Both the position numbers and the translations under genes were made by a program. From Salinivirgaceae bacterium (lineage in GTDB: Bacteria; Bacteroidota; Bacteroidia; Bacteroidales; SZUA-534), in NCBI GenBank assembly GCA_024405635.1, contig JAKSOL010000003.1:1-64000 (forward strand): a stretch of DNA of 64,000 nt. Reading direction: 5' to 3'. Positions 1-64,000 of the stretch are shown here, one piece after another. The first letter of the stretch is position 1; each line of letters begins with the position of its first letter. The notes under the pieces are model-generated. The model ran no database searches, was not told the origin of the DNA, and saw nothing but the letters and a program-made list of their open reading frames with translations.

Positions 1-345
1 GGTAACTGAATTTGGAATGGTTACCGAAGTTAAGCCACTGCAATCACGGAACGCATACTCGCCAATGCTAGTAACTGAATTGCCAATAGTAACCGAAGTT
101 AAGCCACTGCAATATTCGAACGCATACTCGCCAATGCTAGTAACAGAATTTGGAATGGTTACCGAAGTTAAGCCACTGCAATATTCGAACGCAGACTCGC
201 CAATGCTGGTAACTGAATTTGGAATGGTTACCGAAGTTAAGCCACTGCAATCACGGAACGCAGACTCGCCAATGCTGGTAACTGAATTTGGAATGGTTAC
301 CGAGGTTAAGCCACTGCATCCATAGAACGCATAATCGCCAATGCT
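1..345. repeat. Five tandem 69-bp repeats encoding 23-aa LRR units
   Basis: Near-identical units start at 1, 70, 139, 208 and 277. Confidence 0.95.
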
Positions 346-570
346 TGTAACTGAATAAGTTTCACCCGAATAAGTTACCGTTTCGGGTATTACAACATCA
401 CCTGTGTATCCGTTTGAATAAAAATAATAAGAACCTCGATACGAAACGCTTACCGTTTTATCGGTAGAAGATGTAATGTCGTAGTAAATGCCATCAACTT
501 CAAAATCGTCAGCCTTAGCCCCAAAACTGCCAAGACAAACAATGGCCACCATTAGTAAAAGTTTTCTCAT
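1..570 (-). CDS. BspA/TpLRR-type leucine-rich repeat surface protein (5' part; runs off the window start)
   Basis: My translation of the minus strand from ATG 570: [30 protein letters not shown]..., then repeated [23 protein letters not shown] units. Signal-peptide-like N-terminus. Missing from the ORF track because it has no stop in the window. Confidence 0.93.
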
Positions 571-842
571 AAAATTCTCCCTAAATACGTGCCGGGCGCA
601 ACTTCTGTATGTTTGTTTAAAAATGTATATTCATAAAAAGCGTGGAAGTCTGTACCGGTTACCTATGACAAGCTTTTTACTTGCTTAGCGTTTGCCTTGA
701 GGCAACATTCGGCGTGAGACTTGGCTAAGATAAAAAAATATTGTTGAGACAAAAGATGGGTGATTATAACACTCAGACCCTCCCAATCGTATCATATTCT
801 CCGCATAGGTGTTCTATTGGTTATCACTCCCACCAAATAACT

Positions 843-850
843 TACCTTTG
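843..850 (+). promoter_or_regulatory. Bacteroidetes -7 promoter element (TACCTTTG)
   Basis: Matches TAnnTTTG immediately before ATG ATG at 855/858. Confidence 0.5.
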
Positions 851-854
851 CCGC

Positions 855-1844
855 ATGATGTTTGCACCCGATTATAGAACCATTTTCGACCAGAATAACC
901 GTTTTGCGTGGCTTGTTTTCGACTATCTCGACAAGATGCCGCAAGCCATCACAGCCGAATTGTTTGCCAGCATTGAAACGGGCGGAGCTTTAACCAACCC
1001 GCAGTTGTTTTGCATTTTGATGCAAGAGTTTATGGGGCTCGATGTGGAGAAAAATCAACTCCATCAAGTGTTTGACCGCGAGTATTTCCCGCTAACGGTT
1101 CACCAACTCGATGCTAACATTTATAAGCAAAACGACTACTACAAAAACATTGCAATTGGCGCTCAAAAATTAGGCAATTGGGAATTTTGCCTGTCGCACT
1201 ATGAACCGTACGAGGCTTTTGTGTGTAACGATTTGTTGCTAACTGCCGAAATGCGCGAAGTGCCGCAAATAGGTTTTTTTTCTGAGCCGTTCAGCTATCC
1301 AGCGGTGCATCAAAATGGGCGCGAGTGGATGGCCATTAAACCAAGCGAAATAGAGTCGATGCGCGAAGTTATTGACGAGGTAAAAGGCCGAGTGGTAACT
1401 TTTGGTTTGGGAATGGGCTATTTTGCATACATGGCAAGCCAAAAGGCTGAAGTTGAGAACGTTACGGTGGTTGAAACCGACGAACAAGTAATAAAACTAT
1501 TTAACAAAGTAGTGCTGCCACAATTTGCTAATCCACAAAAAGTTACAGTGGTTAAAATGGATGCTTTTCAGTTTATGAGCCAACGCATGCCGCATTGTGG
1601 GTTCAACTATGCGTTTGTCGATTTGTGGCACGATGCCGCCGATGGACTTGAACTTTACTTGCGAACCAAACGCCTTGAGCATCTTTCGCCACAAACACAA
1701 TGGCGCTATTGGGTTGAAAATGTGCTGCTTTCGGCCTATAGGTGGAATTATATGCAAAAAGTGCCAAAAGATTTGAATAACGACGACCTACTTATGCAAA
1801 TAAGCAATCAAAATTTGCGTAAAATGGCTCTAAGTGGCAAATAA
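855..1844 (+). CDS. Hypothetical protein with a C-terminal class I SAM-dependent methyltransferase / spermidine-synthase-like fold
   Basis: VVTFGLGMGY SAM-binding motif, VTVVE, DAF, FVDLW. Start moved to 855 because of the promoter motif. Confidence 0.6.
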   Translation: MMFAPDYRTIFDQNNRFAWLVFDYLDKMPQAITAELFASIETGGALTNPQLFCILMQEFMGLDVEKNQLHQVFDREYFPLTVHQLDANIYKQNDYYKNIAIGAQKLGNWEFCLSHYEPYEAFVCNDLLLTAEMREVPQIGFFSEPFSYPAVHQNGREWMAIKPSEIESMREVIDEVKGRVVTFGLGMGYFAYMASQKAEVENVTVVETDEQVIKLFNKVVLPQFANPQKVTVVKMDAFQFMSQRMPHCGFNYAFVDLWHDAADGLELYLRTKRLEHLSPQTQWRYWVENVLLSAYRWNYMQKVPKDLNNDDLLMQISNQNLRKMALSGK

Positions 1845-1929
1845 TCAACGTTTTTGGAGATTCATGCCAATGCTTTTGCATCGGTATAAAAAAATGCACC
1901 ATCACAAATTGTGGCTTGCCGCTTTATGT

Positions 1930-1962
1930 TAACTTTGCGACCGATTTTCGGAAATCCGAAAA
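1930..1962 (+). promoter_or_regulatory. -7 promoter (TAACTTTG) and 5' hairpin of the leuC operon
   Basis: TAnnTTTG at 1930-1937; inverted repeat TTTTCGGA/TCCGAAAA at 1945-1962. Confidence 0.55.
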
Positions 1963-1991
1963 CATTGATGTTAAACTACTTTCAATAGATT

Positions 1992-3383
1992 ATGGGAAAA
2001 ACTTTATTCGACAAAATTTGGGACGCTCACGTTGTTCAGAACGTTGAAGATGGACCAACACAACTATACATCGATCGTTTGTATGCCCACGAGGTTACTT
2101 CGCCTCAGGCGTTCGACACATTGCGCGACAAGGGTGTGAAAGTGTTCCGCCCCGACCACGTTTACGCAATGCCCGACCACAACACACCATCGGACCAACA
2201 AGAGGTGATTAACGACCCAATTGGGCGCAAACAAGTTGAAACCCTTGCAAAAAACTGCGAGGAGTTTGGCATCACCCACTTTGGAATGGGCTCAAAAGAC
2301 AACGGTATTATTCACGTTGTGGGTCCTGAAAAAGCACTTTCGTTGCCAGGTATGACCATAGTTTGTGGCGACTCGCACACTTCAACCCACGGCGCTGTTG
2401 GTGCTATTGCAATGGGTATTGGAACATCGGAGGTTGCTCAAGTTTTGGCATCGCAATGTATTTTGCAAGCTAAACCAAAAACAATGCGTATTAACGTTGA
2501 AGGTGAACTGCCAAAAGGAACCACAGCAAAAGACGTTGCTCTTTACATTATGGCTCAAATGACCACTTCGGGTGCTACTGGCTATGCTGTTGAGTATGCT
2601 GGTTCCGCTATCCGCAATATGTCGATGGAAGGCCGCCTTACTCTTTCAAACCTTTCAATTGAAATGGGTTCGCGTGCTGGTATTATTGCTCCCGACGACA
2701 CAACATTTGCTTACCTAAAAGGTCGCGAATATGCTCCAAAGGGCGAGGCTTGGGACAAAGCTCTTGCTGAATGGAAAAACTTGAAGAGCGACGACGACGC
2801 AGTGTTTGACAAAGAAGTTACTTATCGTGCCGAAGATATTGCTCCACGCATCACTTACGGAACAAACCCAGGTGCTGGTATTGCAATTGATGGTACAATT
2901 CCTACACTTGACCAAATTGCCGAAGCTGACAAAGAGCAATTCCTTGGAATGTTGGATTACATGCAATTTAAACCAGGCGAAAAACTTGAAGGTCACCCAG
3001 TTGACTACTGTTTCCTTGGCGCTTGCACCAATGGTCGCATCGAGGATTTCCGTGCATTTGCATCGGTAGTTAAGGGCAAAAAGAAAGCCGCAAATGTTGT
3101 AGCATGGTTAGTCCCAGGTTCGTGGTTGGTACGCAAACAAATTATTGAAGAGGGCATTGACAAGATTCTTGAAGAGGCAGGCTTTGAACTTCGTTTGCCA
3201 TCGTGCTCATCGTGCTTGGCAATGAACCCCGATAAAGTACCAGCTGGAAAATTATCAATCTCAACCAGCAACCGTAACTTTGTTGGCCGTCAAGGTCCAG
3301 GCGCACGCACAGTTTTGGCTTCGCCATTGGTTGTGGCAGCCAGCGCTATCACTGGTGTTATTACCGACCCTCGTAAATTGTAA
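1992..3383 (+). CDS. leuC: 3-isopropylmalate dehydratase large subunit
   Basis: [56 protein letters not shown]. Confidence 0.97.
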
Positions 3384-3414
3384 TTCGTTGTTTAATAAAT
3401 AAATACGAAAAGAT

Positions 3415-4029
3415 ATGGCAAAACAAAAATTTGACATCATACAATCAACCTGTATTCCAATTCAGATTGACAACTGCAATACCGACTTGATTATTCCAGC
3501 TCGTTATTTGGCTTCAACCACACGCGACCCAAAATTCTACGGCGATGCCTTTATGCACGACCTTCGTTTTGATGCTAATGGCAAACAAGTAGCCGATTTT
3601 GTAATGAACCAACCCGATTTTTGCGAAGAACCAAAAGTTGGAGTTCACGAAATTATAGTAGGTGGCGCTAACTGGGGTTCGGGTTCGAGCCGCGAGCATG
3701 CAGCTTGGGCCATTGCAGGTTACGGCGTTCGCGTGGTTATTTCATCGTCGTTTGCCGACATTCACCGCAACAACTTGCTCAACTGCTTTGTGTTGCCTGT
3801 AATTGTTTCTGAGGCTTTTCAACAAGAATTGTTTGCTACAATTGCGACAAACCCAAAAGCCGAGGTTAAGGTTGATGTTCCTAACCAAACTGTAACCAAC
3901 ATTACAACAGGCAAAAGCGAGAAATTTGAAATTAACTCGTACAAAAAGTATTGCTTAATGAATGCTTACGACGATATTGATTTCTTATTGTCGAACAAAG
4001 ACAAGATTGAGGCTTTCGAAAGCAAATAA
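3415..4029 (+). CDS. leuD: 3-isopropylmalate dehydratase small subunit
   Basis: NTDLIIPARYL and NWGSGSSREHAAWA; follows leuC. Confidence 0.96.
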   Translation: MAKQKFDIIQSTCIPIQIDNCNTDLIIPARYLASTTRDPKFYGDAFMHDLRFDANGKQVADFVMNQPDFCEEPKVGVHEIIVGGANWGSGSSREHAAWAIAGYGVRVVISSSFADIHRNNLLNCFVLPVIVSEAFQQELFATIATNPKAEVKVDVPNQTVTNITTGKSEKFEINSYKKYCLMNAYDDIDFLLSNKDKIEAFESK

Positions 4030-4052
4030 ACTCATCTAAAAATTTACAAACC

Positions 4053-4094
4053 ACAAATACAGATGAGCGCACAACTCACCTGTATTTGTTTTTT
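4053..4094 (+). terminator. Terminator-like hairpin between leuD and cimA
   Basis: Stem ACAAATACAGATGAG / CTCACCTGTATTTGT (one mismatch), followed by a T run. Confidence 0.55.
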
Positions 4095-4108
4095 ATAGGT
4101 AACTGTTT

Positions 4109-5626
4109 ATGAAAATTGAAATAGTTGACACCACACTTCGCGACGGCGAGCAAACTTCGGGTGTGTCGTTTACTCCCGACGAAAAACTTACGCTTACCAA
4201 GTTGCTGCTTGAAGATCTTAAAATTGACCGCATTGAGGTAGCCTCGGCTCGTGTTTCTGATGGCGAATTTGAAGCAGTGAAACGCATTACCGAGTGGGCC
4301 GAACAACGTGGTTTTATTGACCGTATTGAGGTGCTTGGTTTTGTTGACGGCGAAACAACTATAAACTGGCTGAAAAGTGCTGGCTGCAAGGTGCTTAACC
4401 TATTGGCAAAGGGCTCGTACAACCATTGTACTTATCAACTCCGCAAGTCGCTCGACGAGCATTTGGCCGACATTCGCCATAGCATCGACCTTGCTAACGC
4501 CAATGGCATCAGCGTAAACATTTACCTCGAAGACTGGTCGGGGGGTATGCAAAATTCGCCCGACTATGTGTACAAAATGTTAGACGAACTTAAATCGTTG
4601 AACATTAAGCACTTTATGCTGCCCGACACATTGGGAATACTTAATCCCGACGACACTTACGCATACCTTTCGCAAATTAAGGCTCGTTATCCCGACTTGG
4701 CTTTCGATTTTCACTCACATAACGACTACGACCTTGCAACCGGCAATGTTTTTGCGGCAATTAAGGCTGGCATCAACTCGTTTCATGCCACTATTAATGG
4801 ACTTGGCGAGCGTGCTGGCAATGTCCCAGTTTCGAGCATCATAGCCATTGTGAAAGACCATTTTAACTACGAAATATCGGCCGACGAAAGCAAATTGTTT
4901 AAGGTGAGCCGAATGGTTGAAATGTTTTCGGGAGTGCGCATTCCTGCCAACAAACCACTGATTGGCGAAAATGTGTTTACCCAAACTGCTGGTATTCATG
5001 CCGATGGTGACAATAAGAAGAACCTTTATTGCAACAACTTGTTGCCCGAGCGCTTTGGCCGCCACCGCACCTATGCGCTTGGAAAAACATCGGGCAAGGC
5101 CAACATTAAAAAGAATTTGGAAGAAATGGGCATTGAACTCGATGACGAGGCAATGCGCAAAGTAACTCAGCACATTATTGAACTTGGCGACAAAAAGGAA
5201 ATGGTCACTCCCGAAGATTTGCCATACATTATTTCAGATGTGCTTCGTAGTCAATCAATTACCGATAAAATTGACGTTGTAAACTTTAACTTTAGCACAG
5301 CAAAAGGTCTAAAGTCAATTGTGTCGGTGTTGGTAAAAATTGACGGCGAACTATACAAAGAAGCAGCCTCAGGCGATGGCCAATACGATGCCTTTATGTC
5401 GTGCATAAAAAAAATATACGCCAAACTGAACAAGGAGTTGCCAAAATTGGTTGACTACAACGTGCGCATACCGCCGGGTGGCCGTACCGATGCTTTGGTA
5501 CAAACAACCATCACTTGGAAAGACACAACCGAGTTCCGCACTCGTGGCCTTGATCCCGACCAAACTATGGCGGCTATTAAAGCCACTATTAGAATGTTGA
5601 ACATTATTGAAAGCCGCAAAAAGTAA
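4109..5626 (+). CDS. cimA: Citramalate synthase (LeuA/CimA family, with C-terminal regulatory domain)
   Basis: DTTLRDGEQ, DRIEVASARVS (Leptospira/Bacteroides CimA-like), HSHND, NGLGERAGN; position after leuD as in Bacteroides. Confidence 0.82.
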   Translation: MKIEIVDTTLRDGEQTSGVSFTPDEKLTLTKLLLEDLKIDRIEVASARVSDGEFEAVKRITEWAEQRGFIDRIEVLGFVDGETTINWLKSAGCKVLNLLAKGSYNHCTYQLRKSLDEHLADIRHSIDLANANGISVNIYLEDWSGGMQNSPDYVYKMLDELKSLNIKHFMLPDTLGILNPDDTYAYLSQIKARYPDLAFDFHSHNDYDLATGNVFAAIKAGINSFHATINGLGERAGNVPVSSIIAIVKDHFNYEISADESKLFKVSRMVEMFSGVRIPANKPLIGENVFTQTAGIHADGDNKKNLYCNNLLPERFGRHRTYALGKTSGKANIKKNLEEMGIELDDEAMRKVTQHIIELGDKKEMVTPEDLPYIISDVLRSQSITDKIDVVNFNFSTAKGLKSIVSVLVKIDGELYKEAASGDGQYDAFMSCIKKIYAKLNKELPKLVDYNVRIPPGGRTDALVQTTITWKDTTEFRTRGLDPDQTMAAIKATIRMLNIIESRKK

Positions 5627-6330
5627 TGCAAAAATCGTCGGCCGAAAGCATTAGCCGCGCTTTTGACGAGCAAGTTGAGCGTTTCTCAAATCTTGAAACG
5701 GGGCAAACCACAGCCATCGATTCGCCATTTTGTATGGAAATGGTTGCCTCTGTTGCTCAAGCTATGCAGCCGCAATGTTCGCATATTATGGACATTGGTT
5801 GTGGTGGCGGCAACTATGCAATTAAGTTATTGCAACGTTTTCCGTTGGCAAACTGCATGTTGGTCGATATAAGTCCAAAAATGTTAGCTGCGGCAGTTGA
5901 GCGAGCCAAGTTAACTACTAAAGGTTGCGTTGAGGGCATGTGTGGCGACTATCGAAACTTGCAACTTGGCTCAAACTTGTTTGATGTTGTTACGGCGGGC
6001 ACAACCTTGCATCATTTGCGTCAACCAAACGAGTGGGAGAGTGTGTTTGCAAAGGTGTATGATGCACTAAAGCTGGGCGGGTTGTTTTTTATTAATGATA
6101 TTACAGTGGGCGAAACGACTGAAATTGACCAAATTATGTATAACGGTTGGGCGGCCCATTTGAAAAAGAATTTTCCTGACGAGTATCAAGTTTATCTTGG
6201 GAAATATGAAAGCGAAGATACTCCACAAACACTTGACTATCAGCTTAGTTTGATGCGTAAAGTGGGATTTGTCAAAACCGCGATTTTGCATAGGCACTTT
6301 AACTTTGCCACATTTGTTGGTGTAAAGTAG
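5626..6330 (+). CDS. Class I SAM-dependent methyltransferase (CmoA-like)
   Basis: MDIGCGGG, LVDISPKML, LHHL; TAATG overlap with cimA. Confidence 0.85.
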   Translation: MQKSSAESISRAFDEQVERFSNLETGQTTAIDSPFCMEMVASVAQAMQPQCSHIMDIGCGGGNYAIKLLQRFPLANCMLVDISPKMLAAAVERAKLTTKGCVEGMCGDYRNLQLGSNLFDVVTAGTTLHHLRQPNEWESVFAKVYDALKLGGLFFINDITVGETTEIDQIMYNGWAAHLKKNFPDEYQVYLGKYESEDTPQTLDYQLSLMRKVGFVKTAILHRHFNFATFVGVK

Positions 6331-6382
6331 TTCTTTCAAATTTGAACTTACACGCAAATAGTGTTCCTTAATTGCTTAGTAC

Positions 6383-6967
6383 TTAAACAATTATAGCTAT
6401 GGCGCAAAGCGCAAGCAACGTTGCCATAATTATGTCAATCTGCTTTTTATAATTAACAAACCATTGTCTGAGCCAAACGCCAGCAAGTAGCCAAACAAGG
6501 TTGGCTGTTGGGCCCGCTAACGTTAGTATGTAACCAACAATCAACAAGTCGGTTAGGTTGTTAGAGTAGGGAAGCACAAACATTGAAAATATGGTGATAT
6601 CGAATAGCAGCATTTTGGCATTTGTCAACTGAACAAACATTCCTGATGCGAACGAACAGGTTTTTGCTTCGTTTTCAGCCAAACCTTTGCTTCGATATAT
6701 GTTGTATGCCAGCCACATTATGTAAGCAGCGCCAATATATTTTAACCATTCTACGTAATCACCCATCACCGCGCCAATAAAGTGAGTGGCTATCGAAACC
6801 AATGTAACGGCAATAAGAAACCCACACAATTCGCCATACCACATGCGCAAAGCTGTTTTTTTTCCATACTTAAGCGAACATGAAAGAGCATATAGATTGG
6901 CTGGTCCGGGTGTGTAACCTACCACAAGTATATAGAGCAATAACGATGGCAAAAGTTGTAGTGGCAT
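6383..6967 (-). CDS. LysE/RhtB family amino-acid exporter
   Basis: TPGPAN, LKYIGAAY, QLTNAK motifs; hydrophobic. Confidence 0.88.
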   Translation of the reverse strand: MPLQLLPSLLLYILVVGYTPGPANLYALSCSLKYGKKTALRMWYGELCGFLIAVTLVSIATHFIGAVMGDYVEWLKYIGAAYIMWLAYNIYRSKGLAENEAKTCSFASGMFVQLTNAKMLLFDITIFSMFVLPYSNNLTDLLIVGYILTLAGPTANLVWLLAGVWLRQWFVNYKKQIDIIMATLLALCAIAIIV

Positions 6968-7003
6968 ATAATTTAACGACCGTTAGTTGAATGAGAAATC
7001 AAA

Positions 7004-7504
7004 TTATTCGTTAATTCCAAACATATCATCAAGCATTTTCAATCCGCTTTTGGTTTTGAATATGTTATTTCTAACCGCCAAAACAGCATCTTTTGGTTCG
7101 TTGTCTTCGAACAGATTTACAAGAAAATCGGCCTCAATGAGTATTTGATAATCTATGTCGTTGCAAACATGATAGGTGTGGTGATGAGCTACAAGCCAGC
7201 AAATGCGATCAATTTGCGCATTGGTGTAGCCTCCGATTTGTGTAAGCAAATTTTTGGCAACGGCAGGTCCTTCTTGCTCTTGAAGTTTGCCGTTTTGATG
7301 CCCAAATTTTTTTTCGCTTGCGCGTATGCCTATGTCGTGAACAAGAGCGGCACTTTCTAAAACAAACTGAATGTCATCGTCAAGTTTCTCGCCGCGGCCA
7401 ATCAACGCTGCGTATGCGTGAACTTTTGTAGTGTGCTGTATTCTTTTGGGGTCGCCATTGTCGTAGTTAATCATGGCGAGTGAGAGTTGTTGAATGGTAT
7501 TCAT
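7004..7504 (-). CDS. HD-domain phosphohydrolase
   Basis: H..., ALVHDIG, HHH, EAD motifs. Confidence 0.85.
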   Translation of the reverse strand: MNTIQQLSLAMINYDNGDPKRIQHTTKVHAYAALIGRGEKLDDDIQFVLESAALVHDIGIRASEKKFGHQNGKLQEQEGPAVAKNLLTQIGGYTNAQIDRICWLVAHHHTYHVCNDIDYQILIEADFLVNLFEDNEPKDAVLAVRNNIFKTKSGLKMLDDMFGINE

Positions 7505-7585
7505 ATCAATCGATTGTTTACTGAATTTAGTAAAATTACCATTGCATTTAAATTGCCGAGAGCCAAAAACTGCGCATTCAATTTG

Positions 7586-10500
7586 CTAATTCTCGTTTTG
7601 TTCAGCAAGGTCAACATTGGCAACGTTCAGTAATGGGAACGATACAAAGAACGAAGTTCCGCGACCGGGTTTTGAGTAGAACCAAATGGCGCCGCCAGCT
7701 TCGCTCACAATGGCTTTAACAATGGCAAGTCCCAAACCAGTTCCACTTTTTTTGGTGGTAAAGTTGGGCTGAAATAGTTTCTTTTCGGTTTCGGCGTTAA
7801 TGCCGCAGCCGTTGTCTTTAATTTCAACCGTTGCACGGCCTTTCATGTTGCGCATGGTGATTATTATTTTGCCTTTGCGGTTTTTTGGAATGGCTTGAGT
7901 AGCGTTTTTAATAAGGTTGTTAAACACTTGCAACATTCGCTCTTTGTCGGCTTGAATAAGCACAGCAGAGTTTGGCTTGTTGAAAATAATGGTAGTGTTA
8001 GGAGTTGATTGGTAAGTGTCAACACTTTGGCTGATGCGTTCAACAAGGTCAACCGTTTCTTGTTTGCCCTCTGACATTTTAGCAAACTGCGAAAAGGTGT
8101 TGGCAATGGTAGTTAAACTATCAATTTGCTCAATAATGGTGTTGGCGGTGTGCTCAAAACGTTGCTCAAAGTCGGGGTCGTTGTTGGCGCGCGACCGTTC
8201 AAGCAGCTGAATGCTCAACTTCATAGGAGTGAGCGGATTTTTTATCTCGTGGGCAATTTGTCGAGCCATTTCGCGCCATGCGCCTTCGCGTTCCGATTTG
8301 GCAAGTTTGGCGGCGCTTATGCTTAGCTCTTCAAGCATAATGTTGTATTCGTTAACAAGCTCGGCAACCTCGTCATCGCCGTGATACTCAACACGTTGGT
8401 TGCTTTTTTGCAAACCAATTTCGCGAATACGTTGTTGAACTTCAAGTAATGGGCGAGTGATGCGGCTGGCGAGCAACACGGCAAGCAACACACTCACCAT
8501 CATAAGCACTAGGTAAATGTTTATTACAGTTACAGTTATGTTAATAAGCTCTTGTTGTAGCGATTTGTTTTTTGCAAAGTATGGCACATTTAGGTAGCCA
8601 AGCAATTTGTTGTTTTGGTTGCGCAGTGGCGCGTAGGCCGAATAGTATTCAAGTTTGCCTATTTTTTCGGGATGCAAAAATTGTGGACGCCTATTGGTTG
8701 CCAGTTCGTGGTAGGCAATTGGGTGCATTTTTCGGCTAGTTAGTTGTCGGGTAAAAATCTCTTTTCGCGATGTGGCAACAAGGTCGCCAGCGCGGTCGTA
8801 AAGATTAATGTCGGCAAAAAATATGTTTGCATAAGCGGCAAGCGTGTTATTTAGTTCGCTCTCCGATATTCGTGCAATGTTGTTTGTGTTTGCGTATTTC
8901 TGTTCAAGTTCAACCAAAACCGAGTGAAGGTTGCTGGTAAGCACTTCGTTTTGTGTGCGCCTGAAGTTGTTAATGGTGTAGTAGCCAACGCTTAGCACAA
9001 TTACCACGCCCGATAGTATAAGAATGGCAACAATTGAAATCATAATCTTGTTGCGAATAGAGAATCTAATATCGAATAGCTTGGTGTAAGGGTTTGAAAA
9101 AATTGCCATTAACGATATTATTATCAGCAAGAAGATGAAGATTGAAGTAAACGCCACCAAAAGGTCGAATTTTGATGTAATTGGAGTACTTACAACGGTA
9201 CTGTTGTTTGAATCGGACTGATAAATAAGGTGTTTGTAACCGTTTGTTTCTACGGTAGCAAATTCTTTGTTGTTGGTGTTTATTAGTTTTTCAAACGGAT
9301 ATTCGTATGCACCAGCATGGCTTATTAGCTTGTTGTTCATGTACTTGGCATAACTGCACGAACTAATGTAGGGAGTAAAATTGCTTGGTTTTTCAAGCAA
9401 AAGTTCAGGGTAGCCAAGCACGTCGTAGTTTACTTTTACCGATAGTCCGATAAACAATGTTGCAAAACCTTGGTGCTTGCCCAATGGTATTTGCGAGCGA
9501 ACGTAGTAACTGCCTTTAGCAAGGTCGTTTATCCGGTAAAGTCCGGCAACTTGAGTTTGCTGTGTGTTGTTGCGAACAAAGCGGTTGTAGTACGAAACGG
9601 CGCTTTGCCCATCAATCATATCGTTTGGCTTGCAAATGTTTAGGTTAAAGTTGTAGCGAGTAAGGTAACCAACAAAGTAGGTGTTTTGCATGTGGCGACG
9701 CACAAGGTCAATGTCGTAGTTGGCAGGGCGTAGCAACTTTGCCAAAGTGGTGTCGGTTTTTATTTGAGTCAGCACATCGGCAAGTACTAGTTCGGCAGTA
9801 GGGTCTTGTGCTTGCGCCAAATTAACAGCAATCACCTTGCTATTTGCATCTTTTCGCTCTTCGGTTTCGTGGTGCATTAGCAAGGTTGAGTACATTGAAA
9901 ACATTGCAATGGCAATAACCATTGTTGAGTAACCTATTGCGTTGCGGCTACGCATATAGGTCCATGTTAGCAAAATGCAAGCAAAAGTGATGCAGGCATA
10001 AAAATCAAATGTTTGTGGCCACACCGCCCACCATGTTACTGAGGCAATAAAGCAGAATAGTATTATGCCTAAAGCAATTTTACCAAAGTTGTAAAACTTA
10101 AGTTGCTGAATAGCCGATTTGTCAAGCAAAAAAGCAAAACTTACAAACCAAAGAGCAACTACCACATTGCCAACCCAATTAAACGACGACATTCCTATAA
10201 TGCTGTAGTTTTCAAGTTGAAAACTTGAGTCGTGAACCAATGTTGTGGTTATGTAGTTGGCGGAAAAAAATACTAGTGCTAAAGTTAGTAACCACACAAA
10301 AGCATTGTTAAATAGACGTAAATGGCTAAATCTATTTATGCGAAGCATGTGAACTTTAAAGTAGTAAACAAACACAAGGTAGGCCACCAATGCGCTTGTT
10401 ATGAGCAAATCGCCTAACGATGGAAACAATATTGACGAGGCGTAAATCTCGGGCCTAAATATGGGTATTTGCAAATAGAGCGATAGTGGTAACCAAAACT

Positions 10501-11257
10501 GCAATGCAAATCGGCACGATAATGCTAATGCTACAAGAAAAAAGAACCTATGGTTGCTCATTCGGTTTCGGCGAATGCCTTGCTGCATGTATAACAAAAT
10601 AAGCAACACCGCTATGGTTAGTAGCGGATAAACCACCATGCGTTTTTGTGTGGTATTGTCGTTGCTATTAAAACTAAACGAGAACAAATAATCGCCGTTG
10701 CGATTAAACACGGCATCGTTGTCGTCGGCCGAACCTTCAACAATGTCTATGTTGTCGTTCAATTCAAACGACGGATGAAACTCGTTGCGCAGAAATTGGT
10801 TTTCGTACTGAAAAACACGCTTAATGTCAATTGTGGCAACAACACTATAGTTATCCTGTGTGCTATAAATCGATTCAACATAGCAGTTGCTACATTTTAC
10901 AAGCGGCTTTGAAAACCAAAAAGCCGATGTGGGCAAATCGGTTGAGTTGTTGGTCCAAAACATTAGGCGCTTACCTTGGTACACATAAAACGAAATTCCT
11001 TTGTTTTGGCACAAACGGTCAAATCGTTGTGCATTGCGTTGTGTATAGCTATCAAGATTTCCGTTAACAACATAATTCATCAGCGAGTCAATGTAGCGCT
11101 CGGCATCGCGCTCTTTTGAGTGCAAATTGTTGGTAAACGACTGCGTGTTTGGCTTGTTTATTTGCGTAATGTGATTAGGGTCAAGCACATATATAGCAGT
11201 TGCTAAACAAATAATAGCCAAAATAAGAAGCCTATGTCGTATAAAAAAACGGTACAT
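7586..11257 (-). CDS. Large multi-TM sensor histidine kinase (NtrY-like, HAMP-HisKA-HATPase)
   Basis: EMARQIAHEIKNPLTP H-box, NLIKNA, DNGCGI, GTGLGL; many TM segments. Confidence 0.92.
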   Translation of the reverse strand: MYRFFIRHRLLILAIICLATAIYVLDPNHITQINKPNTQSFTNNLHSKERDAERYIDSLMNYVVNGNLDSYTQRNAQRFDRLCQNKGISFYVYQGKRLMFWTNNSTDLPTSAFWFSKPLVKCSNCYVESIYSTQDNYSVVATIDIKRVFQYENQFLRNEFHPSFELNDNIDIVEGSADDNDAVFNRNGDYLFSFSFNSNDNTTQKRMVVYPLLTIAVLLILLYMQQGIRRNRMSNHRFFFLVALALSCRFALQFWLPLSLYLQIPIFRPEIYASSILFPSLGDLLITSALVAYLVFVYYFKVHMLRINRFSHLRLFNNAFVWLLTLALVFFSANYITTTLVHDSSFQLENYSIIGMSSFNWVGNVVVALWFVSFAFLLDKSAIQQLKFYNFGKIALGIILFCFIASVTWWAVWPQTFDFYACITFACILLTWTYMRSRNAIGYSTMVIAIAMFSMYSTLLMHHETEERKDANSKVIAVNLAQAQDPTAELVLADVLTQIKTDTTLAKLLRPANYDIDLVRRHMQNTYFVGYLTRYNFNLNICKPNDMIDGQSAVSYYNRFVRNNTQQTQVAGLYRINDLAKGSYYVRSQIPLGKHQGFATLFIGLSVKVNYDVLGYPELLLEKPSNFTPYISSCSYAKYMNNKLISHAGAYEYPFEKLINTNNKEFATVETNGYKHLIYQSDSNNSTVVSTPITSKFDLLVAFTSIFIFLLIIISLMAIFSNPYTKLFDIRFSIRNKIMISIVAILILSGVVIVLSVGYYTINNFRRTQNEVLTSNLHSVLVELEQKYANTNNIARISESELNNTLAAYANIFFADINLYDRAGDLVATSRKEIFTRQLTSRKMHPIAYHELATNRRPQFLHPEKIGKLEYYSAYAPLRNQNNKLLGYLNVPYFAKNKSLQQELINITVTVINIYLVLMMVSVLLAVLLASRITRPLLEVQQRIREIGLQKSNQRVEYHGDDEVAELVNEYNIMLEELSISAAKLAKSEREGAWREMARQIAHEIKNPLTPMKLSIQLLERSRANNDPDFEQRFEHTANTIIEQIDSLTTIANTFSQFAKMSEGKQETVDLVERISQSVDTYQSTPNTTIIFNKPNSAVLIQADKERMLQVFNNLIKNATQAIPKNRKGKIIITMRNMKGRATVEIKDNGCGINAETEKKLFQPNFTTKKSGTGLGLAIVKAIVSEAGGAIWFYSKPGRGTSFFVSFPLLNVANVDLAEQNEN

Positions 11258-11261
11258 ATTT

Positions 11262-11735
11262 TTACTCGTGGTGATAAGGTTCGCCCTTCAAAATAGTGTG
11301 GCAGCGATACAATTGTTCAACAAACAATAATCTTACCAATTGATGCGGAAAAGTAAGTTTCGATAGCGATATTTTTTCGTTAGCCCGTTTGTAAACAGCA
11401 TCGCTGAATCCATAAGGACCGCCAATTACAAACACAAGGTTTTTTATTCCTTTACTTTGAATGCCACCCATCCATTGCGCCATTTGCATCGAAGTACGTT
11501 CTATACCATGCTCGTCAAGCAGCGCAACATAATCTTGCGACCCTATTTGCTTCAAAATCATCTCGCCCTCTTTTTCTTTTTGAACCGCCGCCGACATGTT
11601 TTTTGAGTTTTTAATATCGGGCAACACCACAAAATCAAACGGCCAATAATGCACTATTCGTTGAGTGTATTTTTTTATGCCCGATTCAAGAAAATCTTCG
11701 TCGGTTTTTCCTACCACAAGCAAGGTTGTTTTCAT
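11262..11735 (-). CDS. rlmH: 23S rRNA (pseudouridine1915-N3)-methyltransferase
   Basis: FVIGGPYGF, LTFPHQLVRL, EQLYR, PYHHE; start set at MKTTLL. Confidence 0.95.
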   Translation of the reverse strand: MKTTLLVVGKTDEDFLESGIKKYTQRIVHYWPFDFVVLPDIKNSKNMSAAVQKEKEGEMILKQIGSQDYVALLDEHGIERTSMQMAQWMGGIQSKGIKNLVFVIGGPYGFSDAVYKRANEKISLSKLTFPHQLVRLLFVEQLYRCHTILKGEPYHHE

Positions 11736-11821
11736 CTGGTTAACGAAGTTATTTTGTAAAACTGAATTACATTTGTAGCGTTTTGCCACACGGCATAAAC
11801 ATCGAGGTCAAAAATAGCAAA

Positions 11822-12235
11822 ATGATGCGTAACCAGTTAAAAAACATTTTGTTGCTAATGATAGTGCTGATGGGCTTTTGCGCACCATGCAAGGCCCAAC
11901 TGCAAGTAGCCGACTCTTCGTCGGTTGAGTTTATCATTAACGCACTTCGCAATGGCGATGCCGACCAACTATCGGAACTATTTAACCAGCGCATCGAACT
12001 GCTAGTTAACGACCACAACTCCATTTGCAGCCGCAAACACGCAAAACGCATCATGAGCGCTTTTTTTGAAAACCACAAACCAACTTCGGTTTATGTGGTT
12101 AACAACAACGTAACCGATGGCAGCAGCAACGTAATTGGCTCCATTATTACCGAAGAGGGCCGGTTTCGCTTAAGTTTTCTTACAAAACAAGAACTTAATA
12201 GACAATTTATTTATCAATTAACAATAGAAGAATAA
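11822..12235 (+). CDS. DUF4783-like exported protein
   Basis: Signal peptide, ALRNGDADQLSELF; rlmH-DUF4783-nadC arrangement typical of Bacteroidetes. Confidence 0.7.
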   Translation: MMRNQLKNILLLMIVLMGFCAPCKAQLQVADSSSVEFIINALRNGDADQLSELFNQRIELLVNDHNSICSRKHAKRIMSAFFENHKPTSVYVVNNNVTDGSSNVIGSIITEEGRFRLSFLTKQELNRQFIYQLTIEE

Positions 12236-13083
12236 TGAACGAACAAGAGTATTACAAAGCATTTATTGCTCAAGCAATTTTAGAAGATGTTGGCGATGGC
12301 GACCACACTTCGTTAAGTACAATTCCTGCCGACCAAATGGGTAAAGCCCAACTTTTGGTTAAACAAGACGGCATTTTGGCTGGCGTTGAGGTGGCTCAAA
12401 TGGTTTTCAACTATTTTGACCCTGAACTTAAAATGGAGGTGTTTATTAAAGATGGTACTCCAGTAAAAAAAGGCGACGTGGCTTTTACCGTTGAGGGAAA
12501 AAAACTATCGATTTTGCAAACCGAGCGCCTTGTGCTAAACTTTATGCAACGCATGAGCGGCATTGCTACCACAACAAACGAGTATGTTAAACGCCTTGAG
12601 GGTACCAAAACCCGTGTGCTCGACACTCGCAAAACCACTCCAGGAATGCGCTTGTTCGAAAAATGGGCAGTTCGTCTTGGTGGAGGTTGCAACCATCGCA
12701 TTGGCCTTTACGACATGATTTTGATTAAAGACAACCACATCGATTTTGCTGGCGGCATTCCTCAAGCCATTAACCGCGCTCACTACTACCTAAACCACAA
12801 AGGCAAAGACCTAAAGATTGAAATTGAGGCTCGCTCGTTTGACGAAATTCGCCAAATTATGGAAGTGGGCGGTGTTGACCGTATTATGATTGACAACTTT
12901 AACATTGAAGACACCCGCAAAGCTGTTGAAATGATTGGTGGCCGATATGAAACCGAATCGTCGGGTGGCATTACCATCGAAAACTTGCGCGAGTATGCCG
13001 AGTGTGGTGTCGATTTTATTTCGGTTGGCGCCCTTACTCACCAAATTCGTAGCCTCGATATGAGCCTTAAAGCAATTGGATAA
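12235..13083 (+). CDS. nadC: Nicotinate-nucleotide pyrophosphorylase (carboxylating)
   Basis: DTRKTTPG, NHRIGLYD, LIKDNH, SVGALTH. Confidence 0.97.
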   Translation: MNEQEYYKAFIAQAILEDVGDGDHTSLSTIPADQMGKAQLLVKQDGILAGVEVAQMVFNYFDPELKMEVFIKDGTPVKKGDVAFTVEGKKLSILQTERLVLNFMQRMSGIATTTNEYVKRLEGTKTRVLDTRKTTPGMRLFEKWAVRLGGGCNHRIGLYDMILIKDNHIDFAGGIPQAINRAHYYLNHKGKDLKIEIEARSFDEIRQIMEVGGVDRIMIDNFNIEDTRKAVEMIGGRYETESSGGITIENLREYAECGVDFISVGALTHQIRSLDMSLKAIG

Positions 13084-13106
13084 TTGCTAGTAAGGTGTTT
13101 TTTTAT

Positions 13107-13158
13107 ACAATTGGAGTTGTAATTTTTTAGCAAGACAGTTTGTTACAACTCCAATTGT
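13107..13158. repeat. Perfect 16-bp inverted repeat with 20-nt spacer
   Basis: ACAATTGGAGTTGTAA (13107-13122) / TTACAACTCCAATTGT (13143-13158). Confidence 0.85.
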
Positions 13159-13183
13159 TTGTTCCTTTATTAATTTGAATGAA

Positions 13184-13957
13184 ATGAAAAAAACTCTGCT
13201 CACACTGATTGTTGCTTTTGCTACCGTAATTGCTTTTGCGCAAGAAACAGGTTTAGCATCGTTCTATCACGATAAATTTGAGGGAAAAACAACGGCAAGC
13301 GGTGAAACTTTTCACCAAGACGCGGCCACTGCTGCACACCGCACTTTGCCATTTGGCACCCGCGTGCGCGTTACCAACCTCGACAATAACTTGTGGGCCG
13401 ATGTTACTATTAACGACCGCGGTCCGTTTGCCGCGGTCCGAGTGATTGACCTTACCCGTTCGGTGGCAAAAAAACTGCAGTTTATTGAAAAAGGTACCAC
13501 AAAAGTCAAGGTTGAGGTGCTTGATGCCAACGGCAACGTTAAAACCGAAGCTAAAGCCGATGCTCCAAAGTCCGTGACAAAAACAGCCGACAAATCTGAA
13601 ACAAAAGCTGACAAAACTCCAGAATGGCCAGGTGCTAAAAAAGATAAATCGGTAAAAGAAACCGAACCAACCGCAACCGACATGCCTGAGGCAAACTACT
13701 ACAAAATGCAGTCAACTCGCGTTAAAGCATCGGGCTACGGCGTGCAAGTTGCAAGCTATCAGGAGGTTGCCAATTTGCTTGAACACTACATCAGCATTAG
13801 CCAACGCGTTGACCACGACTGCCTTATTCAAGTTACCGAGGTGGCCGACCGCAAAGTTTATCGTGTTATTGTTGGTCCGTTTGACTCGCGCGAAAAGGCC
13901 GAACAATTTAAACGTAAGTTGAGCGATTTTGACGGTTGTTACATCATTCAGCTATAA
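13184..13957 (+). CDS. rlpA: Septal ring lytic transglycosylase RlpA family protein with SPOR domain
   Basis: GLASFY, TASGE, AAHRTLPFGT, INDRGPF; C-terminal YGVQV...YRVIVGPF. Confidence 0.9.
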   Translation: MKKTLLTLIVAFATVIAFAQETGLASFYHDKFEGKTTASGETFHQDAATAAHRTLPFGTRVRVTNLDNNLWADVTINDRGPFAAVRVIDLTRSVAKKLQFIEKGTTKVKVEVLDANGNVKTEAKADAPKSVTKTADKSETKADKTPEWPGAKKDKSVKETEPTATDMPEANYYKMQSTRVKASGYGVQVASYQEVANLLEHYISISQRVDHDCLIQVTEVADRKVYRVIVGPFDSREKAEQFKRKLSDFDGCYIIQL

Positions 13958-13960
13958 ACT

Positions 13961-14821
13961 ATGGACGTAGCAATTTATAGCCGCACATTTGAGCCACAAC
14001 ACGAACCTGTTCTTAGGTCGTTGTTTAAGGCGTTGAGCAAATACAACGCATCGGTGTGGCTACATCCAACGCTTGCCAGTTGGAAAGACGCTAAAAAATT
14101 TACCAGCATAAAATTGCTTGAACAAGCAACCGCAACACTCGATTTTATTATTGTTGTGGGCGGCGATGGCAGTTTTTTGCAAGCTGTGTGCGAGTTCGAC
14201 CGACTAAAAGTTCCATTCATCGGCATCAATATGGGCCGACTTGGTTTTTTGGCCGATGTGTCGCCCGAAAATATTGGAATGGCAATAGATAATCTGGTTA
14301 ATGGCGAGTACATGGTTGAGCGTCGCACTTTGCTCAATTTGTTACCGCACATCGACGAGATTGCCTATCCCCACGCATTGAACGAAATAACCGTTCACAA
14401 GCGCGAACGTTCGCAAATGATAACCATTCACACACAAATTGATGGTCGTTTTTTGACTAGTTATTGGGCCGATGGCTTAATTATAGCAACTCCCACAGGA
14501 TCAACAGCTTACTCAATGAGCGCAGGCGGTCCAATTGTTTCACCTTCGTCAAAAAACTTTATAATCACACCTATTGCTTCGCACGCTCTAACGGTTAGAC
14601 CTTTGATTATTCCCGATAGCAGCGAGATTAAAATTGTGGTTGAGGCGCGCGATTCGGACTACATGCTCACTGTCGATTCGCACTCTGTTGTTCTTGATCG
14701 CCCAATGGAGCTCACCATTAAAAAAAGCGACAGGTCAATTCAGGTTGTGAAATTCCACGAACAAAACTTTTTCGACACCTTGCGAAACAAACTTATGTGG
14801 GGCGCCGATAAACGTAACTAA
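13961..14821 (+). CDS. nadK: NAD kinase
   Basis: GGDGS, GRLGFL, ALNE, DGLIIATPTGSTAYSMSAGG. Confidence 0.95.
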   Translation: MDVAIYSRTFEPQHEPVLRSLFKALSKYNASVWLHPTLASWKDAKKFTSIKLLEQATATLDFIIVVGGDGSFLQAVCEFDRLKVPFIGINMGRLGFLADVSPENIGMAIDNLVNGEYMVERRTLLNLLPHIDEIAYPHALNEITVHKRERSQMITIHTQIDGRFLTSYWADGLIIATPTGSTAYSMSAGGPIVSPSSKNFIITPIASHALTVRPLIIPDSSEIKIVVEARDSDYMLTVDSHSVVLDRPMELTIKKSDRSIQVVKFHEQNFFDTLRNKLMWGADKRN

Positions 14822-14836
14822 TTGTAGATTAATAAA

Positions 14837-17761
14837 ATGGGCAGACGCATAATCAACTTTACATTTGTTTTGCTGACTATGCTTTGCGCATCGTGCCACA
14901 AGCAACACAGCGTGGTTGTGCGCACCGACGAAAATGGATTTAAATACGAGTCGGTGGTGGGCGACATTTTTAACAGCAGGTTATACACCTTACGCAACGG
15001 CATGCGAGTAATGTTGAGCGAAAACCACGAAGAGCCTCGCATCAAATCGCACATTAGCGTCAATTCGGGCTCTATTAACGACCCTGACGACTATCAAGGC
15101 CTGTTTTACAGCATGATGCACGTAATGGGCAAAGGCTCGGCTCAATTAGGAACACTTAACTGGGAAAAAGAAGAGCCCATTTTAAACCAAATAGCGCAAA
15201 AATATGAGGCCTATCGGTCAGAAACTGATGCCGAAAAACGTCGCAATATTTATCATCAAATAGATAGCCTATCGGGCGAGGCGGCTAAGTATTCGGTGCT
15301 CGACGAATACAATAAACTGGTGTCGGGACTTGGAGCAAAAGACATTCAGAGCGCAACAGCCGAAGATTTGATGCTTTTTACAATTGACATACCGTCAAAC
15401 GAACTCGAACGCTGGTTGTTGATTGAATCGGAGCGACTTTTTAACATGGTGCCACGTTATTTTCATACTGAAATGGAGGTGGTGTACGAGGGGTACAACA
15501 AGTCGCTAAACCGATCAACTGTAAACTTGTTACGAGCACTTAAACGCAAAGTGCTACAAAATACAAGATATGGCAGAGGGCTAACACTTGGCAATCCCGA
15601 ACACTTAAAAAATCCGTCAATTGATAGCATAATGAGTTACTACAAGCATTATTTCGTTCCACACAATATGCTTATGTGCTTGCAAGGCGATTTTAAATGC
15701 GACGATGCTATTTTGTTGATTGATAGATATTTTGGTAGTGTACCGCGAGTTGAAAGCATTGAAAAAACAGAAGAAAAATATGCCAATGTTGAGCAACGAT
15801 TTGATACTGTTGTGTATGATCATGGCAAACCAATGGTGGCTATTGGCTATTTGGGTCAAAATGTAACCGACGACCACTTGTTTATGATGATACTAAACGG
15901 CATGTTGTGCAATGGTCAAATTGGCTTGCTTGACGACCTTAAAAGCAATCATCAGTTGTTAAACGTTGGAGTACGAAACCGATACAATAGCCTTGCTCAC
16001 GTATTGTGCATCATAGGCGAGCCCAAAAATGACCAGTCGTTGCCTGAGGTTCGCGATATGATTTTGGCCGAAGTGGAGAAAATTTGCAACGACAACTTTG
16101 ACGATTTTCTGTTTGAAGGCGCCAAGAATTTCAGCAAGAAAAAAATAAACAACGAACTGCACGACGATTATGTAGGCGAAGTGGTATTTAGTTTAGCTTG
16201 GGGCTACACATGGCAACAATACTTGAGCAAAATTGAGCGCATTAACACAATAACTCGCAAAGAATTTGTCGATTTTGCCAACCAACATTTAAAAAATCCA
16301 ACCATTTTTCTGAAATATCATGGAGTTGACTCGTCGGCGCATAAAATTGAAAAGCCTGAAATAACAAGCATTAGTACGCAAACCGATCAGCAATCAAACT
16401 TTTATTCAACTGTAAACAACTACATAAACCAACCAATTTCGCCTGTTTTTGTCGATTATCGTCAAGCTATAAAAACAACCAAATTGGCCAACGATATTTA
16501 TTTTGATTATGTTGAGGCCGATGTTGCCGATCCTTTCAGCATAAACTATGTGATTGAGTATGGCAGCAGTAACTGCAAGTACCTGTCAATGTTGGCAAAG
16601 CACATAACAAACTTTGCAACAACCGATTATACTGCCAGCGAATTGCGAAAAAATATGTTTCGTTATGGTCTCGATTTAAGCATCAATGTGCAACCAACCA
16701 TCACAATTATCACAATGAGTGGTTTGGAAGATAATTTGGTTGAGGCAATTGACCATGTTGAGCATTTTATTTCAAAAGTTGTGGTTGATAGCGCTTTGTT
16801 AGCCGGGCAAATAGAACTTGAAAAAGCAACTCGTCGCAACAACAAAGTTGATATTGATAGCATTGCCGCAGCACTTGAGCGTTACGCAACGTATGAAAAT
16901 AAATCGCTACGCCAATGCCATTTTACCGACTACGAACTTGATAATCTTACGGTTAGCGATGCAATTGAGCAAATACGCAACATTTGCAATTATCCGCACA
17001 GGGTTTATTACTACGGGCATCGTCAGTTTAACGATGTGCTTGACATTGTGCGCAAACACCATCGGTTGCCAATTACAACATTAAAACCTCAGTTGAAAAA
17101 TTTACCTAAAGAGCGTAGGCATCCGCAGTCAAAGGTCTATTTTGTCGATTTGCCTGGAGCAACGCAAGTGTCGGTTGGTTTAACTGCAATTGACGATTTG
17201 CCCGATGCTGAACAATATGCTTACTCGTCAATTTTTAACGACATTTACGATCTTGGACAAACATCGATGGCGAGCCTTGCTGTGCGCGAAACCCGAAGCT
17301 TGTCGCATTCTGTAAAAATGAGCATGCAAATGCCGTCGTCGCTTAATAATCGCATAAGGCTAACTGCTCAACTGTTTACTCAGCCCGATAAGGTTGTTGA
17401 TGCAATTGATGTTCTGCATAAACTGGCAACTATTGAACCTTCTGACAGCGATTTGTTTGAATCGCGTCGCGATATGATTTTGCATCATATTGAGACTGAG
17501 CGTATTATACCCCCAAAACTGTATCGGTCTTGGTATCATAGCGAAATACTTTACAATATTGATTTTGATGCTCGTCAGGTTAAATATAATTTGGCTCGCT
17601 CCATTACTTTCAATCAGTTTAAACATTATTTCCGTACACATGTTGCGCAGCATCCGCAAAGCATTCTGCTTGTTGGCAACAAAAAGAATCTTGACCTTAA
17701 ATCGCTTGAGCAATTTGGCAAAGTGGAAGAGGTTAGTGTTGAAGATGTGATTGGTTATTGA
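14837..17761 (+). CDS. M16 (insulinase) family lipoprotein, probably catalytically degenerate
   Basis: YTLRNGMRV, GSINDP, NELERWL, IMSYYKHYFVPHNM; HxxEH position reads YSMMH; lipobox-like ASC. Confidence 0.85.
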   Translation: MGRRIINFTFVLLTMLCASCHKQHSVVVRTDENGFKYESVVGDIFNSRLYTLRNGMRVMLSENHEEPRIKSHISVNSGSINDPDDYQGLFYSMMHVMGKGSAQLGTLNWEKEEPILNQIAQKYEAYRSETDAEKRRNIYHQIDSLSGEAAKYSVLDEYNKLVSGLGAKDIQSATAEDLMLFTIDIPSNELERWLLIESERLFNMVPRYFHTEMEVVYEGYNKSLNRSTVNLLRALKRKVLQNTRYGRGLTLGNPEHLKNPSIDSIMSYYKHYFVPHNMLMCLQGDFKCDDAILLIDRYFGSVPRVESIEKTEEKYANVEQRFDTVVYDHGKPMVAIGYLGQNVTDDHLFMMILNGMLCNGQIGLLDDLKSNHQLLNVGVRNRYNSLAHVLCIIGEPKNDQSLPEVRDMILAEVEKICNDNFDDFLFEGAKNFSKKKINNELHDDYVGEVVFSLAWGYTWQQYLSKIERINTITRKEFVDFANQHLKNPTIFLKYHGVDSSAHKIEKPEITSISTQTDQQSNFYSTVNNYINQPISPVFVDYRQAIKTTKLANDIYFDYVEADVADPFSINYVIEYGSSNCKYLSMLAKHITNFATTDYTASELRKNMFRYGLDLSINVQPTITIITMSGLEDNLVEAIDHVEHFISKVVVDSALLAGQIELEKATRRNNKVDIDSIAAALERYATYENKSLRQCHFTDYELDNLTVSDAIEQIRNICNYPHRVYYYGHRQFNDVLDIVRKHHRLPITTLKPQLKNLPKERRHPQSKVYFVDLPGATQVSVGLTAIDDLPDAEQYAYSSIFNDIYDLGQTSMASLAVRETRSLSHSVKMSMQMPSSLNNRIRLTAQLFTQPDKVVDAIDVLHKLATIEPSDSDLFESRRDMILHHIETERIIPPKLYRSWYHSEILYNIDFDARQVKYNLARSITFNQFKHYFRTHVAQHPQSILLVGNKKNLDLKSLEQFGKVEEVSVEDVIGY

Positions 17762-17811
17762 TTTTTGTTTGCAAGCCTACTTCTTGTGCTTGACGCACAA
17801 TTGTTGTTTAC

Positions 17812-17853
17812 AAAAAAAACTGCGCCACTTGCGGGGGAGAACCGAAGTGGCGC
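17812..17853 (-). terminator. Intrinsic terminator between convergent genes
   Basis: GCGCCACTT/AAGTGGCGC stem; the A8 on its left is a U-tract on the minus strand. Confidence 0.6.
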
Positions 17854-17899
17854 GGGGGTGAAAAAAACAGATATATTAAAGTGTGTGTCTGTTACTATT

Positions 17900-18640
17900 T
17901 TAGAAAATCCATTTTAAACCAAGGCATGGATTAACTTGCCAACCATTGCTAACAAAATTGCAACCTATTTCAACCTCGGTGCCAATGTTTAGGTTGTTGC
18001 AACCAAAATGCTGGCCAATGCAGTACCAAAGTTGAGGTTCGGTTAAAAACACTATAGTTTTGTTTGTGGCGTTGTCGTTGTTGGTAGAAAATGTTTTGTT
18101 TTCGCCCCACAAATCGGCAAAACCCGAAAAAGTAAGGCCATTAACGCCAAACAAGTTGCTCATGCCCCACACAGCGGTTAGTTGCACAGGAATGTCTTGG
18201 TTGGTGTTGGCTATGCTTTTGTAAAGCAACTGCAATGTTAGCGTGTTGCTAAAGTCTTGATTATGAATAAAATATTCGGCACCAAAAAGCCAGCAGTTGT
18301 TTATGCCGTAACCGCCACCAATTGTGTTTTCGTCAATGGTATGAAAAATGCCCAAACCGCCGTTCCATTCGGCATGTAGGCTCAAAGCTCCAAGTTTGCT
18401 TTGTTGCCAAAAGTTAAAGGCCCGCGATATTTCAGCGTAAGCACCGCTAGGTGTGTATTTTTCGTTGTGGTCAATGTCAACAAAGAAAAATGTGCTGCCC
18501 CAGTTGTCGCCCTTAAACATTTCAAGAGTGGTGGTTAGGTGTTGGCGGTCGGAGCCAAAGTCGTAAAACTCTTGAATGTTAACTTGAGCTGTTGAGCTAA
18601 TTGATAAAAGTGCTGTTAATGCTAGTAGTAACTTTTTCAT
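17900..18640 (-). CDS. DUF5020 / Tsx-like nucleoside channel outer-membrane protein
   Basis: NIQEFYDFG, TTTLEMFKGDNWGSTFFFVD, TEPQLWY, terminal aromatic residue; signal peptide MKKLLL. Confidence 0.8.
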   Translation of the reverse strand: MKKLLLALTALLSISSTAQVNIQEFYDFGSDRQHLTTTLEMFKGDNWGSTFFFVDIDHNEKYTPSGAYAEISRAFNFWQQSKLGALSLHAEWNGGLGIFHTIDENTIGGGYGINNCWLFGAEYFIHNQDFSNTLTLQLLYKSIANTNQDIPVQLTAVWGMSNLFGVNGLTFSGFADLWGENKTFSTNNDNATNKTIVFLTEPQLWYCIGQHFGCNNLNIGTEVEIGCNFVSNGWQVNPCLGLKWIF

Positions 18641-18735
18641 TTGTTGTGTAGTTTTCAAATGCAAAGAAACCGTATTTGTTGTTAGCAACCATTTTCTTAA
18701 AGGTTAAAGAAACAAACAAGATTTTCACAAAAACT

Positions 18736-18770
18736 AAAAAAGCGCACCCAATTTTATTGAATGCGCTTTT
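18736..18770 (-). terminator. Terminator after the OMP paralog array
   Basis: AAAAGCGCA...TGCGCTTTT stem with a U-tract on the minus strand. Confidence 0.6.
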
Positions 18771-18793
18771 GTTTGCTGCAACAAACAGCGGGG

Positions 18794-19342
18794 TTAAAAC
18801 CTATATCCAACACCTGCCGAGCAAATGCCTTTGTAGCCCACACCAATTTCAACAGTTCCATATAATTTGCTACCGTAGCGAATACCGCAAGTGGTAATGT
18901 GGCCAATAACTTTAATGTTGTTGCGGTAAGAGTATCGGCAAAAACCGCCCGAAAGTCCTGAGTAGATGGCAAATTTGTCGGTGTTTACATAAACTGCACG
19001 CACCGATGTCATTGCGCCAAAAAGGAACGAGGTAACTGACTCTTTAGTTGTGCGGTTGTCGACGTATAAAAATTTATTGCATGATGCTGCATTTACTACC
19101 ACATCGCAACCAATTTGAATAAAACGAATTGGCTCGTATAAAGCGCTTATTGCTAAAGCTGGGAGGCAACGATCAATATACAATTCGTTGTAGTTTGAGT
19201 CTTCGCCGTCAAAATAGTTGTTGCCTATTGCGTTGTTTTCGCCAACGGTTATTTGCAAGTTCATTTTTGGGGTAAACTCTTGAGCTTGTGTTGCTATGCT
19301 AAAAAGTAGTGCAATTGCTGAAAGTAATATCTTGTTTTTCAT
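18794..19342 (-). CDS. Small outer-membrane beta-barrel protein, paralog 7
   Basis: Signal peptide; C-terminus GIRYGSKLYGTVEIGVGYKGICSAGVGYRF. Confidence 0.85.
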   Translation of the reverse strand: MKNKILLSAIALLFSIATQAQEFTPKMNLQITVGENNAIGNNYFDGEDSNYNELYIDRCLPALAISALYEPIRFIQIGCDVVVNAASCNKFLYVDNRTTKESVTSFLFGAMTSVRAVYVNTDKFAIYSGLSGGFCRYSYRNNIKVIGHITTCGIRYGSKLYGTVEIGVGYKGICSAGVGYRF

Positions 19343-19380
19343 ATAATTACAAAAGTTAAGGTTGAACATGTTGTTGCTGG

Positions 19381-19986
19381 TTAGTTAAACTTGTAACCAA
19401 TACCTGCGGTTAGCAAACCTTTGTAGCCGCTTCCCATTTCAAATGTTCCGTATAATTTTTTGCCCAGCGTTACGCCAAAGTAGGTTACTTGAGCAAAACA
19501 AAACACATCGGCAAAACGCTCCTTTTCGTTGTAGTTTAAGTGTCCTTTGCACCAACGCTCGTAGCCCCAACCAAATGATGCGCCTGAGTACATGGTTAGT
19601 TTTTCTTGTTTAGCATAGGTAAATCGGCCTGTAAAAATTGATCCGTAAATAATGCTTTCGTAATGGTCGGGGGCATTGTTGCTATTTATTTTGTCGAGGT
19701 AAGCATCACCTTTAAAGTAAAACGCCTCGCAACCTATTTGAATAAATCGTGCTAAGTCGTAAAAAACGCCAACGTTTATTATTGGGCTATTTTGTTGACT
19801 AATAGTATTGTAAACCTCGCGGTCGTAATGGCTTATTGCTTCAAATTTTAAAATGCCGACGTTTGACGTATAGTGTGGGTGCGACAGCGTAACTTGTACC
19901 AAAATGGGTTTGTGCTCATTTTCGGTTTGGGCATTTGCGGTTAACGTGCAAGCTGCCAACAATATATATAGAAGTGCTTTTTTCAT
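19381..19986 (-). CDS. Small outer-membrane beta-barrel protein, paralog 6
   Basis: Signal peptide; C-terminus GKKLYGTFEMGSGYKGLLTAGIGYKFN. Confidence 0.85.
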   Translation of the reverse strand: MKKALLYILLAACTLTANAQTENEHKPILVQVTLSHPHYTSNVGILKFEAISHYDREVYNTISQQNSPIINVGVFYDLARFIQIGCEAFYFKGDAYLDKINSNNAPDHYESIIYGSIFTGRFTYAKQEKLTMYSGASFGWGYERWCKGHLNYNEKERFADVFCFAQVTYFGVTLGKKLYGTFEMGSGYKGLLTAGIGYKFN

Positions 19987-20019
19987 TGTTGTTGAGTTAA
20001 AAATGAGTGAATGTTGATG

Positions 20020-20604
20020 CTATTTGCCAAAATGATAACCAATGCCGCCCGAAACAAATCCAAGACATCCAGCTCCCACTTCGGCATATCCATAAATGCG
20101 TTTACCAACGCGTAAGCCTAAACAAGTTACTTGTCCCACAATTCGGGTTTGCATGTCGCCCTCTTCGTATTCGGTGTATTCGCACATACCAGCAGCGCCA
20201 CCTACGTACATTTTTACAAAGTCGGTGTTTAAGTAAACGTAGTTGGCGGTAACTGTTAGGCTGTAAAAACTTTTGCGAATGGTAATGTCGTCATTCGAAT
20301 TCTGGTCATATAGATTTCGTTTGTATTTAACGTTTTGCGAAAAGCCTGATAGGTTCATTCCAAACTCAAGGTGCTTCGTAAATTCATATCTAAACGAAAC
20401 AACCGCTGCAGGTTTCCAACCATTTGGTGTAACTGCTCTATAGCTGTTATCCCAAGCATCGGAATAATAGTCTGAAAAATAAAAATGGGTTATTGTGCTC
20501 GATTCGGTTACTCCAGCTTGAACACTCAATTTATTTATGTCCGATTGTGCTTTTGAAACAATGCAAGCCAGAGCAAGTGTTGTAATTAGAATTAGTTTTT
20601 TCAT
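20020..20604 (-). CDS. Small outer-membrane beta-barrel protein, paralog 5
   Basis: Signal peptide; C-terminus GLRVGKRIYGYAEVGAGCLGFVSGGIGYHFGK. Confidence 0.85.
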   Translation of the reverse strand: MKKLILITTLALACIVSKAQSDINKLSVQAGVTESSTITHFYFSDYYSDAWDNSYRAVTPNGWKPAAVVSFRYEFTKHLEFGMNLSGFSQNVKYKRNLYDQNSNDDITIRKSFYSLTVTANYVYLNTDFVKMYVGGAAGMCEYTEYEEGDMQTRIVGQVTCLGLRVGKRIYGYAEVGAGCLGFVSGGIGYHFGK

Positions 20605-20630
20605 AGTTAAAGTTTATTGAAGGTTGTGGG

Positions 20631-21182
20631 TTAAAAACGGTATCCAACACCAAATTGCATAACACCTTTGGCTCCGCATCCAAGTTCCATTTTGCCATAT
20701 AAGTCGTTTCCTATTCTAAGGCCCATTATGGTTACTTGAGTTGCTAAAAGGTCAGAATCTAAAGTTGGGTCTTTTAGATTTATAGACGAACCAATTTCGG
20801 CACTTGAGTACAGTGTTGCTGCTCCAAATTGTAGAATGTCAACTTTAAGACCAAACATGCAAGCTAATGCATATCCGTATTCAATTTCTCTAAGGTAAGA
20901 ATCTCTGTAAACATAATTGCCTTGTGAATAAGTAAATGAGGCACCAAACGATATTCGTTTAAATGTTTGGTAATACACCGATAGGTTTACGGTTGGATTT
21001 CCCATGTCGGCAATAATGTTGTCGTACGAGTCGCCAAATGGTTGAAAAAATACAAGTCCAGGAGTTTCTGTTGGTAAAAGACCTGCCGAACATTCAAGAG
21101 AAATTTTTGGAGTTTCGTCTTCTTGTGCCGATGCGCTAAAAAAGCAAAACGCAGAGGCGAAAATCAGAATAAATCGTTTCAT
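20631..21182 (-). CDS. Small outer-membrane beta-barrel protein, paralog 4
   Basis: Signal peptide; C-terminus GLRIGNDLYGKMELGCGAKGVMQFGVGYRF. Confidence 0.85.
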   Translation of the reverse strand: MKRFILIFASAFCFFSASAQEDETPKISLECSAGLLPTETPGLVFFQPFGDSYDNIIADMGNPTVNLSVYYQTFKRISFGASFTYSQGNYVYRDSYLREIEYGYALACMFGLKVDILQFGAATLYSSAEIGSSINLKDPTLDSDLLATQVTIMGLRIGNDLYGKMELGCGAKGVMQFGVGYRF

Positions 21183-21198
21183 AAAAAGGTTAGGTTGT
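21123..21198. repeat. 76-bp direct repeat, copy 1 (5' leader and signal peptide of paralog 4)
   Basis: 73/76 identical to 23029-23104. Confidence 0.9.
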
Positions 21199-21225
21199 TT
21201 TGTAAGTTGTTGTTAGACAGTTGTA

Positions 21226-21837
21226 TTAAAATCGGTAGCCAATGCCTATTGAGCCAGAACCAATGCCTAAATCGGCAGCAAAGAATGTTTTTTTGCCAAC
21301 TTGAATGCCTATTGGGCTGTAGTGTAAGAAAAATGGCCAAAATCCAACTTTTTTCGAATTGGCAATTTCGTCCATACTTGATTTGTGGTCGTCAACTGTA
21401 GTCATTAGTATTCCAAATCCCAACGAGGCATTGGTGTAAAGTTTTACAATGTCTCTTTTCATATAATAAAACCTAAACTATGGACTAAGACCAAACATTT
21501 TGTCCATGCAAACATACATTTCGTCTGGGGAGGTGTATTGTTTTCTTATGCAAAACAATCTGGTTTCAACACCCATTTCTATTCGTTTGCTAATGGGTTT
21601 GAGAGCGCTAAAGTTTATCGAAAATGGCGATGAGTATATTAAATCAACGTCAAATTCGGGACCACAACCACACGACACCATCCATTCGGATAAATCTAAG
21701 TAAATTAAGTCGGCTGAGTAGCTTGGGCCTACTGTTGCTTGAATTGCCCAATGTGGAGTTTCAGTTTCTGATTGTGCATTTAAACTATTGCTGCAAAATA
21801 GTATGGCACAAATAGTTAGCAAGGTTAGTTTTTTCAT
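21226..21837 (-). pseudogene. Outer-membrane beta-barrel paralog 3, interrupted by one in-frame TAG
   Basis: ORFs 21478-21837 and 21226-21462 are in the same frame: ...MFGLSP*FRFYYMKRD...; ends GIGYRF. Confidence 0.8.
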
Positions 21838-21875
21838 AATAGTTTAGTTTTTGTAGTTAATAATTGCTTGTTGCA

Positions 21876-22454
21876 TTAAAATCGGTAGCCAACGCCGCCC
21901 GAAACAAATCCTTTTATACCAGCTCCCAACTCGGCAGTGCAGTACCACTTGCTACCGTAGCGTATGCCTATAGCTGTAAGTTGTCCAAGGGCTTTTATTT
22001 CATCATTATCAGCAGATTTTTTTGTTTCGCGGCAATAGCCAACCGAGCCGCCAGAGTACAAACTGTAATTCGGTTTGTTTGTGTATAGGAATTTAACCGA
22101 TGCCATTGCTCCGTATAAAAGTGTGGTGTGGGTTTCGGTTTTGCCAGTTGCTTCATAAGTTGCTTTTGTTCTGGCTGTGCTTAATTCAATGTCGCCACCA
22201 ATTTGTATGTGCTGTGTAATTTCGTACATGGCACTAATCGATACTACTGGCGAGTAATGGTCAACTTCGTAGTATTTTTCACTGTAACCGTCATGTGGGT
22301 CGTACATAACCCATTTGTGGTTTCCAAAATGGCTGTTTTTGGTTGCGTTGTTTGTTCCTACAATTAGCTGTAAGTTCACTTTCTTCTCGTTGGTTTGAGC
22401 AGTTGATGCAAAACACATCAACATTATTACTGCAATTATTGATACTTGTTTCAT
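21876..22454 (-). CDS. Small outer-membrane beta-barrel protein, paralog 2
   Basis: Signal peptide; C-terminus GIRYGSKWYCTAELGAGIKGFVSGGVGYRF. Confidence 0.85.
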   Translation of the reverse strand: MKQVSIIAVIMLMCFASTAQTNEKKVNLQLIVGTNNATKNSHFGNHKWVMYDPHDGYSEKYYEVDHYSPVVSISAMYEITQHIQIGGDIELSTARTKATYEATGKTETHTTLLYGAMASVKFLYTNKPNYSLYSGGSVGYCRETKKSADNDEIKALGQLTAIGIRYGSKWYCTAELGAGIKGFVSGGVGYRF

Positions 22455-22479
22455 AGTGGTTTCTCTTTGTTTGTTTTTG

Positions 22480-23088
22480 TTATAGTCGGTAGCCTATGCC
22501 AACATTTGCAATGCCTTTGCAGCCGTAGCCAAGCTCAACGAATCCAAAAAGCTGTTTGCCATAATTTATGCCCAAAAAGTTAAAATGAGCAGCGCCTCGT
22601 TGTTTAACACCATCGTGTGCGCTAAACAAAGCAACGCCAACTGAGCCCGAAACATACATGTTCATGTTTTCGCGTGCCAAGTAGTTAATTTTTGCACTTG
22701 CCATTATTGCAAAAAAGTTTGCCCGAAACGAGTGGTCGTATTTAGCATCGTTGTTTATGTATGTGCCAGTTCTACTGTCCCAATATTTTCGTTCGTTTAG
22801 CGAGCATTGTCTTTTATCGGTGTAAAAAATCAAATTGGTACCCAATTGAATAAACTTGTTGTAGCATACATATCCGTCGGCAACTATTATTGGAGCTCTG
22901 CGTTGGGCGGGGTTAGAGTAATATTCTTTGCCCATGCGAACAAAATTTTCGCTTACAAATTTGCGATAGTCAGTCACCTCTTTTGGGTCTCCTAAACCAA
23001 TTTGTACAATGTACTTTGAGTTCTCGTTTTGTGCCGATGCGCTAAAAAAGCAAAACGCGGTGGCGAAAATCAGGATAAATCGTTTCAT
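22480..23088 (-). CDS. Small outer-membrane beta-barrel protein, paralog 1
   Basis: Start MKRFILIF; C-terminus GINYGKQLFGFVELGYGCKGIANVGIGYRL. Confidence 0.85.
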   Translation of the reverse strand: MKRFILIFATAFCFFSASAQNENSKYIVQIGLGDPKEVTDYRKFVSENFVRMGKEYYSNPAQRRAPIIVADGYVCYNKFIQLGTNLIFYTDKRQCSLNERKYWDSRTGTYINNDAKYDHSFRANFFAIMASAKINYLARENMNMYVSGSVGVALFSAHDGVKQRGAAHFNFLGINYGKQLFGFVELGYGCKGIANVGIGYRL

Positions 23089-23104
23089 AAAAAGGTTAGG
23101 TTGT
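23029..23104. repeat. 76-bp direct repeat, copy 2 (5' leader and signal peptide of paralog 1)
   Basis: 73/76 identical to 21123-21198. Confidence 0.9.
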
Positions 23105-23119
23105 GAGTTTTGTATTTTA

Positions 23120-23150
23120 ATGACAAATAACATAGTAAAAACCCTACGTT
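23120..23150 (-). promoter_or_regulatory. Candidate alternative-sigma (ECF-like) promoter AACGTAGGGTT-N9-TTATTTGTCAT
   Basis: The same bipartite motif with the same spacing occurs at 63904-63934; both sit just upstream of minus-strand starts. Confidence 0.55.
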
Positions 23151-23349
23151 AGGGAATAATAAAATTTAACCAATTGGCGAAAAAATTGCTTAAAGGTAAA
23201 ATTAACAAGCTTTGCTACATATAAAATTATGCCAAGCGCGTTTGCATTAAACTTTTTTGAATGAGAGAGTTTCCCACACTCAAAGTTTCTTAAATTTGAA
23301 CTTCGTTTGCGCAAAATAGCAACGCGAAAAACCTATAAAATTTTAAACA

Positions 23350-26160
23350 ATGGGAATAAAAAAACTCTTCTGCAAAGTTCTGCTTATAGTGTTATGCCTT
23401 GTGCAACATCCAGCTTTTGCATCCGACCTCACAGTTGGCTCTCGAGTAAACATCTATCCGTATTATTTCCTTTCGGACAATTCGAAAACTTCAACTTACG
23501 ACGGTATTATTCCTCTTGTTTTGCGCAACATGTTAGGCAATCAGTTCTTGCTTAAATTTTCAGGTTCCTTTGCCGACACTACCGACATTATTCTACAATT
23601 TGAAAACGACTCATTGTCCAACGCATACGACTGGGTAGCATTGCCTATGCAAATCGATTTTGTGGTGTGCTACCACAAGTCAAATGTTATACGGTCGATG
23701 GACGAGTTGCGCAAACGTAAAACCATTGTTGCAACAACATCAGACGTGTTTTCAACAATGCGACGAATGAACAAAGTGTCGATAATAGAGGTTGAAACCG
23801 ATAAGCAAGCTCTTGAAATGCTTTTAGATAGTACACAGCAGTGCGCATTGTTGCCAGTTTCGTACATGCGTCATCTAAAAAGAACATACAAGCAATTTGC
23901 AAACATCGAATTTGTTCCAACTCCATTTTTATCGCAACGTATTGGGTTGGCTGTGCGTCATCGCAGCCTAGTGCCTGCCGATTATATCAACGAGCGGTTC
24001 ATGGCTAATATGAATCGCGACAAGCAAAATCCAGAGTGGATTGAAACCATTATGCCATCAATTAGCAGCCAACGCCAGTTGCATGTGGCTCACATTTGGA
24101 TTGTTGTGCTTGTGGTAGTTATAATATTCTTGATTTACATAATACATCTTATTGCCATTGAACTTGGAGTGTCAACAAAGGAACATATAACCGAAATGGT
24201 TAAAACCAACGTTACTCCAATAGTGCTACCATTAGGCAATCCTATGATAAAAAAACTGCTTGACTATTCGTCGCTATGGTTTATGGTAAACGACAAAAAT
24301 GGTAAGATAGTGCGCATTAGCAGCACACTTTTGAGTCAAACAATTGGCGAAAAAGAACTACCCCAAAACTCATCGTTGACCGATATTTTCCCGCCCGAAT
24401 TAGCTGAACGTTTGCTTCAATACGATAACCTAATCTACACGCAACAACAGCAATCCGTGGTAGACTCGTTACGTTTTAAGCTACAACGATTTGAATCCGA
24501 TCGTTGGATAGTTAAATATCCGTTCCAATTTAGTGGTCAAAACGAAATATTCATCTTATCGATGATTGTGCCACCTTCCCACGCTAATATGTTCTACAAC
24601 AACATGTCAATTGAGGTGTTCCTAAAATCGGTTCTTGATACATTGCCTGACATCATTTATATTAAAGACACTCAAGGTAAATACCTGCAAGCCAACAAGG
24701 CATTTTACGAACTTTATAATCTTACAGAACAAGAAATAGTTGGCCATACCGATTTTGATTTATATAGGTCGCGCGTGGCCGACTCGTTCCAAAAAAGCGA
24801 TCAATTTGTTATTGATAATGGCACAACTTGGTTCGAAACTGAGTGGCAATGCGATGCACAAGGCAACCGCCATAAGTTTGAAAACAAAAAAGTGCCTTTG
24901 TATGACTTCGACAACAAAGTGTATGCAATTATGGGTATAAGCCACGAAATTACCCACCACGAATTGTATGATCAGGAATTACGCGAAGAAAAAGAAGAAA
25001 TACAACTAGCAAATGCTCAAAAACAAGAGTTCTTGATGAGCGTTGGCTCCGATTTTAGAGAACCTTCAGCATCAACAATTGAATTGGCCGATTTGCTTTA
25101 CGATAACGACCTTACATTTGACCAACGCGCCGACATTGTTGACTCAATTAAAGCTCATGGCAACCTTATGCTTGATATGATTAACGGTGTTTCCGATTTT
25201 TCACAAATCGACAACGATGCCATGCATATTAAAAACGAGTGGTTTAACATAAACTCCATAATGGCAAGCGTTTACAACAACGCCAACAACAAAAAAATTC
25301 AACTTGGCAAAGAAAATGTTGTAATGTCGTTAGCCTATGGCGCGTTTGACGACGAGGTGCTAGTTCACTCCGATAGCTTCCGCCTGCAACAAGTGCTCAA
25401 AAATGCCATCGATATAGGCTTGCGCTACACAAAAACCGACCGCATGACCATTGGCTACCAACTTGGCGACGACCGCATTTATTTCTACATCGATTCAATG
25501 AACAAAAAGAGAACACTTGACGATATTCGCCAATATGTGCTCAATTGTCAAGACTCAAATATTAAGCAAAACGACGATGCCATACCTTCAACCATTTCAA
25601 CCATCATAGCCCAACGATTGGTAAAAAAACTAAATGGTCGCATTTGGATTGATTTACACAACTTTAACGAGCCATTCATTTTGTTCTACATACCTTATTC
25701 AGCACACAAAAACGACAAAAAATCCGACGAACGCCGCATCGATGTATCGCAATATCAATGGAACAAATACAAGGTGCTTATTGCCGAAGACGAAGATATG
25801 CAATACACCATTTTGCAGGGTTTGCTAGCTCCAACTGGCATAACAATTTACCGCGCTGCCGATGGCGTTGATGCTATAAATATGTACGACGACATTCCAA
25901 ATATCAACATTGTGCTTATGGATATAAAAATGCCACGTGTTGATGGTTTTGATGCCGCTCGACAAATTCTGTCGCGCAATCCAAATGCTCTAATCATAGC
26001 TCAAACCAATGTTGCATCGCCCGAGTATATTAAACAATTCAACGACATCGGTTTTAAATCGATGCTCATGAAACCCGTGAGCCAATTGGAACTTTATCAC
26101 GTTATGGACAAATACTTGGGCAAAACAATTATTCCTGTTGACGAAAAACTGATTGAATAA
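23350..26160 (+). CDS. Hybrid sensor protein (periplasmic binding-like, TM, PAS, degenerate HisKA/HATPase, REC)
   Basis: PAS (LDTLPDIIYIKDTQGKY), REC (VLIAEDE, LMDIKMP, MKP); H-box reads SVGSDFREP. Confidence 0.8.
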   Translation: MGIKKLFCKVLLIVLCLVQHPAFASDLTVGSRVNIYPYYFLSDNSKTSTYDGIIPLVLRNMLGNQFLLKFSGSFADTTDIILQFENDSLSNAYDWVALPMQIDFVVCYHKSNVIRSMDELRKRKTIVATTSDVFSTMRRMNKVSIIEVETDKQALEMLLDSTQQCALLPVSYMRHLKRTYKQFANIEFVPTPFLSQRIGLAVRHRSLVPADYINERFMANMNRDKQNPEWIETIMPSISSQRQLHVAHIWIVVLVVVIIFLIYIIHLIAIELGVSTKEHITEMVKTNVTPIVLPLGNPMIKKLLDYSSLWFMVNDKNGKIVRISSTLLSQTIGEKELPQNSSLTDIFPPELAERLLQYDNLIYTQQQQSVVDSLRFKLQRFESDRWIVKYPFQFSGQNEIFILSMIVPPSHANMFYNNMSIEVFLKSVLDTLPDIIYIKDTQGKYLQANKAFYELYNLTEQEIVGHTDFDLYRSRVADSFQKSDQFVIDNGTTWFETEWQCDAQGNRHKFENKKVPLYDFDNKVYAIMGISHEITHHELYDQELREEKEEIQLANAQKQEFLMSVGSDFREPSASTIELADLLYDNDLTFDQRADIVDSIKAHGNLMLDMINGVSDFSQIDNDAMHIKNEWFNINSIMASVYNNANNKKIQLGKENVVMSLAYGAFDDEVLVHSDSFRLQQVLKNAIDIGLRYTKTDRMTIGYQLGDDRIYFYIDSMNKKRTLDDIRQYVLNCQDSNIKQNDDAIPSTISTIIAQRLVKKLNGRIWIDLHNFNEPFILFYIPYSAHKNDKKSDERRIDVSQYQWNKYKVLIAEDEDMQYTILQGLLAPTGITIYRAADGVDAINMYDDIPNINIVLMDIKMPRVDGFDAARQILSRNPNALIIAQTNVASPEYIKQFNDIGFKSMLMKPVSQLELYHVMDKYLGKTIIPVDEKLIE

Positions 26161-26191
26161 TAGTTTGACTAATAGATTTTTTTTGTTGTAA

Positions 26192-28222
<2,031 letters not shown>

Positions 28223-29560
28223 CTACTCCACAACTTTGTTGCACAACATAAACAAGCCGTTGCGAGTGGCAATAAGATTTTGCTTGGCCGCGTGCGAAAG
28301 TTTAGCAAACCGCACCTTGCGTACACTTTTCAGAAGAAATTGGTAACAACTCCATTGCAATACCCCCATTGCTGGTAGCAAAGCCATGCAAATGCTTGCT
28401 ATGTAGAAGTTTATGGCTAAGCCAATTGCTAAAAATGTGCCGCCATAAATCAGCGGAATGGTTAAAAGTACGCTTAGCCCATAACGAATTGAACTTTCAA
28501 ACATTTTGTCCTTTAATCTATTTATTAAAGGCGTGGGTGCTATGTATAACAATATGTTTGGTAGTGCTATGGCAAATGTTATGATTGTTACAAAGAATGA
28601 TGCAATAAGTTGTGTAGCAGCGTTTAGTAGTCCAGAGTTGGATTCTACTTCGGCATCACAAATGTTTAATTGCTTAAGGTTTTCAATATAATTGTTGGTC
28701 AATTTGTACAACTTTTCTACCAAGGCGGGGTTGTTGTTTTTGGCTTCTTCAAGTTTGGCAAATAACAATTTGTCGGCTTCAAGTTTTTGAGGCAACTTGT
28801 TGGGATTCAAATTGTTTGCTTTGGCGAAGAGATTGCCGTAACTATTTCGCAAAAAATCGATGGCATTGTAGTTAATGTCGTCGGTAATGTTGAGCATCCT
28901 GTTTTCAATTTGCTCACGAACTAAGGCGTCGAGTTGGCGTTGTGCGGTGCGAGGTTTGGTTTTGTACAACTCAAAAAATTGCTGAACAGAGATTGGCTTG
29001 CCAAATTTTAGCACCAATTGATTCTGAATGCCGAAGTAGTTTGAGTAGTGATTGCAAACTGGCAGCACTATCAAGTCCTTTTCAAAGTTATTCATCTTGG
29101 CTGCTTCAAATGCCATTTTGGTGTAACCCGACGAAAAAGCACCTAACCAATGCCGGTTTTGGTGCATTCCTTCTGGAAAAATTATAATGGTATTGCCATT
29201 GGCAAGTTGGCTTTCGGTTATTTTAAACGATTGCTCGTTTTTCTTCATAGCCTCTTCGCCGTCAACCATCATTCTAAAGGCCGGCAACAAACCAATGCTA
29301 CGCAAAAAATTGTTTGCAAGTGTGCTTTTCTCAAAAATATCAGCACGAGCCAAAATGCTTGGTTTACGATCGCGAAATGTTAGCACCAAACCTAATGGAT
29401 CGTTCATGCAGTTTTGGTGGTTGCATGCAATAAGTAAAGGGGTGTTGCTGCTAGGAATGTTTTCAAGTCCTATGCGGTAAACCTTGCGATACTGAATGTG
29501 ATTGTAGAAAAATCGCAGGTACGAACGAAAAATCCTATATATAGGATAAAAAGCATTCAT
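28223..29560 (-). CDS. PlsC-family glycerol-phosphate acyltransferase
   Basis: NHQNCMNDP, IFPEG, C-terminal TM helices. Confidence 0.85.
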   Translation of the reverse strand: MNAFYPIYRIFRSYLRFFYNHIQYRKVYRIGLENIPSSNTPLLIACNHQNCMNDPLGLVLTFRDRKPSILARADIFEKSTLANNFLRSIGLLPAFRMMVDGEEAMKKNEQSFKITESQLANGNTIIIFPEGMHQNRHWLGAFSSGYTKMAFEAAKMNNFEKDLIVLPVCNHYSNYFGIQNQLVLKFGKPISVQQFFELYKTKPRTAQRQLDALVREQIENRMLNITDDINYNAIDFLRNSYGNLFAKANNLNPNKLPQKLEADKLLFAKLEEAKNNNPALVEKLYKLTNNYIENLKQLNICDAEVESNSGLLNAATQLIASFFVTIITFAIALPNILLYIAPTPLINRLKDKMFESSIRYGLSVLLTIPLIYGGTFLAIGLAINFYIASICMALLPAMGVLQWSCYQFLLKSVRKVRFAKLSHAAKQNLIATRNGLFMLCNKVVE

Positions 29561-29588
29561 AACCTTTAATTAATTGGTTTCTAGTGAG

Positions 29589-30530
29589 TTATCTAACTAT
29601 TAAATATTGTCCCACGCGAAGCATAGTTGTCGATTTTATGCCATTGAGCTTGCAAATGTTGCTTACAGTGGTTTGGTATTTTTTAGCTAAACCGCTCAAA
29701 GTGTCGCCCGACTTAACTTTGTGGCGTATGCGTTGCGATGCGGCAGCCGATTCATCGTCAGTCATACCATAGTGCGAATAAATGCTGTAGTGATGTTTTT
29801 TTAGCGTTATAAGCGAGTCGCGCAACTGTCCGGTGGTAAAATCAAATAATCTTTCGGGGTCAAACGACTGGCCTTGGTAGCGAGACTCAAAGTGTAAATG
29901 TGAACCAGTGCTGCGACCAGTGTTGCCTCCATAACCAATCACTTCGCCGGCTTTAACAACTTCGCCTGCAGCTACTTTGCGGCCCGAAAGGTGTCCGTAA
30001 TAGGTTTCAAGTCCGTTGGCATGGCGAATAATGATAAGGTTGCCGTAACCTCCTGTTTTTGCCGAATACTCTGAAATTCGCACGCGACCATCAAAAGCAG
30101 CGTAAATAGGGTCGCCTACTTCAACTTTAATGTCAGTGCCATTGTGGTTGCGTGTGCGGCGCCAACAGTAGCGCGATGTGATGCGACCAACTGCAGGTGC
30201 GTGGTATGGGTGAATTGAATCGACAAGCATAAGGTCAACCTCGTCGGGTATTTCTTCTAAAGGAACTTCTTTGTATGCGTGAATTTTGCCTTCGTACCAA
30301 TTTAATGTATCAAATTGAGTGTCGTCAATCACAGGTCGGCCAATGTCAAAGTACTCCCAAGTGTGGTTGTCGTATATCACAATCTTTACAAACTTGTCGT
30401 CGGTGTTAAATGTGTCTATTGCTACAAGTTCTAAATTACTTGCGCTAGTTTCGGTTGAATCGGTTGCCATTTGAGCATTTGCCCAGCCAAACGATGCTAA
30501 AGCAAATGTGAGTAGTAATAAATGTTTCAA
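29589..30530 (-). CDS. M23 family peptidase with C-terminal LysM (start uncertain; TTG at 30530 assumed)
   Basis: HNGTD, YGHL, TGSHLHFE; HKVKSGDTLSGLA LysM. Confidence 0.9.
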   Translation of the reverse strand: MKHLLLLTFALASFGWANAQMATDSTETSASNLELVAIDTFNTDDKFVKIVIYDNHTWEYFDIGRPVIDDTQFDTLNWYEGKIHAYKEVPLEEIPDEVDLMLVDSIHPYHAPAVGRITSRYCWRRTRNHNGTDIKVEVGDPIYAAFDGRVRISEYSAKTGGYGNLIIIRHANGLETYYGHLSGRKVAAGEVVKAGEVIGYGGNTGRSTGSHLHFESRYQGQSFDPERLFDFTTGQLRDSLITLKKHHYSIYSHYGMTDDESAAASQRIRHKVKSGDTLSGLAKKYQTTVSNICKLNGIKSTTMLRVGQYLIVR

Positions 30531-30817
30531 AACAGGAATTTTAAAAATCAACGCGAAATTAAACTTTTTAAGCAAAAGCACTAAATGGCCAATTGTTAAT
30601 GTTTGTTAAACATTTAGTTTGAGGCATTATTGTTTTGTTGATTTTCTTTGAACGAAATAACTATATATTGTTGCAATTTTATGTTGGTTAAAGTTGAGTT
30701 TGCTACCTGTAAAAATCTCAGTTTTGTTTAAACTTTACATTAGCTTTAACTTAAAAATAATTCAATCTAAAGTGTTGTAGATTAAGCAATAACAACTTTG
30801 AATTAACTGTTTTTTGT

Positions 30818-30980
30818 TAAAAATAAACTCGCCCGAAATGGGTTAAAAACTATTGTTCGGGCGAAATAATCCTAAAAATAAACTCGCCCGAAGTGTATTG
30901 AAATGTGTTGTTCGGGCGAAATAATTTTAAAAATAAACTCGCCCGAACCGATGTAATTTGTATATTTGTGGCGAGTTAAT
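30818..30980. repeat. Array of three 55-bp units with alternating inverted half-sites TCGCCCGAA / TTCGGGCGA
   Basis: TAAAAATAAACTCGCCCGAA at 30818, 30873 and 30928; TTGTTCGGGCGAAATAAT at 30853 and 30908; degenerate sixth site near 30966. Confidence 0.92.
30961..30968 (+). promoter_or_regulatory. -7 promoter (TATATTTG) overlapping the last repeat half-site
   Basis: TAnnTTTG 23 nt upstream of the ATPase ATG. Confidence 0.6.
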
Positions 30981-30991
30981 TTCTTTGTGTC

Positions 30992-32434
30992 ATGAAAGAA
31001 AATATCATTGGTCGAGCTCGCGAAACAGAGCAACTGCAAGCGATATACAATTCTGGAAATGCCGAATTTACAGTGGTTTATGGGCGCCGACGTGTTGGAA
31101 AAACATTTCTTGTTAGAGAATATTTTGAAAAAGATTTTGCCTTTTATCACACGGCCTTGTCTCCTTTTGAATTGACCGATAATGAAGAACTCCTATTGAG
31201 TCAACAATTACAAAGTTTTCATAGTTCGCTCAAACTTTATGGCGATTATCATGACAATTCTCCTAAAAACTGGATTGAAGCTTTTGATTGGTTGCGAGAT
31301 TTGCTTATCCGCAAGTCGCGAAAGAAACGTTTGGTTGTTTTTATTGATGAATTACCATGGCTTGACACTCCAAGGTCGGGATTTGTTACAGCGTTTGAGC
31401 ATTTTTGGAATGGGTGGGGCGCAGGTCAGAAAAAACTACTGCTTATTGTTTGTGGTAGCGCAACATCGTGGATATCAGATCAACTATTGAACAACACAGG
31501 TGGGCTTTATGGGCGTACAACAAAAGAAATTAGCGTGTCGCCGTTTACGCTAAAAGAAACTGAACAATTCCTGAAATCGAAAGGCATAGTTTATAATCAT
31601 TATGACATTCTTGAAACTTATATGGTTATGGGCGGCATACCATATTACTTGTCGTATATGGAAAAAGGTATGTCGGTGGCGCAAAACATTGATAATATCT
31701 TTTTTAAAAAAGGCGGAAAACTCGAAAATGAATTTATTCGGTTGTTTAGTTCTCTTTTTGTTGATTATGAACGATACATTTCGTTTGTGCGATTTTTGAG
31801 CCAAAAACGTAAAGGGTTTACGCGCAAAGAAATTGCTGAGCATTTTAATATGACTTCTGGCGGCGGCCTCTCAAAAATACTTCAAACACTATGTGCTAGC
31901 GATTTTGTGATGCCGTATGTCAATTTTGACCATTCAAGTCGCGAAGTATATTATAAACTAACTGATTTCTTTTCGCTTTTTTACTTCTATTTCATCGACA
32001 ATCGTAAAACTCTCAATCCTAGTTTTTGGCAAGAAAATAGCAATTCTCCATCGCTTAAATCGTGGCGCGGATTTTCGTTTGAAGAGGTGTGCTTTATGCA
32101 TCAAGACAAGATAAAAGCAGCTCTTGGCATAAGCGGCATACACACTGAAGTGTCGTCGTGGATGACCAAAAATAAAGAGGAAAATGCGCAGATTGACATG
32201 CTGATAGTTCGTGATGACAGGATTGTTAATATCTGCGAAATGAAGTTCCACTCTACTGAAGTGGCAATAGATAAAGACATGGATAAAAATCTCCGTAATA
32301 AAATGGATGTTTTTATGACGGAAACTAAATGCAAAAAAACACCGCAAATAGTATTGGTAACAACTTACGGATTGAAACAGAGCCTGTATGGCAGTGTGGT
32401 GCAGAAAGTTGTAACTATGGATGATTTGTTTTAA
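30992..32434 (+). CDS. AAA/archaeal-type ATPase with central winged helix and C-terminal PD-(D/E)xK-like (DUF234-type) domain
   Basis: IIGRARE, GRRRVGKT Walker A, VFIDE Walker B, GGIPYY, TRKEIAEHF..GGLSKIL HTH, QIDMLI..ICEMKF. Confidence 0.88.
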   Translation: MKENIIGRARETEQLQAIYNSGNAEFTVVYGRRRVGKTFLVREYFEKDFAFYHTALSPFELTDNEELLLSQQLQSFHSSLKLYGDYHDNSPKNWIEAFDWLRDLLIRKSRKKRLVVFIDELPWLDTPRSGFVTAFEHFWNGWGAGQKKLLLIVCGSATSWISDQLLNNTGGLYGRTTKEISVSPFTLKETEQFLKSKGIVYNHYDILETYMVMGGIPYYLSYMEKGMSVAQNIDNIFFKKGGKLENEFIRLFSSLFVDYERYISFVRFLSQKRKGFTRKEIAEHFNMTSGGGLSKILQTLCASDFVMPYVNFDHSSREVYYKLTDFFSLFYFYFIDNRKTLNPSFWQENSNSPSLKSWRGFSFEEVCFMHQDKIKAALGISGIHTEVSSWMTKNKEENAQIDMLIVRDDRIVNICEMKFHSTEVAIDKDMDKNLRNKMDVFMTETKCKKTPQIVLVTTYGLKQSLYGSVVQKVVTMDDLF

Positions 32435-32573
32435 GCGGAGACTATTTGTCGGCCGCATAAGATATAAGAGGATTCTTGCAACATTGTCGCAAATATTGAG
32501 TTATTTTGTGAGAAAGTTTAATTGGTAAATATTCAGAACAACTGGATATGTAAACCAAATTATAAAGAATTAG

Positions 32574-32621
32574 ACGCCCACGCTCCAAAGGCGAAAATAA
32601 GGTTGGAGCAACGATATAAAT
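32574..32621 (+). repeat. Intergenic element copy 1 (pseudoknot-compatible)
   Basis: ACGCCCACGCTCCAAAGGCG...AAGGTTGGAGCAACGATATAAAT; recurs at 33563-33680. Confidence 0.8.
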
Positions 32622-32844
32622 GAGTATGTATAATTTACGCGACATAGTAGAATATACGGTTATGTTGATTGGCTCGTTTGCTAAGAGATATAACATTAGC
32701 AGTCGGGAGGCTCAGTCATATTTGAGTCGCTATGGCGCTTTAGATTTGATTCAGTCTCATTATGGCATTATGCATACACAACGATTTGAGGATATGGTAG
32801 ATGGCTTGTCTGCTTTTTGCAGAAGGAAGGGCGGTAATTTATGA
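32620..32844 (+). CDS. DUF3791-like small protein
   Basis: FAKRYNIS..AQSYLSRYGALDLIQSHYGIMHT; ATGA-coupled to the DUF3990 gene. Confidence 0.75.
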   Translation: MSMYNLRDIVEYTVMLIGSFAKRYNISSREAQSYLSRYGALDLIQSHYGIMHTQRFEDMVDGLSAFCRRKGGNL

Positions 32845-33317
32845 AACTATATCATGGCTCAAATATGGTTATTGATAGGATAGACTTGTCATGTTCCAAA
32901 CCAAATAAAGATTTTGGAAAGGCATTCTATTTGTCCGATGATTATGCACAAGCCGAGGAGATGGCTATGCTGAAAACTGTTTTCCTTGGAGGAACCCCGA
33001 TTGTTATGACCTTTGACTTTGATGAGTCATTGGTATCTAACGGAACATTACGATTCAAAAGTTTTGAAAGTTATACCGAGGATTGGGCTCGTTTTATTTA
33101 TGACCATAGAAATGATGAACAAGGACGAACATTGCATGACTATGATGTTGTGTATGGTCCAATAGCCAACGATAGAGTCGGAGCTCAAATCAACAATTTC
33201 AGGAATGGTTATATATCTTTTGAAACATTCTTGGAACGAATAAAATATATGAAAGGCATAACTTTTCAATATGCCTTTTGCACGCAGTTGGCAATATCGA
33301 AATTGAAGAGAATATGA
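32841..33317 (+). CDS. DUF3990 family protein (possible ADP-ribosyltransferase-like toxin)
   Basis: MKLYHGS, KDFGKAFYL, YDVVYGPIAND, QYAFCT. Confidence 0.8.
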   Translation: MKLYHGSNMVIDRIDLSCSKPNKDFGKAFYLSDDYAQAEEMAMLKTVFLGGTPIVMTFDFDESLVSNGTLRFKSFESYTEDWARFIYDHRNDEQGRTLHDYDVVYGPIANDRVGAQINNFRNGYISFETFLERIKYMKGITFQYAFCTQLAISKLKRI

Positions 33318-33556
33318 ACGTTACAAAGCAAGAGTTCGATTTTATGGTTCAATCGCTCACAACCGATTTGATTACCATTCTAACAGAGAAAAATCATCTT
33401 TCTGTTAGCAAGGCTTTCGATGTTTTGTATCAGTCAAATACCTTCGCCAAACTTTGTGATGCAAACACAGGTTTGTATTATCAGTCAGCAAGATATATTT
33501 ATAGTTATCTTGTAGAAGAAAAGAAAGAAATGATTGACCAAGCATTGGCTTGTTGA
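33314..33556 (+). CDS. Small hypothetical protein (DUF3791-related partner)
   Basis: ATGA overlap; AFDVLYQSNTFAKLCDANTGLYYQS resembles typical DUF3990 neighbours. Confidence 0.7.
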   Translation: MNVTKQEFDFMVQSLTTDLITILTEKNHLSVSKAFDVLYQSNTFAKLCDANTGLYYQSARYIYSYLVEEKKEMIDQALAC

Positions 33557-33562
33557 TTATAA

Positions 33563-33680
33563 ACGCCCACGCTCCCAAGGCGTATCCGACGACAAACCGA
33601 GCGCAATCAAGCATGCTTGAATTGCCGAGGTGCGAAGAAGGAAGACCTAAGGTCAAAAAGGTTGGAGCAAAGACATAAAT
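33563..33680 (+). repeat. Intergenic element copy 2, carrying an ~70-bp palindromic insert
   Basis: ACGCCCACGCTCCCAAGGCG [insert containing TCAAGCATGCTTGA] AAGGTTGGAGCAAAGACATAAAT. Confidence 0.8.
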
Positions 33681-33767
33681 AAAAGGCGTCATCAACGCTT
33701 TGTTCTTGGAGATTCGAAACCTGAGAAATTTTGAATATACAATCAAGGACACTGCAGATAGAATGCC

Positions 33768-33985
33768 ACGGATGAGTTGTATAAACTAGGTCCGTAGTGT
33801 GTCTGAGGGTATTATGTGCCCTCCCGACACACTCTACGGGTGTTTATATACTTCTCTGCGTGGGTATTTTGCATCTGCTCGTCTATTGTATAGGGTTTCT
33901 CAGGGCCTCGAATTCGGACGAGTTTGGTGCAAATGCCCACGCTTTTTTTGTTTAATAAGAATACTGACAATGGGCATTTGTCAGT
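33768..33985 (+). ncRNA. Candidate structured RNA/leader with several mutually exclusive hairpins
   Basis: Stems at 33768-33795, 33792-33839, 33858-33942 (followed by T7) and 33963-33985, paired by eye. Confidence 0.45.
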
Positions 33986-33996
33986 TGTTTGAGATT

Positions 33997-34383
33997 ATGA
34001 ATGAAGTTTTAAAATCCCATTTTCTAAGAATTTGGTGCATGATTGTAGCCGATGGAAATGTAGATCAAAAGGAACTCTCTTTTTTGTATCAATTGGGAGA
34101 TGAGTATGGTGTATCAAAGGCGGATGTGCACGATGCTATTTTATCAGGTGGAAATATTACAAGTTTCCCTCAAGACCAAATAGGTAGAATCCGGCATCTG
34201 TATGATTTGACTCGAGTGGCTTTAATAGACGAAAATTTGCATGAGAAGGAAAAATTGTTGTTGTGTGATTATGCAAACTTGTTTGGCTTTAACCCAGAAA
34301 TAGTCCCAGATTTTATAGAAGTGTTGTTGCAGAGTGCAAGAGAAAACGTCCCATTTAATGATTTGATTAAACAACTTAACTAA
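33997..34383 (+). CDS. TerB-like domain protein
   Basis: HFLRIWCMIVADGNVDQKELSFL and the second half-repeat LYDLTRVALIDENLHEKEKLLL. Confidence 0.75.
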   Translation: MNEVLKSHFLRIWCMIVADGNVDQKELSFLYQLGDEYGVSKADVHDAILSGGNITSFPQDQIGRIRHLYDLTRVALIDENLHEKEKLLLCDYANLFGFNPEIVPDFIEVLLQSARENVPFNDLIKQLN

Positions 34384-34393
34384 TTGAAGAAAT

Positions 34394-35734
34394 ATGAATT
34401 TTGGATTAAAAACTTTGTTTAGAAAATCGGATGCCGATAATTTAAATAAGAACATTGTTGTCGATAGCGAAGATGTCAGAATGGAGGGCGAAACGTATAA
34501 AACTTGGGGATTTCGCTTGGCAGGTAAAGCTGGTGGCAATAATTCTGTGTTAAGTTCGGCTCTTAATGTTGTTGAACAAAATAATCGCAAGGAACAGATT
34601 GAAAACCAACAACAGCAAGAAAAAAGCAAACAAGAAATTGAAGCTAAATTGGATGCTCTTATTCTAAAGAAAAAGAAGTTGGAGGATCAAAAGAATGGAT
34701 TACAGAATGCTATTGAGGATAGTTTAGAGAAAATAACAAGTTTTAAGGATGCATATACTGATAAGGTAACTGATTATGAGAAAAAGAAGCAAGAAATAAA
34801 GAATGGAGCGACGGGAACAAATAGGACCTCAAAACTTACTTTGATTATATCATGTTTCTTGTTGCTTGCACTTGCTATATATCTATTTACATTTTATTCT
34901 TCGGCTGTTTATAGTGCATTCTTTAAGGAGTTTAAGTTTGATGATATGGGTTTTGGATCTACTATTTTGGATTCTCAAGCACTATCAAAAGCTTGGCATC
35001 AAGGATCTCAGTCTGGGTTGTTTTGTTCTCTCTTGCCATTTGTATTTGTTGCATTAGGTTTTGTTGTGTCTCAATTTGAAAATCAAGATGGATGGAAAAG
35101 CGTAGTTAAAACTATAATTATGTATGCTATTACATTTGTGTTTGATGCAATTTTAGCTTATGAGATTAGTAAAAAAATCTACGATATGGAAATGTTGACC
35201 CAATTAGGAGATTTTCCGCCATATTCTATCCGTATGGCATTTGAGAATATTGGTTTTTGGTCTATCATTTTCTTAGGCTTTATTGTCTATTTGATTTTTG
35301 GATTTGTTTTTGGATTTGCTATGAAAACATACGATGATTTGACTGATCGTAAAGGTCAATTGAGAATGATAGACAAAGATATCCAAAAAGAGCAAGAGAA
35401 GTTGAATAGAAAGATTGCATCAGAAAATAATAAGATTTCAAAAATGAAACTACAGGTGAATCAATTATCAAATAATCTTCTTGTTGTAGAACAGAATATT
35501 GCTCAACAAGAAAGATTAATCAATGGAAACTTAATTGATTTTAATGCTTTGTTAAAGGCACTTAATGAGTTTTTTATGGGTTGGATGAGCTATTTGACTG
35601 GTGCTTCGTCAGGTTCTGAAAAGAAAACATTGGCTCAGCAAATTTTTAACAATAAGATTTCGGAAGTGAATAATAGTTTTCACCCACAAAAAAAGGATGC
35701 GATAATTGATCAATTAACTTTAAAAACCGAATAA
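34394..35734 (+). CDS. Membrane protein: coiled coil, four TM helices, coiled coil
   Basis: Q/K/E-rich heptads flank four hydrophobic stretches; no family recognised. Confidence 0.75.
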   Translation: MNFGLKTLFRKSDADNLNKNIVVDSEDVRMEGETYKTWGFRLAGKAGGNNSVLSSALNVVEQNNRKEQIENQQQQEKSKQEIEAKLDALILKKKKLEDQKNGLQNAIEDSLEKITSFKDAYTDKVTDYEKKKQEIKNGATGTNRTSKLTLIISCFLLLALAIYLFTFYSSAVYSAFFKEFKFDDMGFGSTILDSQALSKAWHQGSQSGLFCSLLPFVFVALGFVVSQFENQDGWKSVVKTIIMYAITFVFDAILAYEISKKIYDMEMLTQLGDFPPYSIRMAFENIGFWSIIFLGFIVYLIFGFVFGFAMKTYDDLTDRKGQLRMIDKDIQKEQEKLNRKIASENNKISKMKLQVNQLSNNLLVVEQNIAQQERLINGNLIDFNALLKALNEFFMGWMSYLTGASSGSEKKTLAQQIFNNKISEVNNSFHPQKKDAIIDQLTLKTE

Positions 35735-35735
35735 G

Positions 35736-36587
35736 ATGAAAAGAATTTTGTTATCTGCCCTATGGGGTATTGTATGCGTTCTATTTTGCAATGGTTGTTC
35801 AGGTTCTGGCAATTCAAATGGAAATGATGGTAGTGGCTCAACTAAAGTTAAGAAACCATTGAATATAACGGTGTTTATTGATTTATCTGACCGTATTGAA
35901 AAAAATACTCACCATGTTTCTTCTGAAACCAAGGATTTGGAGATTTTCAAACATTTGACTGCTAGTTTTAAAGAGAAAGCAGTTTCAGAAAAAATAGTTC
36001 CATGTGAGGATAGAATGGAGGTTTTCTTTTATCCTGTACCTAATGCTTCTGAAATAATTAACTTGTCTAAAGGTTTGATAATTGATCTAGCGAAGGTGAA
36101 TATTAAAAAAAAGAAGGAAGTGTTGAATCAGTTGGACGTTAAATGGGACTCTGCTTTGTCTCAAATTTATGCTCAAGCAAAAGCAGAAAAAAAATATCAT
36201 GGCGCTGATATCTACGGATTTGTTGGTAAAAAGATTAATTCTCAATGTGTTCTTCCTAATTATCGCAACGTGTTAATAATTCTTTCGGATGGCTATCCTT
36301 ATGATGTTAAATCGGCTAATTCGTATGGGAATAATGAATTTTCTTATGTTACTCCTAAATTGTTGAGACAATATCCTAATGCAAAATTGAAACCATTAAA
36401 AGTTGATTTGTCAAATTTGGAAATCCTTCTTTTGGAAGTAGATGAAGCGAATAAAGGAGATTATTATAAACTCCAGACTATTTGGGCAGATTGGTTAAAT
36501 GGTATGAATGTCAAGAGATTTGAAATGGCTGAAACAGATTTGCCAAATCAAACCCAAAAGGTTATTGATGCTTTTTTGAAGCAATAA
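35736..36587 (+). CDS. Lipoprotein with vWA-like domain
   Basis: Lipobox-like NGC, G/S/N linker, VFIDLSDR (partial MIDAS), LIILSDG. Confidence 0.65.
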   Translation: MKRILLSALWGIVCVLFCNGCSGSGNSNGNDGSGSTKVKKPLNITVFIDLSDRIEKNTHHVSSETKDLEIFKHLTASFKEKAVSEKIVPCEDRMEVFFYPVPNASEIINLSKGLIIDLAKVNIKKKKEVLNQLDVKWDSALSQIYAQAKAEKKYHGADIYGFVGKKINSQCVLPNYRNVLIILSDGYPYDVKSANSYGNNEFSYVTPKLLRQYPNAKLKPLKVDLSNLEILLLEVDEANKGDYYKLQTIWADWLNGMNVKRFEMAETDLPNQTQKVIDAFLKQ

Positions 36588-36735
36588 AACAAATTACACT
36601 TTTCTTACAAAAACACACTTCAAACTTGAACTTTTCCCTAAAATTGGCACTTCAAAAATTATACTTTTTTAGAAATGTTGTAATTCGCAATTAGTCAATT
36701 TGTTGTGTGGTGTTTAATTCGTGGCTGGATTTATT

Positions 36736-36786
36736 AGGAATCAAACAAGCTGTTCTTATTGAAAAAAGATCGCTTGTTTGATTCCT
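36736..36786. repeat. Perfect 15-bp inverted repeat with 21-nt spacer
   Basis: AGGAATCAAACAAGC / GCTTGTTTGATTCCT. Confidence 0.85.
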
Positions 36787-36906
36787 TTATTCTAATATCA
36801 TGTAAATATTTCTAAATAGCGCATAATAAGCATTTTAAATATGTCGATAACCAGGCAAATAAAAAGCAGTATGTGCATTGTGTTTTCTCTCCGTAGGCTT
36901 ACCTAC

Positions 36907-37830
36907 CTAAAAACACCTACTTCGTTTAATCAAAAAAGCTGAAAGCACATCGGCGAAGGGTTGGTTAATGTCGGCTTCAACAAAATCGATGTTAAGTTGG
37001 CCGCAACGCGTGCGTAGTGTTGCGTTTTGTTTGGCCATTTGTTGTTGGTAGAATTGGCGAATCTCGTTGGGATTTAGTTTTATTGTCTCGCCAGTTTCCA
37101 TGTCGACAAACTTTATGGGGCGGTTTTTGAATTTTAGGTTTTGCTCGTGCTCGCAGTCGGTAAGTTGAAAAACTACAACCTCGTGTTTGTTGTATTTAAG
37201 GTGCTCAATGGCGTGAACTAGTTCATCTTGATTTGAGGTGAATAGGTCAGAGAATAACACAACCAACGACCTGCGGTGAATGTTGTCGGCAATGGTGTGT
37301 AGGGCTTGTGAAAGGTCGGTTTTTCGGTTTAGTTGAGCTTTGCTTTGGCTGATAAGCAATTGGTTTAACTGCGAGTAAATTAGTTTTATGTGGCTTTCAG
37401 TTAATCGGGCATCGGTTTGAAAATCAATGCCATCGGAAAAAAGAGTAAGGCCAACAGCGTCGCGTTGACGGCGTAGCAAGTGGGTCAAGGCTGCGGTGCA
37501 GTAAATGCCAAAAGAAAGTTTGCTACCTTTGCCGTTTTTCTCCATCGGAAAAAGCATTGACGATGAAGTGTCAAGTAAAATATGACAACGCAGATTGGTT
37601 TCTTCGTTGTATTGTTTAACGAAAAACTTGTCGGTGCGGGCAAATAGTTTCCAATCGATGTGGCGAGTCGATTCGCCTTGGTTGTAAAGTCGATGCTCGG
37701 CAAATTCGGCCGAAAAACCATGAAAAGGGCTGCGGTGTGTTCCGGCAATAAAGCCTTCAACTACTTGTGTGGCAATCCACTCAAGGTTATTAAATTGTTC
37801 AATGTCAATTATTTGCTGCAGAGTCTGCAT
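36907..37830 (-). CDS. DUF58 domain protein (MoxR-associated, vWA-like)
   Basis: GTHRSPFHGFSAEFAEHRLY, IDWK, DTSSSM, FSDL. Confidence 0.9.
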   Translation of the reverse strand: MQTLQQIIDIEQFNNLEWIATQVVEGFIAGTHRSPFHGFSAEFAEHRLYNQGESTRHIDWKLFARTDKFFVKQYNEETNLRCHILLDTSSSMLFPMEKNGKGSKLSFGIYCTAALTHLLRRQRDAVGLTLFSDGIDFQTDARLTESHIKLIYSQLNQLLISQSKAQLNRKTDLSQALHTIADNIHRRSLVVLFSDLFTSNQDELVHAIEHLKYNKHEVVVFQLTDCEHEQNLKFKNRPIKFVDMETGETIKLNPNEIRQFYQQQMAKQNATLRTRCGQLNIDFVEADINQPFADVLSAFLIKRSRCF

Positions 37831-38450
37831 TAAAGCGAGAACAAACTATTGGTGGCAACTTCAACGTTGCTTATTGCCTTGCTCAAGTCTTCGTTATTTT
37901 CCGAAAAATTAAGTTGGTCAACGTCAAGAATAACCAGTTTGCCAAGGTTGTAGTGTTCAATCCAAGCCTCGTAGCGCTCGTTTAGGCGTTTTAGGTAGTC
38001 GATGCGGATTGAACCTTCGTACTCGCGGCCGCGTTTTTGAATTTGGTTTACCAATGTTGGAACCGAAGCTCGAAGATAAATTAGCACATCGGGAGCTTGA
38101 ATGAATTTGCTCATTAGGTTGAATGTGCCTAAATAAGTTTCAAGGTCGCGAGTTGAGAGCAATCCCATGTCGTGAAGATTGGGAGCAAAAATGTGTGCGT
38201 CTTCGTAAATGGTGCGGTCTTGAATAACGTTTTTGTGCGAGTTAAGCAGGTCAACTATCTGGTTGTATCGACTATTCAAAAAGTTTATTTGCAAGTTGAA
38301 TGCCCAACGTTGCATGTCGTTGTAAAAGTCGTTGATGTATGGATTGTTGTCAGACTCTTCGTAATGAGCCTCCCATTTGAAGTGTTTCGACAATAGTTTG
38401 GTTAAGGTTGTTTTTCCTGAACCAATGTTACCCGCTACTGCTATATACAT
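37830..38450 (-). CDS. Deoxynucleoside kinase
   Basis: GNIGSGKTT, DRTIYED, RGREYE. Confidence 0.92.
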   Translation of the reverse strand: MYIAVAGNIGSGKTTLTKLLSKHFKWEAHYEESDNNPYINDFYNDMQRWAFNLQINFLNSRYNQIVDLLNSHKNVIQDRTIYEDAHIFAPNLHDMGLLSTRDLETYLGTFNLMSKFIQAPDVLIYLRASVPTLVNQIQKRGREYEGSIRIDYLKRLNERYEAWIEHYNLGKLVILDVDQLNFSENNEDLSKAISNVEVATNSLFSL

Positions 38451-38517
38451 AGTTATCTGTTTTTTTCAGCGGACTAAAATAATCTTTTTGCTCGAAACTC
38501 AACAGGCTATTTTCCTT

Positions 38518-39165
38518 TCAAATTAAATTAACTAGTTGCTCAAATGATGCAATTATTGGGCAATGACTTTGTGATAGCCGTTCGGCATTTTGGTGACCAT
38601 GGCTCATTAGTAAGCACTTGCAGCCCATGTGTTTAGCAACTTCGTAGTCGTGCAAGGTGTCGCCAATAAGCAGAACTTGGTTGCTGTTTACTCCAAGTTG
38701 GCTCATTAGCTCAATGCCTTGCTCGGCTTTTCCTTTGGCGTAATGGTCGCCGCAACCATAAATATTTTCAAACATTTGGCCAATGCCAAGTGCATTAACC
38801 GACTCAACTAGCGCTTTTTGCTCCATTGCCGATAGTATTATCTGTTTGATGTTTAGTTGTTTAATGCGGTTTAATACATCGGTAGTTTTGTAAAATAGCC
38901 CAACTTGTGGCAATTTTTTGAAAAAAATATCCATGTACTCCATAGCTGGAGTTTCAAAAGGTTCGCGGCTGAAGTCGAATCCTGCAAGCTCGTAGTATTT
39001 CTGCACTGGAAAGGTGAATATTTGCTTGTATCGCTGTTCGGTAAGTGGCGCCAATCCTCGGCTTTCAAGCAACTGATTCATTGAACTTATGCTTATGTCG
39101 AGGTCGTTAAGCAAGGTCCCGTTCCAGTCCCAAATCACAATTTTTATGTTGCTAAGTAGGCACAT
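38518..39165 (-). CDS. HAD family hydrolase
   Basis: WDWNGTL, ILSA, IGDTLHD. Confidence 0.88.
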   Translation of the reverse strand: MCLLSNIKIVIWDWNGTLLNDLDISISSMNQLLESRGLAPLTEQRYKQIFTFPVQKYYELAGFDFSREPFETPAMEYMDIFFKKLPQVGLFYKTTDVLNRIKQLNIKQIILSAMEQKALVESVNALGIGQMFENIYGCGDHYAKGKAEQGIELMSQLGVNSNQVLLIGDTLHDYEVAKHMGCKCLLMSHGHQNAERLSQSHCPIIASFEQLVNLI

Positions 39166-39168
39166 TTG

Positions 39169-39672
39169 CTAAAAAATGATGCGCAAAAAAGCTATTGTAA
39201 TACCAACCGAAACTGCCAACTTAAGCACAATTCCGCTTAGTATGCCCATAAACGAGCCTAATGCTGCATATAGAGCAGAGTCGTTGCTAGTGTTGCTATT
39301 CAGTTTTTCGCCAATAAATGCGCCCAAAAACGGACCAACTATAATGCCAATTGGCCCAAAAAACAATCCGATAATAATGCCAATAGTGGCTCCCCACGCG
39401 CCTTGTTTTGTGCCTCCAAATTTTTTTGTGCCAATTATAGGTACAACATAATCGAGCACTGTTACCGCAATCATAAGCAACGCCCAAACAACAAGTGTTG
39501 TTGCACCAAAATGCCCCCAACGGTCAGTAAACCAAATGCATGGCAAAGCAAGCCAACTCAAAAGCGGACCAGGAATAACTGGCACCACACAACCAACTAA
39601 ACCAATTAGCAGCAAACCAATGCTGAAAAAAAGCAGTAAATAGTCAAAGTATTGAAATAAGTCAATTCCCAT
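39169..39672 (-). CDS. DUF456 family membrane protein
   Basis: VPVIPGP, GTKKFGGTKQG, GPFLGAFIGE. Confidence 0.85.
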   Translation of the reverse strand: MGIDLFQYFDYLLLFFSIGLLLIGLVGCVVPVIPGPLLSWLALPCIWFTDRWGHFGATTLVVWALLMIAVTVLDYVVPIIGTKKFGGTKQGAWGATIGIIIGLFFGPIGIIVGPFLGAFIGEKLNSNTSNDSALYAALGSFMGILSGIVLKLAVSVGITIAFLRIIF

Positions 39673-39696
39673 ATCAGTTAAATAGATGTTGTTAGA

Positions 39697-40359
39697 TTAC
39701 CATTCAATAGGTTCAATTCCGTGCAATTTTAGGTATTCGTTTGCTCGGCTAAAATGATGGTTGCCAAAAAAACCGCGCGAAGCCGATAGTGGCGAAGGGT
39801 GAACCGACTCAAGTACCAAGTGCTTGCTTTTGTCAACCATTGCAGCCTTTGCTTGTGCGTATGCCCCCCAAAGTATAAACACAACGTGTTCTTTTTGATT
39901 GGCCACAGTGCTAATTACCGCATCGGTAAAAGTTTCCCAACCTTTTTTCTGATGCGATCCTGCCATATCGGCTTTAACGGTAAGAGTTGCGTTAAGTAGT
40001 AGCACCCCTTGTTTTGCCCAACGAGTAAGGTCGCCGCTCAAAGGTACAGGTGCGCCAATGTCGTTTTTTATTTCTTTGAAGATGTTTTTTAACGATGGAG
40101 GAAAAGGCACGCCATCTTGTACCGAAAAGCTCAAACCATGAGCTTGTCCCTCGCCGTGGTAAGGGTCTTGTCCAATAATTACCACCTTAACATTATTAAA
40201 CGGACAGCAGTTAAATGCGTTGAAAATTAAATTGCCCGGTGGATAAATGCGAGTAGTTTGGTATTCGTGACGAACAAAATTGGTAAGTTGCTGAAAATAA
40301 GGTTTATCAAACTCAACTTGCAGGCGTTCTTTCCACGATTCTTCAATTTTAACTTCCAT
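39697..40359 (-). CDS. ung: Uracil-DNA glycosylase
   Basis: GQDPYH, PPSLKNI, GVLLLN, HPSPLS; start MEVKIE. Confidence 0.97.
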
Positions 40360-40488
40360 AAAAAACAATGTTGATATGATAGCAAAGTTATTGTAATAGT
40401 TTGAAAAATGCCCACCTTTCAACCGCCTGCGGTGCATAAAACGCGCTAAACTAATTGTTTCAAAGTGTGTTTAATTGCTTAAAGCACT

Positions 40489-40496
40489 TAATTTTG
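40489..40496 (+). promoter_or_regulatory. -7 promoter (TAATTTTG) for the glmM operon
   Basis: TAnnTTTG 22 nt upstream of the ATG. Confidence 0.5.
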
Positions 40497-40518
40497 CGGT
40501 CAGTAAAAAAACATACGT

Positions 40519-41913
40519 ATGAGTTTAATAAAATCAATTTCGGGCATTCGCGGAACAATAGGCGATAAAATTGGCGAAGGCCTAAGCCCAATAGATATTG
40601 TAAAATTTACAGCAGCCTATGCACAATGGGTAAAAGAGCAAAACGAACCAGGATTGCGCTTGCGCATTGTGGTAGGTCGCGACGCTCGCATATCGGGAGC
40701 AATGGTGGCTAACCTTGTAACTGGTACCCTTATGAGTATGGGCATGGATATTATTGACCTTGGTTTGGCAACCACGCCAACAACCGAATTAGCTGTGGTT
40801 GACTACGAGGCCGATGGCGGTTTAATTCTTACTGCAAGCCACAACCCAAAACAATGGAACGCACTAAAAATGCTTAATAATCAAGGCGAGTTTCTTAATT
40901 CAGAAGAGGGAAAACGCGTGCTTGAAATAGCCGAAAAAGACGCATTTACTTTTGCTCCTGTTGAGTTCCTTGGTCAGGTTACTGTCGATACCAATTTTGC
41001 ACAAAAGCACATTCAACAAGTTGTGGCATTGCGCCTTGTTGATGTTGAATTGATAAAAAAAGCCAACTTTAAAGTGGTGATTGACACCATTAACTCGGTT
41101 GGTGGTTTGGTTATACCAGATTTGCTACACGCTCTTGGTGTTAAAAACGTTATTGGTTTAAACACCGAACCTCACGGCGACTTTTCGCACACACCAGAGC
41201 CTCTGCCCGAAAACCTTGGGCAAATTTCGGCAGCAATGGTTGAATATAAAGCCGATGTTGGTTTTGTTGTCGATCCCGATGTGGACCGCCTAGCCATTGT
41301 TTGCGAAGACGGATCAATGTTTGGCGAGGAATACACACTTGTGTCGGTGGCCGATTATGTTCTTAGCAACCGAGCAGGAAACACTGTAAGCAACTTGTCG
41401 AGCACTCGCGCGTTGAGCGATGTAACCGCTCAATATGGCGGAACTTATTCAGCAGCAGCAGTTGGCGAGGTTAACGTGGTTGCAAAAATGAAAGAAACCA
41501 ACGCTATTATTGGCGGCGAGGGTAACGGTGGAGTTATTTATCCAGCTTTGCACTATGGTCGCGATGCTTTGGTGGGCATTGCGTTGTTCCTTACACATTT
41601 GGCAAAATCAAAACTCAAATGCACCGAATTGAAGGCACAATATCCAGCTTACCACATCTCAAAAAACAAAATTCAACTTACACCACAAGTTGATGTTGAT
41701 GCAGTGCTTGCTGCAATGAAAAAGAAATACGCAAACGAACGCGTTAACGACATCGACGGTGTGAAAATTGATTTTGCTAACGAGTGGGTTCACCTCCGTA
41801 AATCGAACACCGAGCCTATTATTCGTATTTATGCCGAAAGCAAAAACGAAGAAGCCGCCGACCAATTGGCTCAAAAAATAATGGGCGAGATTAAACAAAT
41901 AGCAGGTATTTAG
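40519..41913 (+). CDS. glmM: Phosphoglucosamine mutase / phosphohexomutase
   Basis: SGIRG, TASHNP, DPDVDR, GGEGNG, RKSNTEP. Confidence 0.85.
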   Translation: MSLIKSISGIRGTIGDKIGEGLSPIDIVKFTAAYAQWVKEQNEPGLRLRIVVGRDARISGAMVANLVTGTLMSMGMDIIDLGLATTPTTELAVVDYEADGGLILTASHNPKQWNALKMLNNQGEFLNSEEGKRVLEIAEKDAFTFAPVEFLGQVTVDTNFAQKHIQQVVALRLVDVELIKKANFKVVIDTINSVGGLVIPDLLHALGVKNVIGLNTEPHGDFSHTPEPLPENLGQISAAMVEYKADVGFVVDPDVDRLAIVCEDGSMFGEEYTLVSVADYVLSNRAGNTVSNLSSTRALSDVTAQYGGTYSAAAVGEVNVVAKMKETNAIIGGEGNGGVIYPALHYGRDALVGIALFLTHLAKSKLKCTELKAQYPAYHISKNKIQLTPQVDVDAVLAAMKKKYANERVNDIDGVKIDFANEWVHLRKSNTEPIIRIYAESKNEEAADQLAQKIMGEIKQIAGI

Positions 41914-42335
41914 TGGGACGCATTTTGGCAATCGATTACGGGCGCAAACGCTGTGGCATTGCTGTTACCGACCCTTTGCAGATTATTGCAAACGGACTGC
42001 AAACAGTGCCTACTGCAGCGTTGATGGACTTTTTGCGCGACTACACAAACCGCGAAAAAGTTGATGTGTTTGTTGTTGGTTACGCAAAACATCTCGATTC
42101 TACCGATTCTGAATCGATGCAATACATCAACCCATTTGTGAAAAAATTGCAAGCCACTTATCCCAACATTCCCGTTAAAATGGTTGACGAACGCTTTACT
42201 TCAAAAATGGCTTTCCAAACCATGATTGATGGCGGAATGAAAAAGAAACAGCGTCAAGACAAAGCAATGATTGACACAATTAGCGCCACTTTGATTCTGC
42301 AATCGTACATGCAACAACAAACTTTTTTAAAATGA
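41913..42335 (+). CDS. ruvX: Holliday junction resolvase-like / pre-16S rRNA nuclease YqgF
   Basis: ILAIDYGRKRCGIA, DERFTS, IDTISATLILQ. Confidence 0.93.
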   Translation: MGRILAIDYGRKRCGIAVTDPLQIIANGLQTVPTAALMDFLRDYTNREKVDVFVVGYAKHLDSTDSESMQYINPFVKKLQATYPNIPVKMVDERFTSKMAFQTMIDGGMKKKQRQDKAMIDTISATLILQSYMQQQTFLK

Positions 42336-42889
42336 TACTACCAATCACAATTTACGGTAACCCGGTTTTGCGCCGCAAATCGCAACCAATTGACAAGAAT
42401 TATCCAGGGCTTAAAGAGCTTATTGCCAATATGTTCGATACTCTTAAAGTGTCGGAAGGTGTTGGCTTGGCTGCTCCACAAGTTGGAGTTAACATTCGTT
42501 TGGTGCTGATTGATGCAACTCCGTTTGCCGAGGACGATGCTAACTGCAAAGATTTTAAGTTGGCAATTATCAACCCCGAAATAATTGATTTTCCAACCGA
42601 CGAAGAGGAGTCGTTTGAAGAAGGTTGCCTTAGTCTTCCTGGTTTAAGCGAAGAGGTTTGGCGCCCCGATAAGGTTGAGTTAACTTACTATGACGAGAAC
42701 TTTGTTCAGCATCACGAAACTTGGGACGGAATGCGTGCTCGCATTTTCCAACACGAGTACGACCACTTGGAGGGTAAAATGTTTATTGACCACATTTCGG
42801 CAATAAAACGTCGTTTGTTAGGTGGCAAACTTAATGCAATGGCAAAGGGCAAAGTGTCGGCTCGATACAGAATTGTTCCAAACAAATAG
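42332..42889 (+). CDS. def: Peptide deformylase
   Basis: GVGLAAPQ, EGCLS, QHEYDH. Confidence 0.97.
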   Translation: MILPITIYGNPVLRRKSQPIDKNYPGLKELIANMFDTLKVSEGVGLAAPQVGVNIRLVLIDATPFAEDDANCKDFKLAIINPEIIDFPTDEEESFEEGCLSLPGLSEEVWRPDKVELTYYDENFVQHHETWDGMRARIFQHEYDHLEGKMFIDHISAIKRRLLGGKLNAMAKGKVSARYRIVPNK

Positions 42890-42906
42890 TTTACCATTTG
42901 TTTTAT

Positions 42907-42949
42907 AAAAAAAGCGCTGTAACTGAATAAGTTGCAGCGCTTTCTTTTT
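42907..42949. terminator. Bidirectional intrinsic terminator
   Basis: AAAGCGCTGTAACT / AGTTGCAGCGCTTT with A and T tracts, between convergent def and the TetR gene. Confidence 0.8.
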
Positions 42950-42987
42950 GTGGCGTGTTATAGTGCTATTGTTGGTTTGTTTTGCTT

Positions 42988-43602
42988 TTATTTATTGCGA
43001 TTTGTATCAACTTGATACTTAACCATATTTGCAATCCATTCAGGTATCATTTTTCGGCGAATATCCATCATGTAGTTAAATTGCTTGTCGTCCATGTCGC
43101 CAATGCATTGAATAAGAGGGCGAATAACAATTGGTCCCATAATCATTGCCAATGCGTTTGACATAACCTGTACTGCATCAACTTTGTCAGAGCCAGCAAA
43201 CTCGTGAACTTTCTTTTCAAAAGCCGAACTGGGTGTAAATGGTCGTATATTAATTTCAGCAAACTTTTCGGGCGATTTGCGCAATTCGGTTAGCATTACA
43301 ATAATCATTTGGTAGTTTCTAAGCCAAGTGTCGGTATAGTAATTAGAAATGCGGCCCAAAGTGGTTTCAAAATCCGATTTCTCGTCGTTGAAAAAATCGC
43401 GTAACGATTGGTTTATTGGTCCCAAAAAATCTTGCACAACAGCCCAAAACAATTGCTCTTTGCTCTGAAAGTGATAGTTTATAAGAGCAACATTAACGTT
43501 TGCCTCTAATGCAATGTCGCGAGTGCGTGCAGCATCGTATCCTTTTTGCTCAAATACGTGGCGGGCTGCAACTAGTATTTTTTCTTTAGTTTCTTGTGCC
43601 AT
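42988..43602 (-). CDS. TetR/AcrR family regulator
   Basis: KILVAARHVFEQKGY..TRDIA..ANVNVALINYHFQSKE. Confidence 0.93.
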   Translation of the reverse strand: MAQETKEKILVAARHVFEQKGYDAARTRDIALEANVNVALINYHFQSKEQLFWAVVQDFLGPINQSLRDFFNDEKSDFETTLGRISNYYTDTWLRNYQMIIVMLTELRKSPEKFAEINIRPFTPSSAFEKKVHEFAGSDKVDAVQVMSNALAMIMGPIVIRPLIQCIGDMDDKQFNYMMDIRRKMIPEWIANMVKYQVDTNRNK

Positions 43603-43624
43603 TTCTGCTTAAATAGAATTTACG

Positions 43625-43653
43625 CAAATCTAATATTTTAAACGGCCGTTTAA
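43625..43653 (-). promoter_or_regulatory. TetR gene promoter with palindromic operator candidate
   Basis: TAGATTTG (minus strand, 43625-43632) next to the perfect palindrome TTAAACGGCCGTTTAA (43638-43653). Confidence 0.65.
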
Positions 43654-43795
43654 TCGTTTTGCGCTGAAAAATGAAGATAAATTGAGGGTGGGAGAAAAAA
43701 TCTTAATTGTTGTAATTCAATAATAAATATTCTTGCCAATCACCATTCACAAAGGCATGTTTTTTGCTCAATTCTATGTATTAAGTACCAATAAC

Positions 43796-44608
43796 ATGAG
43801 CAAAGAGTTGACTTTTTCTGTAAAAACTCCCGAGTTTGAAATGGAGTATGCGCGTTTTGGCAATGGCCCCAAAGCATTAGTTATTATCCCAGGTTTGAGC
43901 ATAAAGAGTGTGGTGCGGTCGGCGGCGGCTATTAGGTCGGCATATAGCGTGTTTGAGTCGGAGTACACCATTTATCTTTTTGACCGAAAACTGCAATTGG
44001 GCAATGTGTATAATCTTGCAGAGATGGCCGACGATACAGTTGCAGCAATGCGAGCATTGGGGATAAATAAAGCCACAATTTATGGTACATCGCAAGGCGG
44101 AATGGTTGGGCAATATATTGCAATAAAATATCCCGAAGTTGTTGAAAATCTGGTTCTTGCTTCTTCATCATCAAAAGCACTGCCTTTGCAGTTAGAGGTT
44201 ATTGGCCACTGGACCGATTTGTGTGTTGAGGGAAAGGCTATGGAATTTGTTGAGGATTTTATTGACAATGCATTTTCAAAAAGTTACTTGGAGCGTTACA
44301 AACCTGTTTTGCTCAAAATGTATCGCAACGTAACAGCGGATGAATTGCAACGTTTTGCTGTACTTTCGGCAGCATGTGCGCATGTTGATACTTACAACGA
44401 TTTGGGGAAAATAAAATGCCCGGTTTTTGTTATTGGCGCAGCTCTTGATCATGTGGTGGGGGCCGAGGCTTCAACAATTATGTACGAAAAACTAAAGGCC
44501 GAAGGTGTGTCTTGCCAATTTTACATGTACAACGATTATGGCCATGCAGCTTTCGATGAGGCAAAAGATTATCGCCAACGCATTTATGATTTTTTGCAGA
44601 CAGTTTAA
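43796..44608 (+). CDS. Alpha/beta hydrolase
   Basis: GTSQGG nucleophile elbow, D (LDHVV), YGH. Confidence 0.88.
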   Translation: MSKELTFSVKTPEFEMEYARFGNGPKALVIIPGLSIKSVVRSAAAIRSAYSVFESEYTIYLFDRKLQLGNVYNLAEMADDTVAAMRALGINKATIYGTSQGGMVGQYIAIKYPEVVENLVLASSSSKALPLQLEVIGHWTDLCVEGKAMEFVEDFIDNAFSKSYLERYKPVLLKMYRNVTADELQRFAVLSAACAHVDTYNDLGKIKCPVFVIGAALDHVVGAEASTIMYEKLKAEGVSCQFYMYNDYGHAAFDEAKDYRQRIYDFLQTV

Positions 44609-44649
44609 ATTATAGCTGAGCAATTTTTTACAATCAATTTGATGCTCAA

Positions 44650-45282
44650 ATGGAAATAAAACCGATATACCTTGCCATTGTTGTAGGCGTTGTGGTTATG
44701 TTAGCCTACTTTTCGTGGTGTGCGCTCAAGATGAAATTGGGTGAGTTGCGTGTAAAACGAGCTAGAAAACATGGATTGGAAGTTGAAAAATACGCACCCG
44801 ATGTTTTGCGCAAAATGGGTTTCAGAGACATAGTAGAGCAGCCAGTTTACAACTATTCAATGAACATTGGAGGGCATAATGTTGAGGTTGAGCTTACCCC
44901 CGATATAATTGCAAAACGTCATGGGCGCACTTACATTATCGACATAAAAACCGGTGGCGTTGGTATGGTTGATAATGCTAAAACTCGTAGGCAACTGCTT
45001 GAATATTATACATATATACCAGCCGATGGGGTAATGATGCTCAATATGGACACCAAAGAACTACACGAGTATGATTTTCCGTACACTAAAGCAAGGTCGG
45101 CAAAGAATAATGCCATACTTAAAGCGGTGATGGGACTCTCGTTGTCGGTTTCGGCGTTTGCAGCCATATTGATGCCCAACAACCAGTTTGCAATTCAAAT
45201 AGCGTGCGGTTTGTTTGGTTTACTTTCAGCAATTTGCATCATATCGATTATAGTAAACGAGCGCAAAAGTTCAGCTAACTAA
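44650..45282 (+). CDS. Membrane-anchored protein with PD-(D/E)xK nuclease-like motif
   Basis: N-terminal TM, TPDII..YIIDIKTG, QLLEY, two C-terminal TM helices. Confidence 0.6.
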   Translation: MEIKPIYLAIVVGVVVMLAYFSWCALKMKLGELRVKRARKHGLEVEKYAPDVLRKMGFRDIVEQPVYNYSMNIGGHNVEVELTPDIIAKRHGRTYIIDIKTGGVGMVDNAKTRRQLLEYYTYIPADGVMMLNMDTKELHEYDFPYTKARSAKNNAILKAVMGLSLSVSAFAAILMPNNQFAIQIACGLFGLLSAICIISIIVNERKSSAN

Positions 45283-45941
45283 TTGTTGGTTGAGTTATTC
45301 TTGTACAAGTATTCAATATCAATGTCTTGTGTAAAAGTGGTTTGTTGGTTGCCGGGCATTGGCGCAGGTTTAGTAGGTTGAGTAACTAAACTGCTTTTGC
45401 GAAAAGCTAAAGCGAGGCACAATCCACCAATAGCACCAAGCAAATGGCCGTCCCAACTTATGTTGTTGTCTTGTGGCATCATTCCCCAAACCATTCCACC
45501 ATACTGAAAAACAACTAGTAGCGACAACACACGCAAAGGTCGTTCGTGACGTAGCAATCCGCTGAAAAACAGAAAGAAAGCCAAACCGTAAGTTAATCCG
45601 CTTGCTCCAATGTGAATAGCTGACCTGCCAAACAACCAAAGCAGTGTGCCCGACACCAACCAGTTGATTGCAAACACTTTGTATGCAATGTTTCGGTAAA
45701 AGTAAAATAGGGCAGTGCCAAGTAACAAAACGGCAACCGAGTTGTTGGCAATGTGACGCAAATCGGCATGCGCAAAAACCGATAGCAAAACACCGTGCAA
45801 CGAGTGTAGGTTGTGCGGTTTAATGCCAAGTGCGGTCATTCCGTGGCCGTTAGCTTGTGCAATGGTAAAAAATACCCACATGGCAAGTGTAAAGCAAAAC
45901 GGAGCAAACAATGCGTGTATCAGTCGGTTTGGTTTGTGCAT
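45279..45941 (-). CDS. Rhomboid family intramembrane protease
   Basis: HADLRHIANN, HIGASG, ISWDGHLLGAIGG; start MHKPN. Confidence 0.9.
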   Translation of the reverse strand: MHKPNRLIHALFAPFCFTLAMWVFFTIAQANGHGMTALGIKPHNLHSLHGVLLSVFAHADLRHIANNSVAVLLLGTALFYFYRNIAYKVFAINWLVSGTLLWLFGRSAIHIGASGLTYGLAFFLFFSGLLRHERPLRVLSLLVVFQYGGMVWGMMPQDNNISWDGHLLGAIGGLCLALAFRKSSLVTQPTKPAPMPGNQQTTFTQDIDIEYLYKNNSTNN

Positions 45942-45979
45942 GCAACAAAGGTAAGGAGTTTGGAAATTGCTGAGTAAAC

Positions 45980-46014
45980 AAAAAAAGCGAGCTACATTGT
46001 TGCAACTCGCTTTT
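45980..46014 (-). terminator. Terminator after der
   Basis: AAAAGCGAG...CTCGCTTTT with a U-tract on the minus strand. Confidence 0.6.
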
Positions 46015-46036
46015 GGTATTTTAACCGCCTGGCCAA

Positions 46037-47347
46037 TTACTTTTGGCGGAAGTAAATTTGAATTGGAACGCCGCAAAGGTCAAATTGTGCGCGCATTTTA
46101 TTTTCCAAATAACGTCGGTATGGGTCGCGAACATATTGTGGCAAGTTGCAGAAGAATGCAAACTGTGGCGACTGTGTTGGCAACTGAGTAACGTATTTAA
46201 TTTTAATGTATTTGCCTTTGAGTGATGGTGGTGGATAAGCATCAATAGCCTCAAGCATCACTTGGTTTAGTTGATTGGTAGGAATGCGTCGCGAGCGGTT
46301 TTCGTACACGTGCATTGCAGTTTCAACGGCTTTAAAAACACGTTGTTTGGTTAGAGCCGAAATAAAGATGATAGGCACATCGTTAAACGGAGCAAGTTTA
46401 GCGCGAATAGCTTCTTCGTATTCGTTGGTTATGTTTTTCTCTTTTTCAACCAAGTCCCACTTGTTAACCAAAATAACCACACCCTTACGGTTGCTTACAA
46501 TAAGGCTAAAGATGTTCATGTCTTGGGTTTCAAGACCGCGAGTGGCATCAATCATAAGCAAGCAAACATCGGCATCTTCAATTGAGCGAATGGCTCGCAT
46601 TACTGAGTAGAATTCAAGATTGTCTTCCACTTTGCCTTTTTTGCGAAGTCCAGCGGTGTCAATCAAATTAAACTCGTGTCCAAATTTGTTGTAAACGGTG
46701 TTAACCGAGTCGCGGGTAGTGCCAGCAATGTCGGTAACAATGTTGCGTTCCTCGTCGAGCAGAGCGTTTATAAACGACGATTTGCCAGCGTTTGGACGAC
46801 CAACCACAGCAATGTTTGGTAACTCGCGAGTAATGTCGTCGCTGTTTTTGTCTTTGTTAAACTTTTCAACAATGGCGTCCATCAAATCGCCAGTTCCAGA
46901 ACCGCTAACGGCTGAAATGGGATAAATTTCGCCCAATCCAAGTGCGTAAAACTCCGAAGCCATGTAGCCGCGTTCGGGGTTGTCAACTTTGTTAACTCCC
47001 ACTACAACAGGTTTTTTGCTGCGGCGAAGAATGTTTGCCACACCATCGTCGAGGTCGGTAACGCCATTTTTTACATCGGTTAAGAAAAGTATAACATCGG
47101 CCTCGTCAATTGCCAGCATAACTTGCTTGCGAATTTCGGCCTCAAAAATATCGTCGGAGTTGGTAACGTAACCGCCAGTGTCGATAATTGAAAAGTCGAT
47201 GCCGTTCCATTGCGCTTTGCCGTAGTGACGGTCGCGGGTTACGCCTGCTGTTTCGTCAATAATGGCTTTGCGCGATTCAATAATGCGGTTAAATAGTGTT
47301 GATTTTCCCACATTTGGACGGCCTACTATTGCTACAATATTTGCCAT
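46037..47347 (-). CDS. der: Ribosome biogenesis GTPase Der (EngA)
   Basis: Two GTPase domains, GRPNVGKS and GRPNAGKS; KH-like C-terminus. Confidence 0.98.
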
Positions 47348-47371
47348 AATGTTGTGTGTTTTAATAGTTTG

Positions 47372-48256
47372 TTATTGTTGTTTGTAGCCAAAGTAACGAA
47401 GGTTTTGTTCGTTGTCGCGCCAGTCTTTCTGCACTTTTACATATAGTTGCAGCATCACTTTTGAGTCAAAAAATGCCTCCATGTCTTTGCGGGCATCAAT
47501 GCCAACTTTTTTTAGTGCCGAACCTGCGTGACCAATTATTATGCCTTTTTGTGTTTCGCGTGCCACGTAAATTATGGCGCGAATGTGAGTGCATTCGGGC
47601 ATTTCTTTAAACTCTTCAACTTCAACCTCGCACGAGTATGGAATTTCTTTTTTGTAGTTCAAAAAGATTTTCTCGCGTATTATTTCCTGAGCAAAAAAGC
47701 GCTGAGTTTTGTCGGTCAGTTCGTCTTTGTCAAAAAATGGAGGGTTGATTGGCAGCAGTTCTTTGATACGGTTAAAAACTGCATCGGTGTTGAATTTATT
47801 AATGGCCGATACGGGGAAGATTGTTGCTTGTGGCAGTTCTTTTTGCCACATTTCAACCAACTCTTCAAGGTGTTGTTGGTCGGTGGTGTCAATTTTGTTT
47901 ATCAGCAACAAAACTGGCACGTTTGCTTTTTTCACTTTTTGCAAATAATCTTTGTTCTTGTCAAATGTTTCAAAAACATCGGTTACGTACAAAATAATGT
48001 CGGCATCAATAATGGCTGTGTCTACAAACTTAAGCATTGCGTCTTGCAACTTGTAGTGTGGCTTGAGAATACCTGGGGTGTCGGAATAAACCACTTGAAA
48101 ATCGTCGCCGTTTACAATGCCCATAATTCTATGTCGGGTGGTTTGGGCCTTGTTGGTTATTATGGACAAGCGTTCGCCTACAAAGGCGTTCATTAATGTT
48201 GATTTGCCCACGTTTGGATTTCCAATAATGTTTACAAAACCTGCTTTATGTTCCAT
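47372..48256 (-). CDS. era: GTPase Era
   Basis: GNPNVGKS, QTTR, DTPG, NKID, IIIG KH domain. Confidence 0.98.
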   Translation of the reverse strand: MEHKAGFVNIIGNPNVGKSTLMNAFVGERLSIITNKAQTTRHRIMGIVNGDDFQVVYSDTPGILKPHYKLQDAMLKFVDTAIIDADIILYVTDVFETFDKNKDYLQKVKKANVPVLLLINKIDTTDQQHLEELVEMWQKELPQATIFPVSAINKFNTDAVFNRIKELLPINPPFFDKDELTDKTQRFFAQEIIREKIFLNYKKEIPYSCEVEVEEFKEMPECTHIRAIIYVARETQKGIIIGHAGSALKKVGIDARKDMEAFFDSKVMLQLYVKVQKDWRDNEQNLRYFGYKQQ

Positions 48257-48418
48257 TTTGTTATTGGGGGATTTTATAGTTCCCCTATTAAAAAGTTATA
48301 CTTATTGAGAGCGAGTGTATGCTCCCTTAAATTTTGCGCAAAGATAAATAGTTTGGCGTTTTTATAAAGTGCCTATTGATAAACACTTGTGCTAGGTTGA
48401 TGCGGTGGTTTTTTGTGG

Positions 48419-49171
48419 CTAAAAGCGTTCAATTAGCAGCATTAGTATAAATCCGGCCAGCAATGCGTAGGTTGCTTGTTTTTGGTAGCCGTGAGTGTGG
48501 CTTTCGGGTATCATTTCGTCGCTAACAACATACAACATTGCGCCACCCGATAGTGCCAGCATTAGTGGCAATATTGATGCCGAAAGGGTGCCTAGCCCGT
48601 AACCTGTAAACACGCCAACAACTTCAAGCAGACCAATGGCAATTGCTATGATGAAGGTTCGCCAACGGCTTACGCCTGCTAGTAACAATGGCGATATTAT
48701 TACCATTCCTTCGGGTATGTTTTGCAGCGAAATGGCTATTGCTACACTAGCTGCATCGGCCGAACCTTCGCCACCAAAGCCAACTCCTGCGGCCATTCCT
48801 TCGGGAAATTTGTGCAAGGCTATTGCCATTACAAATAGCATTACACGATTAATGTGTTGATTGTTAGTGTGTTGCTCTTGCTCAATGCCGGTTATTGTGT
48901 GCAAGTGTGGAGTTAGTCGGTCGAGTAGGTTTAGCAGCATTACACCCAAAACAACACCCAAGCATGGCATCCATATTTGGCTCCATTGTGGGCATAGTTC
49001 AAACGCAGGCACAAGCAGTCCCAATACCGATGCCGAAAGCATTATTCCGGCGCATAGTCCAACTATTGTGTCGTTTGTTTTGTGGCTAACGTTGTTTATA
49101 AAATATCCTAATACTGAGCCAATTATAGTAGAGCTGCCTACGCCTATTGCTGTTGTGACTATTGCATTCAT
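48419..49171 (-). CDS. ZIP family metal transporter (GufA/ZupT-like)
   Basis: IALHKFPEGMA, LQNIPEG, EMIPESH. Confidence 0.9.
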   Translation of the reverse strand: MNAIVTTAIGVGSSTIIGSVLGYFINNVSHKTNDTIVGLCAGIMLSASVLGLLVPAFELCPQWSQIWMPCLGVVLGVMLLNLLDRLTPHLHTITGIEQEQHTNNQHINRVMLFVMAIALHKFPEGMAAGVGFGGEGSADAASVAIAISLQNIPEGMVIISPLLLAGVSRWRTFIIAIAIGLLEVVGVFTGYGLGTLSASILPLMLALSGGAMLYVVSDEMIPESHTHGYQKQATYALLAGFILMLLIERF

Positions 49172-49181
49172 TTTGATTTAG

Positions 49182-50525
49182 TTATTGGTTTAGTATCCAT
49201 TCGTAAAGTTGGGCCCATTGTGTATTGGCAAAAGTGCTGTTGTGCCACAAGAAACTGAATTGCCCGTTCACTTTTTTTACTTCGGTTAGCAAGTTTGCAA
49301 TTTGTTGTTTTGCGTCGTTGGCCGACAGGTGTTGGTATTCGCTCAATGTGGTGTCCATTAGCACAAGTGGGTGAATGCTGATGTTGGTGAATCTATTGTT
49401 GGCAAAATCGAAAAAAGGAAAAGGATGGCAAGTGCCTGCGCGAAAACCTGCGTGGCTAGCGTAAGACATTGTGTAGTCGGTAGTTACACCAAAATTTTCG
49501 AGCCAATGATACTCGGGCGCATTGCGTAGCAAGTAGTGTTGCCTAATTGCGTTGGCCGGTTTTCCTGCAAGTTGCTCAAAGCATTGCTGTTCCTCGCCAA
49601 AAGTGCCAAACGAGCCTTTGCACGATGCATACGACGGATGTAGGTCAACTTTTGCTTGTTTACTCAACTCTTTCACGAATTTGGTCATGGCTTTGCTGCT
49701 TGGATTTACCGATTTGTCATATTTCCCGCGTTTGGCAAGCAATACAAAAAAATGGCTTTCAATACTGTGCTTGTTGTTCATTTCCAGTATTTTTCTGAAA
49801 GTGAAATGCGGATCAGACTTTAATCGGCAAAGTACCATTACACGTGTTATTGCATTGCTGAGTTTGAGTTGAACCAAATCGCGACACAAACCAACAGTGT
49901 TGCGCAAAATGCCTTTGTGTAGGTAGCACCATGGACTATCGACATCGGTTGAGGGCGATAGTTCAAATTTTTCGGTTTTAAATTGCAAAGTTGGGTCAAT
50001 GGTAAGCAGTTCAGCTTTTAGTTTTTCAATCCAAACATCAACAACAGGAATGTGTAACCAGTTGTTTTTTAGCGCAATCGATTGGCTGGCCATAAATCTG
50101 CCATGTTGGTCGAGTGGGGCGTTGTCGTTGTATTCTTCAACTCGTGCAAGCATAAAAAATACGGCGGCAAAAAGGTCGAACCCAAAGTTGCATTCGGTTG
50201 GAAAAATTACGGGCATTTGGTCAATGATGGTTGCATCGGTTTGTCTCATAAAATTTGGCACATTTCCCTGTATAACAGGCACTTGCTCGGTGCGCTGCGA
50301 TGTTGTAAAATCGATGTTGTTAAAAACCGAACGAACCTCGTTGTATGTGCGCGGCGCAATAGTTATGTTGGATTGTGCCCCAACTTTGTAGCTGATAACT
50401 GGCTGTGGAGTATCGGCAGTTTGTTCAAACACAATGTTGTAATCAATGCCCAATCGCTCTGAAAAAATGTAGTCGAGTACATAGTCGAGCCGTGGCGAGC
50501 GAATGTCGGTTACAATGGTTACCAT
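49182..50525 (-). CDS. Polysaccharide deacetylase-like protein
   Basis: DVD, LHPSY, RQHYL, GFRAGTC, LWHN. Confidence 0.78.
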   Translation of the reverse strand: MVTIVTDIRSPRLDYVLDYIFSERLGIDYNIVFEQTADTPQPVISYKVGAQSNITIAPRTYNEVRSVFNNIDFTTSQRTEQVPVIQGNVPNFMRQTDATIIDQMPVIFPTECNFGFDLFAAVFFMLARVEEYNDNAPLDQHGRFMASQSIALKNNWLHIPVVDVWIEKLKAELLTIDPTLQFKTEKFELSPSTDVDSPWCYLHKGILRNTVGLCRDLVQLKLSNAITRVMVLCRLKSDPHFTFRKILEMNNKHSIESHFFVLLAKRGKYDKSVNPSSKAMTKFVKELSKQAKVDLHPSYASCKGSFGTFGEEQQCFEQLAGKPANAIRQHYLLRNAPEYHWLENFGVTTDYTMSYASHAGFRAGTCHPFPFFDFANNRFTNISIHPLVLMDTTLSEYQHLSANDAKQQIANLLTEVKKVNGQFSFLWHNSTFANTQWAQLYEWILNQ

Positions 50526-51595
50526 AGTTGGTTGTAGGTTTTAATGAGTTGTTTTTCTTCGTTTTGCCAACATAACTCGTTGGCTGCCAGTTTGATATTG
50601 CTTGCGTAGGTGTTGCTTGCTTGCAACATTTGTTCTATTGCTTGAGCTAAAGCTTGTGGTGTTCGGTTGGTTAAAATAGTGCCTATTTGGTAGCTCTCAA
50701 CAATGGCGCGCATCTCTGGCAAATTTGACACTATTACTGGCACTCCCGCCTGAATGTAGTCAAACAACTTGTTGGGGAGCGCAAAGTGGTAGTTGAGTCC
50801 CAAATCTTCTTCAATTGACAAACCAACTGAAGCCATAGCTGTGTGTTCGCGGAGTTTTTCGGGTGGTAGTTTTCCTAAAAACACAACTTTTCCGCCATCG
50901 GTTTGGTTTTTGGCTTGAGTGCGCAATTGCTGTTCTACATCACCGCCTCCAGCAATCCACAACTCGCAGTTTGGTAACAGCCGCATAGTTTCAATCATAA
51001 GTTCAATACCTCGGCCTACGTTTAGTGCACCTTGGTACATAATCACGTTATTTTTGCGCTCGTAAGTTTGTGCGTTACGCTGCGTAGGAACGTTGCGAAT
51101 AACCGAAAACTGCTTGTTATACAGTTGGTTATAAATGTTGGCTATTGATTGACAAACTGTGTATGCAACATCAACTTTTGGCACAAAAATGCGCTCAATG
51201 GTTTGCCATATCCGTTTTGTTTTTGGGCGATTAACTAACTCTGGCAGTTCGGTAAATAGTTCGTGGCTATCGTAAACCAATTTGCGGCGGCGCAGTTTGG
51301 TTGCTAGTGTTACGCCAACCAATGTGTCGAGGTCGTTGGCCACTGCGGCATCAAATTTTTGGAACAAAATGAACCAAAAGATGCGCCAGTTTAGCAGTGC
51401 GTAAAATAACGGTCCACGTGTTGCTAAAAGACTGAATCTTACTGCTTTGTAACTAAAACTTACTGGCAAACTATTTTTCAACTTTCGGCCAACTAGCGTA
51501 ACGCTATATCCAGCATCGGTTAGCGACTGCGCCACACGTTGCACACGTTGGTCGGTTGCCAAATCGTTACTCACTGCCATTATTATTCGTCTCAT
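50519..51595 (-). CDS. GT4 family glycosyltransferase
   Basis: VYDSHE, YQGALNVGRG, PNKLFDYIQAGVPVI. Confidence 0.9.
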   Translation of the reverse strand: MRRIIMAVSNDLATDQRVQRVAQSLTDAGYSVTLVGRKLKNSLPVSFSYKAVRFSLLATRGPLFYALLNWRIFWFILFQKFDAAVANDLDTLVGVTLATKLRRRKLVYDSHELFTELPELVNRPKTKRIWQTIERIFVPKVDVAYTVCQSIANIYNQLYNKQFSVIRNVPTQRNAQTYERKNNVIMYQGALNVGRGIELMIETMRLLPNCELWIAGGGDVEQQLRTQAKNQTDGGKVVFLGKLPPEKLREHTAMASVGLSIEEDLGLNYHFALPNKLFDYIQAGVPVIVSNLPEMRAIVESYQIGTILTNRTPQALAQAIEQMLQASNTYASNIKLAANELCWQNEEKQLIKTYNQLW

Positions 51596-51691
51596 ACGAG
51601 CAAACTTATCACTTTTTTATGTTTCAAAACTGTTTATAAATCGCCTTTATTATTTGTGTTGCGCAATTTACTTTTGCACAAACACTTAACT

Positions 51692-52714
51692 ATGGTGCAG
51701 ATAATTGAAAATGCTCAACTTAAAGAGTATAATACTTTTGGCATAAGCGCTTGTGCGTCAAAGCTTTGCATCTATACCGATGCGGCCGATATTGCTCAAC
51801 TTATTGCCGATAAAATAATAACCGACCAAACCAAAATTCTTGTGCTTGGTGGTGGGGCTAACATGTTGTTTGTCAATAATTTCGATGGATTGGTTATTCA
51901 CCCGCAAAATAGTTTTATAAAAATTATTGACCAAGATGCCGACTACTGTTACGTAGAGGCTGGCGCAGGAACAAATTGGGACGAATTTGTTGAATGGGCT
52001 GTTGAACAAAAACTCGGCGGAATTGAAAACCTATCGCTTATTCCGGGAACTGTTGGCGCTTCGCCTGTGCAAAATATTGGAGCATACGGAGTTGAGGCAA
52101 AAGACTCAATTTATAGTGTTAATGTGGTAAATCTGCGCAACGGTTTGCAACGCACGTTAACCAACAACGAGTGCAAATTTGGCTACCGAAACAGCATCTT
52201 TAAAAACGAACTGAAAGACCAATATCTTGTTCATTCGGTGGTTTACAAACTGAGCCGTCAGCCACAATTTACAACTCATTACGGCAGCATTCAGGCTGAA
52301 ATTGAAAAACTTGGAACACCAACGCTCAAAACTGTGCGTCAGGCAATTATAAATATTCGCTCGGCCAAGTTGCCCGACCCAAAAGTGACTGGCAATGCTG
52401 GTAGTTTTTTCAAAAATCCAACCATCAGCGCTTCAGAATTTGAGGTTGTGCGCTCCCATTTTCCCGATGTGGTTTCGTACGATGCTCCAAACGGAATGGT
52501 GAAACTTGCAGCAGGTTGGCTTATTGATAAGTGCGGACTAAAAGGCTATGTAAACAGCAACGGCACAGCGGGCGTTCACAGCAAGCAAGCGCTTGTGTTG
52601 GTTAATCTTGGCGGCGCCACAGGTTCCGACATTCTAAACCTTTCGAACTTTGTGCGCATAAGCGTGTTTAGCAAATTTGGCATTAACATTGAGCCTGAAG
52701 TAATAATCTTATAA
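51692..52714 (+). CDS. murB: UDP-N-acetylmuramate dehydrogenase
   Basis: YNTFG, IPGTVGASPVQNIGAYG, GNAGSFFKNP, QALVLVN; TACTTTTG promoter at 51669. Confidence 0.96.
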   Translation: MVQIIENAQLKEYNTFGISACASKLCIYTDAADIAQLIADKIITDQTKILVLGGGANMLFVNNFDGLVIHPQNSFIKIIDQDADYCYVEAGAGTNWDEFVEWAVEQKLGGIENLSLIPGTVGASPVQNIGAYGVEAKDSIYSVNVVNLRNGLQRTLTNNECKFGYRNSIFKNELKDQYLVHSVVYKLSRQPQFTTHYGSIQAEIEKLGTPTLKTVRQAIINIRSAKLPDPKVTGNAGSFFKNPTISASEFEVVRSHFPDVVSYDAPNGMVKLAAGWLIDKCGLKGYVNSNGTAGVHSKQALVLVNLGGATGSDILNLSNFVRISVFSKFGINIEPEVIIL

Positions 52715-52724
52715 TCAGTACAAT

Positions 52725-53339
52725 ATGTCGTTTATTGATGTTATTGACTATATTGGAACATTTGCCTTTGCAATAAGCGGAATACGTTTAGCCGCAGGCA
52801 AGCACTTCGATTGGTTTGGTGCGTTTGTGGTTGGTTTGGTTACTGCTGTTGGCGGCGGCACCATTCGCGACCTCCTTTTGGGCAACACACCGTTTTGGAT
52901 GCAGCAATCGTCATATCTGCTAGTTACTTTTTTCGCATTGTTTTTTGTCATACTATTTGGCCGTCAGCTAATTAAACTTAACCACACCATTTTTTTGTTC
53001 GATGCCATTGGTTTGGGGTTGTTTACCGTTGTGGGAATTGAAAAAAGTATCGACGCCGGTTTCCCAATTTGGGTTTGCATAATCATGGGAACTCTAACAG
53101 GTGCAGCAGGCGGCGTTTTGCGCGATACTTTGATTAACGAAGTGCCGCTTATTTTCCGAAAAGATATTTATGCCATTGCCTGCATCTTGGGCGGATTGAT
53201 ATTTTTTGCGTGCCGTTATTTTGAGTTTGGCCACGAACTTTCCGAAATTATTACTGCCACTTCGGTTATTGTTATCAGAATTGTGGCTGTTGTTTGCCAC
53301 ATAAGTTTGCCAACACTAAAGAGCGAAGACGATAAATAA
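52725..53339 (+). CDS. Trimeric intracellular cation channel family (YadS/UPF0126)
   Basis: Duplicated GGGTIRD / GGVLRD motifs. Confidence 0.9.
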   Translation: MSFIDVIDYIGTFAFAISGIRLAAGKHFDWFGAFVVGLVTAVGGGTIRDLLLGNTPFWMQQSSYLLVTFFALFFVILFGRQLIKLNHTIFLFDAIGLGLFTVVGIEKSIDAGFPIWVCIIMGTLTGAAGGVLRDTLINEVPLIFRKDIYAIACILGGLIFFACRYFEFGHELSEIITATSVIVIRIVAVVCHISLPTLKSEDDK

Positions 53340-53404
53340 ATTACACATCGGGCAAAAAAAATGATAATTTGGGGCAGAAATAATACCCCAAAAATCAATA
53401 AACA

Positions 53405-54724
53405 ATGCAAGATATTAAGTCGGAATACCTTCATCCTGAATTTGAAACGCTGGATAGGGAACAGATTGAGGCTTTGCAAGTAAAACGGTTGCAAGATACC
53501 GTGCGCCACTGCATGAACTCGGAGTTTTACAAAACAAAGTTTAACGAGTTGGGCATCAGTCCCGAAGACATTAAATCGACAGCCGACATACGCAAACTGC
53601 CGTTTACCACAAAACAAGATTTGCGCGATACTTATCCGTTTGGCATGGCAAGTGTGCCACTTGAAAAATGTGTGCGCCTTCACTCATCAAGCGGAACCAC
53701 AGGCAACCCAACTGTTATTTTGCATACCCAAAAAGACATTGACGAATGGGCAAACGCAGTGGCTCGTTGCCTTTGGATGGTTGGCTTGCGCCCAAGCGAT
53801 GTGTTTCAAAACTCATCGGGATACGGAATGTTTACTGGTGGATTAGGTTTTCAGTATGGAGCCGAACGTTTGGGAATGCTAACAGTGCCGGCAGCTGCAG
53901 GTAATACTCTTCGCCAAATAAAATTCATAAAAGATTTTGGAACAACTGCCATTCATGCTGTGCCATCGTACGTAACTCGTATTAAGGAAGTTATGGACCA
54001 ACAAGGAGTTGACCCACGCAAAGACACAAAACTTAAAGTGCTTGCTATTGGTGCTGAACCTCACTCTGAAGAGCAACGCAAACGCATCGAAGAAATGCTT
54101 GGCGTTAAAGCCTACAACAGCTTTGGCATGAGCGAAATGTGTGGCCCTGGTGTGGCGTTTGAATGCAAAGAGCAAAACGGACTTCACTTTTGGGAAGACT
54201 ACTACATTGTTGAAATTGTTGACCCAGAAACACTTGAGCCTGTGCCCGATGGCGAAATAGGCGAACTTGTGCTTACTACAATCAACCGCGAGGCTATGCC
54301 GCTTATACGTTACAGAACTCGCGACCTTACACGTGTGCTTGGTCGAACTTGCCCATGCGGTCGTAATCACATTAGACTCGACCGTATGAAAGGTCGCTCC
54401 GACGATATGATGGTGCTTAGAGGCGTTAACATTTTCCCAATACAAATTGAGAAAATACTCATGCAATTTAAAGAACTGTTAACCAACTATCTTATTACAC
54501 TTACCACCGATAACGACAACGACAACATGACAGTGGAAGTTGAGGTTGACGACTTGTATGCAAACGACAATTTGCACTTGCAACAACTAACAAAAGAAAT
54601 AATCCGCCAGCTAAAAGATGAAATATTGCTTACGCCTATCGTGAAACTTGTAGCTCGCGGTACCTTGCCACAAACCGATGGCAAAGCAGTGCGCGTAAAC
54701 GACTTGCGAAAAGTGTATAGTTAA
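53405..54724 (+). CDS. paaK: Phenylacetate-CoA ligase family protein
   Basis: HSSSGTTG, GMFTGGLG, FGMSE, RYRTRD, GRSDDM, GKAVRV. Confidence 0.88.
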   Translation: MQDIKSEYLHPEFETLDREQIEALQVKRLQDTVRHCMNSEFYKTKFNELGISPEDIKSTADIRKLPFTTKQDLRDTYPFGMASVPLEKCVRLHSSSGTTGNPTVILHTQKDIDEWANAVARCLWMVGLRPSDVFQNSSGYGMFTGGLGFQYGAERLGMLTVPAAAGNTLRQIKFIKDFGTTAIHAVPSYVTRIKEVMDQQGVDPRKDTKLKVLAIGAEPHSEEQRKRIEEMLGVKAYNSFGMSEMCGPGVAFECKEQNGLHFWEDYYIVEIVDPETLEPVPDGEIGELVLTTINREAMPLIRYRTRDLTRVLGRTCPCGRNHIRLDRMKGRSDDMMVLRGVNIFPIQIEKILMQFKELLTNYLITLTTDNDNDNMTVEVEVDDLYANDNLHLQQLTKEIIRQLKDEILLTPIVKLVARGTLPQTDGKAVRVNDLRKVYS

Positions 54725-54736
54725 AAACGCGAGTGC
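54472..54736 (+). repeat. 265-bp direct repeat, left copy (paaK 3' end)
   Basis: Matches 58986-59250 with three mismatches by my comparison. Confidence 0.95.
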
Positions 54737-54779
54737 GCGGTTTAGGCTAAACTTGCCAACAATTGTGGCGAGCGAGCGC

Positions 54780-54914
54780 AGCAACATGGAACTCAGTTAC
54801 AATATGCGAATCCGACGACCCGGAATCGAGGAACTAAACCCGTTCATTGACCGCAGCGACCCGTTTTCGCTCTCGTACGGAAACTCTCATCTCGACGTAG
54901 AAAAAACCAACAAC
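54780..54914 (+). pseudogene. Fragment of a TonB-dependent / outer-membrane beta-barrel receptor
   Basis: LSYNMRIRRPGIEELNPFIDRSDPFSLSYGNSHL resembles the RP..LNP..GNP.L segment of these receptors; no start or end. Confidence 0.6.
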
Positions 54915-55299
54915 CGCAACCAAAAGTCAAAAAAAGTGAGTTTTGGTTGCGGTTCTACTATTATCATAAATGTTCAGTAATCCATTGCCGTACTTTTGCG
55001 TAGCAACCCTCCACCACGTAATGATTCAAAACTTCCAGTTCTCCTAACGTGAAATTGATATTTTGGTCAAGTTCCTTTTTTAAAATGCCTAACACCGAGG
55101 TCATCTTTCCATTATTGGAGGTCTTTACGCATTCTCTCAGGTTCTCTTTCGCATTTATAAGATAACGGAGGCTCAATGAAATCATTCAGCGACAAGTTAT
55201 TTGTTGTTTTCAATAAATTCGGAAAGTTCACAAAGACAAAGGTTCATAGTGTGGGCAAAAACATCAAATTCCCTTTCACACGATTTTTTAGGCTTTTTC

Positions 55300-56379
55300 T
55301 CATCCTCCCCTATAAGCCGACGGCGACTGCCCCTTGCATTTCCGGAAAAACTTCGCGAAAACCATCTGCGACGAGAATCCCAACACATTTGCAATCTCCT
55401 GAATCGACATCGTGGTGGTGTTCAACAAAACCTCCGACTCCCTCAGAATCTGAGAATCAATCACTTGCTTGGGCGTACGACCGCTTATCGACTTGGTAAT
55501 CTGCGACAAGTAGCGCGTGGTGATGGCAAGGGCGTCAGCATAAAACTGAACATCGTGACTCTTGGTGTAATTATCGGCCACCTGCGAGAGGAACTTATTA
55601 TACAAATCATTGGGCCTGAGATTGTTCCTCCTGTCAAACGACTCAGCATAAACCACCTGACGATGCAGATAATCGTGGGCATTGCCTACCGCCAACTCCA
55701 CATCGTCGCCCATAGCCAGACGTGTTGCAATGGCCGACGACAACGCGCCTCCCACGCCGTGACGCTGCCAGCCCGACACATTCACCGACGAGAAAAACCT
55801 CTGGGAACCATCGCCATAGAGCAACGCGTGAATCCTGCCCTCCGAGAACTTGCCGCCACGGAGCAACACCGACTCAGCACCCATATCCACAAACCGCCTC
55901 GACGCCATTACCATATCCTCGTCGGTGCTGATACTGCGCCCAAGAATAATCTCGGCGTCGGTGCACTTCAGCATAAGAATCGTCGTAATAGGCAAAATAT
56001 TGTTGCACAGGGATTTAATGGAGTCATTTGACATAAGACATCCACCCCTGGACGACAAAACTCCAGGCGAGCACACAATCCTTCCGCATCCCACAATCTC
56101 GTTCCTAAGCAAGCGGATAGCCTTGGGCGAATCTATCATACCGATTTTCACCGCCTTGGGCCTTGAATCCTGATACACGGCCCTTACCTGACCAACCACG
56201 ATATCGTCGGGCAAGGTGTGGACACACTGAATGCCGTCCTCGTTCTGCACGGCGATAGACGTTACAGCCGTTACCGCGTGACCGCCAAGATCCCTAACGG
56301 TCTTTATATCAGCCTGAATGCCAGAATGTCCCGTGCTGTCGGAACCATTAACGCATAATATCGAAACAGGATTATTCAT
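55300..56379 (-). CDS. ThiD/PdxK-like kinase domain fused to a C-terminal AraC HTH (putative pdxST regulator)
   Basis: GSDSTGHSGIQADIKT, AVKIGM; C-terminal VQFYADALAIT..IQEIANVLGFS..FAKFFRK..SPSAYR. Confidence 0.85.
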   Translation of the reverse strand: MNNPVSILCVNGSDSTGHSGIQADIKTVRDLGGHAVTAVTSIAVQNEDGIQCVHTLPDDIVVGQVRAVYQDSRPKAVKIGMIDSPKAIRLLRNEIVGCGRIVCSPGVLSSRGGCLMSNDSIKSLCNNILPITTILMLKCTDAEIILGRSISTDEDMVMASRRFVDMGAESVLLRGGKFSEGRIHALLYGDGSQRFFSSVNVSGWQRHGVGGALSSAIATRLAMGDDVELAVGNAHDYLHRQVVYAESFDRRNNLRPNDLYNKFLSQVADNYTKSHDVQFYADALAITTRYLSQITKSISGRTPKQVIDSQILRESEVLLNTTTMSIQEIANVLGFSSQMVFAKFFRKCKGQSPSAYRGG

Positions 56380-56432
56380 AGTGTCACAAAGATAGAAACA
56401 AAGTCAAAGCCTCCCAAATCCGAATTCCGAAA

Positions 56433-56460
56433 ACGACAAATTTGTCTGTTTGTACGACAA
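56433..56460 (+). promoter_or_regulatory. Candidate AraC-type operator: ACGACAA direct repeats 21 bp apart
   Basis: Copies at 56433 and 56454 in the divergent promoter region. Confidence 0.45.
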
Positions 56461-56528
56461 GTATTCCCATTTAGGAGAGAAATCGTCAGCCCCCAAAAAA
56501 TAAAACTGACCTTTGCACCGAAAAAAAT

Positions 56529-56610
56529 GGAACACAGATAACACGGATCAAGCGGATTTGCGCTGATATTATGACCGTGACAATCCGCCTAATCTGCGTA
56601 ATCCGCGTTC
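56529..56610. repeat. REP-like imperfect inverted repeat in the pdxS leader
   Basis: ACACAGATAACACGGATCAAGCGGATT ... AATCCGCCTAATCTGCGTAATCCGCGTT; both arms are built from ~9-nt subunits. Confidence 0.6.
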
Positions 56611-56638
56611 TATCAAACCACATAAACACGAAAAAGAA

Positions 56639-57514
56639 ATGGCAGAAAACAGAGCAGAACTTAACCGCAACCTTGCACAGATGCTCAAGGGCGGTGTGAT
56701 AATGGACGTAACAACACCCGAGCAGGCACGCATAGCCGAGGAGGCCGGAGCCTGCGCCGTAATGGCATTGGAGCGCATCCCGGCCGACATCCGCGCAGTA
56801 GGCGGAGTATCGAGAATGAGCGACCCAAAGATGATAAAAGGCATTCAGGAGGCCGTCACAATCCCCGTAATGGCAAAGTGCAGAATAGGCCATTTCGCAG
56901 AGGCTCAGATACTTGAGGCTATCGAGATCGACTACATCGATGAGAGCGAGGTACTATCGCCCGCCGACGACATCTACCACATCAACAAGCGCGATTTCAA
57001 GGTTCCATTCGTATGCGGCGCCAAGGACCTCGGCGAGGCACTCCGACGCATCAACGAGGGCGCCACAATGATACGCACCAAGGGCGAGCCCGGCACCGGC
57101 GACATCATTCAGGCCGTACGCCATATGAGGATGATGCAGAGCGAGATACGCCGACTCACATCAATGAGCGAGGACGAACTCTACGAGGCCGCCAAGCAAC
57201 TCCGCGTGCCATACGAGTTGGTGCAGTACGTTCACCAGAACGGCAAACTCCCCGTAGTGAACTTCGCAGCCGGCGGAGTGGCCACCCCAGCCGACGCCTC
57301 GCTTATGATGCAACTCGGTGCTGACGGCGTATTCGTAGGCTCGGGAATCTTCAAGAGCGGCGACCCCGTAAAACGTGCCCAGGCCATCGTGAAAGCCGTC
57401 ACCAACTACAACAATCCCAAGATAATCGCAGAACTCAGCGAAGACCTCGGCGAGGCAATGGTAGGCATCAACGAGAGCGAAATCCAATTGCTAATGGCAG
57501 AGAGAGGAAAGTAA
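56639..57514 (+). CDS. pdxS: Pyridoxal 5'-phosphate synthase lyase subunit
   Basis: [41 protein letters not shown]. Confidence 0.98.
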
Positions 57515-58083
57515 TGAGCATCGCAATTCTTGCCCTTCAAGGAGCATTCGAGGAGCACGCCCAGATGCTCCAAAAAATCAGCGTGGATAGCGTGTTTATC
57601 CGCAATCTTGCTGATTGGCAGGCATATATATCGGCAACCGACGGCAACAGAGCCCTCATAATCCCCGGCGGAGAGAGCACCGCGATGATGCGTATCATCA
57701 GGGACGAGAACCTCTTTGAGCCAATCCGTGAGGCCATCATCAGCGGACTTCCCGTGTTCGGTACCTGTGCGGGAATGATAATGCTCGACGACCTCCACCT
57801 CAACGTGATGGACATCCACGCCAAACGCAACGCCTACGGCCGTCAGTTGGGAAGTTTCAGCACCGACCACGAGGTGGAAGGCATCGGCAGAATCCCTATG
57901 ACCTTCATCCGCGCGCCATACATCGAGAGCATCGGCCCTGATGCCAAAGTACTCTCCGTCTTAGACGGAAACATAATCTGCGCCCAGCAAGGCAAAATGC
58001 TCGTCTGCTCCTTCCACCCCGAACTCACCCAAGACGAAAGAATGCACAGGTATTTTGTCGAGATGGTAAAAAAATCTGAGTAA
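57514..58083 (+). CDS. pdxT: Pyridoxal 5'-phosphate synthase glutaminase subunit
   Basis: LALQGAF, PGGEST, GTCAG, FIRAP, FHPE. Confidence 0.97.
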   Translation: MSIAILALQGAFEEHAQMLQKISVDSVFIRNLADWQAYISATDGNRALIIPGGESTAMMRIIRDENLFEPIREAIISGLPVFGTCAGMIMLDDLHLNVMDIHAKRNAYGRQLGSFSTDHEVEGIGRIPMTFIRAPYIESIGPDAKVLSVLDGNIICAQQGKMLVCSFHPELTQDERMHRYFVEMVKKSE

Positions 58084-58136
58084 AAATTCTACTTTTAGTG
58101 AATTTGTAATATATATATGCCACAAATTAACCGGCA

Positions 58137-58456
58137 ATGAAAATATACTTCGAAAAGGATTATTTGAGCGAACTATATCAAAATGGTAAATGTAACGACA
58201 AAAACATCGTTACCAACCTCAGATAATCAACAAATATAAACGTGTTATAGATTTAATGATATCACAGCCCAACGTATTGTCGTTAACCCAATATGGCTCA
58301 CTGCATTACGAAAAACTCAGTGGCGACAAAAACGGTCTTTCTTCTGTAAGAGTCAACGACCAATACAGAATTGAATTCACGGAAAAAACCGAAGAAGGGC
58401 AAGACATCGCAACTATCTGCAACATCGAAGAATTGTCGAATCACTACAAAAAATAG
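58137..58456 (+). pseudogene. higB: HigB/RelE-type toxin with a one-base frameshift
   Basis: ATG 58137 gives MKIYFEKDYLSELYQNGKCNDK; the shift falls in an A5 run (58200-58204); the next frame gives HRYQPQII..YEKLSGD..SSVRVNDQYRIEF. Confidence 0.8.
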
Positions 58457-58461
58457 AAACT

Positions 58462-58785
58462 ATGGCACATATATTAGCAAACAATATTACACCTTTCGCT
58501 CCCACACACCCAGGTGAGATCTTGAAAGACGAAATAGAATTCCGCGGAATCTCTCAGAAAGACCTCGTAGAGAATATGAACGTTTCATATTCATTTCTCA
58601 ACGAGGTTCTTAACGGGAAACGTCCACTCAACACCGAACTCGCTATGATGATAGAGGTTGCATTAGGCATATCGGCAGAGCCTCTCCTGAATATGCAGAT
58701 GCGCTACAATATGCAAGTTGCAAAGAAAGACACAAGTTTTACGGAAAAACTTAGCAAGATTAGGAAAATGGTAGCGGTTTGGTAG
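58462..58785 (+). CDS. higA: HigA family antitoxin (XRE HTH)
   Basis: PTHPGEILKDE, LNEVLNGKR, LNMQMRYN. Confidence 0.92.
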   Translation: MAHILANNITPFAPTHPGEILKDEIEFRGISQKDLVENMNVSYSFLNEVLNGKRPLNTELAMMIEVALGISAEPLLNMQMRYNMQVAKKDTSFTEKLSKIRKMVAVW

Positions 58786-58867
58786 AGATGACCAAATCCC
58801 CAGATAAATCGGCAAAAAACTGCCATTGTGGATTGTGGGAATTGGGTATTGAGAAAATCCTTCATAC

Positions 58868-58973
58868 CTATCGGAATGTCACATTTTTTGCCACATTCCG
58901 ATAGGTTCTACCAAAATCGCTTATTGCAGTAACCGATTTTTATAGGATTTCGGTTAGTGGAGTAAGCGATTTT
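58868..58973. repeat. Two adjacent inverted repeats at the right end of the island
   Basis: CCTATCGGAATGT/ACATTCCGATAGG, then AAAATCGCTTA..TAACCGA / TCGGTTA..TAAGCGATTTT. Confidence 0.7.
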
Positions 58974-58985
58974 TTCATAAAAAAG

Positions 58986-59250
58986 AGAACTGTTAACCAA
59001 CTATCTTATTACACTTACCACCGATAACGACAACGACAACATGACAGTGGAAGTTGAGGTTGACGACTTGTATGCAAACGACAATTTGCACTTGCAACAA
59101 CTAACAAAAGAAATAATCCGCCAGCTAAAAGATGAAATATTGCTTACGCCTATCGTGAAACTTGTAGCTCGCGGTACCTTGCCACAAACCGAAGGCAAAG
59201 CAGTGCGCGTAAACGACTTGCGAAAAGTGTATAATTAAATACGCGAGTGC
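58986..59250 (+). pseudogene. Duplicated 3' end of paaK (265-bp direct repeat, right copy)
   Basis: Encodes the same C-terminal residues with TDG>TEG and VYS>VYN. Confidence 0.93.
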
Positions 59251-59334
59251 AGGTTAGTTTAATATTGCCCAAATTGTGGTGTGCCGCCGAATTTGATTTC
59301 GGCCTGTGCCCAACGCGCAACTTTTGTTTTAAAG

Positions 59335-61530
59335 TTATTGTCTTTGCAGTCCGTTTCTAATAAAACGTTCTTTGTTACCAGCAAAGAGCACTCGGTACGA
59401 GTCGGTGTTTACAATTTCAAGTATTTCGCCATTGCCAAAATACGCATGCCAAACTTTGTCGCCAACCTCAAAACCATCGCTTGCGGGGGCAACGTTGTTA
59501 AATCCAGCAGCCACAAGGTTGAGTGTGCTTTGCCACAATGATTGGTCCATTTTTCCTTCGGTAACAAACAACTCGCGGTTTATTTCGGTTAAGAATCGCG
59601 AAGGGTATTTTTTCGATTTGTTGCTCAAGTTATATCCTTCCGATTCGGTTAAGAATAGGCATTTTTCGGCACGAGTAACCGCTACAAACATCAGTCGGCG
59701 TTCCTCTTCAAGTCCAGCTTGCTTGCGCTCTTGCACCGATTTTAGGCTTGGAAACATGCCCTCGCTCAATCCAACTACAAACACAAACGGAAACTCAAGT
59801 CCTTTTGATTGGTGAATGGTCATTAGTTTGATGCAGCTTTGATTGGCTGTGCTTCGGTCGAGGTTGGTGTAAAGGGCAATGTCTTGCAGGTACGAGTTCA
59901 GCGTCACGTCGTCTTCTTTGTGGTCTTGCTCGTAAAGTTTAATTGACGACATCAGCTCCTCAAGGTTTTCAAGGCGTTCGTCGTCTTTGTCTTCGCGCAA
60001 CATTTGCTTGTAGCCTGTGTTTAGCAAAATGTGATCTAAAAGGTCAGATATGCTCAATTTGCTTGCAAGTGCCTGATATTCTTCAATTTTGTTTACAAAA
60101 TCGATGGCGTTTATTTTGCAAAGTTCATCGGTTTCAAGGTTGTTTTTCAAGGCCTGAAAGTACGAGCAGTTGTCTCGTTCGGCAATGGCTTTTACTTTGG
60201 CTACAAACACTTTGCCCAGCTTTCGCGATGGTAGGTTTATTACACGCAGAAACGACAAGTCGTCTTCGGTGGCAACCAAACGCAAGTAGCTTAGTGCGTC
60301 TTTAATTTCTTTGCGGTCAAAGAAACGGGTTCCGCCCCAAATAATGTATGGCAGCTGCAGTTTCATTAGTTCTTGCTCAACACTGCGCGACATGTAGCTT
60401 GCGCGGTATAAAATGGCAAAATCCGATGGCTTGGCATTTGCCTTTTCGATGCCTGCTTTTATTTGGTTTACAACCCATTGCGCTTCGTCAACTTCGCTGT
60501 CGCCGTGGTAGTGAACAATGTCGTACGATTGCGATTTGTTGTGGGCAAACAGGTCCTTTTTTATTCGGTTTTGGTTGTGGCAAATAAGCGAGTTGGCAAT
60601 GTTTAAAATATCTTGGGTCGATCGGTAGTTCTCTTCGAGTTTTAGGTCTAAATCGTAGTTAAAATTTAGAAATAACTCGGGTTTTGAGCCGCGCCATTCG
60701 TAAATGGCTTGGTCGGGGTCGCCAACTACAAAAATGTTGTTGTGTTTTTTGCCTATGGTTTCAATCAAATCCCAGTTGCAGCCATTGCAGTCTTGGGCCT
60801 CGTCAACCATCATGTAGTTTATTTTGTCTTGCCAAAAATTGCACACATCGTTGTACTTGTGGAGCAGATAAAGGGCAAAATAGTCGATGTCGGTAAAGTC
60901 GAGAGCGAGCAGTTTTAGTTGCTTGTGCATGAAAAGGTAGTGAGGATCGGCCATTTCTTGCTCGTTGAGCTCGCAGTTGGGCAGCATGTAACGCTCAATG
61001 TAGGCGCAGTTGTCCATCGATTTTAACACTTCCATTTCGTCAAGAAAATTGCGAATGCTCACTTTGTCTTTTTTGCGGCCACATTGCTCAAGAACTTCTT
61101 TTGCTAAAGCTTTTTGGTCTTCGTCGTCAAGAATGGTGAACGATTTTGGGTATCCCATGCGGAAAATATCTTGACGCAAAATTTTGACACAAAGGCTCGA
61201 TAGTGTGCAAATCATGTCGTTTAGGTGACCTGAGTTTACGTACCGAGCAATTCGCGACCTCATTTCTTGCGCAGCTTTGTTGGTAAAGGTAACGCACAAA
61301 ATGTTGGCGGCATCAATGCCAACGGTGTTTACCAAAAAGGCAAACCTTGAAGCTAGTGTTTTTGTTTTTCCCGAACCTGCACCGGCGGCAACTCTAATTC
61401 GGCCATCAATAGCGGTAACTGCCTCGCGCTGGCTAGGGTTGAGGCCTGCAAATGGGTCGTTGTTAATGCTTAGTGTGTGCGGCTTGTTGCTGCTATTTAT
61501 TTGTGGTATGTGCAGTTTGTTTGTGTCCAT
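59335..61530 (-). CDS. UvrD/PcrA-type SF1 DNA helicase
   Basis: AGAGSGKT, TFTNKAA, DEAQD, GDPDQAIY, NYRS, TIHQSKGLEF, VAVTRA. Confidence 0.93.
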   Translation of the reverse strand: MDTNKLHIPQINSSNKPHTLSINNDPFAGLNPSQREAVTAIDGRIRVAAGAGSGKTKTLASRFAFLVNTVGIDAANILCVTFTNKAAQEMRSRIARYVNSGHLNDMICTLSSLCVKILRQDIFRMGYPKSFTILDDEDQKALAKEVLEQCGRKKDKVSIRNFLDEMEVLKSMDNCAYIERYMLPNCELNEQEMADPHYLFMHKQLKLLALDFTDIDYFALYLLHKYNDVCNFWQDKINYMMVDEAQDCNGCNWDLIETIGKKHNNIFVVGDPDQAIYEWRGSKPELFLNFNYDLDLKLEENYRSTQDILNIANSLICHNQNRIKKDLFAHNKSQSYDIVHYHGDSEVDEAQWVVNQIKAGIEKANAKPSDFAILYRASYMSRSVEQELMKLQLPYIIWGGTRFFDRKEIKDALSYLRLVATEDDLSFLRVINLPSRKLGKVFVAKVKAIAERDNCSYFQALKNNLETDELCKINAIDFVNKIEEYQALASKLSISDLLDHILLNTGYKQMLREDKDDERLENLEELMSSIKLYEQDHKEDDVTLNSYLQDIALYTNLDRSTANQSCIKLMTIHQSKGLEFPFVFVVGLSEGMFPSLKSVQERKQAGLEEERRLMFVAVTRAEKCLFLTESEGYNLSNKSKKYPSRFLTEINRELFVTEGKMDQSLWQSTLNLVAAGFNNVAPASDGFEVGDKVWHAYFGNGEILEIVNTDSYRVLFAGNKERFIRNGLQRQ

Positions 61531-61570
61531 CGGGTAGGGGTTTGGTATCGGCAAAAATAGGATATTACTT

Positions 61571-61937
61571 TAACGTGAGTTCGACGAAATTAGAATAACG
61601 TCAATTGCTTGTCATCGTCACTGTAGCAATACTCCATTCTGAAAGATTGCATTTATCACTATTATCATCATGACTTCTGGTATTGAAAGAATTGGCGCTA
61701 TATTCTTATATTTTCATTTGCTCGAAACCGTTTCAAGACTTCTTTTCTGTAGTTCAAAGACAAAAAGCTTATAAATTCATATAGTTCAAAGAAAATTTCT
61801 GCAATTTGGCACTCAGTAATCATAGCGAGAATTGTTTTGTTATTTTAGTGGGACACTAAAACACACTATATCTTTCGCTATTTTACTAATAATCAGGTGA
61901 TTAAATTAAAAAAAACAAGTTTATCGAACTTACGTTA
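61571..61937 (-). mobile_element. Internally deleted IS982-like element (MITE-sized)
   Basis: Terminal IRs TAACGTGAGTTCGA / TCGAACTTACGTTA (13/14); the minus strand keeps remnants MITECQIAEIFF..., LSIPEVMMIIV and DDKQLTLF*. Confidence 0.72.
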
Positions 61938-61943
61938 AAATAT

Positions 61944-62255
61944 ATGGCTTCCACTGCTGAATACATAGAATTTGTCTGTTCTCAACTTGAGGGTGTTGGT
62001 GTCATTCGTTCGCGTAAGATGTTTGGTGACTATTGCATCTACGTAAATGAGAAGCCTATAATCTTGGCTTGCGATAATCAATGCTATGTAAAGAAGCATC
62101 CTGCTATTGCCGACATGATGGTTGATGCTCTGTGTGGCTTTCCTTATGATGGTGCAAAGGAACATTATATTCTAGACATCGAGCATCGTCGTGAGGCTCA
62201 GGCTGTTGTGTCTGCTCTATTGCCCGTAACACCTTATCCTAAGAAAAGAAAGTAA
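61944..62255 (+). CDS. TfoX/Sxy N-terminal domain protein
   Basis: EYIEFVCSQL..RKMFGDYCIY..CDNQCYVK, PYDGAK. Confidence 0.85.
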   Translation: MASTAEYIEFVCSQLEGVGVIRSRKMFGDYCIYVNEKPIILACDNQCYVKKHPAIADMMVDALCGFPYDGAKEHYILDIEHRREAQAVVSALLPVTPYPKKRK

Positions 62256-62295
62256 GTGTAAGGTTTACATCTAATGACAATTATTGATAATATAC

Positions 62296-63315
62296 ATGAA
62301 TAGAGAACATTATATTGATAATCTGAAAGTTTGGCTTACAGTCCTTGTAATTTTTCATCATGCCGGACAAGCGTATGGTTATGGCGGAGGTTGGGCTTAT
62401 AAACCTTCCAATCCAGACGAGTTCATGCCTTGGATTTGGCATTTTTTCTCAGTAAACGCAGCTTTTTTTATGGGGTTGTATTTTCTCATCTCTGGTTATT
62501 TCGTTCCCACGAGTTATGATAGGCAAGGTCTTGCAACTTTCATCCGCAAGAAACTGATTCGTCTTGGTATCCCGTTGCTTGTCATGGGCGGCACGATATG
62601 TGCGATTACTCAGTCGGTAGAGATAGCCCACATGTGGTTTGTTGAGAGTCTTCTTGTGTTTTGTCTCGTCTATGCTTTGATGCGTTTGTTCTGCAAACCA
62701 ATATCGGGAGATTGTGATTCAAAGCCAACTATTATAGGTATGACGATAGTGGCCGTTGTTATGGGGGTTGGCAGTTATTTCATTCGTCAGCTCAGTCCTC
62801 AAGACCATTGGATATGGCCATTGGGAGTCATTCCTTTGCCAATGGAACCAGCACATTATCTTCAGTATGTTATGATGTTCATTTTGGGTGTTCTTGCAAG
62901 AAGGTTTGACTGGCTTAGCAAGATGACAGACAAGGTTGGAGCTGCATCGATGGTTGTTGGAGCCTTGTTGGCTATTGGCATCTACATGCGTAATGGTGGA
63001 TGGTGGGATAACTTTGTGTGGAAATGGTTCGGCATCTATGAGTCTTTCCTTTGCATATTCATCAGTTTCGGATTGCTGTGGCTTTTTCGCAAGTATTTCA
63101 ATCATACGTCAGATTTTATGCAGTGGTGTGCAGCTCAGTCCTATGGCGCCTATGTAGTTCATCTTCTTCTGATGCTTGGTCTCCAGTTTGCATTTGACGG
63201 TGTTTGGATGGGTGCTTTCGGCAAGTTCATGTTTATTGCCATTTTTAGCACCATATTGTCATACCTACTCACATGGGTCTTGCGACTCATTCCTGGTGTG
63301 AAAAAAATATTGTAA
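62296..63315 (+). CDS. Acyltransferase family 3 (MdoC-like) membrane protein
   Basis: REHYIDNLK, FFMGLYFLISGYF, HMWFV, SYGAYVVH. Confidence 0.88.
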   Translation: MNREHYIDNLKVWLTVLVIFHHAGQAYGYGGGWAYKPSNPDEFMPWIWHFFSVNAAFFMGLYFLISGYFVPTSYDRQGLATFIRKKLIRLGIPLLVMGGTICAITQSVEIAHMWFVESLLVFCLVYALMRLFCKPISGDCDSKPTIIGMTIVAVVMGVGSYFIRQLSPQDHWIWPLGVIPLPMEPAHYLQYVMMFILGVLARRFDWLSKMTDKVGAASMVVGALLAIGIYMRNGGWWDNFVWKWFGIYESFLCIFISFGLLWLFRKYFNHTSDFMQWCAAQSYGAYVVHLLLMLGLQFAFDGVWMGAFGKFMFIAIFSTILSYLLTWVLRLIPGVKKIL

Positions 63316-63630
63316 AAAATGAAGTTGTGAGAGTTCGCGATAATTGATGCTCCTGTCATTCTTGGTTGAATTAAAAGCAGTTCTACGAGAATAATGTATT
63401 TATTCTCACCATTTCACAACTTATGCTATCAAAGCATAATGTATGTCGATGAATAGGTTTATTTGGCAGAATGCTAAGCTGTTTGAATTGCATTGGGATT
63501 CAAATCAGTTGTTACCACTTATTTCTGACGTACGAAATATGGAAGACTGCAGTTTTTTTGTTTTTTCTTACAAAACAAAAAAAGCCCAGACAATAATGCC
63601 TAGGCCTTAAAAGAGTATTGTAAAAGGTTG

Positions 63631-63879
63631 TTAGTTCAGCATCAAGTGGCGGTTAACCAAATCAACTGTGTTTCCAACAGTTACAAGGTTTACTGCTTCC
63701 TCGTCGTTAATTTGAATGTTAAAACGCTCTTCAATAAAGAATAAAAAGCAGTTCCAATCATCCTCGTCAAAAAACAAGTCTTTTGTAAACGAAGCTTCAG
63801 AATAAATGTTTTGGCGGTTAACGCCCAAACGGCGCAATGTTCTGTAAACGCCCAATTCTATTGTCTTTGCCATTTCCAT
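63631..63879 (-). CDS. Acyl-carrier-protein-like protein lacking the phosphopantetheine serine
   Basis: ASFTKDLFFDEDD..IEERFNIQINDEEA..LVTVGNTVDLV aligns by eye with ACP; DSLD reads DEDD. Confidence 0.75.
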   Translation of the reverse strand: MEMAKTIELGVYRTLRRLGVNRQNIYSEASFTKDLFFDEDDWNCFLFFIEERFNIQINDEEAVNLVTVGNTVDLVNRHLMLN

Positions 63880-63903
63880 AATCGTGTTCCTTAAAACACC
63901 TAT

Positions 63904-63934
63904 ATGACAAACAAGTGCCACATAACCCTACCTT
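63904..63934 (-). promoter_or_regulatory. Candidate alternative-sigma (ECF-like) promoter AAGGTAGGGTT-N9-TTGTTTGTCAT
   Basis: 20/22 box positions and the spacing match 23120-23150. Confidence 0.55.
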
Positions 63935-64000
63935 GTTTTTACTTTTTTTTTGAAAAAAATTATTTTTCAAAAGTAGGGTAGGGAAATGAGTTGATTTTCA

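Follow-up and report, generated by a model that had tools for sequence, protein, structure and literature searches.

An array of palindromic units lies between a gene for an M23 peptidase and a gene for an ATPase with a nuclease-like tail in the genome of a Salinivirgaceae bacterium, which raises the question of what this array does and which protein might read it. We analyzed it in a window of 64,000 nucleotides (contig JAKSOL010000003.1). Examination of the array reveals three units (Table 1), each made of a left half-site, AAATAAACTCGCCCGAA, a 15-nt stretch and a right half-site, TTGTTCGGGCGAAATAAT, that is the reverse complement of the left one; identity to the first unit is 100, 84 and 69% for units 1, 2 and 3, respectively. 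An earlier sequence-only reading had described an exact 55-bp period with unique 15-nt stretches, half-sites alternating every 27/28 bp, a degenerate sixth half-site overlapping the promoter, and a downstream protein with Walker A and B motifs, a winged helix and a nuclease-like tail. All of these were reproduced: the stretches are exactly as it gave them, the core centers alternate 27 and 28 bp apart, the sixth half-site covers part of the putative -7 box, and the protein motifs are found, with the winged-helix elements spanning residues ~259-323. The sequence TATATTTG at this box fits what we take to be the Bacteroidetes -7 consensus, and transcription would start a few nucleotides 3' of it; the box is at the same place in many homologs.

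Table 1. Features of the array and of the downstream gene (positions within the window)
Feature	Position	Strand	Details
Array	30818..30982	.	three 55-bp units, i.e. six alternating half-sites
Head-to-tail units	30818-30872, 30873-30927, 30928-30982		spacing 55, 55
Left half-site 1	30821..30837	+	A/T flank and core TCGCCCGAA
Right half-site 1	30853..30870	-	reverse complement of left half-site
Left half-site 2	30876..30892	+	
Right half-site 2	30908..30925	-	C>A at 30913 in strain variant
Left half-site 3	30931..30947	+	at the expected position of a -33 element (promoter position inferred)
Right half-site 3	30963..30980	-	degenerate; overlaps -7 box
Putative Bacteroidetes -7 box, TATATTTG	30961..30968	+	23 nt before ATG at 30992
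480-aa ATPase-nuclease gene	30992..32434	+	AAA+ (ATPase_2), winged helix, PD-(D/E)xK (DUF234); PADLOC PDC-S27 match
Walker A	31082..31105	+	G31-R-R-R-V-G-K-T38
Walker B	31346..31351	+	D119, E120
Winged helix	31766..31975	+	residues 259-328
Winged-helix elements			helices 259-269, 278-284, 291-302 (recognition helix); wing strands 306-309, 320-323
N-terminal end of recognition helix	31856..31870	+	S289-G-G-G-L293; residue 292 co-varies with half-site positions 8-9
C-terminal PD-(D/E)xK-type domain	32048..32416	+	residues 353-475
Nuclease motif	32195-32197, 32237-32245	+	invariant D402; E416-x-K418

Within the window the 13-nt core occurs in three exact copies, all inside the array, and with up to two mismatches it gives 11 matches compared to 1.78 +/- 1.21 in shuffled sequence (none of 100 shuffles reaches 11). 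With up to three mismatches, a 20-mer of the array is confined to these three places across the 2.66-Mb genome. By itself, the 9-nt core is frequent in the host genome (56 copies observed versus 53.3 expected); hence, site specificity must need more than the core. The same counts dispose, for the 9-nt core, of the half-site as a restriction-like target that the host avoids. A contig from a strain variant (99% identical) keeps all three units with two substitutions, a single one of which, at 30900, lies in the intervening stretches. Contigs from one metatranscriptome fall within the gene at 31166-31502 and 31535-31705; in the RNA runs, which comprise assembled contigs from which transcript starts are unreadable, the array is covered by no contig. 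Comparison with 50,697 phage records gave no DNA match to the array, and the protein matched 5 of these records at 25-40% identity.

Profile searches with the protein recovered the ATPase_2 family (PF01637; E 7.5e-18, cut-off 33.2 bits), with both Walker motifs conserved, and a match over essentially its entire length to the PDC-S27 profile PDLC04984 (E 5.4e-191, residues 2-480 on profile positions 2-473 of 474). The C-terminal domain matches DUF234 (PF03008) under the cut-off in the window protein (16.2 bits, E 0.014, cut-off 22.5); this profile matches 29 of 60 family members (best E 2e-4), and the nearest named Atlas cluster is likewise DUF234 (score 0.97). The structure model of this domain shows the alpha-beta-beta-beta-alpha-beta order of elements, and none of the 60 aligned members departs from D402, E416 and K418. 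DUF234 is counted among the PD-(D/E)XK families in the accessible text of PMC3424549.

Collection of the upstream regions of homologs, a step that the sequence-only reading had suggested, revealed an inverted repeat (at least 10/12 matches within 220 nt upstream) at 143 of 154 family loci, including the window gene and its own in-genome paralog, compared to 180 of 747 genes used as controls from the same genome. Perfect inverted repeats are present at 79 family loci versus 16 of the controls, and four or more half-site instances at 65 versus 7. Searching 79 loci for each locus's own half-site gave 278 occurrences within 600 nt upstream (47.4 kb taken together) and 79 in the remaining 468 kb of these loci. 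The geometry is equally recurrent, with 135 of 163 same-orientation neighbor distances lying at 52-55 bp (mode 53). The linkers contain 72% A+T as against 54% in controls, and a run of at least four A or T is seen in 182 of 266 linkers versus 38 of 246 controls. Flanks and a central GCC recur across the family, and the core differs by lineage. Half-site number per locus ranges from 2 to 17 over 131 distinct loci, and unit number is unequal in 25 of 101 protein pairs that are at least 90% identical. At these 131 loci the last half-site overlaps the -7 box in 50, the array is entirely upstream of the box in 61, and no box was found in 20. The pairing of gene and array extends to Clostridia-like and Treponema records, in which the last half-site, as judged by eye, overlaps or abuts sigma-70-type -35 boxes. 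There is no conserved neighbor, the commonest neighbor family being present at 4 of 82 dereplicated loci. Comparison thus shows that the array belongs to the ATPase-nuclease gene family, with a core that is lineage- and paralog-specific.

Paralogs within one genome have distinct sites. The second family copy in the window genome, 45% identical, has the core TCGCCAAAA versus TCGCCCGAA at the window locus. One 3.1-Mb genome has 29 family matches, with arrays at 21 of 24 full-length paralogs; allowing one mismatch, 19 of these 21 have at least two copies of their own half-site, and cross-occurrence of half-sites is seen in 3 of 420 ordered pairs, with two or more copies in none. On the protein side, residue 292 is T or S in every one of the 28 taxa whose half-sites read CA or GA at positions 8-9. 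This DNA trait changes on 6 branches of the tree, and all 6 are among the 10 branches, of 230, on which residue 292 changes (co-change Fisher p = 1e-9, post hoc); a majority-versus-rest scan of alignment columns places column 292 first (p = 6e-5). Residue 292 lies in the first turn of helix 291-302 (AF2 model pLDDT 91.5), in a stretch that aligns with the start of the corresponding MepR/MarR helix (E about 0.01). Comparison across the family shows the array to track this residue of the predicted recognition helix. Co-variation between array and winged helix, which the sequence-only reading had proposed as a check, was thus seen post hoc at residue 292; unbiased scans were non-significant. Tree-branch co-change of all core positions against 362 protein columns reached a lowest p of 0.027, with nothing significant, and the per-position tree co-change scan gave no signal in the winged helix. 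None of 56,468 state pairs passed Bonferroni correction, the top pairs being scattered over the protein. In a sliding-window contrast of same-core and different-core pairs, which is confounded by relatedness, the recognition helix (z about 1.9) was equalled by several windows in the C-terminal nuclease domain. Applied out of sample to one further genome (G061), the residue-292 rule gave 2/4 versus 1/16 (p = 0.088).

Together the lack of a conserved neighbor, the paralog-distinct sites and the co-change of residue 292 suggest that the array is read by the winged helix that the gene itself encodes. The same observations, together with a layout that accompanies the gene across phyla, make it very improbable that an unrelated host regulator binds the array and that the ATPase gene is simply one of its regulated targets.

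Hence, we favor, as reasonably probable, an interpretation of the array as a DNA-level cis element that offers phased cognate sites to the winged helix of the downstream protein, for autoregulation. From sequence comparison we infer the physical binding of the protein to the array, and likewise the stoichiometry, the direction of regulation and any link to defense. We propose that the first, N-terminal turn of the recognition helix (residues 289-293) reads the variable core (NN-GCC-NNN) of the ~17-bp half-site and that the wing probably reads the conserved A/T flank. Half-sites alternate in orientation ~27 bp apart across A/T-tract linkers and units recur every 52-55 bp, a period of about five helical turns, which places successive units on the same side of the DNA. 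The last unit of the window array would sit on the promoter, with its left half-site at -33 and its right half-site over the -7 box; occupancy should therefore turn off transcription, and upstream units may contribute cooperativity. Such negative autoregulation could keep a potentially harmful ATP-dependent nuclease low and buffered, and repression of the gene would be released when the protein is drawn elsewhere. Occlusion is not the general rule, given the 61 of 131 loci with the array wholly upstream of the -7 box and the 20 without a box. The nearest fold relatives of the window protein in Foldseek searches include STAND NTPases such as Apaf-1 and the NLRs; the winged helix of STAND NTPases is regulatory and is not known to bind DNA, which counts against the operator reading. 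The sequence-only reading had offered a phased six-site operator as one of its two interpretations: an operator read by the ATPase for autoregulation is favored comparatively, but six sites are not a fixed property, in light of the 2-17 half-sites seen across loci.

A related possibility, which we regard as rather unlikely, is that the protein binds the array chiefly as a 'home address' for loading, nucleation or sequestration, much as Orc1/Cdc6 uses ORB elements; the AAA+ protein would assemble at this site or be kept inactive there, and its nuclease would thereby be restrained or primed. Several observations are consistent with it, namely the shared fold with Cdc6/Orc1 and archaeal ATPase_2 proteins, the long (~17 bp), asymmetric half-sites that are paired in inverted orientation over A/T-rich DNA immediately before the gene, the -7 box left untouched by the array in 61 of 131 loci, a number of half-sites (up to 17, at L031) beyond a repressor's need, and the nuclease triad that is invariant in the 60 aligned members. 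Archaeal origins sit upstream of cdc6 likewise. However, many loci have one unit exactly on the promoter, an arrangement for which plain autoregulation accounts. This role and that of an operator are compatible, and both may hold. At the other extreme, we consider it exceedingly improbable that the array acts as RNA, whether as hairpins, as processed small or guide RNAs or as a CRISPR-like memory, the second interpretation that the sequence-only reading had entertained. A transcript of the array would indeed fold strongly (-56.3 kcal/mol, z = -7.4), but this would hold for any palindrome array, and the -7 box sits within the last unit, so that the predicted transcript begins downstream of the array. 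The supposed spacers are A/T-tract linkers, which have such tracts in common across lineages and hold promoter elements, one of them containing the -7 box, and 686 of 1192 arm mismatches are not of G-U type on either strand. Further, comparison of spacers between strains, which that reading had suggested, speaks against it, since the variant keeps three units and, but for one substitution, all the stretches. No Rfam family reaches its gathering score on the window or on four loci (best E 0.18 on the region). The earlier remark that cas genes are missing holds for the window contig as far as it was searched, and the only Cas1 match of the genome is on a different contig (C34:88092-88781).

We judge it improbable that the array is, instead of a regulatory site, an attachment or recombination-type repeat in cis through which the gene is gained and lost as a cassette, possibly with the protein's own nuclease acting on it. 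Of 140 family loci, 20 have the gene between direct repeats of 25-122 nt, compared to 5 of 600 control ORFs, and in 16 of these 20 the repeats enclose 1474-1671 nt, which is little more than the gene. As judged by eye, at eight or more loci (L083, L094, L106, L153, L112, L169, L171, L061) it is the array that forms the flanking repeat. In one relative (G179, L225) the left flank is the same and is followed by one partly decayed array and then gcvT, without the ATPase gene, and no family member was found in its genome at E<=1e-40; an intact solo array is present in another genome (G180), and unit number is unequal among close homologs, as noted above. Against this, in most loci, as in the window, the array is on only one side of the gene (flanking repeats are absent from 120 of 140 loci), and at L035, L039, L040, L041, L045/L113, L089 and L141 the repeats have no relation to the array, being terminators, promoters or gene starts of the host. 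Moreover, ordinary homologous recombination between any repeats would lead to equal losses, and the protein lacks a recombinase fold. No clear junction emerged when 40 relatives were searched for an empty site corresponding to L089. The solo arrays and flanking direct repeats nevertheless hint at a further or different role of the array. In a combined version, which we offer as a speculation with little chance of being right, PDC-S27-type genes would be self-addressed single-gene cassettes, each with a private array that no winged helix but its own reads. The ATPase-nuclease would work at this array, adjusting its own level and promoting copying, insertion or excision of the cassette. This would account for why host DNA is directly repeated over long and variable stretches on both sides of the gene, why some copies have a duplicated array on either side, why solo arrays persist where the gene has been lost, and how one small genome came to have 29 copies that differ from one another in their sites. 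Such cassettes, if real, would define a previously unrecognized kind of mobile or selfish element, or a defense gene with a built-in mark of self.

According to the accessible text of PMC12988326 and PMC13356809, PDC-S27 is among the most abundant candidate defense genes in archaea and rumen bacteria. The array provides a concrete, testable handle on this family. It leads one to expect that the winged helix is sequence-specific and that its site is a defined one of ~48 bp, it offers a candidate residue for this specificity, and it brings with it dozens of naturally occurring pairs of protein and site that seem mutually distinct within one cell. If confirmed, the operator would account for the restraint of an ATP-dependent nuclease and supply a set of possibly orthogonal protein-operator pairs for Bacteroidetes genetics. 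It would also prompt one to ask why duplicated host DNA brackets these genes so often and why solo arrays are left.

Among known systems, PDC-S27 itself matches the window protein over the full profile length, and the accessible text of PMC12988326 describes it as an ATPase fused to a PD-(D/E)xK domain, as seen here. It is a defense candidate derived from 'guilt by embedding' (bioRxiv 10.1101/2024.01.29.577857, accessible text). The accessible portions of these two sources report no phage-protection assay for it, and make no mention of an array ahead of the gene, of a winged helix that reads DNA or of autoregulation. As with PDC-S27 as a single-gene system, the window family has no obligatory partner, as judged from the 4 of 82 dereplicated loci that share the commonest neighbor.

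CRISPR arrays likewise present direct repeats with partial dyad symmetry that alternate with non-repeated stretches. The window array differs from them in having three units only and 15-nt 'spacers', one with a promoter box, in the lack of adjacent cas genes, in being linked to an unrelated gene family, and in spacers that are unchanged in the strain variant but for one substitution. With the MarR autorepressors (MepR) the protein shares a winged helix, which aligns at residues 247-328 (E about 0.01), and a palindromic operator over the regulator's own promoter. In contrast to the MarR regulators, which are dimeric proteins of roughly 150 residues, it is a 480-residue ATPase-nuclease that has three domains besides the winged helix, with tandemly repeated half-sites whose centers are ~27 bp apart, and the similarity lies under family thresholds (4 of 60 members match the MarR_2 model, best E 0.0031). 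The C proteins and C-boxes of restriction-modification systems offer a further possible parallel: there, the expression of a mobile nuclease gene is controlled by palindromic operators in tandem ahead of the regulator gene, and sites particular to each system prevent cross-talk between systems. The window family differs in that its putative DNA-reading domain is within the nuclease-ATPase itself, in its period of ~53 bp, and in having no methyltransferase partner.

Finally, the Orc1/Cdc6 proteins share the combination of AAA+ and winged-helix folds (Foldseek matches 2qby_B, 1w5t and 2v1u, E 1e-9 to 1e-7); the values for 2qby_B (E 2.8e-9) and 1w5t_A (E 4.1e-9) denote fold resemblance only, and sequence matches to ORC5 have E values of 0.35 or worse. 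ORB elements are also long asymmetric inverted sites across A/T-rich DNA directly upstream of the initiator's own gene. Unlike Orc1/Cdc6, the window family has an additional nuclease domain and ordinary chromosomal flanks, with no sign of origin function, and can number as many as 29 copies in a genome, every one with a site of its own; such copy numbers argue against its membership in the Orc1/Cdc6 initiators.

By comparison of the loci, an array of inverted half-sites upstream of the coding region is a trait of the gene family to which the query gene, the ATPase-winged helix-PD-(D/E)xK gene of the window, belongs. The comparison covered 161 homologous loci, 40-69% identical to the query and mostly from Bacteroidales, together with some Clostridia-like, Succinivibrionaceae and Treponema records; a script assigned the start codons and half-site registers. 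Nearly all upstream regions read share a common plan of inverted half-sites, A/T-tract linkers and tandem units, with each half-site combining a variable core with a central GCC-like triplet and an A/T flank (TTATT-like) that the loci share. An inverted repeat matching at 10 or more of 12 positions is seen in 143 of 154 family loci versus 180 of 747 control genes of the window's genome, a perfect one (12 of 12) in 79/154 versus 16/747, and at least four half-site instances in 65/154 versus 7/747, the family loci being related to one another, with many close kin and 131 distinct upstream sequences. Distances between same-orientation neighbors (n=163) include 52 bp (21 cases), 53 bp (72), 54 bp (15) and 55 bp (27), and the unit period of 52-55 bp amounts to about five helical turns. 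The linkers are A+T-rich (72% versus 54% in controls) and contain A or T runs in 182/266 instances versus 38/246 in controls. The number of half-sites ranges from 2 to 17 per locus, and the six sites of the sequence-only reading are hence not a general feature; the largest array seen (L031) has 17 half-sites between -501 and -59 before the ATG, with at least 9 near-identical 55-bp units. A control ORF in the window's genome, which has five inverted 12-mers upstream and a flanking 68-nt direct repeat, may represent another cassette of a different family. Family members were found on 5 of 50,697 phage records, being 37-40% identical on a few of these, including the Wolbachia phage WO records MT835483.1 and MN180249.1; a further locus from IMG/VR (L187) also has inverted repeats upstream.

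In the window, the array is composed of three head-to-tail units of 55 bp, each with a left half-site of 17 nt, 15 nt, and a right half-site of 18 nt repeating the left one in reverse complement, with core centers spaced alternately by 27 and 28 bp. The third unit coincides with the promoter, with its left half-site at the expected -33 position and its degenerate right half-site fused to a putative Bacteroidetes -7 box. The period, alternating spacing and degenerate sixth half-site described from the sequence alone are thus all present. The 13-nt core has three exact copies, all in the array and none elsewhere in the window; with up to 2 mismatches allowed, the window contains 11 matches versus 1.78 +/- 1.21 in shuffles, and across the 2.66-Mb genome a 20-mer at up to 3 mismatches is confined to the three array positions. 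The repeat is therefore not due to chance. A lone, partnerless half-site-like word 1.5 kb 3' of the gene, with one mismatch to the core, may be a chance occurrence or a relic. A contig from another sample (run X4) aligns over about 38 nt ending at 30822, where the array has its left edge, and continues into unlike sequence from there on; this is too short to be informative.

Features of the window, the query protein and related loci
Feature	Coordinates	Remarks
Array	30818-30982	
Putative -7 box TATATTTG	30961-30968	23 nt 5' of ATG at 30992; fits Bacteroidetes -7 consensus
Sixth half-site	30963-30980	
Query gene	30992-32434	480 aa
Winged helix, helices	residues 259-269, 278-284, 291-302	AlphaFold2 model
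Winged helix, wing strands	residues 306-309, 320-323	AlphaFold2 model
DUF234 match	residues 351-422	weak (Pfam)
C-terminal domain residues	D402, E416-x-K418	AlphaFold2 model
First repeat of DUF3791/DUF3990 unit	32571-32621	
DUF3791/DUF3990 unit	32620-33556	three genes
Second repeat of DUF3791/DUF3990 unit	33560-33680	interrupted by ~70 nt
Lone half-site-like word	33913-33925 (-)	
Control ORF with inverted 12-mers	G000:C1:8338-9600 (+)	
Solo array L225	G179:C87, about 2383-2528	
Solo array L226	G180:C64, about 15788-15898	

The query protein matches the Pfam ATPase_2 profile (E 7.5e-18) and, weakly, DUF234; the latter is matched by 29/60 relatives with a best E of 2e-4. The AlphaFold2 model (pLDDT 91.5, pTM 0.88) shows nucleotide-binding and helical domains, a winged helix and, at the C-terminus, an alpha-beta-beta-beta-alpha-beta domain. 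Its nearest structural neighbors are the archaeal ATPase_2 proteins 2qen and 2fna, followed by Apaf-1/NLR STAND ATPases and DNA-bound Cdc6/Orc1. Across 60 relatives there is no or almost no variation in the Walker A and B motifs and the D...ExK triad; this conservation, along with the model, bears out the Walker motifs, winged helix and nuclease-like tail noticed earlier. Residues 247-328 align with the winged helices of MepR/MarR in sequence profile comparisons (E ~0.01); from this alignment, S289-GGG-L293 would form the start of the recognition helix.

Three lines of sequence evidence suggest that the array is read by the winged helix that the gene itself encodes. The pairing of gene and array spans phyla, with no other gene conserved alongside: the commonest neighboring family occurs in just 4/82 dereplicated loci. 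By eye, the last half-site in Clostridia-like and Treponema loci overlaps or abuts sigma-70-type -35 boxes, not Bacteroidetes boxes. Comparisons between paralogs indicate that the half-site sequence is paralog-specific: the second copy in the window's genome (45% identical) has TCGCCAAAA in place of the query gene's TCGCCCGAA. In a 3.1-Mb genome (G061; loci L089 and L190-L216) with 29 matches to the query protein, 21/24 full-length paralogs are each preceded by an inverted-repeat array of their own. When up to 1 mismatch is allowed, 19 of these 21 arrays contain at least two copies of their own half-site, while any cross-occurrence is seen in 3/420 ordered pairs and two copies in none; at up to 2 mismatches some cross-occurrence appears in 39/420. 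Furthermore, residue 292 is T or S in 28/28 taxa with CA or GA at half-site positions 8-9 (T or S is found without CA/GA in 11 taxa, and neither trait in 77). On the protein tree the half-site trait changes on 6 branches, and each of the six also shows a change at residue 292; this residue changes on 10/230 branches in all (post hoc Fisher p = 1e-9), and column 292 ranks first in a majority-versus-rest scan of alignment columns (p = 6e-5). Given that this hypothesis was formed by eye on the data used to test it, that unbiased protein-site co-variation scans gave no significant result, and that the out-of-sample test gave p = 0.088, the co-variation is supportive, not decisive.

In the simplest mechanism, protein occupying the promoter unit would exert negative autoregulation, this being its presumed direction, and the upstream units, phased along one side of the helix, would provide cooperativity; an ATP-dependent nuclease could thereby be kept at a low, buffered level. 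Binding might involve a monomer per half-site, as in Orc1, or bridging dimers. In the host genome the 9-nt core alone shows no avoidance (56 observed, 53 expected); therefore strong binding must need the flank, pairing or the array. The full site is found at no other place in this genome. In 50/131 distinct loci a half-site overlaps the -7 box, the array is wholly 5' of the box in 61/131, and no box was found in 20/131. Thus, the proposal of an operator read by the ATPase gains comparative support and promoter overlap in the window, but such overlap does not extend to all loci. Two proteins 98.7% identical (L137 and L087) differ upstream in that L137 is without exactly one unit, the one with the -7 box; the L137 copy may be silent. 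On the alternative raised earlier, that the array yields guide or hairpin RNAs, the predicted RNA fold is strong (z = -7.4), but this is trivial for palindromes. The RNA or CRISPR-like reading is not supported: the inferred transcript start is 3' of the array, Rfam gave no match to the array region, and 686/1192 arm mismatches fall outside the G-U type whichever strand is considered. A slight plus-strand excess of G-U-type mismatches (297 versus 209) is probably attributable to the -7 box, whose requirement would produce such a bias. The RNA data consist of contigs only. A contig from another run, with 12 differences in 1033 nt, retains all three units and carries two substitutions within the array (30900 and 30913). 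No Cas1 lies beside the array, the genome's only match being on another contig, such that the absence of cas genes noted earlier holds for the window's contig as far as the searches reach.

Unexpectedly, direct repeats of 25-122 nt flank 20/140 family genes (L035, L039, L040, L041, L045, L061, L072, L083, L086, L089, L094, L106, L112, L113, L141, L153, L169, L171, L177 and L183) versus 5/600 control ORFs, and for 16 of these 20 genes the interval between the repeats is 1474-1671 nt. The array itself constitutes the repeat in some loci, as in the orders array-ATPase-array-gcvT (L094) and promoter unit-ATPase-promoter unit-rnhA (L083). In other loci the repeat consists of host DNA, namely a terminator hairpin in L039 and L045, a promoter region in L089 and, in L141, the promoter of a symporter gene with approximately its first 40 codons, the downstream copy of that gene being intact. 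In a relative of L094's genome, the left flank is the same and is followed by one partly decayed array and then gcvT, with no ATPase (L225); the second unit of this array is decaying, and a search of the genome at E<=1e-40 gave no family member. Another genome has an intact solo array upstream of gcvT with no adjoining ATPase gene (L226), and its only paralogs are 46% identical. Because of these flanking repeats and gene-less solo arrays, family genes are taken to be gained or lost as cassettes that leave solo arrays behind. The window's copy has no flanking direct repeat of this kind. Unit number differs in 25/101 pairs of proteins at least 90% identical.

By profile, the query gene is a member of PDC-S27/COG1672 (full-length PADLOC match, E 5.4e-191). 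In the sources consulted, this family figures only as a defense candidate that combines an ATPase with a PD-(D/E)xK domain in one protein (PMC12988326, PMC13356809, 10.1101/2024.01.29.577857, PMC3424549). Just 3' of the gene, the three-gene DUF3791/DUF3990 unit matches PDC-M13 A/B/C in PADLOC and is bracketed by direct repeats with a small hairpin (GCTCCAA...TTGGAGC); the adjoining matches therefore place two candidate defense cassettes side by side. In the main texts of openly accessible articles on PDC-S27, DUF234, COG1672 and PF01637, we found no description of the upstream array. While the query gene is outside the MarR family, the family associated with restriction-modification C-boxes and the Orc1/Cdc6 family, its array is similar in working terms to MarR-type autorepression, to those C-boxes and to Orc1/Cdc6 on ORB elements.
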